DNA of 43,714 nt from a virus (IMGVR_UViG_3300033067_001172:1-43714); one strand, 5' to 3'. Counted from the stretch's first letter, positions 1 to 43,714 are shown. Program-made: numbers and translations. Notes: generated by a model from the letters alone, not told the origin.

Positions 1-677
1 GTTCTTGCAGTCCGGAGCAGACAAACTCTTCTTCATCGACGCCGATCTCGGCTGGACTGTTCCGGATTTCATTCGCGTTCTCGAATCAAGTAAGCTCGTC
101 GTCGGAGGGACTTACCCAGGTAAGGCCTTTCCAATCGAACTTATGGCGAACGCACTCCCGGAGCACAACGAGACCTTCGACTTCCGAGTGCGCTCACTCG
201 AGCAGCTTCAGGCGCTTGGCACGCAGTACGGGAACTCACGCGGTGAGGTCGAGGTCCGGCACGTTCCGACAGGGTTCCTCATGATCGATCGAAGCGTCCT
301 CGAGAGGCTCAAGCCTCACGTTCGCACGTACCACGCGCACGCACTCGGGACGAAAGAGGAGGTCACAATGTGGGACTTCTTCCCTTCGGGAGCGCAGTCC
401 TCCGGAGAGTACGAGAGCGAAGATTGGGCCTTCTGTCGTCTCGTTCGCGAGCACCTTGACTGTCGAGTCTGGCTCAGTACCCGCACAGTCCTCAGTCACA
501 CAGGAACTCACACCTTCAAAGCAGGTCACATATGAATATGCCGGAGAACTTCAGCTGCCCCGAGAATATGCGCGAGCACCTCGCAAAGGTATTCTCCGGC
601 GAGTACGACATTCCCCTTGAAGGTGATGGGTACAGGATCATAGACGTCGGTGCAAATTGCGGAGCCTTCGCAGTCTG
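1..677. repeat. Left copy of imperfect terminal repeat (partner 43038-43714)
   Basis: Ungapped alignment at offset 43037; hand count about 100 mismatches in 1-600 (~83% identity); 601-677 identical to 43638-43714. Confidence 0.95.
2..535 (+). CDS. GT-A glycosyltransferase-like protein, 5'-truncated (diverged allele of 42850-43572)
   Basis: DxD motif LFFIDAD, TGFLMI and SEDWAFC motifs; 16 aa differences from the full copy; frame open from the window edge. Confidence 0.8.
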   Translation, partial: FLQSGADKLFFIDADLGWTVPDFIRVLESSKLVVGGTYPGKAFPIELMANALPEHNETFDFRVRSLEQLQALGTQYGNSRGEVEVRHVPTGFLMIDRSVLERLKPHVRTYHAHALGTKEEVTMWDFFPSGAQSSGEYESEDWAFCRLVREHLDCRVWLSTRTVLSHTGTHTFKAGHI

Positions 678-1173
678 GGCTCTCAACCGTTGGCCGAATT
701 CAGAACTCTTCTGCTACGAGCCAGTTCCGGAGACTTTCGCCCACCTCACCCGCAACATCGTGCAGCTCACTGAAGGCGAAGCTGTCAACTGCACGCAAGC
801 TGCTGTGACTGGGCGCGAACCGGGCGAAGCCCGTATCTGGTTAGGGCTAAATAACTGTGGCGAAGCTAGTCTTTGGCCCGCGACACAACAAAGTAAGAAC
901 TCCGTCACGGTTCCGACAGTGCCTCCGCGCGAACTTCCGCAGGCGCACATCCTGAAGCTCGACTGCGAAGGGAGCGAATTCGAAATCCTCGACACGCTCA
1001 TTCGCTGCGAAGATCAGAACTTCCATGCGATCCTCGTTGAGTACCACTCAGATGAGCTCCGCAGGAAGTGCGATGCGATCCTTGGAAATTACGTCCTACT
1101 CCGGGCAGAAATGGCAGCTCCGAGTCGCGGAACGTTCTGCTACATACATCACTCCCTGATTAGCTACTCTTAA
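532..1173 (+). CDS. FkbM-family SAM-dependent methyltransferase
   Basis: IIDVGANCG SAM motif, YEP, LKLDCEGSE and VEYH motifs; ATGA overlap with the GT gene. Confidence 0.9.
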   Translation: MNMPENFSCPENMREHLAKVFSGEYDIPLEGDGYRIIDVGANCGAFAVWALNRWPNSELFCYEPVPETFAHLTRNIVQLTEGEAVNCTQAAVTGREPGEARIWLGLNNCGEASLWPATQQSKNSVTVPTVPPRELPQAHILKLDCEGSEFEILDTLIRCEDQNFHAILVEYHSDELRRKCDAILGNYVLLRAEMAAPSRGTFCYIHHSLISYS

Positions 1174-1316
1174 GTTCCGCAAGCGTCGAACTCGGCGTAG
1201 GAATTGACTGGCCTTAATTGGTAGATTAGCGGATGCAGGAGCCTGGTGGGATTCGAGTACGACGAGCTCCCGAAGTGTGAATTATGAGGTTAAGGTTACA
1301 GTAATTCCTCGAAGGC

Positions 1317-1577
1317 TCAAAGATTAATTTCCGGTAAGTGTTTCAGCTCCAGCATCCAACTTTTTGGCACCGTCAGGGCGCAGAGATTCTCCCCGTCCGT
1401 AGGGTCCAGTGAATGCGTCAACACGACGCAAGTTGCGTCTTCATACAGGAGCCAGCCAAGAGAGTGAATCACTGCGGGCGTAAGTTCGAATGCCTCCTCA
1501 AGGGAGCTCCATCCCGTAAGATTAGTTGCGTCTTGCCAGATAATGTAAACGGGTTTCCTCATTACTGCATCACTCAT
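1317..1577 (-). CDS. Conserved phage hypothetical protein
   Basis: W-x-D-A...GW...S-x-GWLL...VP pattern common in small phage proteins; 4-nt overlap with the phosphoesterase gene. Confidence 0.75.
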   Translation of the reverse strand: MSDAVMRKPVYIIWQDATNLTGWSSLEEAFELTPAVIHSLGWLLYEDATCVVLTHSLDPTDGENLCALTVPKSWMLELKHLPEINL

Positions 1578-2314
1578 AGGACTTCACCGTTCCAACGTCC
1601 GTTACTTCGCAGCGGCATCGGGATTAAGTGAGGATGTCCGCCGAGAATCATCAGGCATCCGACGATTCCCTTCTCGAGGGAGTTCCGCCCGTAAGCCTGC
1701 GCGAGGGACTTCGAGTCAGCGAGGCAGCCTACGTGCGCGCTCCAGAAGAGTGCGGTCGGATTCGCCCAGTAACTTACGTGAAACTTACTATGAAAGTGCC
1801 CCTCAAGGGAGCACATGCTCTGACGCTGACTGAGCTTACCCGCTGCTGAGGACTTCCCGTGATGGCAGTAAACTTTCGAACCATTACTTAACGTAAGGGT
1901 GAGATCAAAGTGCCAATTCCAGCCCTTCGGAGCGCAGAGCGCCTCTCGGTAATTCACGAGGAGCCTCCGGGGAATCCCCGCAGTCTTAGCCTTCCGATAC
2001 GCGAGGCTTCCGTGGTTCGACTCCAATACGTCCACCTCAGGAAACAATTTATATATGGGTTTCAGGAAATGAATCGCCTTCTCAAGTTCAGGTCCTGCCG
2101 AGTCTAGGTCTGGGTCTGATTCGTGATAACTCAAGGCGTGCGAGTCGATTTCATCGCCGAGACAAATTACGCGATCGGGTCGATACTTCTGCGCTACTGC
2201 CGCAAGAAACTTATGAGTATCCGGATGGCAAAATGGCATATGCATATCAGGTATGACTAGAACTCTAGCGTTCCTACTCATGCGTCTCATTAAAACATGT
2301 GAGTACTCGAGCAC
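1574..2314 (-). CDS. Calcineurin-like metallophosphoesterase (start may be 2290 or 2281)
   Basis: DMH, GDEID, SNH, HHG and GHFH metal-binding motifs. Confidence 0.9.
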   Translation of the reverse strand: MLEYSHVLMRRMSRNARVLVIPDMHMPFCHPDTHKFLAAVAQKYRPDRVICLGDEIDSHALSYHESDPDLDSAGPELEKAIHFLKPIYKLFPEVDVLESNHGSLAYRKAKTAGIPRRLLVNYREALCAPKGWNWHFDLTLTLSNGSKVYCHHGKSSAAGKLSQRQSMCSLEGHFHSKFHVSYWANPTALFWSAHVGCLADSKSLAQAYGRNSLEKGIVGCLMILGGHPHLIPMPLRSNGRWNGEVL

Positions 2315-2424
2315 TAGGTCCTAATTGAATTTACGAGACAAAACCGGACTGGACTTTCCAGCTTCATTAAGGCTTGAATGAAACTGTTACAGGGAGGCGC
2401 ACTCCACACAAAGGGCGGCACTAA

Positions 2425-2628
2425 ATGAATCAAACACCGGGTGAGTGGCGCGAATACTCAAGGCTCGTACTGACTGAACTCAAACGTCTGAATGAAGAAC
2501 AACGAAAGCTCCACAATAAAGTCGATATGATCTTAACTTTTAAGTGGCAAATTGTCGGAGCGAGCATTGCACTCAGTATGATTCTTACGATTGGGTTTCA
2601 GGTTATAGTTTTCATTTCAAGGGGGTAA
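2425..2628 (+). CDS. Small coiled-coil plus C-terminal TM protein, holin-like
   Basis: Heptad-like N-terminus followed by one hydrophobic segment; first gene of the lysis region. Confidence 0.6.
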   Translation: MNQTPGEWREYSRLVLTELKRLNEEQRKLHNKVDMILTFKWQIVGASIALSMILTIGFQVIVFISRG

Positions 2629-2637
2629 CGAGGATGC

Positions 2638-2823
2638 ATGGAATGTGAATCGTTAAATTACATAAGCGCCATTGCATTCCTAAGTTACTCAATCTTCGAG
2701 TACTGGATCGGACGCAGTCAGCGAACAAAGGCGTCGAGTTTAATTGAATTAACTGGTATTGTAATTGGATTCGTAGTGCTGAAACTAATAACTAAAGGAG
2801 CCAAGGATGGAAAAGGCATTTGA
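2638..2823 (+). CDS. Small two-TM membrane protein, holin candidate
   Basis: Two hydrophobic stretches, basic C-terminus, GAGG RBS. Confidence 0.55.
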   Translation: MECESLNYISAIAFLSYSIFEYWIGRSQRTKASSLIELTGIVIGFVVLKLITKGAKDGKGI

Positions 2824-3031
2824 ACTGAGCGCACTCGCAACAGAACTGAAGAATCAAGGACTCGAACTCGCTGAAGAATCAATGAAAGTTGCAGTCGTAG
2901 GTATATTTAATTGGATTGAAGCATCAGTTAAGCTGACTGCAAATCCTTACGATGACTTCTTCATCATGGCACGTCCGCAGATTGAAGCAGTCTTAAATCC
3001 AGTTGTCGAAAAAATAAACCCAGCCGACTGA
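2807..3031 (+). CDS. Hypothetical protein
   Basis: AAGGAG RBS; amphipathic helical sequence with NPYDD motif. Confidence 0.75.
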   Translation: MEKAFELSALATELKNQGLELAEESMKVAVVGIFNWIEASVKLTANPYDDFFIMARPQIEAVLNPVVEKINPAD

Positions 3032-3041
3032 GGGGAAACTC

Positions 3042-3137
3042 ATGAATGGGCAAATGATGATCGAGCTGCTGGGCATCATTATAGTCATTGGCGTAGCGAG
3101 TGCCTTTGCCATTTGTAAAGCGTTTAGGAACGAATGA
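3042..3137 (+). CDS. 31-aa single-TM peptide (below ORF-track cutoff)
   Basis: MNGQMMIELLGIIIVIGVASAFAICKAFRNE; GAGGGG RBS; fills the intergenic gap. Confidence 0.6.
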   Translation: MNGQMMIELLGIIIVIGVASAFAICKAFRNE

Positions 3138-3154
3138 GCGGGGAGAGGTAACTA

Positions 3155-3520
3155 ATGGTAAATCGAGCTGTTCGACTATTAAATGCTGCAACTTCTACTG
3201 GAGTAAGCGCCGCACAAAGGCCTAATTCCACAAAGAAAACGTTTCAATTAATCGGACGGACAACCTCAGGTTCTGGCTCTGCAATCGTAAAAATTCAGGG
3301 CTCCCTCACGGGGGGAGCTGGCAACGATCAATGGGTCGACATTATGACTATTACTCTTACATTATCTTCAGATGGAGCTTCGACGAATTCAGACGGCCAG
3401 GCCTCTGATTCAGCTTGGTCTTTCATTCGAACTAACATTACGACCCTCACTGGGACTGGTGCTAGCGTTGACCTTTATATGGGCGTTGAGGATTCGAGGT
3501 ATGGCAATTGCGAAATCTAA
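3155..3520 (+). CDS. Putative small virion/fibre-associated beta protein
   Basis: S/T/G-rich beta-strand pattern, GAGG RBS, overlaps the fibre gene start. Confidence 0.6.
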   Translation: MVNRAVRLLNAATSTGVSAAQRPNSTKKTFQLIGRTTSGSGSAIVKIQGSLTGGAGNDQWVDIMTITLTLSSDGASTNSDGQASDSAWSFIRTNITTLTGTGASVDLYMGVEDSRYGNCEI

Positions 3521-5820
3521 GTAAGAAGCTCAAAAATCTATTACTCGCTGTGGGGGTCAGTCACGGCATAAATAGCCCGACTCAGCTTCCAGACATGACA
3601 GGAAATTCGGGCAAATTCCTCACTACGAACGGATCACAGCCGTCTTGGGCAACGGTGTCTGGTGGTGGCGGAGGGGTTACAAGTGTCGGCCTATCGTTGC
3701 CAAATATCTTTACTGTATCAAACAGCCCAGTCACAACAACCGGGACGCTTACTGGATCATTAGCCACGCAGGCAGCCAATATGGTTTGGGCGGGGCCAAC
3801 GACTGGTGCAGATGCTGCGCCTACATTCAGAGCGCTAGTTGCGGCTGATCTTCCAAATACAGCGGTCACTCCAGGGTCATACACCAATGCAGACATAACT
3901 GTTGATGCTCAGGGAAGAATAACGGCAGCGGCAAACGGTTCTGGCGGCGGCGGTGGGTCTCCTGGTGGCTCAAATACGCAAATTCAATACAATAGTTCTG
4001 GCTCATTTGCTGGGTCAGCCAACTTTGTTTGGGACAATTCCAACAAGAAAGTTTCAATCAATTATCCTGGCGTTGGGACCGGACAACAAACATCTTTGCT
4101 TCTAACTAACTCAACAGCAGCAAGCGCCGGTAGCCAGCAAAAGAGCCCTTCTTTGCAGCTTCAAGGACAAGGTTGGAAAACCAACGCAACCGCTGCATCT
4201 CAATCGGTCGAGTGGACGCAACAAGTTTTGCCGATTCAGGATGCAGCGGCTCCGAGGTCTAGCTATTATCTAAGCTCATCCGTCGCTGGCGGCTCTTTGG
4301 TTGACGCTTTAAAGATTGATAGCCTGGCGTCGGGGTCAGTCGCTTACCCTAAAATTATTGGTTATGGCCCGCTGGTCGTTGATTTAGATGTGAACGGTAC
4401 GGCTAATCATCTTGAGCTAAAGAATGGGTCTGGCACTAAATCATCAAAGCTTGATTTCACTTTTGGCGGAACAAGCAAAACGTATTTAACCAGCAATCCT
4501 TCTGGCACGACTGATTTAGTAAGCAACGGGAATTTTAGTATCAAGCAAAACATTGCATCTCCACAAACCATGATGACCATTACCAACGCGGATGTAATTG
4601 TTTTTAGCCATTTCAGCGCTCAAACGGATGGCCGGATAAGCGGCAGAGCCGCTGTTGGCAGCGGTATGGGCTATGGCTCTACAAAACTTCGAGTTCATGG
4701 TTCTCAAGCCATGCTTGGAACTGTAATTAGCGGAACATCAACTAGCTACACCATTTCTGATTCTGCTGTACCGTCGTCATATTTTTACTGTGACACAACC
4801 GATGCCGCTGCGTGCACCGGGACACTTGGGGCCTGTAGTGATTACAGCTATGCGAATTGTCCAACTGCCGCTGGCTGCACTGGGGTTTCGTGTTCAGACT
4901 ATAATGAAACATCAAGCTCAACCTGCACGAACGCAAACGCAGCTTGCTCGTGGGGAACATCTGAGTGCTCTAATCACAACGACGATCAAAACTCATGTCT
5001 AACAAATAGCTGGCCAGATAACTATTGCACCTGGACCCCTCCTAGTTGCAATTCGTTTTTCTCAGCTCTAGATGCAACCCCATGCAACAATGCTTCTGGC
5101 TGTTCCACTACGTTTGCCGGCAATTGTTCGGATTATCACGGCAACCAATCGGGCTGCGAAAATAATGTTCTTGGCTGTGTTTGGAACGCCGGAACAAACG
5201 AATGCGAAAATAGCTACTATACGTCATGCGATGGATCTTATTCCGGGTCTTTGGGGACATGCTCAGGTGGGACCTATGACACAGGGGTTTGCAGCGGTAG
5301 TGCCTGCGCTGGGTCAGGGTCGTGCGCAACCATAGAAACGAGTACTCCATGCAATGCCGTTTTTGGCGGGGCCTGTACTTGGACGACCGGCATAGATATA
5401 TTTTTGCCAGCTATGTCGGTGGCTGGCATACATCTAGAGAGCGATTTGCCCTTAATTAACGTGAAGAAAATAAATTCAGGCGGAGGCTCTTGTAGAGTTA
5501 AGCCAGCGACCGGCTCTGGCGACACGATTGAAGGCGCGAGCTCGGAAACCCTAAGCACACAGTATGCTAGCGTAAAACTACACGGTGGGTATGCGGAGGC
5601 AAGTTGTAGCGCCTTTGACAATAACCAAGCCGCATGCGCTGCTGAGGTTGGCTGCAATTATGTTGAAAGCTGTAGCCAATGGGGTTCTAACGAGTATATG
5701 TGCACAAGCAACACCGGCTATGGGTGTACCTGGAATGCTCCGAATTGCGAAGGGACATACACCGGACCAAGCGCTTGTTCTGGAACATACGCAACCTTAC
5801 ACAAGTGGTTTAAGTGGTAA
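3508..5820 (+). CDS. Tail fibre/adhesin-like protein with nested Cys-rich modules
   Basis: Fibre motifs LPDMTGNSGKFLTTNG, VTSVGLS, GSYTNADITVDAQGRIT, GGSNTQIQYN; 34 Cys in the C-terminal ~345 aa; TTG start with GAGGT RBS. Confidence 0.8.
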   Translation: MRNLSKKLKNLLLAVGVSHGINSPTQLPDMTGNSGKFLTTNGSQPSWATVSGGGGGVTSVGLSLPNIFTVSNSPVTTTGTLTGSLATQAANMVWAGPTTGADAAPTFRALVAADLPNTAVTPGSYTNADITVDAQGRITAAANGSGGGGGSPGGSNTQIQYNSSGSFAGSANFVWDNSNKKVSINYPGVGTGQQTSLLLTNSTAASAGSQQKSPSLQLQGQGWKTNATAASQSVEWTQQVLPIQDAAAPRSSYYLSSSVAGGSLVDALKIDSLASGSVAYPKIIGYGPLVVDLDVNGTANHLELKNGSGTKSSKLDFTFGGTSKTYLTSNPSGTTDLVSNGNFSIKQNIASPQTMMTITNADVIVFSHFSAQTDGRISGRAAVGSGMGYGSTKLRVHGSQAMLGTVISGTSTSYTISDSAVPSSYFYCDTTDAAACTGTLGACSDYSYANCPTAAGCTGVSCSDYNETSSSTCTNANAACSWGTSECSNHNDDQNSCLTNSWPDNYCTWTPPSCNSFFSALDATPCNNASGCSTTFAGNCSDYHGNQSGCENNVLGCVWNAGTNECENSYYTSCDGSYSGSLGTCSGGTYDTGVCSGSACAGSGSCATIETSTPCNAVFGGACTWTTGIDIFLPAMSVAGIHLESDLPLINVKKINSGGGSCRVKPATGSGDTIEGASSETLSTQYASVKLHGGYAEASCSAFDNNQAACAAEVGCNYVESCSQWGSNEYMCTSNTGYGCTWNAPNCEGTYTGPSACSGTYATLHKWFKW

Positions 5821-5840
5821 TCAATAACCTGGGAGAATTC

Positions 5841-5933
5841 ATGAATTTGGATAACAAAACGCTAAAGCTAATCATTGTTGGAGTTGGCGTTGCTATTATT
5901 GTTTTCGCTTGCAAATATTTCGGAGCAGTTTAA
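5841..5933 (+). CDS. 30-aa single-TM peptide (below ORF-track cutoff)
   Basis: MNLDNKTLKLIIVGVGVAIIVFACKYFGAV; GGGAG RBS. Confidence 0.6.
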   Translation: MNLDNKTLKLIIVGVGVAIIVFACKYFGAV

Positions 5934-5942
5934 GGGGTATCG

Positions 5943-6368
5943 ATGTCGGTAACGATCAATGACGATCCTAGCAGCCTGAAGCCAACACCTCGGGATGAAT
6001 TTGCCGAAGCCTTAAAGCAGGCCGCGATTACCATTGGCAAGAAGGGGCTCATGCAGTTTCTAAGTAAGAAGATCCTAGCGTGGGCGGCAGGAAAAGCTTA
6101 CGAAAAACTCGTCACTAGCATCTGGACGATTGCAAATCCCATAGTTGGATTCTTCCTCGGCTGGATAGTCGTTTACCTAGTCAAAGAGACTGAATTTGGA
6201 ATCTTTTTCTGGTACATAGACACTAGAGCAACAAAACAGGGACGTGATTTCGTTGGTGCTGCACTAGTTAACCAACAAGTACAGCAGCACGGAACAGATG
6301 AGGAGAAGAAAAATGCAGAGAATCATCTTCGTGAAACTTTCTATAATCTCGCTTCTCTTCGCAGTTAG
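5943..6368 (+). CDS. Membrane protein, possible i-spanin-like lysis component
   Basis: Central hydrophobic segment; 3' end overlaps a lipoprotein gene in another frame. Confidence 0.5.
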   Translation: MSVTINDDPSSLKPTPRDEFAEALKQAAITIGKKGLMQFLSKKILAWAAGKAYEKLVTSIWTIANPIVGFFLGWIVVYLVKETEFGIFFWYIDTRATKQGRDFVGAALVNQQVQQHGTDEEKKNAENHLRETFYNLASLRS

Positions 6369-6663
6369 CTGCCAGACTGCACCGCCAGACGTGCCTTTGT
6401 GTGTTGAGCTAACGATGGATCGTGCGGCCTGCATTCACACTGTCTCTGGCAAAAAATTCGATATCACTAATGATAAGTTATTCGAAGATAAATCTTGGTG
6501 GGACCAACGTCACACAATGCTGATGATGCCAGCCAGTTCCTGGGCCAAGCTAAAGACCTGGATCATCACTCAATGCAAACGAACCAAGAGTTGTGACAAA
6601 GAAATATCTAGCTGGGACAGGACCATCGAATCTGTTGACTCAGCACTAGAGGCAAAGAAATGA
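6313..6663 (+). CDS. Lipoprotein, possible o-spanin
   Basis: Signal peptide with lipobox-like FAVS-C; GAGGAG RBS before ATG 6313; overlaps the upstream membrane gene. Confidence 0.6.
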   Translation: MQRIIFVKLSIISLLFAVSCQTAPPDVPLCVELTMDRAACIHTVSGKKFDITNDKLFEDKSWWDQRHTMLMMPASSWAKLKTWIITQCKRTKSCDKEISSWDRTIESVDSALEAKK

Positions 6664-7238
6664 AAACTTTCTCAGTTAAGCTTATTAAAATGTTATTGAG
6701 CTTACTTAAAAAAACCAAGACTAACGTTGAACCCACAAAACCGACGCCATCGGAAGCACCTCTTCCTGCAAAAGCTGCGATACCCCCTACACAATCGAGT
6801 AAGGATCAAGACGACCCTCCCTGGCTGAAAGCTGCTTACGGCGAACTTGGCATAAAAGAGCTAAACGGCACTTTTTATAATCCTAGGATCGTTGCTTACC
6901 ACATGACGACGACACTCAATAAAGTTGAAGCGGAAAGCGATGAAACTCCCTGGTGTTCTAGCTTCGTTAATTGGTGCATGGAGCAGTCTGGACGCAAAGG
7001 TACTGATTCTGCCTGGGCCCGCTCGTGGCTTAAGTGGGGATACCCCATAAATATCCCGTACCGGGGATGCATTGTCGTACTCTCTCGCGGAGAGAAGAAC
7101 GGACACGTCGGATTTTACATCAGTCAAACGCACAGCGAAATTCTCGTTTTGTCAGGCAATCAAGGTAATAAGGTTTGCGAAGCCTATTACCCAAAAGCCA
7201 GGCTGCTTGGATACCGTTGGCCGAAAGGAAAAGATTGA
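6660..7238 (+). CDS. TIGR02594-like (CHAP/NlpC-type) peptidoglycan peptidase, endolysin candidate
   Basis: PPWL..AYGELG, NPRIVAYH, DETPWCSSFVNWC, GHVGF and LSGNQGN motifs. Confidence 0.85.
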   Translation: MKTFSVKLIKMLLSLLKKTKTNVEPTKPTPSEAPLPAKAAIPPTQSSKDQDDPPWLKAAYGELGIKELNGTFYNPRIVAYHMTTTLNKVEAESDETPWCSSFVNWCMEQSGRKGTDSAWARSWLKWGYPINIPYRGCIVVLSRGEKNGHVGFYISQTHSEILVLSGNQGNKVCEAYYPKARLLGYRWPKGKD

Positions 7239-7903
7239 AAACGTTAAACTGTATTCTTGCGGGTGTTCTTATTTTGATCTTAGCATCGTGCACGCAGCTG
7301 CCAACAAAGCCGGCCGATAAACCAGTCACCGATGCGCCAGTTGTTGGCATGCCGTCAAAGATTGCGCTGCCTTGGGACGATAAACACGTCGACTCCGGCA
7401 AATGGACGCTTGTGCTTCAAAAAGAAATCATCAAAAAAGAAATGGTCAAATTGTCGCCGGTTGACATTATGTCATTTTGCCCCGGATACGCAAAAGCTGA
7501 CGATCAGGGCAAGCTCACGGCATGGATGCATTTATTTGCGATCATGGCGAAATATGAATCAAGCTACAATCCAAAGACGTTTTACATGGAGCCGCCGCCG
7601 CTTGGTTATAACTCGATTGGCCTATTCCAGCTGAGCTACGAGGACCAACCTAACTATCCAGAGTGCGCCCTTAGTAAGTCCGAAAAGAATCTCGAGGATG
7701 GCGTGCATAACATTAAGTGCGCAGTCGTGATTCTTGCGAAACTAATAAAAGAAAATGGTCGAATTGCAGGTAAAGTATCCGGTAAGTGGCAAGGCGGAGC
7801 CCGTTACTGGAGCGTCTTGCGCGTAACTCAGAACAACGGCAGTCCGCGTCCAGCATACGACGGAATCATTCGCCACATGAAGTCAGTCGCAGTTTGCAAA
7901 TAA
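7235..7903 (+). CDS. Lipoprotein lytic transglycosylase (SLT-like)
   Basis: TTG start overlapping the upstream stop; lipobox LAS-C; catalytic YES, GLFQL and ARYWSVLR motifs. Confidence 0.8.
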   Translation: MKTLNCILAGVLILILASCTQLPTKPADKPVTDAPVVGMPSKIALPWDDKHVDSGKWTLVLQKEIIKKEMVKLSPVDIMSFCPGYAKADDQGKLTAWMHLFAIMAKYESSYNPKTFYMEPPPLGYNSIGLFQLSYEDQPNYPECALSKSEKNLEDGVHNIKCAVVILAKLIKENGRIAGKVSGKWQGGARYWSVLRVTQNNGSPRPAYDGIIRHMKSVAVCK

Positions 7904-7942
7904 ATTAACCCATTGCACTTTGAGTAATTTCCTTAAGTTAGA

Positions 7943-7972
7943 GCCGAAGTTTCGCTGCATTACAACTTCGGC
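7943..7972. terminator. Inverted repeat between lysis and replication modules, possible terminator
   Basis: GCCGAAGTT-12 nt-AACTTCGGC; the adjacent A-tract gives a U-tract only on the - strand. Confidence 0.4.
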
Positions 7973-7977
7973 AAAAT

Positions 7978-8025
7978 AAGGTTACACTTTTCCCCTTGAC
8001 CGAAGCCACTCACCGAAACTAGCGT
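7978..8025 (+). promoter_or_regulatory. Operator AAGGTTACACTT plus sigma70-type promoter for the replication module
   Basis: 12-mer at 7978-7989; TTGACC(7996)-18 nt-TAGCGT(8020). Confidence 0.6.
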
Positions 8026-8070
8026 AAGTACATCTAGGGAAATAAACTTACTCTTTGGGGAAACAACCAT

Positions 8071-9114
8071 ATGATAATTTCGCCTGACTTAGGTCAGACT
8101 TCACTCGACATCGAGAAGGGTCCGACAAAGGAAATGCTTTCCGTTCGCTCTGACAGCGTGGGAAAGTATTACGTCCGCATTAATTCATCCTCACTGTCTG
8201 TAATCCAGACGTGCGCCCGCAAATCTCAGTACGCACTCAGTTGGGGCCTTAAGTCTAAAACGCAGTCACCTGCTACGCTTTTTGGTTCTGCAATTCATAA
8301 AGCTCTCGAATGCTTCTATTCGCTGCCTAGGGAGATGCGAATTCTCCCGCGTGATTTCGCTAAGCAGACGGATTTGCTAATTCCGCAGGGTGCAGAAGCG
8401 GCGAAGCTCGCAGCGTCTCACCCACTTTATGCATGCATAGACGCATTTTTATGCAAAGCACTTCCGCTCCGCGTCCTGCCCGACTCCGACAAACGGAGCC
8501 TCAGCGCGGGAGTGTGGAGTCTCACGCATTACTTTACGACTTACGTTGATGACCCTTTCGTTGTGAGGACGGACGCTTCAGGTCCGATTACGGAGCGATT
8601 CTGCGAAGCTGTCCTACATGACTCAGACGAACTTCAAATTACTTACTTCGGCACGATCGACTGCGTCTTAGAGAACTCACACAGCGGCGTCGTGCTTCCG
8701 TGCGATCATAAGACGACTTCGATTCTCGGCTCGGATTTCTACACGAGGCTCAATCCGAACGCGCAGTACTCGGGCTACATCTTCCTCGCTCAGCAGTGCC
8801 TCGGCATTGAGACTGACTCCTTCCTAGTGAATGCACTCCAAGTTAAGCCGCGTCCGACGACTGCGCGGGGAACTCCTCCGAATTTCGTACGTCAGGTAAC
8901 TAAACGCACCCCAGACGACATTGCCGAATTCAAAGAGTCAGTTGTTCATTCCGTACGAAGCTACCTTAGCTCACTTATAAATAATACTTGGCCGCTCGGG
9001 GACGTAAATGCTTGTTCTATGTATGGAGGTTGTACATTCCATAATATTTGTTCCGCGCCCCGCAGTTTACGTAGTGACGTAATTTCAGCAACCTACGAGG
9101 TAACTCAAGCATGA
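8071..9114 (+). CDS. PD-(D/E)xK exonuclease, Cas4/AddB-like
   Basis: FGSAIHKALE, GTID...DHKTT, Q-x-x-x-Y; one N-terminal Cys plus C-terminal C-x5-C-x5-C (Fe-S ligand pattern). Confidence 0.85.
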   Translation: MIISPDLGQTSLDIEKGPTKEMLSVRSDSVGKYYVRINSSSLSVIQTCARKSQYALSWGLKSKTQSPATLFGSAIHKALECFYSLPREMRILPRDFAKQTDLLIPQGAEAAKLAASHPLYACIDAFLCKALPLRVLPDSDKRSLSAGVWSLTHYFTTYVDDPFVVRTDASGPITERFCEAVLHDSDELQITYFGTIDCVLENSHSGVVLPCDHKTTSILGSDFYTRLNPNAQYSGYIFLAQQCLGIETDSFLVNALQVKPRPTTARGTPPNFVRQVTKRTPDDIAEFKESVVHSVRSYLSSLINNTWPLGDVNACSMYGGCTFHNICSAPRSLRSDVISATYEVTQA

Positions 9115-9845
9115 AACTCAGTGAAGTAAAAACACAAGGCAACCTTAAAATGCTCCTCCTCGGAGCACCCGGCTCAGGCAAGACCTGCTTCGCAGCTTCG
9201 CTCCCTTATCCGATGCTCTACCTTGACTTCGACAACAAGGTCGATTCGGCAGCATTATTCCACAAGAATGATCCAGAACGCCTCGAAGGAATCGACGTTC
9301 GAAAACTAAGTAAGGGTCTAGCGACGAATCCAATTGCAGAACTCGAAAAGATCATCCGCGAAGAGCTCATCCCGCAGGAGAAGTCGGGTGGAATGAAATT
9401 TAAGACAATCGTACTTGATTCAATTACGACGTTCTCCTCGACGACACTTAAACATATTGTTGATAGCAATCCGGGAATTACCAGACCTGCATTCGCTCAA
9501 GGTAAACAGCCCGGACTTCAAGATTTCGGAATTCTTAAACGCGAATTTATAAGGCTCATTCCGGGACTTCTCGACCTTCCCTGTAACGTCGTAATGTGCG
9601 CTCACGTTGAAACCTTCAAGGATGCGAATTCGGGAGTAATTATTCGCTCCCCGATGATGGACGGAAGTTTCAGCGAAATGCTCCCTGTATACTTCAAGGA
9701 AGTCTGGCACTGTCACGTTACGGATAAGGGTGAGTTTCTTGCGCAGACGAAAGCAGATACGAAATTCTCGTGCCTCAGGAGTCAGATTCCGGGGCTTCCG
9801 AATCCCCTTCCGCTTAAGTACGCAGAGTTAACTAAATTTATTTAA
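9111..9845 (+). CDS. AAA_24/Sak4-like P-loop ATPase
   Basis: Walker A GAPGSGKT, Walker B IVLDSIT, VVMCAH; lies between a nuclease and an SSB-like gene. Confidence 0.85.
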   Translation: MKLSEVKTQGNLKMLLLGAPGSGKTCFAASLPYPMLYLDFDNKVDSAALFHKNDPERLEGIDVRKLSKGLATNPIAELEKIIREELIPQEKSGGMKFKTIVLDSITTFSSTTLKHIVDSNPGITRPAFAQGKQPGLQDFGILKREFIRLIPGLLDLPCNVVMCAHVETFKDANSGVIIRSPMMDGSFSEMLPVYFKEVWHCHVTDKGEFLAQTKADTKFSCLRSQIPGLPNPLPLKYAELTKFI

Positions 9846-9888
9846 CAAAACCAGTCCTCACGAGGGACATAAACCAAGGAGTAAACAA

Positions 9889-10278
9889 ATGGCATTAATA
9901 ACACCTGACTTCTCAGAAGTAGCTGAGTCAGTAGGTCCAGGCACTTACAAGTGTCGCGTAGTGGACGCAAAGTTCGACGAATGGGGCGCGAAGGGCGATA
10001 AGCCTGCGACTCCCTATATCAACTGGAGTCTCGAGACGTTCGACGAAGCGGAGTCGCGCAATAACGGACGCCGTATCTTTCACAAGACGCCACTTCGCGG
10101 AGGCGGAGCTTTCCGCCTTCAGCAGTTCTACACTGCCGCGATGAAACAGCCGCTCAAGGGCGAGTTTGACACCGAGATGCTTTATGGTAAGGAACTCCTA
10201 GTGACTGTCGTCGACGGCACTACGAAGGACGGAAGTCCCTCAGGCTACACTGAAGTCAAAGCAGTTAAGTCACTCTAA
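9889..10278 (+). CDS. DUF669-like single-stranded DNA-binding protein
   Basis: DFSEV...PGTYKCRVVD...GRRIF OB-fold pattern; typical position after Sak4; AAGGAG RBS. Confidence 0.7.
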   Translation: MALITPDFSEVAESVGPGTYKCRVVDAKFDEWGAKGDKPATPYINWSLETFDEAESRNNGRRIFHKTPLRGGGAFRLQQFYTAAMKQPLKGEFDTEMLYGKELLVTVVDGTTKDGSPSGYTEVKAVKSL

Positions 10279-10290
10279 ATTAATTCCCAA

Positions 10291-10354
10291 ACACTCCCCC
10301 CTCTTACGGTTACACCTAAAGAGTTGTCACCCTAGAAGTAAGTCGGGGGAGTGT
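10291..10354 (+). promoter_or_regulatory. Long hairpin upstream of the DNA polymerase gene
   Basis: ACACTCCCCC/GGGGGAGTGT 10-bp stem, 2x2 internal loop, CTTAC/GTAAG stem. Confidence 0.55.
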
Positions 10355-10384
10355 ACTTTCTCTCGCATCTAAAGGTTCAGCAGC

Positions 10385-12670
10385 ATGAGTTCCACCCGCG
10401 TAGCATTCGTAATCGATAGAGTCCGCCCTTCGGCAAAAGCTGAAGGTAAGATTGTATGGGGCTGGGACTACACCCTTCTCACTGATAAGGCCAGGCGTGC
10501 GGGAATCCGCGAGGACTTCTTAACGTTCGAAATTGCAGGCCCGGACCTCCACACGAGACTCAACGCTTACCCGAACTTGCGCGTAATCGTCCCCCTCGAG
10601 GAGCGCGCCCTCGCGGAAGTTACAGGCCTTCGTTCGATCGATAAGTGGCAACTAAGTCCCCTCGATACAATTAGTTCCTTCACCTGCCGTAAGGCAATTC
10701 CGACGTATCATCCGGACCGCGTCCGTAAGGACATGGGACTCAACCTCCTCGTTGAGTTAGCACTTAAACGTGTTCGTGAGGAGTGCGACACGTTAGAGTA
10801 CGCACGTAAACCATACAGATTTAAATTCAATCCCACACTTACGGAGGCGCATGAAATTCTTAACCACCTTAAAACACTTACTGCTAAGGATTGGCTCTCC
10901 GTTGACATCGAGACAGGACGCGGACAGATCAACACAGTTGGCTTCGCCTGGACACCCTCAGATGCAGTTGCGCTCGGAGTGCTTCCCGATCGTTGCGGCG
11001 CGGAAGAGTACTACAAGCTTTGGTCGAGCATTGGAGATGTATTATGCGGACCAAGTCGAAAGGTCATGCAGAACGGGATTTACGAGGTTCTTTATTTCGC
11101 AAGATACGGACTGAATCTCGCAAACTTCAGTCACGACACTATGCTCGCGCAACGGCTCCTGTGGCCTGAGTTCGAGAAGGGCCTTGCGAACGTAGGCCGT
11201 TTCTACACGAAGGAACCTTACTGGAAAGACTCAGGTAAAATCGAGGCGAGTGAGTCGGGGAAACGAGACTGGGGGGCGATTCGTGACTGGACCGCGCACT
11301 ACGATTATAATTGCCGCGACACATCAAATACTCTCGAAGCGTGCCTCGCGCAGCGTGCGGACCTCGAAGCTCGGGGAATTCTCAGCTTCTACGACGAGAA
11401 AGTAATTCCAGTCGCGCGGCTTACGCAGGAGATGTGCCTGCGGGGACTTCCGATCTGCGCGGAGACTAAACTGAAACTTACGACCGAGTACGAAGCGAAG
11501 TGCCTCGAACTCGTATCAGGGCTCAGCGTCCCACCGAAACGCGCGAAGAAGCAAATCTCACTCGTTACGCGGACGCAGAAACTCGACCTCCTCAAATCGA
11601 AAGGTTACGCGATCCCTAAGACTAAAGACAAAGAAACGGGCGCAATGAAAGAGTCCGTCGACGAGAAGTCGATTAAGAAGCTCCGAATTAAGTACCCGAA
11701 CGATCCGGATCTTCCGCGCTTCCTCGCTCTCGCTGAGTACGAGAAAGCTCTCTCTTCGTACCTTCGCGCCGAGACTGACCCACTTGACGGGAACGTACGC
11801 TTCGCACTCGACCCCCTCAGTACAGAGACGATGCGAATGTCCTGCTCCCTCGATCCCTGGAGTCGCGGCTTCAACGCGCAGACAATGAATAAGGTCGCGA
11901 AGAAAATGATCCGCAGTCCGGACCGTATCTTCGTGCAAGTCGACCTTAAGCAGGCCGAGTCTCGCTTCGTCGCGTATGACTCGGGCGATCTCGGACTCAT
12001 TCAGTGCCTCGAAGATCCGAAACGTGACATTCACTCCGAGGTCGCAGCGGAGATCTTCGGCTGCTCGATTGAGCAGGTCCGGGCAGAGCGCAAAACCGGT
12101 GATTCAAGTAAGCGTCAACTCGGTAAGAAGTCAGGGCATGGAGCGAATTACGGCATGTCTGACGCTACGTTCGTCGAGTCCTGCCTGAAGGAGCTCGATC
12201 TCGTAATTACGCGGGACTTCGCACATAAGGTCCTCGAAGCCTACCACGTACTCTTTCCAGGTATCCGCCAATGGCACGCAGCAATCCGCAAAGAACTTTG
12301 GAACACTCGGAAACTCACAAGTCCCTTCGGTCCTGTTCGTTACTTCTACGGGCGTATGGAGGATAATACGTTCAGGCAGGCTTACGCGTACCGTCCGCAG
12401 AGTACAATTCCTTGGGTCGTAAATGAGCTGCTCCTGAGTCTCAGTGCAAAGCGCGAACGCGGGGAGCTCAGCTTCTGGGCACACCTTCAGTGTCACGATT
12501 CGCTGACGCTTTCGTGCGCGAACGCCGAGGAAGCGCACTCAGTGATTGAATTTTGTTTAAGTACCGAACTCTGGCATCCAGAGATCAAACTAAAGGCTGG
12601 GAAGTTAGTCATTCCCGTTTCAGCAGAAACAGGCACCTGCCTGGGGAGTCTCACAGAATGGAAGAACTAG
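10385..12670 (+). CDS. Family A DNA polymerase with degenerate UDG-like N-terminal domain and 3'-5' exonuclease
   Basis: PTYHP UDG-like motif; Exo VDIET, QNGIYE, YNCRD; motif A DLKQAESR, B RQLGKKSGHGANYG, C QCHDSL. Confidence 0.93.
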   Translation: MSSTRVAFVIDRVRPSAKAEGKIVWGWDYTLLTDKARRAGIREDFLTFEIAGPDLHTRLNAYPNLRVIVPLEERALAEVTGLRSIDKWQLSPLDTISSFTCRKAIPTYHPDRVRKDMGLNLLVELALKRVREECDTLEYARKPYRFKFNPTLTEAHEILNHLKTLTAKDWLSVDIETGRGQINTVGFAWTPSDAVALGVLPDRCGAEEYYKLWSSIGDVLCGPSRKVMQNGIYEVLYFARYGLNLANFSHDTMLAQRLLWPEFEKGLANVGRFYTKEPYWKDSGKIEASESGKRDWGAIRDWTAHYDYNCRDTSNTLEACLAQRADLEARGILSFYDEKVIPVARLTQEMCLRGLPICAETKLKLTTEYEAKCLELVSGLSVPPKRAKKQISLVTRTQKLDLLKSKGYAIPKTKDKETGAMKESVDEKSIKKLRIKYPNDPDLPRFLALAEYEKALSSYLRAETDPLDGNVRFALDPLSTETMRMSCSLDPWSRGFNAQTMNKVAKKMIRSPDRIFVQVDLKQAESRFVAYDSGDLGLIQCLEDPKRDIHSEVAAEIFGCSIEQVRAERKTGDSSKRQLGKKSGHGANYGMSDATFVESCLKELDLVITRDFAHKVLEAYHVLFPGIRQWHAAIRKELWNTRKLTSPFGPVRYFYGRMEDNTFRQAYAYRPQSTIPWVVNELLLSLSAKRERGELSFWAHLQCHDSLTLSCANAEEAHSVIEFCLSTELWHPEIKLKAGKLVIPVSAETGTCLGSLTEWKN

Positions 12671-12873
12671 ACCGTTCAATTCAGGACCTTGCAGTCAAAG
12701 AGGCGATCCGCAGGGCGACTTCAGAAGTAATAAATAACGAACGTGAAGCAATCATGAAAGCCGCAAGGCGAATGCTTCCGAGTATCATCGAAGAGTTAGC
12801 GCAGCACCAGCAAGCATCAAGCACCGAAGGGGTCATCGAGGATGAGTCAGCAGGAAGTACCGCAGAAGCGTAG
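12658..12873 (+). CDS. Hypothetical helical protein
   Basis: ATG 12658 with GGGGAG RBS; bridges the pol and ATPase genes. Confidence 0.6.
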   Translation: MEELDRSIQDLAVKEAIRRATSEVINNEREAIMKAARRMLPSIIEELAQHQQASSTEGVIEDESAGSTAEA

Positions 12874-14098
12874 CACTTTCATAACTGAATACATGAAGTG
12901 GGCCGATACAGGACACGCTCCAAGTAAGTTTCACCTTTGGGCCTGCCTCTCTGCGATTGCGGCGTGCCTTGAGAGGAAAGTGTGGCTCTCCTTTAACGGT
13001 GGAAAGTGGCGCTGCTTTCCGAACCTTTACGTATTCTGCGTTTCGCATCCGGGAATCGGGAAGTCTTCTGCGATCGACCGGGCGAAAAATTGCATGATCG
13101 ACCTGCGCAGCGAGGAACTGGGCGACGTAGTCCTCATTCCGAACACACTCTCAGTTTCAGCACTCGTCGAAGCTATGAGTAAATCAACGAAGTCTCAGTT
13201 CTCCGGAACTCGCGTCGTATTCGAGCAGTCCGCAGCTTACTTCGTCGGCGGTGAGGGAAGTGAATCACTCTCCTCGATTCACGTTGGGGGCGAACTTACG
13301 AATTGCCTCACCTCACTTTATGACTGCCAGGAGCACTGGGAACGCAGTACGCGAGCGCACGGAAGTGAAGTCATCCGTAAGGGCTGCTTTAATATGCTCA
13401 TGGGGACAACGTTCGCCTTCCTCGGGGACCTCTTAAATGGCTCAGCCATTATGGGGGGATTCGCCTCACGTGGAACTTACGTAATCTTCGACGAGAAGTT
13501 CATCCGACCGTCCGACGGACTGAGGTTAGGCAAGGTTCCAACGGGGTTGACAGAATCCTATACGAAAGCTCCGCGCTACATCCTCGAGGGATTCTCCCGA
13601 ATTCACAAGCTCCAGGGCGGATTCGAATGCTCTGACGAATTCATTGCTGCGTACGAAAAGTGGAGCCCGGAAGCCCAGGAGCGCAGACAAGCAAATCCGA
13701 GTGAGAAAATGCAGGCGCTCCTCGTGCGCCAGGAACCTCTCATTCTCAAACTCGCTATGATTCTGAGTGCTGCGGAATCCTCTGACCTCATCCTGCGTAA
13801 GCATCACTGGGACGGAGCTCTCTTGCTTGCTGAGGAATGTGAAGCCGGACTCCCTAAGATGTTACGAGGACTCAGTAACGACACTAACAGCCAGAAGGAC
13901 CTCGTGCAGACTCTCTTCGGCTGCTTCGAGAAAGTTGGGGATCTGCGAAATCAAAATGACGTCGGTAAGGTACTTATTGCTCACGGATTCGAGCCGCACC
14001 GTTACGAGCACACGATACGGATGATGCTGAATTCAAAGATGCTAGCTCTGCAGGGACCGAATTTGCGACTTCTCATCGATCCGAATGAGCACCTCTAG
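12842..14098 (+). CDS. DUF3987-like P-loop ATPase, putative replicative helicase
   Basis: P..FH.W..LSAIAA.L.RKVW, PNLYV, Walker A PGIGKSS, GGFASR. Confidence 0.75.
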   Translation: MSQQEVPQKRSTFITEYMKWADTGHAPSKFHLWACLSAIAACLERKVWLSFNGGKWRCFPNLYVFCVSHPGIGKSSAIDRAKNCMIDLRSEELGDVVLIPNTLSVSALVEAMSKSTKSQFSGTRVVFEQSAAYFVGGEGSESLSSIHVGGELTNCLTSLYDCQEHWERSTRAHGSEVIRKGCFNMLMGTTFAFLGDLLNGSAIMGGFASRGTYVIFDEKFIRPSDGLRLGKVPTGLTESYTKAPRYILEGFSRIHKLQGGFECSDEFIAAYEKWSPEAQERRQANPSEKMQALLVRQEPLILKLAMILSAAESSDLILRKHHWDGALLLAEECEAGLPKMLRGLSNDTNSQKDLVQTLFGCFEKVGDLRNQNDVGKVLIAHGFEPHRYEHTIRMMLNSKMLALQGPNLRLLIDPNEHL

Positions 14099-14236
14099 TG
14101 CTCCGTCACTGGTAATTTCTACGCGCAGCGGGTAGCCCATTTGCGCGAGTGTTTCTTCAAGGTTCGCAAAATCGTACTGCACTTGCGTCGGAAGTTTGTG
14201 GAATTCGGTTTGTGCCTCTTCATCTTCGAAGATCAT
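14042..14236 (-). CDS. Hypothetical protein, last gene of the virion operon
   Basis: ATGA overlap with the upstream gene; 57-nt convergent overlap with the ATPase gene. Confidence 0.55.
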   Translation of the reverse strand: MIFEDEEAQTEFHKLPTQVQYDFANLEETLAQMGYPLRVEITSDGALEVLIRIDEKSQIRSLQS

Positions 14237-15717
14237 TCTGCTTCTTCCTCGATTAGTAGTGGTGTTGGAGGGGGAGCCGCTTGTCGGGCGAGTGCTCTCC
14301 GTGTAAGAGCGTCAACGAAGCCACTTTCACCCGCTCGCATAAGTGCCTTACCTACTGCACGTTTAGCGTAAGGAGTTTGTGCGAATTCCATAGCCTTACG
14401 TGCAATTGCGGGAGCAACATTCCCCGAGGCAACTGCGATAGCGTCAATTTGAGCACCAAGTGCGCTGCTCCGACCCTCAATTAAAGCTTGTTTAGCTAAG
14501 GGGCCTTGAGCTTCTATAATAGGACCCCAAACTTCATTCAATTTATCAATTGACTTACCAAGTCCGCGTTCCCCAACTTCGCCTGCCCGAACAATAGAAC
14601 GTCTCATGTCATCAGCGAGTGCGTTCTTAAATTGATCCGCAATTCCTACGACTCGGTTATTTTGAAAAGCTGACTTAGGAAGTCCGTGGTAGAGCTGTGT
14701 TTTAAATGCAGAGACGTCAGAAAGCTTCGCTACTCCTCGATCCTTATAAGAATTAAGTAAATCATAGAGGTCGCCAACAAGGGGGGCAGTCGCAGGATCT
14801 GCTTGAGTCATCCATTTATTAAGGAGTGCTTCTGAACGTCCGAAGGTTCCGGACTTCTTCAAGTCAATCGTAACTCCAAGTTGGTCTGCATAATCATAGA
14901 ATCCTTGACGAATGTTTCCCATGTCTACGCTGAGACGTTCGGCAGCTTCTTGCACTGCTTTCGCTCCTACAGGAGCACCCTCCTTGATTAGTTGCTTAGC
15001 TACGCCACGCGCACGTTCTTGCCCGATTTTCTCACCTAACTTACTAAAACTGCGCTTGTAGGCTTCCTCGCCTAAGGTGTTCGCGACAGTACCTCCGGGA
15101 TTCGCTAGGACTGCAGTTATGCGGTCGAGGATCGGACTGGGTTTACGCAGAAACTTAGTCATTATTGGAGTAGTCTTAGTTAGTTTAGCCAACGCAGTGA
15201 ATGGGTCAGTAGCCAAGTCAGCTGCAAATCCCGAAACGTCACGCTGCGAAACTCGACCTAACTTAGGAAGGTTTATAGATATTCCCTCTTCAACTCCAGC
15301 ACGTTCCATGTACTGGGCTGAAGTAGGAGCTTCACCGATTAGGGCTTGCTGGAAATCCTCAACTGTACCTATTGGCTGTGCGGGAGGAGCTCCTAATGCG
15401 CCAGCGACAGCACCTGCACCTGCAGCTCCTGCAGTGCGAATCAGTCCTCCGCCGTAATCTGCGATTTTGCCGGCAGTGCGAAGTGCGTCCGTACTGACTT
15501 CAGTTGCAGTAGGCATTTGCATTTGAGGTCTGCCCCGTTGATTTAGCGCCGAAATTAACTCTGACATGTCATCTTGTGCGGGCACTGCTGCATTCCCAGG
15601 GTTCATCCCCTCAAGGGCTGCTATCAAGTCAGCTTCCTCAGCGTTAACTCCGGGAGCGGTAAGTTGCTGAGGGCGAGCTCCGCCTGGCTTAGCGAGTTGC
15701 TTATTTGGTGAAGCCAT
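14233..15717 (-). CDS. Putative internal virion/DNA ejection protein
   Basis: A/G-rich, Cys-free, helical; TDP motif; end of a podovirus-type operon. Confidence 0.65.
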   Translation of the reverse strand: MASPNKQLAKPGGARPQQLTAPGVNAEEADLIAALEGMNPGNAAVPAQDDMSELISALNQRGRPQMQMPTATEVSTDALRTAGKIADYGGGLIRTAGAAGAGAVAGALGAPPAQPIGTVEDFQQALIGEAPTSAQYMERAGVEEGISINLPKLGRVSQRDVSGFAADLATDPFTALAKLTKTTPIMTKFLRKPSPILDRITAVLANPGGTVANTLGEEAYKRSFSKLGEKIGQERARGVAKQLIKEGAPVGAKAVQEAAERLSVDMGNIRQGFYDYADQLGVTIDLKKSGTFGRSEALLNKWMTQADPATAPLVGDLYDLLNSYKDRGVAKLSDVSAFKTQLYHGLPKSAFQNNRVVGIADQFKNALADDMRRSIVRAGEVGERGLGKSIDKLNEVWGPIIEAQGPLAKQALIEGRSSALGAQIDAIAVASGNVAPAIARKAMEFAQTPYAKRAVGKALMRAGESGFVDALTRRALARQAAPPPTPLLIEEEAE

Positions 15718-16952
15718 TACTTACCTCCGCCTAAGATCTTATCGATTTGCTCAGTGAATTTAGGCTGCTGTTCTTTTAAAGCTTCGAGTGCTTGACGTGA
15801 GTAAGATTTGCCCCCCAGGGAAAACACCTCTTTACTTCGAGCTTTTAAGCCTTCTGTAAAGTATTCTTGTTCGGTTGGAAGTCCTATAGCTTCTTCAGCC
15901 TGTTTCGAGCGCCCTTTAAAAGCTTCCATTTTAGGTAATCGTTCTCGAATAATTTTGAGTTCCTGATTACCCTTACGCAACTGTTCTGCGCGTGAAGCTT
16001 CAATGAATTTAATGAAACGTCCGACTTTCATTGGATTTGGATCCCCAGCAAGATCGAGTGCGAAATCTTCAATACGTCCAGCAATGCCTGACTGGCCCAT
16101 GACACGTTTAAGGTCTGTATCAGTCATGACGCCCTTAACGTCTAGGGCTCCGCGTGCGATTGACTCCGCAAGACCCTTAACTACGTCAGCATCTCCAGGT
16201 TGGGGTTTTCCTTCTTTAGCGCGTTTGTAAATGGGATCGAGCTGCTTCAGTAAGGTGTCATTGCGAGAAATTCCCGCCTTAATGGGTTCGAGTTTTTTGC
16301 TGACGTCATCACTAAGGGACAGTACGCGATCGTCAAACTTACTAGCCTCGAAACGCGCCTGCGTTCCTGACGCCTTCTGCTCCATCGCCTTATTCGCCGC
16401 AGCCTTCTCAGTCGTACTTGCGATTTCCTGAAAGAGTGACGCGGATTCCTCGGGGGACATTCCCGCGACAACTTCAGGCGTAAATCCAGCCTGTTTAAGT
16501 AGGACTTCTTGATTCGGGGCGATCTTACTGATATTCCATGGATCTGAGAAGATCTGATTAAACTGCACAGCATTCATCTTACCGTCGAGGATGAGCTGCC
16601 TCGCAGTCGCAATGCGGGCACGGTTCTCTTTGGACTTAAGTAGGAAATTGAGATGCTCCTTCGGAACTTCGAAGCCGAGCGAACCGAGCACACTCGGAGC
16701 CATCTTAATAATTCCGGCCTGCGCCTCCGGATCCTTAAATTCGTCAATCTTCTGTACGAAGTCGATCGCCTTAAATAGTTTAGCCTGCTGAAGTCGGTCA
16801 GCTTCCTGACTGTGCTGCTGCTTAGCTAATTGAAGGCGCTCAGCTTCTTGGGCAAGACCAATTCCCTTCGTTACGGCTTCAGGAAGTCCCTGACCCGCTC
16901 GTTGATTAGCTTCAAGAGTTGATGCCGTCAGCATTTCAGCTAAACTAGCCAC
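15717..16952 (-). CDS. Putative internal virion/DNA ejection protein
   Basis: A/Q/K/E-rich helical protein with GVMTDTD motif; operon position. Confidence 0.65.
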   Translation of the reverse strand: MASLAEMLTASTLEANQRAGQGLPEAVTKGIGLAQEAERLQLAKQQHSQEADRLQQAKLFKAIDFVQKIDEFKDPEAQAGIIKMAPSVLGSLGFEVPKEHLNFLLKSKENRARIATARQLILDGKMNAVQFNQIFSDPWNISKIAPNQEVLLKQAGFTPEVVAGMSPEESASLFQEIASTTEKAAANKAMEQKASGTQARFEASKFDDRVLSLSDDVSKKLEPIKAGISRNDTLLKQLDPIYKRAKEGKPQPGDADVVKGLAESIARGALDVKGVMTDTDLKRVMGQSGIAGRIEDFALDLAGDPNPMKVGRFIKFIEASRAEQLRKGNQELKIIRERLPKMEAFKGRSKQAEEAIGLPTEQEYFTEGLKARSKEVFSLGGKSYSRQALEALKEQQPKFTEQIDKILGGGK

Positions 16953-16955
16953 GAC

Positions 16956-17249
16956 TTACCTACCTTTTGGTTTATACTTAATTTGTTTAATTTGTGCGAT
17001 TCGGTGCTCCATCGCGAGTTCGGCATCGAATTCCTTAAGTAATCCAGTCACTCCGGGGAGTGCGCGGAAGTTAGGTCCGAATCTGGCTTTGAGTGCTCGC
17101 ACGAGCCTGTGACGTCCAACGGAATCCTTCGGCAGCTCAGGGTGTGCGTCTCCGAGTATTTCCGGGAGGTCCGAGAGTTGAAGACCGCGACGTTTGGCCG
17201 TCTCCCCGGTCTTGCCCATGATCTCTGCGAGACTCACTTTGCGGCTCAT
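16956..17249 (-). CDS. Hypothetical protein
   Basis: Translationally coupled within the virion operon. Confidence 0.7.
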   Translation of the reverse strand: MSRKVSLAEIMGKTGETAKRRGLQLSDLPEILGDAHPELPKDSVGRHRLVRALKARFGPNFRALPGVTGLLKEFDAELAMEHRIAQIKQIKYKPKGR

Positions 17250-18541
17250 CCCTTTTCTGCCTTCTCTGCTTTGAATAGTTTTGCGAGGAACGATTCAGCC
17301 TTCTTCTTACTGCCTGCGTGTGAGCGTGGGATGACAATTTCGCCAGGCGATAATTGTGCCGGAACAACGTCATTCTGTGGGCTATTTCCTGGGACTGGAG
17401 CAGAACCTCGAACGACACCACCCTGTGAGTATTTCTTAGTCTTGCGCTGCTGCTGATGCTGAGCGCGAACTCCTCCGGAGTCCCAGGTCTGATTAGTTGC
17501 TGCCTGTCCAGTTGTGAGGTTACTTACGAGGTTTGCCCAGATGGAAGGTTCCGGAACGCGTCCGCCTTCGCTCATTTTAGTCCCACCGCCCTTACCGCCT
17601 ATTGCAGCAAGTCCGCCTCCAATTCCGGCGTTAACTAGGTTCTGCATAAAAGCAGTCTGCCCCTGCGCCCGAGCTTGTTGGGCTACGTAAGGCGCTCCGG
17701 CAGACTGAATGAGTGGTGCTTGAGCTCCTGAGAGTGCGGCAAGTGAGGAACCGTGCAGTCCGGTTCGAGAGTTAAGCATTCGGTTCTGGAAAATTCCAGC
17801 TGTTCCGATTTGATTAAATCCGCGCGCTTGGAGGTCAATGCCTTGGCGTTGACCCCCTAGTAGGTTAGCTAAATTGCTTGCACCCTGAAAGGCATCCTGA
17901 AAGCGCCCGTAATTTTGCTGATCTTGCTGCATTCCGAATTGCGCTGATTGAGTCGCTCCAGCGAGGTCGAATTCGCGAAGTGCCTTACTGCCTATTGAGG
18001 AAGTTTCAGCTCCAGGTCCGTATTGGCTCTGAAGTGAATTCACGAGCTTTTGACGTTCGGCTTGCCGTTGAGCCTCAAAGGGTGCGTAAGCAGCCGGAAC
18101 TCGCCCACTCTGAGGTGATTGATAGCCTTCGCGAAGCATGCTGAGTGCTTTCTGGCTTGCTTCCATGAGTGCGGGATCAATTGAAGCAAGTAGTCTCTCA
18201 TCAGCAGCGAGTTGTTTTCCACCCATTGCAAGGGCCTGTTCCTGCGCTTGCAGTTCTGCCGGAGTTGCCTGTGCGAGGGACATGATGTCGCGTTCTCCGC
18301 GAGCTGACTCCCCCATGATTGCGTCGCGGGATTCTCGAGCCTGTCTGAGCTGTGCCATTGATGCTAGACCTGCTGCGTCTGCGGCACCCCGACCCGTAAG
18401 GTCTCCCCAGAGGTCATCAAGAGGGTTGCCCGAGCTTAGACCTCCAAGACCTTTAGGTAATAGGAGGGATGCGCCACTCGTAACGGGAGCTAATGCCCCT
18501 TGAACAACAGTACCAACTATTCCACCGCCGCCACTTCCCAT
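17246..18541 (-). CDS. Putative DNA ejection/pilot protein
   Basis: G/A/Q-rich; GGVV.G...NDVVPAQLSPGEIV motif seen in ejection and tape-measure proteins; follows a GNAT gene. Confidence 0.7.
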   Translation of the reverse strand: MGSGGGGIVGTVVQGALAPVTSGASLLLPKGLGGLSSGNPLDDLWGDLTGRGAADAAGLASMAQLRQARESRDAIMGESARGERDIMSLAQATPAELQAQEQALAMGGKQLAADERLLASIDPALMEASQKALSMLREGYQSPQSGRVPAAYAPFEAQRQAERQKLVNSLQSQYGPGAETSSIGSKALREFDLAGATQSAQFGMQQDQQNYGRFQDAFQGASNLANLLGGQRQGIDLQARGFNQIGTAGIFQNRMLNSRTGLHGSSLAALSGAQAPLIQSAGAPYVAQQARAQGQTAFMQNLVNAGIGGGLAAIGGKGGGTKMSEGGRVPEPSIWANLVSNLTTGQAATNQTWDSGGVRAQHQQQRKTKKYSQGGVVRGSAPVPGNSPQNDVVPAQLSPGEIVIPRSHAGSKKKAESFLAKLFKAEKAEKG

Positions 18542-18544
18542 GAT

Positions 18545-18898
18545 TTAACCCCCTTTAACGGATTCTGCCGGAACTTGCTTCCGTAACCAAATCTTACCTT
18601 GTTCCGCCTGAAAAGGCACGAAACCGTAATTTAGCTGAGCCCTCAGACTCAATCCGCAAGTATTAGATGTCACATTTACGTTTGTAATTAGTAAAGGTTT
18701 GTTTCGTTCCCTCGCTAAGGTTTCAAGTTCCAACATGAAGAGTGATGCAACTCCGGACTGCCTGCAGAGTGGAATAACGTAACAGTCCCGGACAAAGATA
18801 TAGTTTGGAAACTCAATGAAGGTTATGAAACCCGTTTCGTTCTCAATGGTTTCAGCACCTTCGACTTCTTCGCAGTAGCGGGCCCATAAGCTATTCAT
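18545..18898 (-). CDS. GNAT-family acetyltransferase
   Basis: YVIPLCRQSGVA acetyl-CoA motif and YGF motif; usual slot between tail and ejection genes; ATG 18898 preferred. Confidence 0.8.
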   Translation of the reverse strand: MNSLWARYCEEVEGAETIENETGFITFIEFPNYIFVRDCYVIPLCRQSGVASLFMLELETLARERNKPLLITNVNVTSNTCGLSLRAQLNYGFVPFQAEQGKIWLRKQVPAESVKGG

Positions 18899-21381
18899 TA
18901 GTCGAAGTACTCCCATACTACTATAAGGCCACTTCCTCCAGCGGCGCCGACAAAGCCATTCGTACCGGCAGAACCACCTGATCCTCCAGCCCCAACTGAG
19001 TAAGCGTAAGAGCTGGCGAGTAAGTGCGAGGGGATTGTTAAGTCAATATAAGCTCCGGCTCCCCCACCGACGCCCGTGAAAGTTCCATTCGTAGCGCCCG
19101 TGCCTCCGCCTCCGCCGCCCCCACCTGAATTGGTTTCAGCTACAGTACCCGAACCTGAGTACTGGCTGTCACCGGCGCCGCCTAGTGGATTCTCACCGCC
19201 TCGACCGCCTGCTAAGAGGACGTTTGCTTGGTTCTGATTACCGCCGCCTCCGCGTCCTCCGGTAATTCCGAAGGCTAAAACTGCAAGTGCAGAAGTAAGT
19301 GTTACGGCGCCCCCAGCTCCGCCCTGCTGAGTGGAGGGAGCTCCTCCGCCAGAGCCTCCAGCTGCTGTGATGTCGGAACCGAAAGTAGTACTGCCGCCAG
19401 AAGAACCACCGCCTCCGCCTCCGGTACCAGAACCTCCACCGCCGCCACCGCCACCTGAAACTAAAAGCCGCATACGGGTACAACCTTGAGCTGTCGTATG
19501 GGTTCCGGTTCCCGACGAGTAACGAGTCACCTTAAATAGGGTAGACCTAGGGGGGGAATTCGTAATGTTAGTCGGAACGGCTGCCCAAGTACCTGCTGTG
19601 GTCTGGGTCGAATCCATAACTGCCAGGAGAAGTCCCGGCACGGAAGACAGAGCTCCTATTGCGTAGAGGAGACTTCCGGAGTCAGCATTACCCGCTTCAG
19701 CTGTCGTCGTGAGGGCCGCTCCGGAACCGAAGGGCGAAGAGGAGACGCTGAGGTAAGGTATCCCGTTATTACTAACTAGGCCAAGGTACATCTTTGCGGC
19801 TGTTGCGTTTGAGTGCCCTAACGTCGAACCACTCGCTACAACGAGGGAAATGAAGCTTGGAATCTGAATATACTTTGCTTGCTCAGTAGTATTGTAAGCA
19901 TTAATTCTGAACTTAGTTAGGGGGTTCGCGTGCATAATGAGCGTAAGCGCATTAGACGCTACTTCAGCAGTTACCTTTAGGTTCTTTTCATGCGTGTCCT
20001 GGTAATCGATGCACGCAACGAAATCCTGAGAGTCATTGTTGTAAACTTGTCCAATGCAGCGCCACGTATGGAATGGGTGATAAAGTCCTTTAAGGTCATG
20101 AGTCCTGTCAAAGGGTGCGATGTTGGAGATTATGCGATCTCCGGACTCTTTGAGGTACAGATAGTAAACTGTTGAGGCAGATTCACTTACGCCCGAGTCG
20201 AAATCTGTAGAAGTACTCCATTGAAGTCGGTCGAAAATCATGTTGGTTGTCGTACCGTAAACGGAAATCTTTGCGTTTGTGTTCCGACTAATTACAGCCG
20301 TCGCTGAAGCACGTTCGAGATCCGCAGTACAGGTTGATTCGAAATTCTTAAAGAAGTCGAATCCCCGAGCTGCGACTGTATTTGTAGTGTCCTGAAGGCA
20401 CAAGCCTATGAGGTTTCCGTCAAGGTCAGCCCAGGAGCCTGAGTAGTACTTCCACTTACTTGCGCTGAGGTCGAACCAGTAATCCCCGATTGCGGGGCTC
20501 GTCGGCTCGTCGGCGGAGACTGTCGGATTGGTGTAACCCGGCTGAAGCGTGCTGTCTGACTTCGCGTAGATCCAGGTCAGCTTCATGAGCGTAATTGTAT
20601 CGTTATCAGTGAAGGCGGCTCGCGGAATTGGAGCGTCCGCACTGTCAAAGAAGTAACCTCGATGAGCGTTACTGAGTTGAGTCGCTGAATCGACTCGCGC
20701 GATGAAATACTCGGTCGTGGAACCTGCGAGCTTAAACCCTGCGAGTTTACCTGTGAGGTTTGAAATCTCAGTTCCCATTGCGTCGACCTGAATTGTCGTT
20801 CCATACTCACCGCACATCTTAGTCCAGGCTTCGTCATTCGTTCCTGGCATGTTGACGAGGGCAGTATTGTTCGAGGAGGGAGCCGCAGTCAGGCCCGTCG
20901 CAGTGACGTTACTTGAAATGGTGACGGCAGTACTTTCGTAGTAGAAGACGAAAGGAGTCGTTGCTCCGGCAAGGGTAACTGTACGAGCTGCTCCATTAGG
21001 GACAAGGAAGAGGGGCTGACTGCTTCCAGTTCGTACGCGTCCAGAGGAGATGCGATTAGCTAGAGCTGCTGTTCCGAGAGCTGACGTAAGCTCACCTAGA
21101 CTCGAGGATGCAGTCTGATACCAGTACGTAGTTCCGGTACCTTTCATTTCCTGAATCACAAAGCGGAGCCGCTCGAGTTCGCCCGCGAGTGAGGTCGCAA
21201 GAGATTCAGATCCAGACTCTCCGGGATCAGTCTGCGTCCGCATTGCAGCAGCATTCGTACTATAGTCGTCAATTCCTGAAGGAGTAAGGTACGTCAGTAT
21301 GTTGTCAATTTCAGCGTTAAGGTCTGCGTAAGTTAGAGTCTCTGCGATCCAATTCTTAATCCGAGAAAAAGTTGCGCCCAC
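18898..21381 (-). CDS. Tail fibre protein with Gly-rich C-terminal domain
   Basis: N-terminal anchor-like LNAEIDNI, P..GDYWFD motif, Gly-rich domain ending GGSGLIVVWEY. Confidence 0.8.
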   Translation of the reverse strand: MGATFSRIKNWIAETLTYADLNAEIDNILTYLTPSGIDDYSTNAAAMRTQTDPGESGSESLATSLAGELERLRFVIQEMKGTGTTYWYQTASSSLGELTSALGTAALANRISSGRVRTGSSQPLFLVPNGAARTVTLAGATTPFVFYYESTAVTISSNVTATGLTAAPSSNNTALVNMPGTNDEAWTKMCGEYGTTIQVDAMGTEISNLTGKLAGFKLAGSTTEYFIARVDSATQLSNAHRGYFFDSADAPIPRAAFTDNDTITLMKLTWIYAKSDSTLQPGYTNPTVSADEPTSPAIGDYWFDLSASKWKYYSGSWADLDGNLIGLCLQDTTNTVAARGFDFFKNFESTCTADLERASATAVISRNTNAKISVYGTTTNMIFDRLQWSTSTDFDSGVSESASTVYYLYLKESGDRIISNIAPFDRTHDLKGLYHPFHTWRCIGQVYNNDSQDFVACIDYQDTHEKNLKVTAEVASNALTLIMHANPLTKFRINAYNTTEQAKYIQIPSFISLVVASGSTLGHSNATAAKMYLGLVSNNGIPYLSVSSSPFGSGAALTTTAEAGNADSGSLLYAIGALSSVPGLLLAVMDSTQTTAGTWAAVPTNITNSPPRSTLFKVTRYSSGTGTHTTAQGCTRMRLLVSGGGGGGGGSGTGGGGGGSSGGSTTFGSDITAAGGSGGGAPSTQQGGAGGAVTLTSALAVLAFGITGGRGGGGNQNQANVLLAGGRGGENPLGGAGDSQYSGSGTVAETNSGGGGGGGGTGATNGTFTGVGGGAGAYIDLTIPSHLLASSYAYSVGAGGSGGSAGTNGFVGAAGGSGLIVVWEYFD

Positions 21382-21389
21382 GGGTCACC

Positions 21390-22967
21390 TCAAGTTGTTT
21401 TTTGTGCCTTCTCGCTTCCGAGTCTAAATCCTACTGTAATTGAGGAGACCTGGAAACTTTCATTACTTCCGGAATTATAAAATCTCGCACTGAACGTACG
21501 TCCGCTTGCTCGCAGCCTCCGCACGGCAGTCTCTGTGTTCGCCTGCGCGAGTCTGTCAGTGTCGAGGAGTAAGTAGTTCAGTTGCGAGTTCGAGTCCTGA
21601 ACCATTGGGAATGTAATCGTCTCAACGAAACGTCCGTCGACGTAATAGTCGCAGCTCAAGTTCCCGGACGATTCAGGCACGTAAGTTACTGCGAGCCAGT
21701 CGAATTGCTTCTCCTTCGCGCTGAGTGACTGATCCGCGAAGCTAAAGTCGTGATGCGGAGTCTGGAAGTCCCCAGTGTAGGCAGTCGCTCCGCCTTCGAT
21801 GCGATCTTCGCGGTCACAGAGGTGTACGAATCCGCTTGCGTCCCCGTACATGGGACGAAGGATTTCGTTTTGATCCTTGTAGTGTGCGAGGCACTGCGGA
21901 GTCCCTTTGAGCCAGTAACTTATTCGGGGCTGATCCGGACGCGCTACGTCTAGGACAAGGAGGCAGTTGTTTGTCGTAATGTAGCCAGAGCGGTACGTTG
22001 CGAAGAGTTGTTTCTTTTCCGAGTAAAAAAGTACGTGCTGCTCAGTGAGTCCGACCTTACTTGTGTTTGCGCGGTGAAAGGATTCAACGCCAGACTGCTG
22101 AAGTACGTCTGCTGCCTCGACGTTTCCGAGTTTCTGAGTCGCGGCGTAACTCGTAAGAGTACCTGTCGTGTTACCTGCGAGTAAATCGTCTAGGACTTCT
22201 GCGATCGCATTCGGAGCACTGAGACCGAAGTTACTTGCGAGTTTCACCCAGTACCAGTTGTCGGAATCTGCGTCGGAATCCTCGAGGTAGTAAACGAAGC
22301 CGCCGTCCTTGAATGCGAAGAGTCTGCCTTTGTAGACATAAGCTCCCCGGAGCTCGCCCCCCTCGCCCGGATAAACCGAAAGTGCGAGGTAATTTGAGGT
22401 GAAGGTTTCGTGATTAGTCGTTGAGGACGCGTAGGCGATCTGCTTAGCAAAGGCCCAAAGTCTGCTCCTGTGAACTACTCCGAATTTAGGATAGCGGCCT
22501 ACGGCCCAATCTGTAGCTGGAGAATCGATTACTGCGAATGTAGTTCCGTCCCCTTCGAGTACGTAGGGGTTCGTACGTCCGTTCGTAAAGAGAAAGAGTT
22601 TCTTCGTCGCGGATGCAGTTTCCTGTCCGCCTTCAGCGAAGATGCAATTCGGATCCAGTGTCCCAATACTTGAGTTAATCGTAACAAAAGTACGGTCTCG
22701 ACCTTTGCTGATTACCCCAGTCGAAGTTACTGCAATAAGTCTCTGCGTTGCAGTATCAGGCCACCAATCATGAATTGCTATGATTCCCGCAGAGAGCGCG
22801 TCTGCATTGTATTTAATCGTGCCTGGGGCTTTCTGCACAGAACCGTTCGAGAAGGTTACGTTCTTAGCGTAAATTAGGGCTCCCGGCGGCACTTTATCGG
22901 GAGGGACGTCCGTAAGGAGCCCTAAGTCACCTAATGGAATCTTAACTGAATTACCACGGTAAGCCAC
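21390..22967 (-). CDS. Tail nozzle/stabilisation protein (P22 gp10/T7 tubular B-like)
   Basis: GLLTD.P...PPGAL..AKNV start, beta-propeller-like pattern, position after the adaptor. Confidence 0.75.
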   Translation of the reverse strand: MAYRGNSVKIPLGDLGLLTDVPPDKVPPGALIYAKNVTFSNGSVQKAPGTIKYNADALSAGIIAIHDWWPDTATQRLIAVTSTGVISKGRDRTFVTINSSIGTLDPNCIFAEGGQETASATKKLFLFTNGRTNPYVLEGDGTTFAVIDSPATDWAVGRYPKFGVVHRSRLWAFAKQIAYASSTTNHETFTSNYLALSVYPGEGGELRGAYVYKGRLFAFKDGGFVYYLEDSDADSDNWYWVKLASNFGLSAPNAIAEVLDDLLAGNTTGTLTSYAATQKLGNVEAADVLQQSGVESFHRANTSKVGLTEQHVLFYSEKKQLFATYRSGYITTNNCLLVLDVARPDQPRISYWLKGTPQCLAHYKDQNEILRPMYGDASGFVHLCDREDRIEGGATAYTGDFQTPHHDFSFADQSLSAKEKQFDWLAVTYVPESSGNLSCDYYVDGRFVETITFPMVQDSNSQLNYLLLDTDRLAQANTETAVRRLRASGRTFSARFYNSGSNESFQVSSITVGFRLGSEKAQKTT

Positions 22968-22969
22968 AA

Positions 22970-24289
22970 TTAGTCGTTCCCGGCATCATAGCCATAACTG
23001 AGTTTGCGTTTCAGAGCTGAGAGGTCCGCGCGAGGGGTAATTCCGCCGAAATTAGGGTCCGTGCGCTTAAGTTGTGCTCTGTGCGCGGCCTGCATGAGGA
23101 GTAACTGAGCCTTAGCGAATTGCATGTACGTTGCTGCCTTATCGTCCTCTTTGTCCGTAAGAATAAAGCACGCGGCTCCGTACTCAAGAACGTCAGAATA
23201 CTTACGCGGAACCCTCGGCACTGAAGCTGCGAGGTCTTTAAGGTCGAGAGGCACCTCGATGACGTCGACTTCGACTTTCATTGCTTCGTGAGGGTAACTG
23301 TCAAAGCGAACGACGATGCGTCCGTCCTGACCTTCCCGGAGTACCGCGAACTTACGGGGAATTCGCTGACTCACTTCACTGAGTGGGCAGTCTTCCTGAA
23401 GCGTCCGGATCTCGACCCCCTCGATGTCGCGAGAGTGGAGTCCGGCGCGGAATGCGCGCATGGGACCTACTAGTCGAGTTACTCCACCGAGTACGTAAGT
23501 CGCTACTTGCGAAGCAGCTGAAGTGTTATCCGAGTAGTCGAAGCCGAGAGTTCCAAGTACGGAACGGGCGACGTTCGTGCCTGTAGCTCCGAGGAACTTG
23601 AAGATGTCGCCACCTGTGAGGGTCGAGGTGAGCGTGAACTTTCCTGTGACTGAGTCGTAAGTGCATCCGTAAGTACTGCTGCCCCCGGCAGCCGTCGTGA
23701 TCTGCGCAGCTACGTGAGTGCCGAGTGCAGACGGAGTGTAGGCTCCTGCAGTGAGAGTTGCAGTTGCTTCAGTGCTTCCCGTGCGGATGAAGTCGAGTTT
23801 GTCGTTAATTCCGGACTCAATGTAGACGTGAGTCGGAACGACTTCGTAATCGAGCTTGAAGGCTTCGTAACTCTTACTTGCGCCGGTCGTACCAACGTAG
23901 AAGGCGTCAATCTCAAAGGCAGTCGCGGACGCAGTATGAGCTGCAATTCTGTAGACGGTTTTTTCTCCGTCGACGCGAATGTGCCAGCCCGTGAGACTGA
24001 CAGTAGGCGCCGAACTGAAGGTCCCGGCGTCGGTTCCGTTCGTGAGCGTAATCGTGCCCGTCGTGACTGGGGCCTTAAGTTCGAGGACGTAAGGGTACTT
24101 CGCGCGAGCCCAGGTCCAGGCTTCGTCGACGTTCACGTCGAAGATCAGTCCGCCTGCGAGGAGGCCGTAGTGGATTTTATTGAGGTACGTCAGGGCGTCT
24201 GATTCGTAAGGCGAGGTCCCGGACGTAGTTTCGCCCGCCCGGTTGAGGACGGCGTCGACGTAATCTGCTGTCGTTCGGAATTGTGCCAC
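22970..24289 (-). CDS. Head-tail adaptor-like protein with inserted beta domains
   Basis: Helical N-terminus with WTW; C-terminal P.VP.KY.DVL.YGA; T/G-rich central insert. Confidence 0.65.
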   Translation of the reverse strand: MAQFRTTADYVDAVLNRAGETTSGTSPYESDALTYLNKIHYGLLAGGLIFDVNVDEAWTWARAKYPYVLELKAPVTTGTITLTNGTDAGTFSSAPTVSLTGWHIRVDGEKTVYRIAAHTASATAFEIDAFYVGTTGASKSYEAFKLDYEVVPTHVYIESGINDKLDFIRTGSTEATATLTAGAYTPSALGTHVAAQITTAAGGSSTYGCTYDSVTGKFTLTSTLTGGDIFKFLGATGTNVARSVLGTLGFDYSDNTSAASQVATYVLGGVTRLVGPMRAFRAGLHSRDIEGVEIRTLQEDCPLSEVSQRIPRKFAVLREGQDGRIVVRFDSYPHEAMKVEVDVIEVPLDLKDLAASVPRVPRKYSDVLEYGAACFILTDKEDDKAATYMQFAKAQLLLMQAAHRAQLKRTDPNFGGITPRADLSALKRKLSYGYDAGND

Positions 24290-24298
24290 GTTCGACCT

Positions 24299-25645
24299 CT
24301 ATTGGTAGAATTCAGTTACTTCAATGTAGCCAGATCCGCCCGCACCGCCAGCAGCGCCACTCGTTCCAGCTCCCCCCGCAGTACCGCCACTTCCTACTGC
24401 GTAGGCGTAAGTAGCTAAAGGTGCAGAAATTAGTGCATCTATGTAACCCCCAGCGGAACCGCCAGAGCCACTGTAGTGAAGCAATATACCGCTTGCGCGG
24501 GCTCCGCCGCCACCTGAGCCTGTATTAGCCACGGCAGCACCGCCCGCCGCTGTTCCCTCGCCGCCGCCAGTTCCAGCGCCTCCGAATGGACTTACCCCTC
24601 CCATACCGCCTGCTATGTCTGCTGCGCCTGAAGCTGCGTTGAGACTTGAACCACCACCAGAAGCACCTTGAATTGAGGTGCCGATTGGCCCAGTCCCGAG
24701 TGAGGCAGAGCCGCCCGCGTCCGAAGCTGAAGCCGCGATACCGTTATAACCTTTGCCGCCCCCGTTAGCCGCAAGTAATGCAGTACCGAAAGTAGTGTTT
24801 CCTCCGGCAGTAGCAGCTGTACCTGCTGAGGTTCCGCTACTGCCGCCACCACCACCACCACCTACCATTCTTACGCGCAGGTAGAGTGGTTTGGGGTTTG
24901 TAGGCAACGTATAAGTGCCGGAACTGGACGTGAAGGTTTGAATAGTCGGGGCTTTAGGAACCGGATAGTCCCCCGAGACAATTGCGGAAGGCGCATTTGT
25001 CCAAGCGAAAGAAGCTGCTGGAGTGACAGTTACGCGTCCTAGGTACTTCACGGGCTTTGAAGTCTGCGCCGCAGTCGAGTAGAGCGTATTAATTGTGTCT
25101 GCTCCGCCCGCTCCCCCCTCTGCAGTTGAGCTGGCGACGACACCTTCGTAAAGCATGTTACCGTTAACGACTCCGAGGACAGTCGCGGAGTCCGTATAGA
25201 TTCCGTAAACGTGAAGGGTGCAGACTGAAGTCGCGGTGCAACCCAGTGCGGAGCCGTTACTCACTACGACGGAGAGGGCAGCCGCAACTGAGGATTTAGT
25301 CACGGTTCCAGTCGTAGCGGTTGCGTTTCTATAACTGAGTACGCAGGGACTTGCAGCACTTGGATCGGCTCCCGCTCCGTCCTTAAGGGCAATCGTAAGG
25401 GCTGAGCTTGCGACTGAAGCCGCGAGGGAGCAATTCGAAATTGCCGGAGCTGCGACAGCATTCTGAGCCGCAGAGAAAATGGTCCCGTCCTGAAGGTAAA
25501 TTTTATTTTTAAGGACTTTCACTCCGTCGGAGTAGTAGATTACGGCTTGAGGTCCGCCCGGCGCTGCCTTCGTCGTAAACGCAGAGAGCATCGAAAGTAC
25601 AAAGAGAAACCCGGCGAGGATGATATTGGGTTTTCGTTCCATCAC
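24299..25645 (-). CDS. Fibre-like Gly-rich protein with predicted signal peptide
   Basis: Shares its middle and Gly-rich domains with 18898-21381; N-terminus ERK-IILAGFLFVLSMLSAF-TTKA. Confidence 0.75.
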   Translation of the reverse strand: MMERKPNIILAGFLFVLSMLSAFTTKAAPGGPQAVIYYSDGVKVLKNKIYLQDGTIFSAAQNAVAAPAISNCSLAASVASSALTIALKDGAGADPSAASPCVLSYRNATATTGTVTKSSVAAALSVVVSNGSALGCTATSVCTLHVYGIYTDSATVLGVVNGNMLYEGVVASSTAEGGAGGADTINTLYSTAAQTSKPVKYLGRVTVTPAASFAWTNAPSAIVSGDYPVPKAPTIQTFTSSSGTYTLPTNPKPLYLRVRMVGGGGGGGSSGTSAGTAATAGGNTTFGTALLAANGGGKGYNGIAASASDAGGSASLGTGPIGTSIQGASGGGSSLNAASGAADIAGGMGGVSPFGGAGTGGGEGTAAGGAAVANTGSGGGGARASGILLHYSGSGGSAGGYIDALISAPLATYAYAVGSGGTAGGAGTSGAAGGAGGSGYIEVTEFYQ

Positions 25646-25683
25646 TCTGCCTCCTTTAGTTTTGCTAATTAATTAGTTTTAAT

Positions 25684-25998
25684 TTAGTAATGCAAGTTAA
25701 TCGTAAGTTCGCCCGTCGTGACGTTAGCCGAGACGGCTTTCACTGCCAGACGTTGACCCTTGCTGAGTTTTAGCGGAATGAGTCCGTTACCGCCAGGGAT
25801 GACGTGGACTAGGTCGACTTCGGAACTCGCAGCGCCAATGCCGAGTTTCATCGTAGCGCCACCAGTGTCGAGGATTTCAGCGTGGCGTGCGTGCTCGTCG
25901 AGGGCGGAGTCGAGTTCGAACCAAGTAGCAGTCGTTACGTTATTAGTCGCGTAGTTAACTCGTATCTGCTGAACTACGATTCCGCTTGCGTCACTCAC
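25684..25998 (-). CDS. Putative small virion protein
   Basis: Beta-rich 104-aa ORF in the structural operon. Confidence 0.65.
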   Translation of the reverse strand: MSDASGIVVQQIRVNYATNNVTTATWFELDSALDEHARHAEILDTGGATMKLGIGAASSEVDLVHVIPGGNGLIPLKLSKGQRLAVKAVSANVTTGELTINLHY

Positions 25999-26435
25999 TT
26001 TTTAGCCTCCGGCTTTAGCCCCGCTGAGGGAGCTTGTTGTTTTAATGCGGCTGCCTGCTCTGCTCGGAGCGCGGCTAGTTCCGCCTGAAGTGCTGCATTC
26101 TGAGTTTTAATGTCTTGCATTTCGAGCGCAGCCTGTTCGTCCTGACCTAATGGTCTGACGTAATCGACGTGCGCGGCAGTGAAATCGAATTTCTGAGCCT
26201 TCTTACCCGTCTTTTCGTCGATAACTTCAATCAGACGTCCTGCGGGTTCGTTATTTTCGAACCAAAGATTCTTACTGCCTGTAGGCCATTCGAAGGCCTT
26301 CTCGCCGCCGATGAAATGAAGCCGGTAAGGACGTACTTCTACGATCTTACCGAACTTGTCCCGCTTGTGAGTGTTTAAGTCAAAGCGGGCTTCGTTTGCT
26401 TTAGTTTGTGCGGCAGCTGCTGCTTTCGGATTCAC
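25995..26435 (-). CDS. Hypothetical protein with C-terminal coiled coil
   Basis: GAGGAG RBS; in the operon. Confidence 0.7.
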   Translation of the reverse strand: MNPKAAAAAQTKANEARFDLNTHKRDKFGKIVEVRPYRLHFIGGEKAFEWPTGSKNLWFENNEPAGRLIEVIDEKTGKKAQKFDFTAAHVDYVRPLGQDEQAALEMQDIKTQNAALQAELAALRAEQAAALKQQAPSAGLKPEAKK

Positions 26436-26479
26436 TTAAGTTCTCCTCAGTTGGTTTGTTTCTCGTTGTTCGAGAAATG

Positions 26480-26983
26480 TTACCAACCAATTACCTCGAC
26501 TTCAATTGTTTGTGCTGCAATTGCCAGGGCACTCGCTTCGGCTAGAGCTGCCGCAGCTAGGGTCGTCGATACAACGCCGCCGAGAGTCGCAGAGTTTGCG
26601 CCTGCGATGGTGATGTTAGTCGCTGATTCCTTGCCGAGGGTAAGTGTCTTAGCGGAGATTGCATCCGTGCTTGCCGCTGCCTGACCCGCGATGATCTTGA
26701 CGTCGTGGGTGTGCGTCTGCGCAGGGGCCTGAAGGACTACGAGTTTCTCAGCACTTTGATCGTACTGGAAGCGGTAGCCTGAAGTCCCCTGATCGACGAC
26801 AATGAGGCTTTCGATGATGTTTGGGCAGCCCAGTTTCGCCTTCGAAATCGGTATCCCGTTTGCTGGAACTGTAAGAGCTCCATCACCGAATGCGATGGAC
26901 GCCCGGATGCTCTTCCGTGAGTTTCCGAGCGTCCTCTTGGTTAGTATTGAATAGGTGAGATCACCTGCTGCTAAATCAGCCAT
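26480..26983 (-). CDS. Putative head decoration/fibre protein
   Basis: GY.FQYD....KL.V motif, A/T-rich; AAGGAG RBS; downstream of the capsid gene. Confidence 0.6.
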   Translation of the reverse strand: MADLAAGDLTYSILTKRTLGNSRKSIRASIAFGDGALTVPANGIPISKAKLGCPNIIESLIVVDQGTSGYRFQYDQSAEKLVVLQAPAQTHTHDVKIIAGQAAASTDAISAKTLTLGKESATNITIAGANSATLGGVVSTTLAAAALAEASALAIAAQTIEVEVIGW

Positions 26984-27010
26984 TTTTTCGCTCCTTTAGT
27001 CAGTTAGTGA

Positions 27011-27463
27011 TTAAGCTGAAGCGACCCAGTCGCCACAGTTACTTACCGCTTCAGATACTACTTCGTAATCGAAACCGTAGAAGCCAGTGCCTGCTGCAGT
27101 GCCGGGATCAGCCGCTTGAGTTGTCTGCTCGAAGGAGATTTCATCTCCAGGGTAGCAGAGTACGGGTTCGATATTCTTGTAAAGGACCTTACCGACTGCT
27201 GTAGTGTCGGGAATCGTAATGGTTGCCATTTGAACTTCGCCTGAAGCTGACGCTATTGTCGGACGTCGATTCACTTCGACTACAGGTGCAGTTGTCGTAG
27301 CATCGACTAGTAGGTTTACAATAAAGTAGAAGCCCGTGACCTTAATTGGTCGCAGTACGTAGTAACCGCCATAGACTGCATTAGCAGCGGCCAAATTTTC
27401 AGCTGTATCATGAGCGTTCGACGCTCTTACGATTGCGTGGCTCGCTTGTTTGTTCGGATACAT
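27011..27463 (-). CDS. Putative capsid decoration protein
   Basis: Beta-rich; immediately after the capsid gene; AGGAG RBS. Confidence 0.6.
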   Translation of the reverse strand: MYPNKQASHAIVRASNAHDTAENLAAANAVYGGYYVLRPIKVTGFYFIVNLLVDATTTAPVVEVNRRPTIASASGEVQMATITIPDTTAVGKVLYKNIEPVLCYPGDEISFEQTTQAADPGTAAGTGFYGFDYEVVSEAVSNCGDWVASA

Positions 27464-27522
27464 TTGTTAAATCTCCTAAGTAGAAAGTGTTTAATTAATT
27501 AACTTCAAGTAAGGTAGTTCCA

Positions 27523-28473
27523 TTAAGAACTTGTTACGTGAACGACGCGGGCTTCGCCAGCACTTGCAGAATCCTTCCAGACCTGATCGAAGCCATAGAT
27601 TCCGTACCAAGCAACGCCTTTGCTGCGACCGTAATCGCCTGATTCCTTAGCGCGAAGCTCAGGATCACGGACAGTTGCCATTGCGATAGCGTCTTCACCG
27701 AAGGCTACGCATTCGCCGAGGACTGAGCCCGTACCTTTGCTACCTGACAGAGAAGCAGTGTTGTTACATTCGACGACGCGGATGTTTTCGATCTTTCCGA
27801 TTTCGCCAGTGAACATGGCTTCTTTGTTGGTGTATTTCTGCCAGTCGATCCAATCTGGATCAGTCTTAATTCCACGACAGGCCTTAGTAGCTGCGAGCAT
27901 GACGTACTCGGAACCTGCGTAAGGAGCAACGTTGAGGGTGCTGAAGAGGTAATCGCGGATCTGACCCATGTGGTACATGTTCAAGTTAGCGACAGCAGCC
28001 GATGAAGGAGTTCCGTCAGTGTCCATAGTCAGGGCAGCGACCCCAGTCGGGATTGCCTTAACTTGACCCGCTTTGAAGGCAGTGAAAATCGCAGCGTCCA
28101 TCGAAAGGGCGAGTTGATCGCGGAGTTTTTTCTGGATCGCGTTCTCAAGGTCAAAGTGAGCGAGATCGACTGAGAGGCTAGTGTAAGGGATTGCGCGGCC
28201 CCTCTCGAATACTGCAATTGACTGAGTACTCAGACTTACTGAATCCTCGGGGATCATTTCTTCTTCGACGAGGATGTCTGAAGTAGGCACGGTTACGTTG
28301 CTGATGCGAGTGATCGTAACGTCTTCGCCCTTTTTGCGCCCGAAACCGTCCTCAGAAGTGCCAACGAATTGCATTCCGAGAGTTTGAGCGATTGCAGCCA
28401 TACGGATTCTGCCCGAAAGTGCGTGATTCTGATAAACGCCGCTTGGGGCGTCGTATGTCCAACTGTGTGACAC
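27523..28473 (-). CDS. Major capsid protein (HK97 fold)
   Basis: G..KGEDVTI, GEIGKIENIRVVE, DYGR..GVAWY motifs; follows the scaffold gene. Confidence 0.9.
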   Translation of the reverse strand: MSHSWTYDAPSGVYQNHALSGRIRMAAIAQTLGMQFVGTSEDGFGRKKGEDVTITRISNVTVPTSDILVEEEMIPEDSVSLSTQSIAVFERGRAIPYTSLSVDLAHFDLENAIQKKLRDQLALSMDAAIFTAFKAGQVKAIPTGVAALTMDTDGTPSSAAVANLNMYHMGQIRDYLFSTLNVAPYAGSEYVMLAATKACRGIKTDPDWIDWQKYTNKEAMFTGEIGKIENIRVVECNNTASLSGSKGTGSVLGECVAFGEDAIAMATVRDPELRAKESGDYGRSKGVAWYGIYGFDQVWKDSASAGEARVVHVTSS

Positions 28474-28480
28474 TGTTATT

Positions 28481-28524
28481 CTCCTTGGAGTGTGGTACTT
28501 GAGCTAGCCACACTCCGAAAGGAG
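28481..28524 (-). promoter_or_regulatory. Hairpin sequestering the Shine-Dalgarno of the capsid gene
   Basis: mRNA: CUCCUU-UC-GGAGUGUGG-12 nt-CCACACUCC-AAGGAG; the SD pairs with the upstream CUCCUU. Confidence 0.6.
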
Positions 28525-28529
28525 CGCAG

Positions 28530-29312
28530 TTAGCGGTGCTTGTTTTTAAGTTGACGCAGTTGATCCTTCATTGACATTGGTTTTTCCTCTTTCTTCGGAA
28601 GTGTAACCTTTTTGTCGCTCCCCGTGGGGGTCGTGCCCGGTCCAGCTCCGCGAGGTAACACGGTCTTCTGCTTAGTTGCCTCTGCGTAAGCCTGGAACTT
28701 GGCGCGAGTCTTTTGTGCTACGTAGTTCATGGCAGCTTCCTGACCTTTCGTCCTAACGAGTGCTTGGATGATCTCTTTGTGTTGGTTGTGATTCGCGATT
28801 GTCTCAACGTCCTCTTTGAAATCGGCGAGGTCTGGATGGGCGGACGTGAATTTGTCCCAAACTTCGCGCTCAATGTCGCGTGCTGAAGTAACTCGCTGAA
28901 GCTCTTCAAATGCTTCGCGTTTCGCCTTTGCAGTAAGCTCCTTAAGGACCTCTTTCGGATTTGCGTAGAAGCGTTCTTCGAAGTTAGGATCTTCGTCCTC
29001 TTGCTTCGCGGGAGTTACTTGCGGAAGTTGCCCCTGTGTGAAGACTTGAGAGTCAGAGATGCCCGAACGGTAAGCGTCGGCGAGTTCCTTTTCTCGTTCA
29101 AGCTGGGCTTTGTTACTGAGTGCCCACTTAAGGGCGTCGGCTTCACTTGCGAATCTGTGACCGTCGATTTCGACTGTGTTTGCTTCGTCTGCCTCAGCTC
29201 CTCCTGAATCTCCGGCGGCGTCCTGTGCTCCCTCCGTTTCGGGTGTGTTCTCGGCTTCGGTCTCATCGGGTAGGATCTGCTTCTGGTCCTGCTCATCTGT
29301 AGTAGTTTGCAC
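28530..29312 (-). CDS. Capsid scaffolding protein
   Basis: Acidic disordered N-terminus, coiled coils, basic C-terminal helix; between portal and capsid. Confidence 0.75.
   Translation of the reverse strand: MQTTTDEQDQKQILPDETEAENTPETEGAQDAAGDSGGAEADEANTVEIDGHRFASEADALKWALSNKAQLEREKELADAYRSGISDSQVFTQGQLPQVTPAKQEDEDPNFEERFYANPKEVLKELTAKAKREAFEELQRVTSARDIEREVWDKFTSAHPDLADFKEDVETIANHNQHKEIIQALVRTKGQEAAMNYVAQKTRAKFQAYAEATKQKTVLPRGAGPGTTPTGSDKKVTLPKKEEKPMSMKDQLRQLKNKHR
28596..28611 (-). promoter_or_regulatory. Intragenic copy of operator-like motif
   Basis: AAAGGTTACACTTCCG on the - strand, identical over 16 bp to 38796-38811. Confidence 0.45.
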
Positions 29313-29314
29313 GG

Positions 29315-29557
29315 TTACTGTCCTTTCTGGGAGTCTCGTTGTTCTAGTTTGTTAATTAAGTCGCGTTTGAGCTCGACGTAGGCGACGTAAGCTGCGGTCG
29401 CAGGACGTAAGTCGGACTTACCTGCGTGGTAGTCCGCCTGAATTAGCCTCAGCGCTCCGTCGATTCGTCGATCAAGGAGGCGCATGAGTGCTGGAGCCGC
29501 TACGCCGATGAGAGCGAGTTCGTCGTCCTCAGTGAGGTAGTTCTGCGGGGGCTTCAC
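29315..29557 (-). CDS. Hypothetical protein between portal and scaffold
   Basis: Coupled GTGA overlap; helical. Confidence 0.7.
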   Translation of the reverse strand: MKPPQNYLTEDDELALIGVAAPALMRLLDRRIDGALRLIQADYHAGKSDLRPATAAYVAYVELKRDLINKLEQRDSQKGQ

Positions 29558-31500
29558 GCATTCCCGCCTTGGTTACTGAGAGCGCGGCTTCCAGGGAAGG
29601 GCTGCTGACCCTGACGCGCTGAGGGTTCGCTTCCGAGGACTGCAGCGAGAGAGCCTGCGCCTGCCTGCGGAACCTGGCTCATCTGGTTTGGGCCTTGTGC
29701 GGGGATTTCTTGCTGTGGAGCCTGCGGTTTCGGCGCTGACTCGCTCGGATTCTCCTTGAGCTTCGCCGGATCGATTCCGAGTGATCGGATGATCTCCTCG
29801 ATGAGCTTGCCGAATGCGTTTCCGTACTTCTGGAGGAACGCTTCGATCATTACTTCGCTTGCGCCGAGGGTCTGAAGGAGCGTCGTGTACTTGCGGAAGT
29901 CAGCCTGCTGGCTGATGAGCTTGCTGAGGCCGAATACTTCGAATTGCACTCCGTTTGCAGTCGCTGCGAATACTTCTTCGGGGCTGAGCTGGCTTAGTTG
30001 CTCGCCGCGCTCCTCGCCGAAGAGGGCGATGAACTCGGACTTGTCAATGAGGTCCCAGTTCTGCGCGATTGTCATCCAGGTGAGTTCGAGGATCGGTTGG
30101 ATTGCCTTCGTCTCGACGTTCTTTGTGATTCCCGCGAATACGGAGTTGATTGTATTGCTCGCTTCAACGACTGCAGTAGCGCGAGTCGCAGAGTTCCCGA
30201 CTCCGCCTCCTGAGCGCACGTCATTCGTGAGCATCGCGGAGTTATTCTCCTGGTTCGCGATCTGGAACATATTTAGGATGTCCGGCGGAACCTGGCCCGT
30301 GCTGACCGGCTCGTAGACTTTCGCTCCGGGCGGAAGCGTATTGCGTACTTTGAGTGTCGTGCCGGGGAGGATCCCCCCGCTGACTTGCTTCGGATCGTCG
30401 AGATCGTCGATGCGAACCTGGCTGATGTTATGGACGGCCTGCATTCCGGCGTCGAGCATGAGGTTGAACATTTCAGTCAGGACGCGGTTGTGCTTCGTTC
30501 CGGCGTCCATAAGGGCTGTGTGCCAGACTGAGTTTCCGACTTCAAGCAGGGCACTGCGGACGATTGGGGACTTCTGATGCCAGAGTGGATTCGGTTTCGG
30601 CCCGCGAATGATAGTTTTTTCGTTTGCGACCGTGATTACGCAATTCTCGAAAAGGAGAGTTCCGTCCTCTTCGTCGATTACGTTACCCCAGAATTCAGTA
30701 ATCTTAACTTGCGGACGGTGTGAGGGAATGCGGGGATTCTGTCCGGCTTCCTGCGCCCTTCGCCACTCGTCGTCGGAGTCCGAGCCCCACGGAGTGAGCT
30801 CCTCGACTGCTTTTGAGTCGTACATTCCGTACGCGTCGCCTGCGAGCTGCTTTACGACATGCATATCGAGGAAACTCTCTTCGATTTCGTAGAGGTCTTG
30901 ACCCGTCGGATCCGGGAAGTAATTCTCGTGCCTGATGAGGTCGAACTTCAAACTCCACGTCTTGGCGTTGTCTTTCTCGAGCCAGCGTTTGAAGGTTTTT
31001 CCGCGTCCTGACTTACGTGCGACGTACTTTGGCTTCGGCTTCAAGCATCCGTGAGTCTTACTGACCCAGAGTGAGCCAAGTAATGCGGCCTGAATGCCGT
31101 GGCCTACGTGAGAGTAGAAGTCTGCTTCGCTGAGCTTGCGGTTCGTGAGCCGGTAGATTTCGGACGGTTTAATGGCCATGCCGAAGCCTTCAGTTCCGTC
31201 AGCAGGCGCGCACTTCCACCACTCACCGATGTCGATCAAAGCCTGAACGAAGAAGGACTTCGTTTGCTCAACCGCCATTTTTTGTTTACTGAGAACTTCA
31301 GTGCTCTGACCGGCCTTTTTGTGGCTGAAGTCGTGCTTGAGGTGGTATTGGTTGTAATTGTCCTCGTTGAGGCTCATGCGAGTGCGCTTCGCGGAGTCTG
31401 CCTCTTCCTTGCAGGCGAGGACGTACTGAACGAGCTGCGAATTAGTCATTTCGGTTTCGTTCTCGGACGCTTCTTCTTCTCGGGTTTTTGCGTAACTCAT
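29554..31500 (-). CDS. Portal protein (P22-like)
   Basis: 648 aa after terminase; NYFPDP, EFWG, NPLWH..P, TRATAV motifs; Q/P-rich tail. Confidence 0.85.
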   Translation of the reverse strand: MSYAKTREEEASENETEMTNSQLVQYVLACKEEADSAKRTRMSLNEDNYNQYHLKHDFSHKKAGQSTEVLSKQKMAVEQTKSFFVQALIDIGEWWKCAPADGTEGFGMAIKPSEIYRLTNRKLSEADFYSHVGHGIQAALLGSLWVSKTHGCLKPKPKYVARKSGRGKTFKRWLEKDNAKTWSLKFDLIRHENYFPDPTGQDLYEIEESFLDMHVVKQLAGDAYGMYDSKAVEELTPWGSDSDDEWRRAQEAGQNPRIPSHRPQVKITEFWGNVIDEEDGTLLFENCVITVANEKTIIRGPKPNPLWHQKSPIVRSALLEVGNSVWHTALMDAGTKHNRVLTEMFNLMLDAGMQAVHNISQVRIDDLDDPKQVSGGILPGTTLKVRNTLPPGAKVYEPVSTGQVPPDILNMFQIANQENNSAMLTNDVRSGGGVGNSATRATAVVEASNTINSVFAGITKNVETKAIQPILELTWMTIAQNWDLIDKSEFIALFGEERGEQLSQLSPEEVFAATANGVQFEVFGLSKLISQQADFRKYTTLLQTLGASEVMIEAFLQKYGNAFGKLIEEIIRSLGIDPAKLKENPSESAPKPQAPQQEIPAQGPNQMSQVPQAGAGSLAAVLGSEPSARQGQQPFPGSRALSNQGGNA

Positions 31501-31506
31501 TTTAGT

Positions 31507-33132
31507 TTACTCCTTAGTTTCTTCACGGCGCTGAAAGCCGTAGCTTGGTGTTGGAATTTCGATTTCTGTTCTGCGTGCTGAGTGGATCGCTCCGGCTGCG
31601 AGATACTGGAGCGCATCGTGCGGATGACTGAAGTTATTCTTAAGGGGGCGCAGTCGTGCGGGTTCGTTCTCGCTCGCATTCGTCGGGTACTGGTAGCCTC
31701 CCGAGAACCCCTCGATGAGAGTCGGACAGTAGCGCTCGTCGATGAGGAGCCCTGCGCCCTGCTTCGTGTGCCGAGTGAGGAACGTCTCGACTGCATTCTT
31801 GCGGGACTCGAAGTCGATAGGGCCTGGCGTTACTTTTTCGAATCCCGAGGCTCGGAGCAGCCCTGCGCAAGTGCGCGCGTCCGTCTGTGCGCGCTGGAAT
31901 CCTGCAGGATCTATGAACGTAATTATCATGTCGGACTTCTGAGTCCATTGGGTGTAGTGAAGGCGCAAGTCAGACCATACTTTCGGGGCGAACGTATTGA
32001 GTGCTTCGTTCGTTGCGACCCATTCGCGCAGGATCCGCAGTTGCTTCCCGACGAGTTGCGCGAGGACCGCTGCAGGAGTCAGTCCGAAGTCGAACGCTAT
32101 AAGGAGGGGAAGTCCGAGCTCCGCTTCGAGCTCTTCCACTACGTGGTACGGTTTGCTGTAGTCCCCGTAGACGGGAAGTCCTTCGAAGGTTTGCCAGGTT
32201 TTTTCGTACTCCTGCATGAACTTACGGATCGGCATTGAGTTCTTGACTGCATTCAGCCAGTCGCGTCCGCGCTTCTCGGGATTCGCCGTGTAGTGTAGGT
32301 CAATGATTAGGAAGCGATTCTCCGGATTCTTCCAGACTTCGACCCCCGTGAGGGGCTGCTGACTCGGAACCGGAGGACGCTCCGGAAAGTTAAGGTCCGG
32401 ATGCTGAAGCTTGTCGAATACGAGCTTCTTGAAGAAGCCCGGACTGCGCGAACTCACGAGGGTCATGCGACCGCCGCCGTCGAGGGTCGGCTTCGTCGCT
32501 GCGTAGAAGTCCTCGGCCTGTTCCCAGAAGGCGCACTCGTCGCCGAAGATTCCGGAGAGTGTGAACTGACGGAGCTGATCCGCTCCCATGGGGAAGCCCT
32601 GGATTTTACTTGCAAGGTCCGGGAACTCCAGGACGGGCGGAGACTTCGTCATGGTCCCCTTACCGCCGATCTTCGGAAGGAGCTCGCGTGGAATGCGCCA
32701 CTCGGGGATGTGACGGAAAATGAACTCTGCGCGCGAGACGAGGTCGCCTGCGTCATCCTCTTTCTTCGAGACGAATCCGTTGAAACGTCCTGGATGGAAG
32801 ATCGTATCCCAGAGATAGAGGGGGATGCAGGTCCAGGACGCGAGCATTCTGCGTGACTTCGGCACGGCGATGAGGTTGTGCCGCTGCCAGGCCCGTACGA
32901 AGAACGGCAGGTACGGGAAGTAGCTCGGGTACTTCGCGACTGGGTGATCTCGGTTGACCTGATTGAGCGTCCAGACGCAGTCGCGCAGGAATTCCCAGGG
33001 ATCCTTCTTGTAATTCACGTACGCACGGACTTGCGCGCGCACCTTCTCGGGCTCAGTAAGCTGCAGGAATGCGAATTTCTCACGCTCTTCGCGCTCAGCG
33101 AGAAGGCTTGCGGGGTCCGTTGTGGCGCTCAA
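31507..33132 (-). CDS. terL: Terminase large subunit
   Basis: KSRR Walker A-like, IFGDECAFW Walker B, DFGLTPA, IDPAG and HPHDALQY nuclease motifs. Confidence 0.92.
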   Translation of the reverse strand: MSATTDPASLLAEREEREKFAFLQLTEPEKVRAQVRAYVNYKKDPWEFLRDCVWTLNQVNRDHPVAKYPSYFPYLPFFVRAWQRHNLIAVPKSRRMLASWTCIPLYLWDTIFHPGRFNGFVSKKEDDAGDLVSRAEFIFRHIPEWRIPRELLPKIGGKGTMTKSPPVLEFPDLASKIQGFPMGADQLRQFTLSGIFGDECAFWEQAEDFYAATKPTLDGGGRMTLVSSRSPGFFKKLVFDKLQHPDLNFPERPPVPSQQPLTGVEVWKNPENRFLIIDLHYTANPEKRGRDWLNAVKNSMPIRKFMQEYEKTWQTFEGLPVYGDYSKPYHVVEELEAELGLPLLIAFDFGLTPAAVLAQLVGKQLRILREWVATNEALNTFAPKVWSDLRLHYTQWTQKSDMIITFIDPAGFQRAQTDARTCAGLLRASGFEKVTPGPIDFESRKNAVETFLTRHTKQGAGLLIDERYCPTLIEGFSGGYQYPTNASENEPARLRPLKNNFSHPHDALQYLAAGAIHSARRTEIEIPTPSYGFQRREETKE

Positions 33133-33175
33133 GTTGTGTTACTCTTTTGTAGTTTGCTGCCGGTACGTAGTGGTT

Positions 33176-33205
33176 AGTGTGCCTTCGGCGTGGCTTTGCG
33201 GTCAA
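33176..33205 (-). promoter_or_regulatory. Putative sigma70-type promoter for terL
   Basis: TTGACC-18 nt-CACACT; spacer resembles that of the 7996 promoter. Confidence 0.45.
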
Positions 33206-33236
33206 GTTGAGCCGTGCGTGCTGCGCGCGTGCTGCG

Positions 33237-33929
33237 TTAGCGGACTTTCTCGTCGAGCCAGGTGCCCCAATCCGCGTCTTTCGGGGCTTGCTCCGCTCCT
33301 GACGGGGCTTCGCCCTCGGTTTGAGCCTCAATGAGCCGTTCCGGCGTAGCCGCAGGACTTACGTCGAGTACTTCACCTTCTGCGCGCATCTCAGTGATGA
33401 CGGCCATGAATTTATCGAGGGTACTTGAGGCAACGTCGACCTTCTGCGTGGCCTTACCGTCGAGTTTCTCGACTACCCACTGGGCGATTTCGACTCTCTT
33501 CTCGGTTTTCATTTCGAGCTTACCGAGGACTGCATCCTCGATTACGTCCATACTCTCGGGGCCAATGTCTTTGAGGCGTTGTCCGACAGTGCGGTCGAAG
33601 GCGAGATCCCGCATTCGCTCGACCTCCGCTCGGATTTTGTCGTCATTAGCGAGGAGTGAGATTGTATTCTCCGCCATATTCAAGCGCGCTGCGATGTCTT
33701 TGTGCTGTTTCCCGAGGAAGAGCAGCCGTGCGATCTCGTAGTGACGCGCCTTAAGGCGGGTCCACGGGGCTAGGTGATTCTCTCCGTAATTGAGTTCAGT
33801 TCCAATTGCATCTATGTGGAGGGGCTGACTGCGTCCTGAGATTCGCGGAAGCATTGAACTTGAGACGAGGTGAGAGAAGGGTCCTGTAGTTTCCGCTTCG
33901 GTTGTTGAGTCATCAGGTTCGTCAGTCAT
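33237..33929 (-). CDS. HTH protein, putative terminase small subunit
   Basis: RHYEIARLLFLG.QHKDIAARLNMAENTIS helix-turn-helix; directly upstream of terL; ATG 33929 preferred. Confidence 0.7.
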   Translation of the reverse strand: MTDEPDDSTTEAETTGPFSHLVSSSMLPRISGRSQPLHIDAIGTELNYGENHLAPWTRLKARHYEIARLLFLGKQHKDIAARLNMAENTISLLANDDKIRAEVERMRDLAFDRTVGQRLKDIGPESMDVIEDAVLGKLEMKTEKRVEIAQWVVEKLDGKATQKVDVASSTLDKFMAVITEMRAEGEVLDVSPAATPERLIEAQTEGEAPSGAEQAPKDADWGTWLDEKVR

Positions 33930-34012
33930 TGAGTAAAGTGTTACATAAGTAGACGCAAGTAGGCAAGCATCTTCGGAGGCGCACTCAGCGCAGCAAACCG
34001 AGCATATGCGCA

Positions 34013-34045
34013 AATGCGCCTATCTCGGAATGGGCTCGCCCGACG
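34013..34045. repeat. 33-bp imperfect direct repeat, copy 1
   Basis: AATGCGCCTATCTCGGAATGGGCTCGCCCGACG; partner at 34448-34480. Confidence 0.8.
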
Positions 34046-34281
34046 GTCCCCGGTGCCGTGGGGGTTCGGTTTTCGTCGCAGCGCGTCGCGTCCCCCATTT
34101 AATTCCTAACGCAGCGCATTACGTCCCCCGTGAGTTGAGGTGCAGTGCGTCAGATTCGAAATCCGGTTAGCGTGGTCTGACAAGCACTATAGACTCACTG
34201 CGTGATTCCGTGAGGTAGGCAGGCGTAGGGTGGGGGTCGCTGCGCGCCAGGTTCCGAGCATGGATGCTGCATGTGTGGCAC

Positions 34282-34326
34282 TGGCATGATTCTTGCAGGG
34301 GGGCACTCCCCGGCACAGTCCTTGCA
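34282..34326 (+). promoter_or_regulatory. Two tandem sigma-54-type (-24/-12) motifs
   Basis: TGGCATG-ATTC-TTGCA (34282) and CGGCACA-GTCC-TTGCA (34311), both with canonical GG-N10-GC spacing. Confidence 0.6.
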
Positions 34327-34447
34327 ACGCTCCGCGTCCCACGACCCACTCAAACGCCTCGCGCTACGCGCGAAACTCCAACGATTCCGCGAGGTTAGAC
34401 TCAAACGGCGTGGTGCAAGCGCAGCGAACATACCGACCCCATGCACT

Positions 34448-34480
34448 AATGCGCCTATCTCGAACGAGGCTTGCTCGACG
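34448..34480. repeat. 33-bp imperfect direct repeat, copy 2
   Basis: AATGCGCCTATCTCGAACGAGGCTTGCTCGACG; a 10-bp inverted partial copy lies at 34704-34713. Confidence 0.8.
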
Positions 34481-34668
34481 TGGGGTTTTTGGGACTGCGG
34501 CACGTGATTTGTGTGAATGGCTTAGTGAACGTCTGTCCGTGTTCGAAACCTAACGCATTCGCTTTCGTTTTTATATGTCTCTATTAATAATCACTCTCAT
34601 TTAGAATTATCCGGAACGACAAAATCCAAGGGGGGAGTTTCGCACCGCGTCAGGAATACGCTCAAACC

Positions 34669-34697
34669 TTGACTGTCGGGCGGGCCTACTTCAGGAT
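34669..34697 (+). promoter_or_regulatory. Putative sigma70-type promoter
   Basis: TTGACT-17 nt-CAGGAT upstream of ORF 34761. Confidence 0.35.
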
Positions 34698-34760
34698 TCG
34701 CGTATAGGCGCATAGGGTAGCTTAGGTCGGTTTGTCATCGTATAACTAAGGAGTAACGCC

Positions 34761-35132
34761 ATGGGTTTTATAAACACTAAAGAAGATCTGAAAAAAGAGA
34801 TAGTCGCTTGTGTAACTAGGAGATGCAAAGCGAGTAGCGTCCCGTACCCGCTTAGAAAATTAAGCGCAGACTTCTCACGATGTTGGCCTCGCATTGGAGC
34901 TCGACCGCGCGAACTATGCGAGGAGTTAGAAAAAGAGGGACTCCTCACTATTCATGAACCTATTAGAGGTGGGACACTACTCATTTCGAACGACTATGTA
35001 GAATGGATTAAAGCTAACTTCGTGAATCCAGAAGCGAAACTCTTCGACCGGCTTATGGACTATGACAATGCCTTAATTAAACTCGCCGACAGTGCTATTA
35101 AGCTGCATTCGCCGAGCCGGAAAGACGTATAA
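34761..35132 (+). CDS. Hypothetical protein, possibly winged-helix
   Basis: AAGGAG RBS; ELCEELEKEGLLTI resembles a winged-helix recognition helix and wing. Confidence 0.7.
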   Translation: MGFINTKEDLKKEIVACVTRRCKASSVPYPLRKLSADFSRCWPRIGARPRELCEELEKEGLLTIHEPIRGGTLLISNDYVEWIKANFVNPEAKLFDRLMDYDNALIKLADSAIKLHSPSRKDV

Positions 35133-35268
35133 CTAATTCACAATGCCTGAAAGTTTGACAGTCTCTGCGTCCTGCGTGATTCCGCTGACTTAGGCGGATT
35201 CACTCCGAAGTGCGTGCATTTTTTAGACAGACAGGCTCCGCCAGATCGAACCTGCTGCGTTTGGAGCG

Positions 35269-35284
35269 TGGCACGTGCCTTGCT
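35269..35284 (+). promoter_or_regulatory. Sigma-54-type promoter for the early gene cluster
   Basis: TGGCACG-TGCC-TTGCT, exact consensus, 43 nt before ORF 35328. Confidence 0.75.
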
Positions 35285-35327
35285 CCTTAGTAAGGCATAA
35301 GGCGCTACGGCGCGGGAGACTCGAATT

Positions 35328-35645
35328 ATGAAAATCGAAATAGTAATCAAATCGGTAGATCAATGGCAGAAGCTGAATGTCGTTGGAATTCACTCATTAG
35401 AGCCCTCAATTCAGAAAATTTTCAGTTTAATTGAGGACGCTGAGAAGGACAGCTTTGAAACTATCTACATATATACGAAGCGTGGTTTTTGGAGTCGTTC
35501 GAATATCTTCGCCAGCATGAGTACTTGGAACCAACTTCGCCGCGCTTACGGCGAAAATGCGGACGTGCGTGCCGGACAAGTTTGCCGTCGTTTCGGACAA
35601 TGCCTCGGTGACGGCTTTACAATCTATTTCAGAAAGGGAGCTTGA
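35328..35645 (+). CDS. Hypothetical early protein
   Basis: GGGAG RBS; first ORF after the sigma-54 motif. Confidence 0.75.
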   Translation: MKIEIVIKSVDQWQKLNVVGIHSLEPSIQKIFSLIEDAEKDSFETIYIYTKRGFWSRSNIFASMSTWNQLRRAYGENADVRAGQVCRRFGQCLGDGFTIYFRKGA

Positions 35646-35648
35646 GTC

Positions 35649-35978
35649 ATGAGTACCATCAGATTTTTAGGTTTCACTCAAGTTTCAGAGACCCCAATAG
35701 TTTCGGACTTAGACTTAGAAAAACTCCTAGTCTGCTTGTCCAATGGTTGGCCGGACGGGGCCTTGTATACTTGGATTCGAGCCTTACCGGATTCGTTTGA
35801 GGTCGCATTTTCAATGACTTCGACCGCAGCAGACCGACAAGTGATTGAAACTTTAATTAAAGTCGACCCTCTGCTCGAAAGTTTCAGAATGCGAAAGTTT
35901 CAAGTTGGCGAAATCATGCCGGGAGACCTCGGACGTTATGTCCTGATCACATTGAAACGTGAGGGGTCTAAGCAATGA
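35649..35978 (+). CDS. Hypothetical early protein
   Basis: GGGAG RBS; tightly packed. Confidence 0.7.
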   Translation: MSTIRFLGFTQVSETPIVSDLDLEKLLVCLSNGWPDGALYTWIRALPDSFEVAFSMTSTAADRQVIETLIKVDPLLESFRMRKFQVGEIMPGDLGRYVLITLKREGSKQ

Positions 35979-36075
35979 ATCACTCAATCACATACTCGAT
36001 CAGATCGACGTTGCACTTCGGGACGGGTTTGAGTCGATCTACGTTGAATCACCTTCGAAAGTGAAAGGGGCTTGA
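35959..36075 (+). pseudogene. Short or frameshifted paralog of 35328-35645
   Basis: VRGLSNESLNHILDQIDVALRDGFESIYVESPSKVKGA resembles VVGIHSLEPSIQKIFSLIEDAEKDSFETIYI...KGA. Confidence 0.45.
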
Positions 36076-36078
36076 GTC

Positions 36079-36258
36079 ATGAAAAAACAATTCGAAATAA
36101 GAGATTGGGCCGGAAACTTAATTAAATTCGAAAATAGACCTTATATTTTCGACTCATTCGACGACGCCGAAGAGGTGTTGTGCGAGGAACTAGACGAAGA
36201 ATATGAAACTGATCGGGGTGAATACTACATTTTACCTATTGAGATTGAGAGGTTTTAA
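36079..36258 (+). CDS. 59-aa highly acidic protein (below ORF-track cutoff)
   Basis: MKKQFEIRDWAGNLIKFENRPYIFDSFDDAEEVLCEELDEEYETDRGEYYILPIEIERF; 18 D/E; RBS present. Confidence 0.8.
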   Translation: MKKQFEIRDWAGNLIKFENRPYIFDSFDDAEEVLCEELDEEYETDRGEYYILPIEIERF

Positions 36259-36259
36259 A

Positions 36260-36670
36260 ATGTCTACATTCAAAAAAATCATACTCGCTGAACTGAAAGC
36301 CAAAGGCCTAAGTCGGATCGCTTCGAAAATTAAATCGATCCGAAAGGACGTGAATTCGGTACGAGTCCGGACCGTAGACCTATTCAAGCAGGACCGCGAG
36401 TTACTTCAGTCAATACTAGATACTTATACGGCGGGACGCTTTGACGGTATGCAAGACCTATACGTTTATGATCGAACGAAGCCAGAGCGTGAATTTTCGG
36501 TTAAGTATGCGTTCCTTAACAATGAATTTTCTGAGATTGAGAGGGGCAAAATTAAAGACGTCCTGCGCTTGAAGTATGACGTAGTTGACGACACTACAGC
36601 TCAACGAGTCTTCGGCCGTTGGTACGATCAAGTAGTTTGGACTCGACTTTGTGAATTAGGAGAACATTAA
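36260..36670 (+). CDS. LPD29-like domain protein
   Basis: GRFDGMQDLYVY matches the FDGMxDxYxY signature; ATG 36260 with GAGG RBS. Confidence 0.6.
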   Translation: MSTFKKIILAELKAKGLSRIASKIKSIRKDVNSVRVRTVDLFKQDRELLQSILDTYTAGRFDGMQDLYVYDRTKPEREFSVKYAFLNNEFSEIERGKIKDVLRLKYDVVDDTTAQRVFGRWYDQVVWTRLCELGEH

Positions 36671-36671
36671 A

Positions 36672-36908
36672 ATGAAAAACCTAAAACCTTACTGCTGGCA
36701 CACTAACAATACTGAATGCTCAACGTGGTTCGAACGAGACCGCGCGATGGTTCGACTTACCGATACGAGAGGGCAGGAAATTATATGCATGTGGGATGAA
36801 GACGTCGCACAATTCGAGGAAGATGGATTCAAAACTCGACATCAAGACTGGCACGAAGCCCTCGCCGAATATGCAACACTACATAAACTTGTCACAAGGG
36901 ACGAATAG
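36672..36908 (+). CDS. Hypothetical early protein
   Basis: AGGAG RBS; WFERDR motif. Confidence 0.75.
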   Translation: MKNLKPYCWHTNNTECSTWFERDRAMVRLTDTRGQEIICMWDEDVAQFEEDGFKTRHQDWHEALAEYATLHKLVTRDE

Positions 36909-37234
36909 TGAACCATCCAATTTCAGACTCAACACTCAAAATCGAAGACATCCTCGCAACTAAGTACCTCGAAGTCAGCGGCATCGAATACGACACCCAC
37001 GCCACGGCACTGCTTCAGCGCAGCGGCAAGACTCAAGACATTGAGGTCGTCGAGCTCGAGCGCCGCAGCCTGTACGTAGTCGTGCATCGCACGTCCGGCG
37101 GCATTGAGACGATTCCAATCGACCTCGAACACTTCTCGAAGCGCTTGCTCGCTGAGATAGACCGAGCCCTCGAAGTTGAGGCACTACGTCAAGCGAAACT
37201 ATCCGACCGATGGAAAGACATAGACAATGACTAA
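36908..37234 (+). CDS. Hypothetical early protein
   Basis: Coupled to both neighbours. Confidence 0.7.
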   Translation: MNHPISDSTLKIEDILATKYLEVSGIEYDTHATALLQRSGKTQDIEVVELERRSLYVVVHRTSGGIETIPIDLEHFSKRLLAEIDRALEVEALRQAKLSDRWKDIDND

Positions 37235-37559
37235 GCTGGAATTAGGTCACTATCGCATTGAGGTCTCGTACAGTCCTAAGACTCCGACTTGGACCGGGCA
37301 TCCCTGGACTCACCTCAAGTTACATCGGAGCCGAATCGGCGATGCATGGTTTCGTCACCTAGTATGGGGTCGAATCTCGATCCAGGTTGACACTCCGGAC
37401 CTTGATTACGTTTCAGTCTGCGCCGAATGCAACTGCTGCGAGACTCCCGACTGCATAAGTATAGGTGACGAATCTTGGTCAGTATGCGCAGCGTGCGGCA
37501 CTATTGAAGGTCGAACCCGTGAAGTAACTATTAGAGAATACGAGAGGGGTGAAGCATGA
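37227..37559 (+). CDS. Hypothetical protein with Zn-ribbon motif
   Basis: CAEC...CAAC pairs. Confidence 0.7.
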   Translation: MTKLELGHYRIEVSYSPKTPTWTGHPWTHLKLHRSRIGDAWFRHLVWGRISIQVDTPDLDYVSVCAECNCCETPDCISIGDESWSVCAACGTIEGRTREVTIREYERGEA

Positions 37560-37771
37560 GACTCACTTTCGAACTACGGCGAAGCTACGGTGTGGATCGA
37601 TACTACCCGGCGAACGAAGCGAGTCGACTCATCGTTGAGTCACTGCTCAAGCGCAAGTGTCTGGAATCACACGAGCTCGAACTACTCACCTCAGCCGGAG
37701 CGTCGATTGTATTCGACAGACTCGAATTAGAACCTGGCGAGATTCCAGAAAGCTACTCGCGTGTTAAGTAA
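37556..37771 (+). CDS. Hypothetical early protein
   Basis: ATGA overlap; YG..RYYP.NE motif. Confidence 0.7.
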   Translation: MRLTFELRRSYGVDRYYPANEASRLIVESLLKRKCLESHELELLTSAGASIVFDRLELEPGEIPESYSRVK

Positions 37772-37854
37772 ACGTGAGACGAAGAACTGAGACTCGAACT
37801 GAACTGAGAAACTAAACCAAACCGGACCCGAGGTCCGAAACGGAAGGAAGTACT

Positions 37855-38250
37855 GTGAGAGTAAACAAGTTAGCATTAGTCCTGGTCTTAAGCTGCCTCG
37901 CGTATGAAGTAAACGCGAAAGAAACCCCGGCGAAGATCACTGCGGAGCAATCTGAAGCGAAGTTAGCTGAGGCCCTCGACTCAATGACCGAAGCAGAGTC
38001 AGCGGAGTTTCAGGAGAAAGCGGAGAAGCTAATTAAGAAGATGGAGCGGCTACTGGAAGCCCACAATTCCTGTATGGCAGGCGAGGGGCTGGAGTTTCAG
38101 GAGACGAAGCCCGCAGGCTGGAAACTTAAAGCAGGGGACGATTCCTGCTCAAAAAACGCCGAGGCCTGCACTGCGCAGAAAATCGAACGCGCACGTAAAG
38201 AATGCCGGGAACGTCATAAGGACCTAAGGGAGGAATTAAATGGAAAATGA
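37855..38250 (+). CDS. Secreted/periplasmic hypothetical protein
   Basis: Signal peptide MRVNKLALVLVLSCLAYEVNA; four Cys in the mature part. Confidence 0.65.
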   Translation: MRVNKLALVLVLSCLAYEVNAKETPAKITAEQSEAKLAEALDSMTEAESAEFQEKAEKLIKKMERLLEAHNSCMAGEGLEFQETKPAGWKLKAGDDSCSKNAEACTAQKIERARKECRERHKDLREELNGK

Positions 38251-38509
38251 AGCGAAACTCAAACGTGCCCTCAGTCTCCTCGCCGAGATCGAGCTGCGGA
38301 AGAAACTCTACGAAGAGCTCGACGCTCTCGTGCTGGAGCTCCAGTCCGAAGGCTTCACTGCGGGAGTCTGCGAAGGATTCGAACTCGAACTGCGGGATAA
38401 TTTCGCTGACACGAATACTCAATGGCGAATGGCTGCGGTGAAACGATACGAACTCAAGGTGACTGACCCGACGAAGCCGAAGCGCAGCCGCGCCGCAAAG
38501 GGAGCCTAA
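38240..38509 (+). CDS. Hypothetical protein
   Basis: GGAGG RBS; helical N-terminus, basic tail. Confidence 0.75.
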   Translation: MENEAKLKRALSLLAEIELRKKLYEELDALVLELQSEGFTAGVCEGFELELRDNFADTNTQWRMAAVKRYELKVTDPTKPKRSRAAKGA

Positions 38510-38510
38510 C

Positions 38511-38765
38511 GTGAAACCTTGGGAAGTAGAACACTTCAGCGTACTCGTTAGCCTCTGGAACGCCGAAGCGAAACGACTGCGTGGCGAGGCAAAGCTAATC
38601 CGACGAGCTCGAGAACTCTTCGAACTTGAAACTTCCGAATTCGTCTTAGTTTGCCGTAAGGAAGATGCAGCGCACGGATATTCAATTTGCGCAGATATGC
38701 TTCGGCAATCACTGACGAATTGCCTTAAGTTAAATGAGAAAATCTCCGGAGAAACTCCCCCCTGA
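38511..38765 (+). CDS. Hypothetical protein
   Basis: GGGAG RBS, GTG start. Confidence 0.65.
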   Translation: MKPWEVEHFSVLVSLWNAEAKRLRGEAKLIRRARELFELETSEFVLVCRKEDAAHGYSICADMLRQSLTNCLKLNEKISGETPP

Positions 38766-38772
38766 GGACAGA

Positions 38773-38818
38773 AAGTGTAACCTTTTCCTTGACTGAAAGG
38801 TTACACTTCCGTCAGACT
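38773..38818 (+). promoter_or_regulatory. Sigma70-type promoter with -35 box bracketed by an inverted operator pair
   Basis: AAGTGTAACCTTT-TCCTTGACTG-AAAGGTTACACTT (13-bp perfect IR); TTGACT-18 nt-CAGACT. Confidence 0.7.
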
Positions 38819-38858
38819 CAACCCCACTACAACTGCCTCGCGCGCTGGAGAATACAAC

Positions 38859-39215
38859 ATGAGCGACTCGAAATTAAGCCACGAAAAACAATCCCTCGAG
38901 ACTGAATTCGGTCAGAGAGTCTCCGTCAGTCGGGAAACTGAGTCCTCAGAGCGCACCCGAAAAGCCTCGCAGTATTTGCTTGAGGCCGGAACCCTACTCG
39001 ATCCGCTTCCGGAACAGCCAGAAACGCTCGAATTCCTTGGGTCCTGCGCCGTTCACATCTACAAGAGTCCAATGCTCGGGCAGCTCTTCTTCGCAACTCA
39101 GCATCCCCTCGGAAACTGCAAGGAAGACATCGCGGATAAGGCAATCTCCGCGCTGAGGTCTGACGTGCAGGTAGCTTATGGCAGAAAGCGCGTCGTTAAG
39201 CGTTCTGGATTTTAA
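38859..39215 (+). CDS. Hypothetical protein
   Basis: GGAG RBS; ends VKRSGF. Confidence 0.75.
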   Translation: MSDSKLSHEKQSLETEFGQRVSVSRETESSERTRKASQYLLEAGTLLDPLPEQPETLEFLGSCAVHIYKSPMLGQLFFATQHPLGNCKEDIADKAISALRSDVQVAYGRKRVVKRSGF

Positions 39216-39216
39216 G

Positions 39217-39855
39217 ATGAAGCAACGAAGTTTAAGCCTCGAAGGTCAACGTTTCGGAATGCTAATTGCTTTATGTAGGACTGAAAAACGTTCCAATAAT
39301 AACGAAGTTTATTGGCTTTTTAAGTGTGATTGTGGAGTTAAGAAAGAAATGCGCGGAACCTCAGTCAAAACTGGAAGAGTATATAATTGTGGATGTCTAA
39401 CAGGAGCCCACTTAAAAACGCACGGAAAGTCTAAAACCCGTACATATAATGCTTGGGCTTGTATGCGGTCGCGTACGACTAACCCCAAGGTGGAGCAATT
39501 CCACAACTACGGAGGACGTGGAATTAAAGTTTGCGAACGTTGGGATAATTTCTCTAACTTTTTAAAAGACATGGGAGAATGTCCACCAAGATTAAGTCTT
39601 GATCGTATCGACGTTAATGGTAACTACGAACCCTCAAACTGTCGCTGGGCTACATCTAAGCAGCAAGGGCAGAATACTCGCAAAACAATACGCATCGAAA
39701 TTGAAGGTAAATTAATGACAATCAATGAGTTATCTACAAGGACAGGATTTACTGAGCTCTGTATTTATAAACGCTACTTACGCGGCTGGATTGGTACTCA
39801 ATTTTTTAGACCCTTAAGCATGCGCGGTGGCCAGGTCAAGAGGTCAGGTCTGTGA
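39217..39855 (+). CDS. Free-standing HNH-type homing endonuclease
   Basis: GQRFG.L, CDCG...CGC, YGGRGIKVCERW, SLDRIDVNGNYEPSNCRWAT; visibly more AT-rich than flanks; ATG 39217. Confidence 0.9.
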   Translation: MKQRSLSLEGQRFGMLIALCRTEKRSNNNEVYWLFKCDCGVKKEMRGTSVKTGRVYNCGCLTGAHLKTHGKSKTRTYNAWACMRSRTTNPKVEQFHNYGGRGIKVCERWDNFSNFLKDMGECPPRLSLDRIDVNGNYEPSNCRWATSKQQGQNTRKTIRIEIEGKLMTINELSTRTGFTELCIYKRYLRGWIGTQFFRPLSMRGGQVKRSGL

Positions 39856-40136
39856 GTACCTCACGCGGAAAGGTCATTCGAGTCAGTCCCGAAGTTCACG
39901 CAGAACTCAGCAAACGCAGGAGCGAGTTCCGCAGTTGGGACGCAATCGTCCGCTGCCTTCTCGGCATGACCCCCCGCAAGGGGCAGCTTCCAAAACTCCG
40001 CGAAGTGTGGCTCGTACGAGGTTCGCTTCATTATTTCGAGAGGCTCAGTGCTGCGCGCGGCGAAGCAGTAAAGCAGGCTGCACTCGGAGGACTGAAAAAG
40101 CCCGAACCGCCCACTAAGATGCGGGAGGTACTGTGA
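39852..40136 (+). CDS. Putative ribbon-helix-helix DNA-binding protein
   Basis: KVIRVSPEVHAELSKRR...SWDAIVRCLL fits a strand-helix-helix pattern. Confidence 0.6.
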   Translation: MSTSRGKVIRVSPEVHAELSKRRSEFRSWDAIVRCLLGMTPRKGQLPKLREVWLVRGSLHYFERLSAARGEAVKQAALGGLKKPEPPTKMREVL

Positions 40137-40468
40137 CGTACTCAGCAAGAACTTACTATCCGTACCTCAGCCCTAAGCCGTTCAGCGAGTTTGAAGTGCG
40201 TGAGTACAAAACTTACGTTGAGAGCTTACTCGTCGCGAAGCCAGTCACGGAAGTCATTGAGATTACTGCGCGACTGAGTCCGAAGGGCGCATTCGTCCTT
40301 ACGACGAAGCGCAAACCTAAATGGATACTCAGGAGTGAAGTCGAGCGCTTCTCAGCGGAGACGGGTAAGCCAGTCAATGAGGTCTGGAATTACGCACTCA
40401 AGAAGGGCTACTCAATACTCAAACTGCGGAAAGAGTCCGAAACGCTGGCAGGTTCACGTGAAGGTTAA
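40133..40468 (+). CDS. Hypothetical protein
   Basis: GTGA overlap, GGAGG RBS. Confidence 0.7.
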   Translation: MTYSARTYYPYLSPKPFSEFEVREYKTYVESLLVAKPVTEVIEITARLSPKGAFVLTTKRKPKWILRSEVERFSAETGKPVNEVWNYALKKGYSILKLRKESETLAGSREG

Positions 40469-40667
40469 TAATCGCGAATTACTAAAGCGGGCTAAGGCGG
40501 GAGATAAATTCCTCTACGCGCCGAAAACAAAAAAACGCGGCATAGCTCCGACCCCTCAGGCAGTAACGCTGCTTTGTTACTACGAACTAATCGACAGGGC
40601 CAGAGTGCAGAATGACGATGACGGAATAATTACAATAATCGCATCCTCGAGGCTGGAAAAGATTTAG
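40458..40667 (+). CDS. Hypothetical protein
   Basis: GTG 40458 overlapping the upstream stop. Confidence 0.6.
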   Translation: MKVNNRELLKRAKAGDKFLYAPKTKKRGIAPTPQAVTLLCYYELIDRARVQNDDDGIITIIASSRLEKI

Positions 40668-40694
40668 CCCCATGAAATTAAGAGGCAGTAACGT

Positions 40695-40871
40695 ATGAAC
40701 GAAAGTAAAACTCAAACCGAAAAGGTAATCAAACTCATTGAACTGCAAGTATTTGAGATTATACATAAGGTGAAAACTCTTGATTATTTAATTGCGGAAT
40801 TGAAGCTAGCTCGTGAAGTCGAGGAGTTACGTGCTCCAAACAAGAAATTAACCGTCGAAATTCGAAAATAA
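40695..40871 (+). CDS. 58-aa hypothetical protein (below ORF-track cutoff)
   Basis: MNESKTQTEKVIKLIELQVFE...VEIRK; GAGG RBS; fills the gap. Confidence 0.6.
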   Translation: MNESKTQTEKVIKLIELQVFEIIHKVKTLDYLIAELKLAREVEELRAPNKKLTVEIRK

Positions 40872-40884
40872 ATTGGGGTACTGA

Positions 40885-41109
40885 ATGTGCATGGTGGAAT
40901 TGGAAATAACTACTGAATTAGAGAGATCCCTCGCTGCTGAATGCCGCCGCTACCGCGAGGCACTGAAGCGAATCGCAAATATTAACTCGGCGATTCAATT
41001 GCCGTATCGAAACACGAGCTACTCAGACTACGAGCTGCGAGCGATCGCGCGTGAGGCGTTGGTTGCGCCGGTTGGGGTTGAGGCACTTGAATCTTGGCGA
41101 GGTGAGTGA
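40885..41109 (+). CDS. Hypothetical protein
   Basis: REALKRIA...IAREAL helical motif. Confidence 0.65.
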   Translation: MCMVELEITTELERSLAAECRRYREALKRIANINSAIQLPYRNTSYSDYELRAIAREALVAPVGVEALESWRGE

Positions 41110-41315
41110 TGAGTGACAACAAGCCATTCTTTAGGTCGATTGCTAAACGATCAGCCTACGAAATGCTTGAACGACAGTTAAGGGAAGCACAAAAGCGGTT
41201 GATAAAGAACAAGTACGAAATTCACAGTCTAGCTGCACAACAAAATCAGTTAAAGAAAGACGTGGCGGCATTGAATCAATGCATGTGGGAATTTGTGGAG
41301 AAGAAAAAGAAATGA
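41106..41315 (+). CDS. Hypothetical coiled-coil protein
   Basis: Overlapping start/stop; GAGG RBS. Confidence 0.65.
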   Translation: MMSDNKPFFRSIAKRSAYEMLERQLREAQKRLIKNKYEIHSLAAQQNQLKKDVAALNQCMWEFVEKKKK

Positions 41316-41635
41316 CTGAGCAAGAAATGAAGTTTGCCGCGATGGAATATGGGACATCAGTTTTACCTATCGGTGACGTTGACGGAGAAGGGACGTTTGT
41401 TGACGAATACTATCCAAGCCAACTTAGAGATATCGCCGAACTAGGCTTCACCGCAGGCGCCAATTGGATGCGTGAGAAAATGCAGGCAAAGTTAAACATT
41501 GCGACCGAGGCGCTTGAACAAATAGCTCAACCGCACGGCTTTACTAACAATGACTTCCCAGACGATATGCGTGCCTGCATGGAAGAGGATGCTGAATTAT
41601 CTCGCGACGCACTCGAAAGGCTTAACGAGAAATGA
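41312..41635 (+). CDS. Hypothetical protein
   Basis: ATGA overlap at 41312; GF.AGA.W motif. Confidence 0.7.
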   Translation: MTEQEMKFAAMEYGTSVLPIGDVDGEGTFVDEYYPSQLRDIAELGFTAGANWMREKMQAKLNIATEALEQIAQPHGFTNNDFPDDMRACMEEDAELSRDALERLNEK

Positions 41636-41832
41636 GCCACTTCAAACTAATCAAACTCAAGAACGACAACGTAAACAGCATGCTCTTTGACAGCACTCAA
41701 ATCGAGTACGACTTTCACGCAGAAACACTCTCACAGATGCTCGAAGCGTACCGCGACTTCCTGCGTGGCTGCGGGTTTCCAATCGACGGGAATTTAGAAG
41801 TTAGCCCAGATATGAGTGGAGATGAGAAATGA
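41632..41832 (+). CDS. Conserved phage hypothetical protein
   Basis: F.AETL..MLE....FLRGCGF..DG motif. Confidence 0.75.
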   Translation: MSHFKLIKLKNDNVNSMLFDSTQIEYDFHAETLSQMLEAYRDFLRGCGFPIDGNLEVSPDMSGDEK

Positions 41833-41900
41833 CTGATCAAGAAATCGAAACTGCGGCAATGGAATATGCCACTGAGGCTCGCGAGGCAGCAGATCGATGA
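41829..41900 (+). CDS. 23-aa mini-ORF resembling the N-terminus of 41312-41635
   Basis: MTDQEIETAAMEYATEAREAADR; ATGA overlaps at both ends. Confidence 0.55.
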   Translation: MTDQEIETAAMEYATEAREAADR

Positions 41901-42262
41901 AAAAACTAGCGCCAGTTGAATTGGTCATTGAGAAACGTGATTCAGAATTCGTTCCGTATGACATTGTCAGCATGGAAGTCGAAGTAGAGAACGAAGAGAG
42001 CCATTGCGGGATAACCGACGAGCTGCGGCTACTTGAAACTGGCCACATCGGGCTCCCTGATTTTGACTTCCCCTTTGAGGTCGGTGACCGTCTCGCGTTC
42101 AAGGCCGACTTCTATGGCGAGTTTTATTCTTACTGGACAGACTGTGGGACCGAGCACGACGCCAACTTTGAGTTTCGGGACGTAAAGGATTTGCAGGTAT
42201 GGAAATGCGTGTATGACCAAGCTGAGGCTCACGCGGCAACACAGCACGAGGGTGTAGAATGA
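41897..42262 (+). CDS. Acidic hypothetical protein
   Basis: D/E-rich; coupled start. Confidence 0.7.
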   Translation: MKKLAPVELVIEKRDSEFVPYDIVSMEVEVENEESHCGITDELRLLETGHIGLPDFDFPFEVGDRLAFKADFYGEFYSYWTDCGTEHDANFEFRDVKDLQVWKCVYDQAEAHAATQHEGVE

Positions 42263-42336
42263 CCATCTTTACACTAGGCTTCATCGCAGGACTCCTCGCC
42301 TTTTACGCAATCCTGCGTTGGACCTTAGGAGCTTAA
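42259..42336 (+). CDS. 25-aa single-TM peptide
   Basis: MTIFTLGFIAGLLAFYAILRWTLGA; ATGA overlap and GAGG RBS. Confidence 0.55.
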   Translation: MTIFTLGFIAGLLAFYAILRWTLGA

Positions 42337-42338
42337 AA

Positions 42339-42629
42339 ATGTCACTAGAAAAGAAAAGAGGTCCAGGCAGGCTGGGCCGAGCTAACTACAGCAGCTACCT
42401 TGCAGCAGATTCAAGACTCCTTCCGGGCGTTAAATGTCGCTACGTTGTGTTTACGAAACGTAAAGGCGAGACTCCAAGCGGACAATACGAAGTTGAAGCT
42501 GTCATACAGAAACTCCTCGGCGAGAAGAGCGCTCTCGTGCAGTATGTTTGTCCCGTTACCTCAGCGTCAGTCACAAAAAAAACTCTATTAAATAGTTTAA
42601 GTTATCTCAGTACGGAGGGTCTTACGTGA
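42339..42629 (+). CDS. Hypothetical basic protein
   Basis: ATG 42339 with AGGAG RBS. Confidence 0.65.
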   Translation: MSLEKKRGPGRLGRANYSSYLAADSRLLPGVKCRYVVFTKRKGETPSGQYEVEAVIQKLLGEKSALVQYVCPVTSASVTKKTLLNSLSYLSTEGLT

Positions 42630-42853
42630 ATCTTAAGTCATTTTTTCGAAAGTTCGCGCAGAAATTCGCGCAGCTACGAGGCAAGTCAGTCACCTACGAG
42701 TGCGAATGGTGCGTCGGACACGGCGGTTATATGGTTCCGGACCCGGAACTCGTCAATCACGTCGAACTGCGCAACCACGTTCGCGGGAAAATCACACGCG
42801 TTACAGTCGAAATTATTGGAACGAAATTCAATCCAGAAGGGCAGCCACAATGA
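42626..42853 (+). CDS. Hypothetical protein
   Basis: GTGA/ATGA coupling on both sides; GGAGG RBS. Confidence 0.65.
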   Translation: MNLKSFFRKFAQKFAQLRGKSVTYECEWCVGHGGYMVPDPELVNHVELRNHVRGKITRVTVEIIGTKFNPEGQPQ

Positions 42854-43572
42854 AACCGCCAAAGAAACTTAGTTTACTCATAGGGACCCCGATGTTCGGC
42901 GGCCTTGCATATTACCATTACGTCGGCAGTATGATGGACATTACAGGCTACTGCGTTGTTAATGGAATTAAACTTAAGGCGCAATTTATTGCGAATGAGT
43001 CACTAATCGGACGCGCACGGAATCGTATCGCACAAATGTTCCTTCAGTCCGATGCCGATAAACTATTCTTCATTGACGCTGACATTGGCTGGACCGTCCC
43101 AGACTTCGCTCGCATCCTCGAATCGAACAAGCTCGTCATTGGGGGAATTTACCCAGGTAAGGCGTTCCCAATCGAACTCATGGCAAATGCCCTGCCCGAA
43201 CACAACGAGACCTTCGACTTCCGAGTGCGCTCACTCGAGCAACTTCAGGCACTCGATAAGCAGTACGGGAATTCGCGCGGAGAGGTCGAGGTCCGGCACG
43301 TTCCGACGGGATTCCTTATGATCGATCGAAGCGTACTCGAGCGGCTCAAACCTCACGTCCGTACCTACGCGACTCACGCACTCGGAACTAAGGAAGAGGT
43401 CCAGATGTGGGATTTTTTCCCCTCCGGAGCCCTTGAATCCGGAGAGTACGAGAGCGAGGATTGGGCCTTCTGCCGTCTCGTCCGCACTCACCTCGATTGT
43501 CGAGTATGGCTCAACACTCGCACTGTCCTCAGTCACACGGGAACTCACACCTTCAAAGCAGGTCACATATGA
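42850..43572 (+). CDS. GT-A fold glycosyltransferase-like protein
   Basis: IGTPMFGG, ESLIGRARN, LFFIDADIGW (DxD), TGFLMI, SEDWAFC and L.H.G motifs; ATG 42850. Confidence 0.85.
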   Translation: MKPPKKLSLLIGTPMFGGLAYYHYVGSMMDITGYCVVNGIKLKAQFIANESLIGRARNRIAQMFLQSDADKLFFIDADIGWTVPDFARILESNKLVIGGIYPGKAFPIELMANALPEHNETFDFRVRSLEQLQALDKQYGNSRGEVEVRHVPTGFLMIDRSVLERLKPHVRTYATHALGTKEEVQMWDFFPSGALESGEYESEDWAFCRLVRTHLDCRVWLNTRTVLSHTGTHTFKAGHI

Positions 43573-43714
43573 ATATGCCCGATAATTTCAGCTGCCCCGA
43601 TAACATGCGCGAGCACCTTGCGAAAGTATTCTCCGGAGAGTACGACATTCCCCTTGAAGGTGATGGGTACAGGATCATAGACGTCGGTGCAAATTGCGGA
43701 GCCTTCGCAGTCTG
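43038..43714. repeat. Right copy of imperfect terminal repeat (partner 1-677)
   Basis: Same ungapped alignment as 1-677. Confidence 0.95.
43569..43714 (+). CDS. FkbM methyltransferase, 5' part (truncated by window end)
   Basis: MNMPDNFSCPDNMREHLAKVFSGEYD...; matches the ORF at 532 with two E/D changes. Confidence 0.85.
   Translation, partial: MNMPDNFSCPDNMREHLAKVFSGEYDIPLEGDGYRIIDVGANCGAFAV

What the first reader, a model, noticed from the sequence alone, without database searches (positions are those of the whole stretch)
4801..5790. Russian-doll fibre: 4-Cys modules nested recursively inside one another
Seen: the Cys-rich part of the 770-aa fibre is not a tandem array. Each module reads C-x7-11-C-x5-9-C-x-(W)...C-x-G, and the next module sits between its third and fourth Cys. 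In insert 1 (~4801-5391, 24 Cys) five 3-Cys openers (CSDYSYANC, CSDYNETSSSTC, CSNHNDDQNSC, CNSFFSALDATPC, CSDYHGNQSGC) are followed by exactly five closers (CEN, CDG, CSG, CSG, CAG). A permuted sixth module encloses them (CTG first, CATIETSTPC...ACTW last). Insert 2 (~5587-5790, 8 Cys) repeats the logic with two modules. Both inserts interrupt one small beta domain common at phage fibre ends (YTI..CDTT/IFLPA..VKKI..GDTIEG..LSTQYASVKL/W). Inference: an out-and-back, disulfide-stapled antenna that lengthens by insertion at its tip, possibly a length-tunable receptor-binding device. There is no signal peptide, so oxidation would have to follow lysis, or the Cys could bind metal.
Basis: partly seen in the sequence, partly recalled or inferred. 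Interest (0 to 1): 0.85.

Follow-up and report, generated by a model that had tools for sequence, protein, structure and literature searches.

The report
Nested cysteine antenna on phage fibre
An uncultured phage encodes a fibre-like protein whose cysteine modules are nested inside one another instead of lined up, which likely folds into an out-and-back, disulfide-locked arm for host attachment; relatives vary the nesting depth while keeping it balanced, and most carry a thioredoxin-like gene next door that would help form the bonds.

Summary
Confirmed and extended. ORF 3508-5820 has 24+8 Cys in two inserts, ordered 4-(123)x5-4x5-123 and 123-123-4-4. In 249 parsed homologs insert 1 holds 16-44 Cys, a multiple of four in 243. 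Opener and closer numbers are equal in 180 of 181 standard cases (3-10 levels; shuffled mean 80), and none is tandem. An AlphaFold model (pLDDT 85) closes the split host into a T4 gp9/gp10/TSP4 XD1-type domain (Z 8-9.6), so both inserts must return to base. New: a thioredoxin-fold CxxC gene follows the fibre in 39 of 41 related loci with downstream DNA. It is absent from three signal-peptide relatives and from this complete genome, whose N-terminus looks like a short signal peptide. Disulfides are therefore likely and metal unlikely, and 'no signal peptide' is doubtful. Gains are distal but not only at the tip. Cys pairing, virion location and receptor binding remain untested. One homolog is unbalanced (8/7). 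Closest known: the T4 gp37 needle. The scan noted similar nested stalks before on other DNA, in lectin-type hosts; no window resembled this family by sequence.

The parts
3508..5820 (+). 770-aa fibre-like protein (TTG start)
   Evidence: the start is supported by the near-identical N-terminus of P0075; one contig of run X1 spans 3400-6000 with no difference, but it may be the source sample
3508..3567 (+). likely short signal peptide (basic n-region, LLLAVGV, SHG)
   Evidence: 7-residue hydrophobicity 3.03, against 2.4-3.1 in four signal-bearing loci and at most 2.1 in 39 loci without one; 9-residue score only 1.9; heuristic only, no SignalP available
3589..3939 (+). N-terminal fibre repeats
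   Evidence: phrog_9625 (unknown function), E 2e-16
4744..4797 (+). XD1-type host domain, first two strands (YTIS, YFYCD)
   Evidence: model residues 1..358 align as one 83-90-residue domain
4813..4821 (+). base module F, closer Cys placed first (C436)
4834..5178 (+). outgoing arm: openers A-E (three Cys each)
   Evidence: helix-helix-strand per opener in the model
5125..5211 (+). closed tip module E of insert 1
   Evidence: best PDB sequence hit is the VSG MITat1.1 C-terminal domain, E 0.05; Foldseek lists the same chain at 32 columns, rmsd 1.1, E 3.6
5203..5313 (+). return arm: five closers (C566, 574, 585, 595, 600)
   Evidence: continuous beta strands in the model; weak complex support with the openers
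5323..5382 (+). base module F, three opener Cys placed last
   Evidence: A-F covariation among the top long-range pairs
5383..5598 (+). XD1-type host domain core
5605..5784 (+). insert 2: module G enclosing module H (8 Cys)
   Evidence: the tip has low pLDDT of 54-63; homologs have 0, 4 or 8 Cys here
5797..5817 (+). last strand of the host domain (KWFKW)
   Evidence: W355 is invariant in A3

Best explanation
This is likely a virion fibre whose C-terminal XD1-type beta domain is predicted to send out two out-and-back arms built from a four-cysteine module nested in itself, likely locked by disulfides and likely used to touch the host surface. Each module is predicted to be two short helices and a beta-hairpin. 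Cys1-Cys3 would pair locally and Cys2-Cys4 across the hairpin (inferred from look-alike folds; order recalled). The next module replaces the hairpin turn, so the strands run on as one antiparallel ladder of roughly 13 nm at five levels (8-26 nm across relatives, a rough extended-chain estimate). Predicted long-range pairs here: C451-C600, C473-C595, C497-C585, C526-C574, C550-C566, C615-C436, C710-C757 and C732-C747. Every inner doll is one contiguous piece of DNA, so recombination that swaps a balanced cassette would change depth and tip without breaking the ladder (inferred). Oxidation likely takes one of two routes. One is Sec export to a periplasm with host Dsb enzymes, which fits this phage (short signal, no thioredoxin gene). 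The other is a phage-encoded thioredoxin-fold partner acting as oxidase or isomerase in the cytoplasm, which fits most relatives. Odds by step: nesting 0.95, out-and-back fold 0.9, disulfides 0.85, virion fibre with binding tips 0.65, partner acts on the fibre 0.8, partner acts oxidatively 0.55.
For: Counts: 243 of 249 multiples of four; openers/closers 3/3 x5, 4/4 x11, 5/5 x111, 6/6 x44, 7/7 x8, 10/10 x1, 8/7 x1; shuffled mean 80 of 181. Module number changes 77 times on a 248-tip tree against 80-87 when shuffled, so balance is not one inherited event (short alignment). Host closure: model pLDDT 85, pTM 0.52; VIA Z 8.0-9.6, rmsd 2.0-2.5, 83-90 residues spanning model 1..358 against gp10, gp9, TSP4 90-175 and the Pa223 spike; this homolog set is the one PMC8825819 Table 2 gives for XD1. 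Register: the A3-B1 and k4-k5 linker lengths covary at rho 0.82; the MI-APC nested diagonal ranks 3 of 120; P0214 has an extra Cys on each arm at the same level. Openers with closers as separate chains: score 0.47, best control 0.00, runs agree in at least 92% of contacts, partner pLDDT at least 81, verdict weak support. That mark was reached by 116 of 157 solved and 2 of 215 mismatched pairs, but at 0.60 or under by only 18 solved pairs and both mismatches. Redox: a thioredoxin-fold gene lies within -13 to +542 bp in 39 of 41 loci (31 not used to build the profile; 16 clusters at 50%). It is present in 36 of 36 signal-less loci against 1 of 4 signal-bearing ones, and that one partner has its own signal (Fisher p 0.0004 by locus, 0.011 by cluster). 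No thioredoxin in this complete genome. Fibre: phrog_9625, tail-fibre hits in BFVD and collagen repeats in homologs.
Against: No Cys pairing was read: model coordinates and contacts are not returned. P0230 is unbalanced (8 openers, 7 closers). 43 of 249 class strings did not reduce as called: 28 needed one re-call, 8 two, 1 more than two, and 6 were not multiples of four. The reduction test only checks balance, since random orders pass it. Linker covariation fails for D3-E1 (-0.12) and F4-A1 (-0.18) and is absent for B3-C1. The extra opener and extra closer fell in the expected register in only 74 of 97 pairs, many sharing one partner. MI may reflect co-inheritance by shell rather than contact. 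A profile of 20 other tip modules does not hit VSG. The gene sits among lysis genes on the strand opposite the structural operon, and an exported protein is hard to place on a virion assembled in the cytoplasm. The contigs lacking the partner (L001, L008, L064) are 59-85% complete, and L001's signal is read upstream of frameshifts. The window's signal call is heuristic, and some signal-less relatives also begin with a KNLL-like motif.
Confidence: 0.6

Rival explanations
1. Same nested, disulfide-locked arm, but on an exported protein that stays in the periplasm or on the infected cell's surface (adhesin, decoy or superinfection block) rather than on the virion.
For: 39-44 of about 249 homologs have signal-like N-termini. 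The arm also occurs in a membrane-anchored or signal-bearing protein beside lepA on a Patescibacteria MAG contig (L012) and in the signal-bearing P0195. Here the gene lies next to lysis genes.
Against: Most homologs lack a signal and carry fibre or collagen repeats. The host domain is a baseplate/spike fold. In L064 the gene lies between the portal-like and prohead-protease-like genes (read by eye). Window ORF 24299-25645 in the structural cluster also has a signal, so a signal does not exclude a virion role here.
Confidence: 0.2
2. The thioredoxin partner is a reductase or holdase that keeps the 32 Cys reduced and unscrambled during assembly; the bonds form in air after lysis.
For: The partner has a plain thioredoxin fold (PF00085). 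8 of 39 end in a CxxC tail resembling reductive shuttles (recalled). No upstream oxidase was seen except a VKOR-like ORF in L007 (E 0.002, under the cut-off).
Against: None of the 39 has the CGPC motif: CPYC 18, CPKC 5, CPNC 4, CPHC 2. CPHC/CPYC with a Val-Pro loop is DsbA-like (recalled). In L045 both fibre and partner carry signals. The top PDB profile hits include PDI-family chains, though multi-domain scores inflate these.
Confidence: 0.3
3. The Cys bind metal (four thiolates per module), giving a zinc- or iron-stapled rod like the T4 gp37 needle.
For: Four Cys per module suits one tetrahedral site, and the cytoplasm is reducing (general knowledge). T4 gp37 uses iron sites along an out-and-back needle (PMC6957217).
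Against: CxxC occurs in 5 of 249 inserts and HxH in 0. The look-alike modules (VSG C-terminal domain, PSI, Paramecium surface antigen) are extracellular; VSG's is disulfide-bonded (PMC12226131) and the other two are recalled as such. The thioredoxin/signal split is unexplained by metal.
Confidence: 0.08
4. The order is only a sequence pattern: openers fold locally and closers form a separate CxG-repeat domain or linker.
For: Some register tests fail; the complex support is only weak.
Against: It does not explain equal counts in 180 of 181 across many independent changes, or closure of the host domain. Each opener would also have an odd Cys.
Confidence: 0.04

Closest known systems
T4 long tail fibre gp37 needle (D11 inserted in D10, tip inserted in stem; PMC6957217, passages)
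   Same: An out-and-back insertion into a small beta domain at the fibre's C-terminal end, with nested insertions and a distal tip.
   Different: gp37 has three non-repeating levels held by His-iron sites. Here one 4-Cys module recurs 4-11 times with variable depth, there are two arms, and there is no HxH.
XD1 domain of T4 gp9/gp10 and CBA120 TSP4 (PMC8825819, passages and Table 2); Pa223 capsid spike C-terminal domain
   Same: The predicted host fold: Z 8-9.6, rmsd 2.0-2.5 over 83-90 residues.
   Different: The matched chain ranges are compact, with no large insert, and the paper sees XD1 as a spacer. Here it is terminal and split into three pieces by Cys arms. No Pfam match.
Trypanosoma VSG C-terminal S1/S2 domain (PMC12226131, passages); PSI core PF01437; Paramecium surface antigen PF01508
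   Same: C-x7-11-C-x5-9-C-x-aromatic-x-C spacing; weak sequence and fold hits.
   Different: Eukaryotic, closed and tandem or single. The hits are weak, so convergence is possible. The 1-3/2-4 bond order is recalled, not from a call.
Poxvirus cytoplasmic disulfide pathway (E10R/A2.5L/G4L)
   Same: A virus-encoded thioredoxin-fold protein serving disulfide-bonded virion proteins. I saw only a table and reference titles in PMC1540416; the details are recalled.
   Different: A eukaryotic virus with an Erv1-type oxidase. Here it is a single adjacent gene in tailed phages, absent from this window, with direction of catalysis unknown.
Integrin beta PSI/hybrid/beta-I nesting (recalled)
   Same: Russian-doll domain insertion closed by a long-range disulfide.
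   Different: Different domains at each level and a fixed depth.

Membership tests
XD1-type domain (T4 gp9/gp10, TSP4) | about 85-residue beta-sandwich superposable on gp9/gp10/TSP4 XD1 | tested here: met
   predicted model; Z 8.3-9.6, rmsd 2.0-2.5, 83-90 aligned, model range 1..358
XD1-type domain (T4 gp9/gp10, TSP4) | sequence match to PF07880 | tested here: inconclusive
   no Pfam hit (the domain is split by inserts); ESM Atlas rank 3 is a PF07880 cluster (59% of members) at 0.76, a lead only
XD1-type domain (T4 gp9/gp10, TSP4) | homotrimer | not tested
   three copies of aa 413-770 exceed the complex tool's size limit
VSG C-terminal domain | four Cys with an aromatic two residues after Cys3 | tested here: met
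VSG C-terminal domain | significant sequence or fold match | tested here: inconclusive
   phmmer E 0.05, Foldseek E 3.6 at rmsd 1.1 over 32; a profile of 20 other tips had no PDB hit at E 10; no VSG Pfam hit
VSG C-terminal domain | Cys1-3 and Cys2-4 disulfides | not testable with these tools
   model contacts are not returned; bond order recalled
PSI domain PF01437 | profile match | tested here: inconclusive
   3 of 20 tips match, best E 1.5e-4; member 1 scores 17.8 against a cut-off of 23.1
PSI domain PF01437 | six-to-eight Cys pattern with CxxC (recalled) | tested here: not met
   four Cys per module; CxxC in 5 of 249 inserts
T4 gp37/gp12 metal needle | out-and-back insertion into a terminal beta domain | tested here: met
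   predicted
T4 gp37/gp12 metal needle | His-x-His iron sites (motif recalled; His-iron sites in PMC6957217) | tested here: not met
   HxH in 0 of 249 inserts
Phage tail or head fibre | incorporation in the virion and receptor binding | not testable with these tools
   only context and fold hints
Virus-encoded disulfide pathway (poxvirus type) | virus-encoded thioredoxin-fold CxxC protein | tested here: inconclusive
   met in 39 of 41 related loci; not met in this genome
Virus-encoded disulfide pathway (poxvirus type) | upstream Erv1-type oxidase | not tested
   no Erv1 search was run; one VKOR-like ORF in L007

The most novel reading that the evidence does not exclude
Tailed phages build a recursively nested repeat protein: a disulfide-locked antenna whose reach and tip are reset by swapping balanced DNA cassettes. 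They solve its folding with their own oxidative-folding route, either a dedicated thioredoxin-fold oxidase in the cytoplasm or export through the periplasm followed by attachment to the particle. This would be a phage counterpart of the poxvirus disulfide pathway and a repeat grammar (nested, not tandem) shared with Patescibacteria surface proteins.
Probability: 0.4. Interest if true: 0.9.

Novelty: new variant of a known kind. Interest (0 to 1): 0.78.

Why it matters
Repeat proteins are nearly always tandem (general knowledge). This family varies the depth of a nested repeat from 3 to 10 levels and keeps it balanced, a testable case of context-free protein grammar under selection. Tailed-phage virion proteins fold in a reducing cytoplasm and are not expected to carry 16 disulfides. 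The split between signal-bearing fibres and fibres with an adjacent thioredoxin-fold gene names a concrete two-gene experiment on how phages could make them. It also gives a reading for signal peptides on phage fibre genes. The arm is portable, occurring in other host domains and in a Patescibacteria cell protein, and some carriers use a TGA-recoded code, which ties it to attachment in uncultured epibiont systems. A single-chain rigid rod of adjustable length with a swappable tip could also be a useful scaffold.

Tried and rejected
Single-sequence AlphaFold gave pLDDT 33 and was discarded. Single-protein locus searches with the window segment and P0271 found no relatives. There was no match among 50,697 GenBank phage records for the window segment, P0017 or the L022 partner, and three weak hits for the L011 partner. 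Terminase and capsid searches gave only distant hits and no host. Pfam found nothing in the Cys region at E 5, and PDB sequence searches with the host core and with A2 found nothing. The fold searches list no match for the arm as a whole; the host domain filled the lists, so this is inconclusive. The reverse search with a three-sequence partner profile returned four loci, three of them its own seeds, so it is weak. A frameshifted ATG start at 3501 was considered and dropped because P0075 matches the TTG frame. The nest-reduction test was found to test balance only. Per-shell conservation showed no clear base-to-tip gradient. No RNA holder was listed. Dropped rows: 21 of the 270 proteins parsed were left out (20 unparsed, mostly fragments, including P0252 with two arms, plus fragment P0151); host-domain Cys were trimmed by hand in 12 proteins; 11 duplicate-contig loci and the cellular L012 were left out; 4 loci had no downstream DNA. 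Only 120 of 180 hits and 150 of 211 were listed, and A3 used 73 sequences. Literature searches found no description of such a fibre or partner; the library lacks most subscription papers and I read no supplements.

Full report
Setting. The window is a complete phage record (43,714 bases, CheckV 100%) with terminase, portal-like, capsid and PolA genes. The finding lies in ORF 3508-5820 (+, 770 aa), between small membrane-protein ORFs and CHAP, SLT and lipoprotein-like ORFs, on the strand opposite the structural operon. Lipoprotein-like N-termini suggest a diderm host (inference); no host was identified.

Observation. All 34 Cys lie in aa 428-757. A contig of run X1 covers 3400-6000 without a difference but may be the source. 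Run X2, from another study, has 151-base pieces at 5350-5500 (identical) and 5636-5786 (one difference).

Family. Searches gave 270 proteins, of which 249 were parsed. Insert 1 has 16 (5), 20 (14), 24 (149), 28 (61), 32 (11), 36 (2) or 44 (1) Cys, plus six exceptions: four with 26 and one with 34, each with one extra pair, and P0230 with 35. Insert 2 has 0 (13), 4 (15), 8 (219) or 10 (1). A classifier with a grammar that cannot count gave equal opener and closer numbers in 180 of 181 standard strings, from 3/3 to 10/10; shuffling gives 80 on average and at most 102. None was tandem. 206 of 249 strings were balanced as called; 28 needed one re-call, including this protein under the second classifier, 8 needed two and 1 more. 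Module number changes 77 times on a host-domain tree of 248 tips, close to the 80-87 of shuffled labels, so depth is labile and balance is kept repeatedly. The tree rests on about 90 residues and may overcount. Variants include tips permuted as 3-4-1-2 (131 insert-2 strings) and reverse-polarity nests (P0269, P0117). The arm is portable: P0262, P0263 and P0252 carry it in other hosts, and L012, on a Patescibacteria MAG contig beside lepA, has three openers, a permuted tip and three closers without the XD domain.

Fold. With 73 aligned sequences AlphaFold2 gives pLDDT 85 and pTM 0.52: each opener is helix-helix-strand and the closers form continuous strands. VIA-align joins model residues 1..358 into one domain matching T4-type gp10 (Z 9.6, rmsd 2.1, 85), TSP4 90-175 (9.3, 2.0, 83), gp9 (8.4, 2.3, 84) and the Pa223 spike (8.0, 2.4, 84). 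PMC8825819 (passages and Table 2 seen) lists gp9, gp10, CpaA and StcE as the homologs of XD1, the same set, and calls XD1 a spacer of unclear function. Because the host closes, both inserts leave and return at neighbouring points. The tip module resembles the VSG C-terminal domain weakly; other tips resemble PSI (3 of 20) or Paramecium surface antigen (2 of 20) and not VSG. PMC12226131 (passages) describes the VSG unit as four Cys, disulfide-bonded, with a conserved aromatic. PMC4697842 (passages) did not give the bond order, so 1-3/2-4 is recalled.

Register. Linker lengths covary in nested register for A3-B1 with k4-k5 (rho 0.82) and C3-D1 with k2-k3 (0.34), but not for D3-E1, F4-A1 or B3-C1. 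The MI-APC diagonal ranks 3 of 120 and A-F pairs are among the strongest (126 sequences, effective 78; co-inheritance could mimic contact). P0214 has one extra Cys on each arm at the same level. Folding openers and closers as separate chains scored 0.47 against a best control of 0.00, with at least 92% agreement and partner pLDDT at least 81. The tool calls this weak: 116 of 157 solved and 2 of 215 mismatched pairs reach the mark, but at 0.60 or under only 18 solved pairs and both mismatches. In 97 close pairs differing by one level, the extra opener was rank 3 or deeper in 96 and in the expected register with the extra closer in 74, many pairs sharing a partner. P0099 against P0060 and P0253 against P0238 show sub-tip gains. 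Since each inner doll is contiguous DNA, cassette replacement is the simplest route (inference).

Redox partner. Of 45 distinct loci, 41 have downstream DNA, and 39 of these have a thioredoxin-fold CxxC gene within -13 to +542 bp (Pfam checks on 16, several under the curated cut-off). Eight built the profile and 31 did not; they form 16 clusters at 50% identity and include both code 11 and TGA-recoded loci. The motifs are CPYC 18, CPKC 5, CPNC 4 and others, never CGPC, and 8 end in a CxxC tail. The partner is missing beside L001, L008 and L064, all signal-bearing, and from their contigs (59-85% complete). It is also missing from this genome. In L045 both fibre and partner have signals. The split is 36 of 36 against 1 of 4 (p 0.0004; by cluster 10 of 10 against 1 of 4, p 0.011). 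The window's N-terminus groups with the signal class on a 7-residue window but not on a 9-residue one, and 7 of the 14 members of its clade score as signal-bearing. I put a functional signal at about 60%. CxxC occurs in 5 and HxH in 0 of 249 inserts, and Lys plus Arg make up 0.3% of insert residues.

Mechanism. Shown: the order, the counts, their covariation and the gene adjacency. Predicted: host closure and the strand ladder. Inferred: disulfides and their order, trimer, virion location, tip binding and the two oxidation routes. The extended return strand gives about 13 nm at five levels and 8-26 nm across the family (rough).

Comparison. It works like the T4 gp37 needle, where D11 is inserted in D10 and the tip in the stem (PMC6957217, passages), but it fails the His-iron test and uses a self-nesting repeat. 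The partner recalls the poxvirus pathway (a table and reference titles seen in PMC1540416; details recalled). Searches (listings and abstract starts only) showed no such phage system; subscription papers and supplements were not seen. Earlier scan notes describe nested Cys stalks in lectin-type hosts on other DNA (unchecked); none matched this family by sequence.

Verdict. A real and well-supported architecture with a new genetic partner. New variant of a known kind, interest 0.78.

Noticed in passing
window 5-~680 and ~43040-43714: The two ends encode near-identical text (the phrog_1574 C-terminus followed by the methyltransferase start) with at least one residue difference: an apparent terminal repeat of about 700 bp, although the record is classed linear.
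   Followed up: no
window 24299-25645 (-): A fibre-like ORF in the structural cluster (phrog_863, E 5e-5) with a clear signal peptide; a second candidate for an exported virion protein.
   Followed up: partly
window 5841-5933 (+): A 30-aa hydrophobic ORF directly after the fibre, where relatives have the thioredoxin gene or a 92-aa gene.
   Followed up: no
L004, L005, L009, L019, L039, L044: These loci read through TGA, and 9 database proteins show W where homologs have G, which fits TGA=Gly (table 25) and so Gracilibacteria/Absconditabacteria-type hosts (code assignment recalled).
   Followed up: partly
L007:1604-1912: A VKOR-like membrane ORF right after the thioredoxin partner (PF07884, E 0.002, under the cut-off), a possible electron sink.
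   Followed up: partly
L045:5067-5660: A thioredoxin partner with its own signal peptide, beside a signal-bearing fibre.
   Followed up: partly
L003:5985-6461, L011:6113-6592 and six more: 8 of 39 partners end in a CxxC tail such as CDSCQ or CEGCQ, like a swinging redox shuttle.
   Followed up: no
L001:6117-6389, L002:7296-7571, L064:8278-8556: A small gene of about 92 aa follows the fibre in several loci (phrog_5084, E 7e-5, for L064); possibly a fibre chaperone or cap.
   Followed up: no
L012:1772-3007; P0195: The nested arm in apparent cell-surface proteins; L012 is on a Patescibacteria MAG contig beside lepA.
   Followed up: partly
P0230, P0214, P0145/P0147/P0224/P0227, P0139: P0230 is unbalanced (8/7); the others gain Cys in pairs, and P0214's pair lies across the two arms at one level.
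   Followed up: partly
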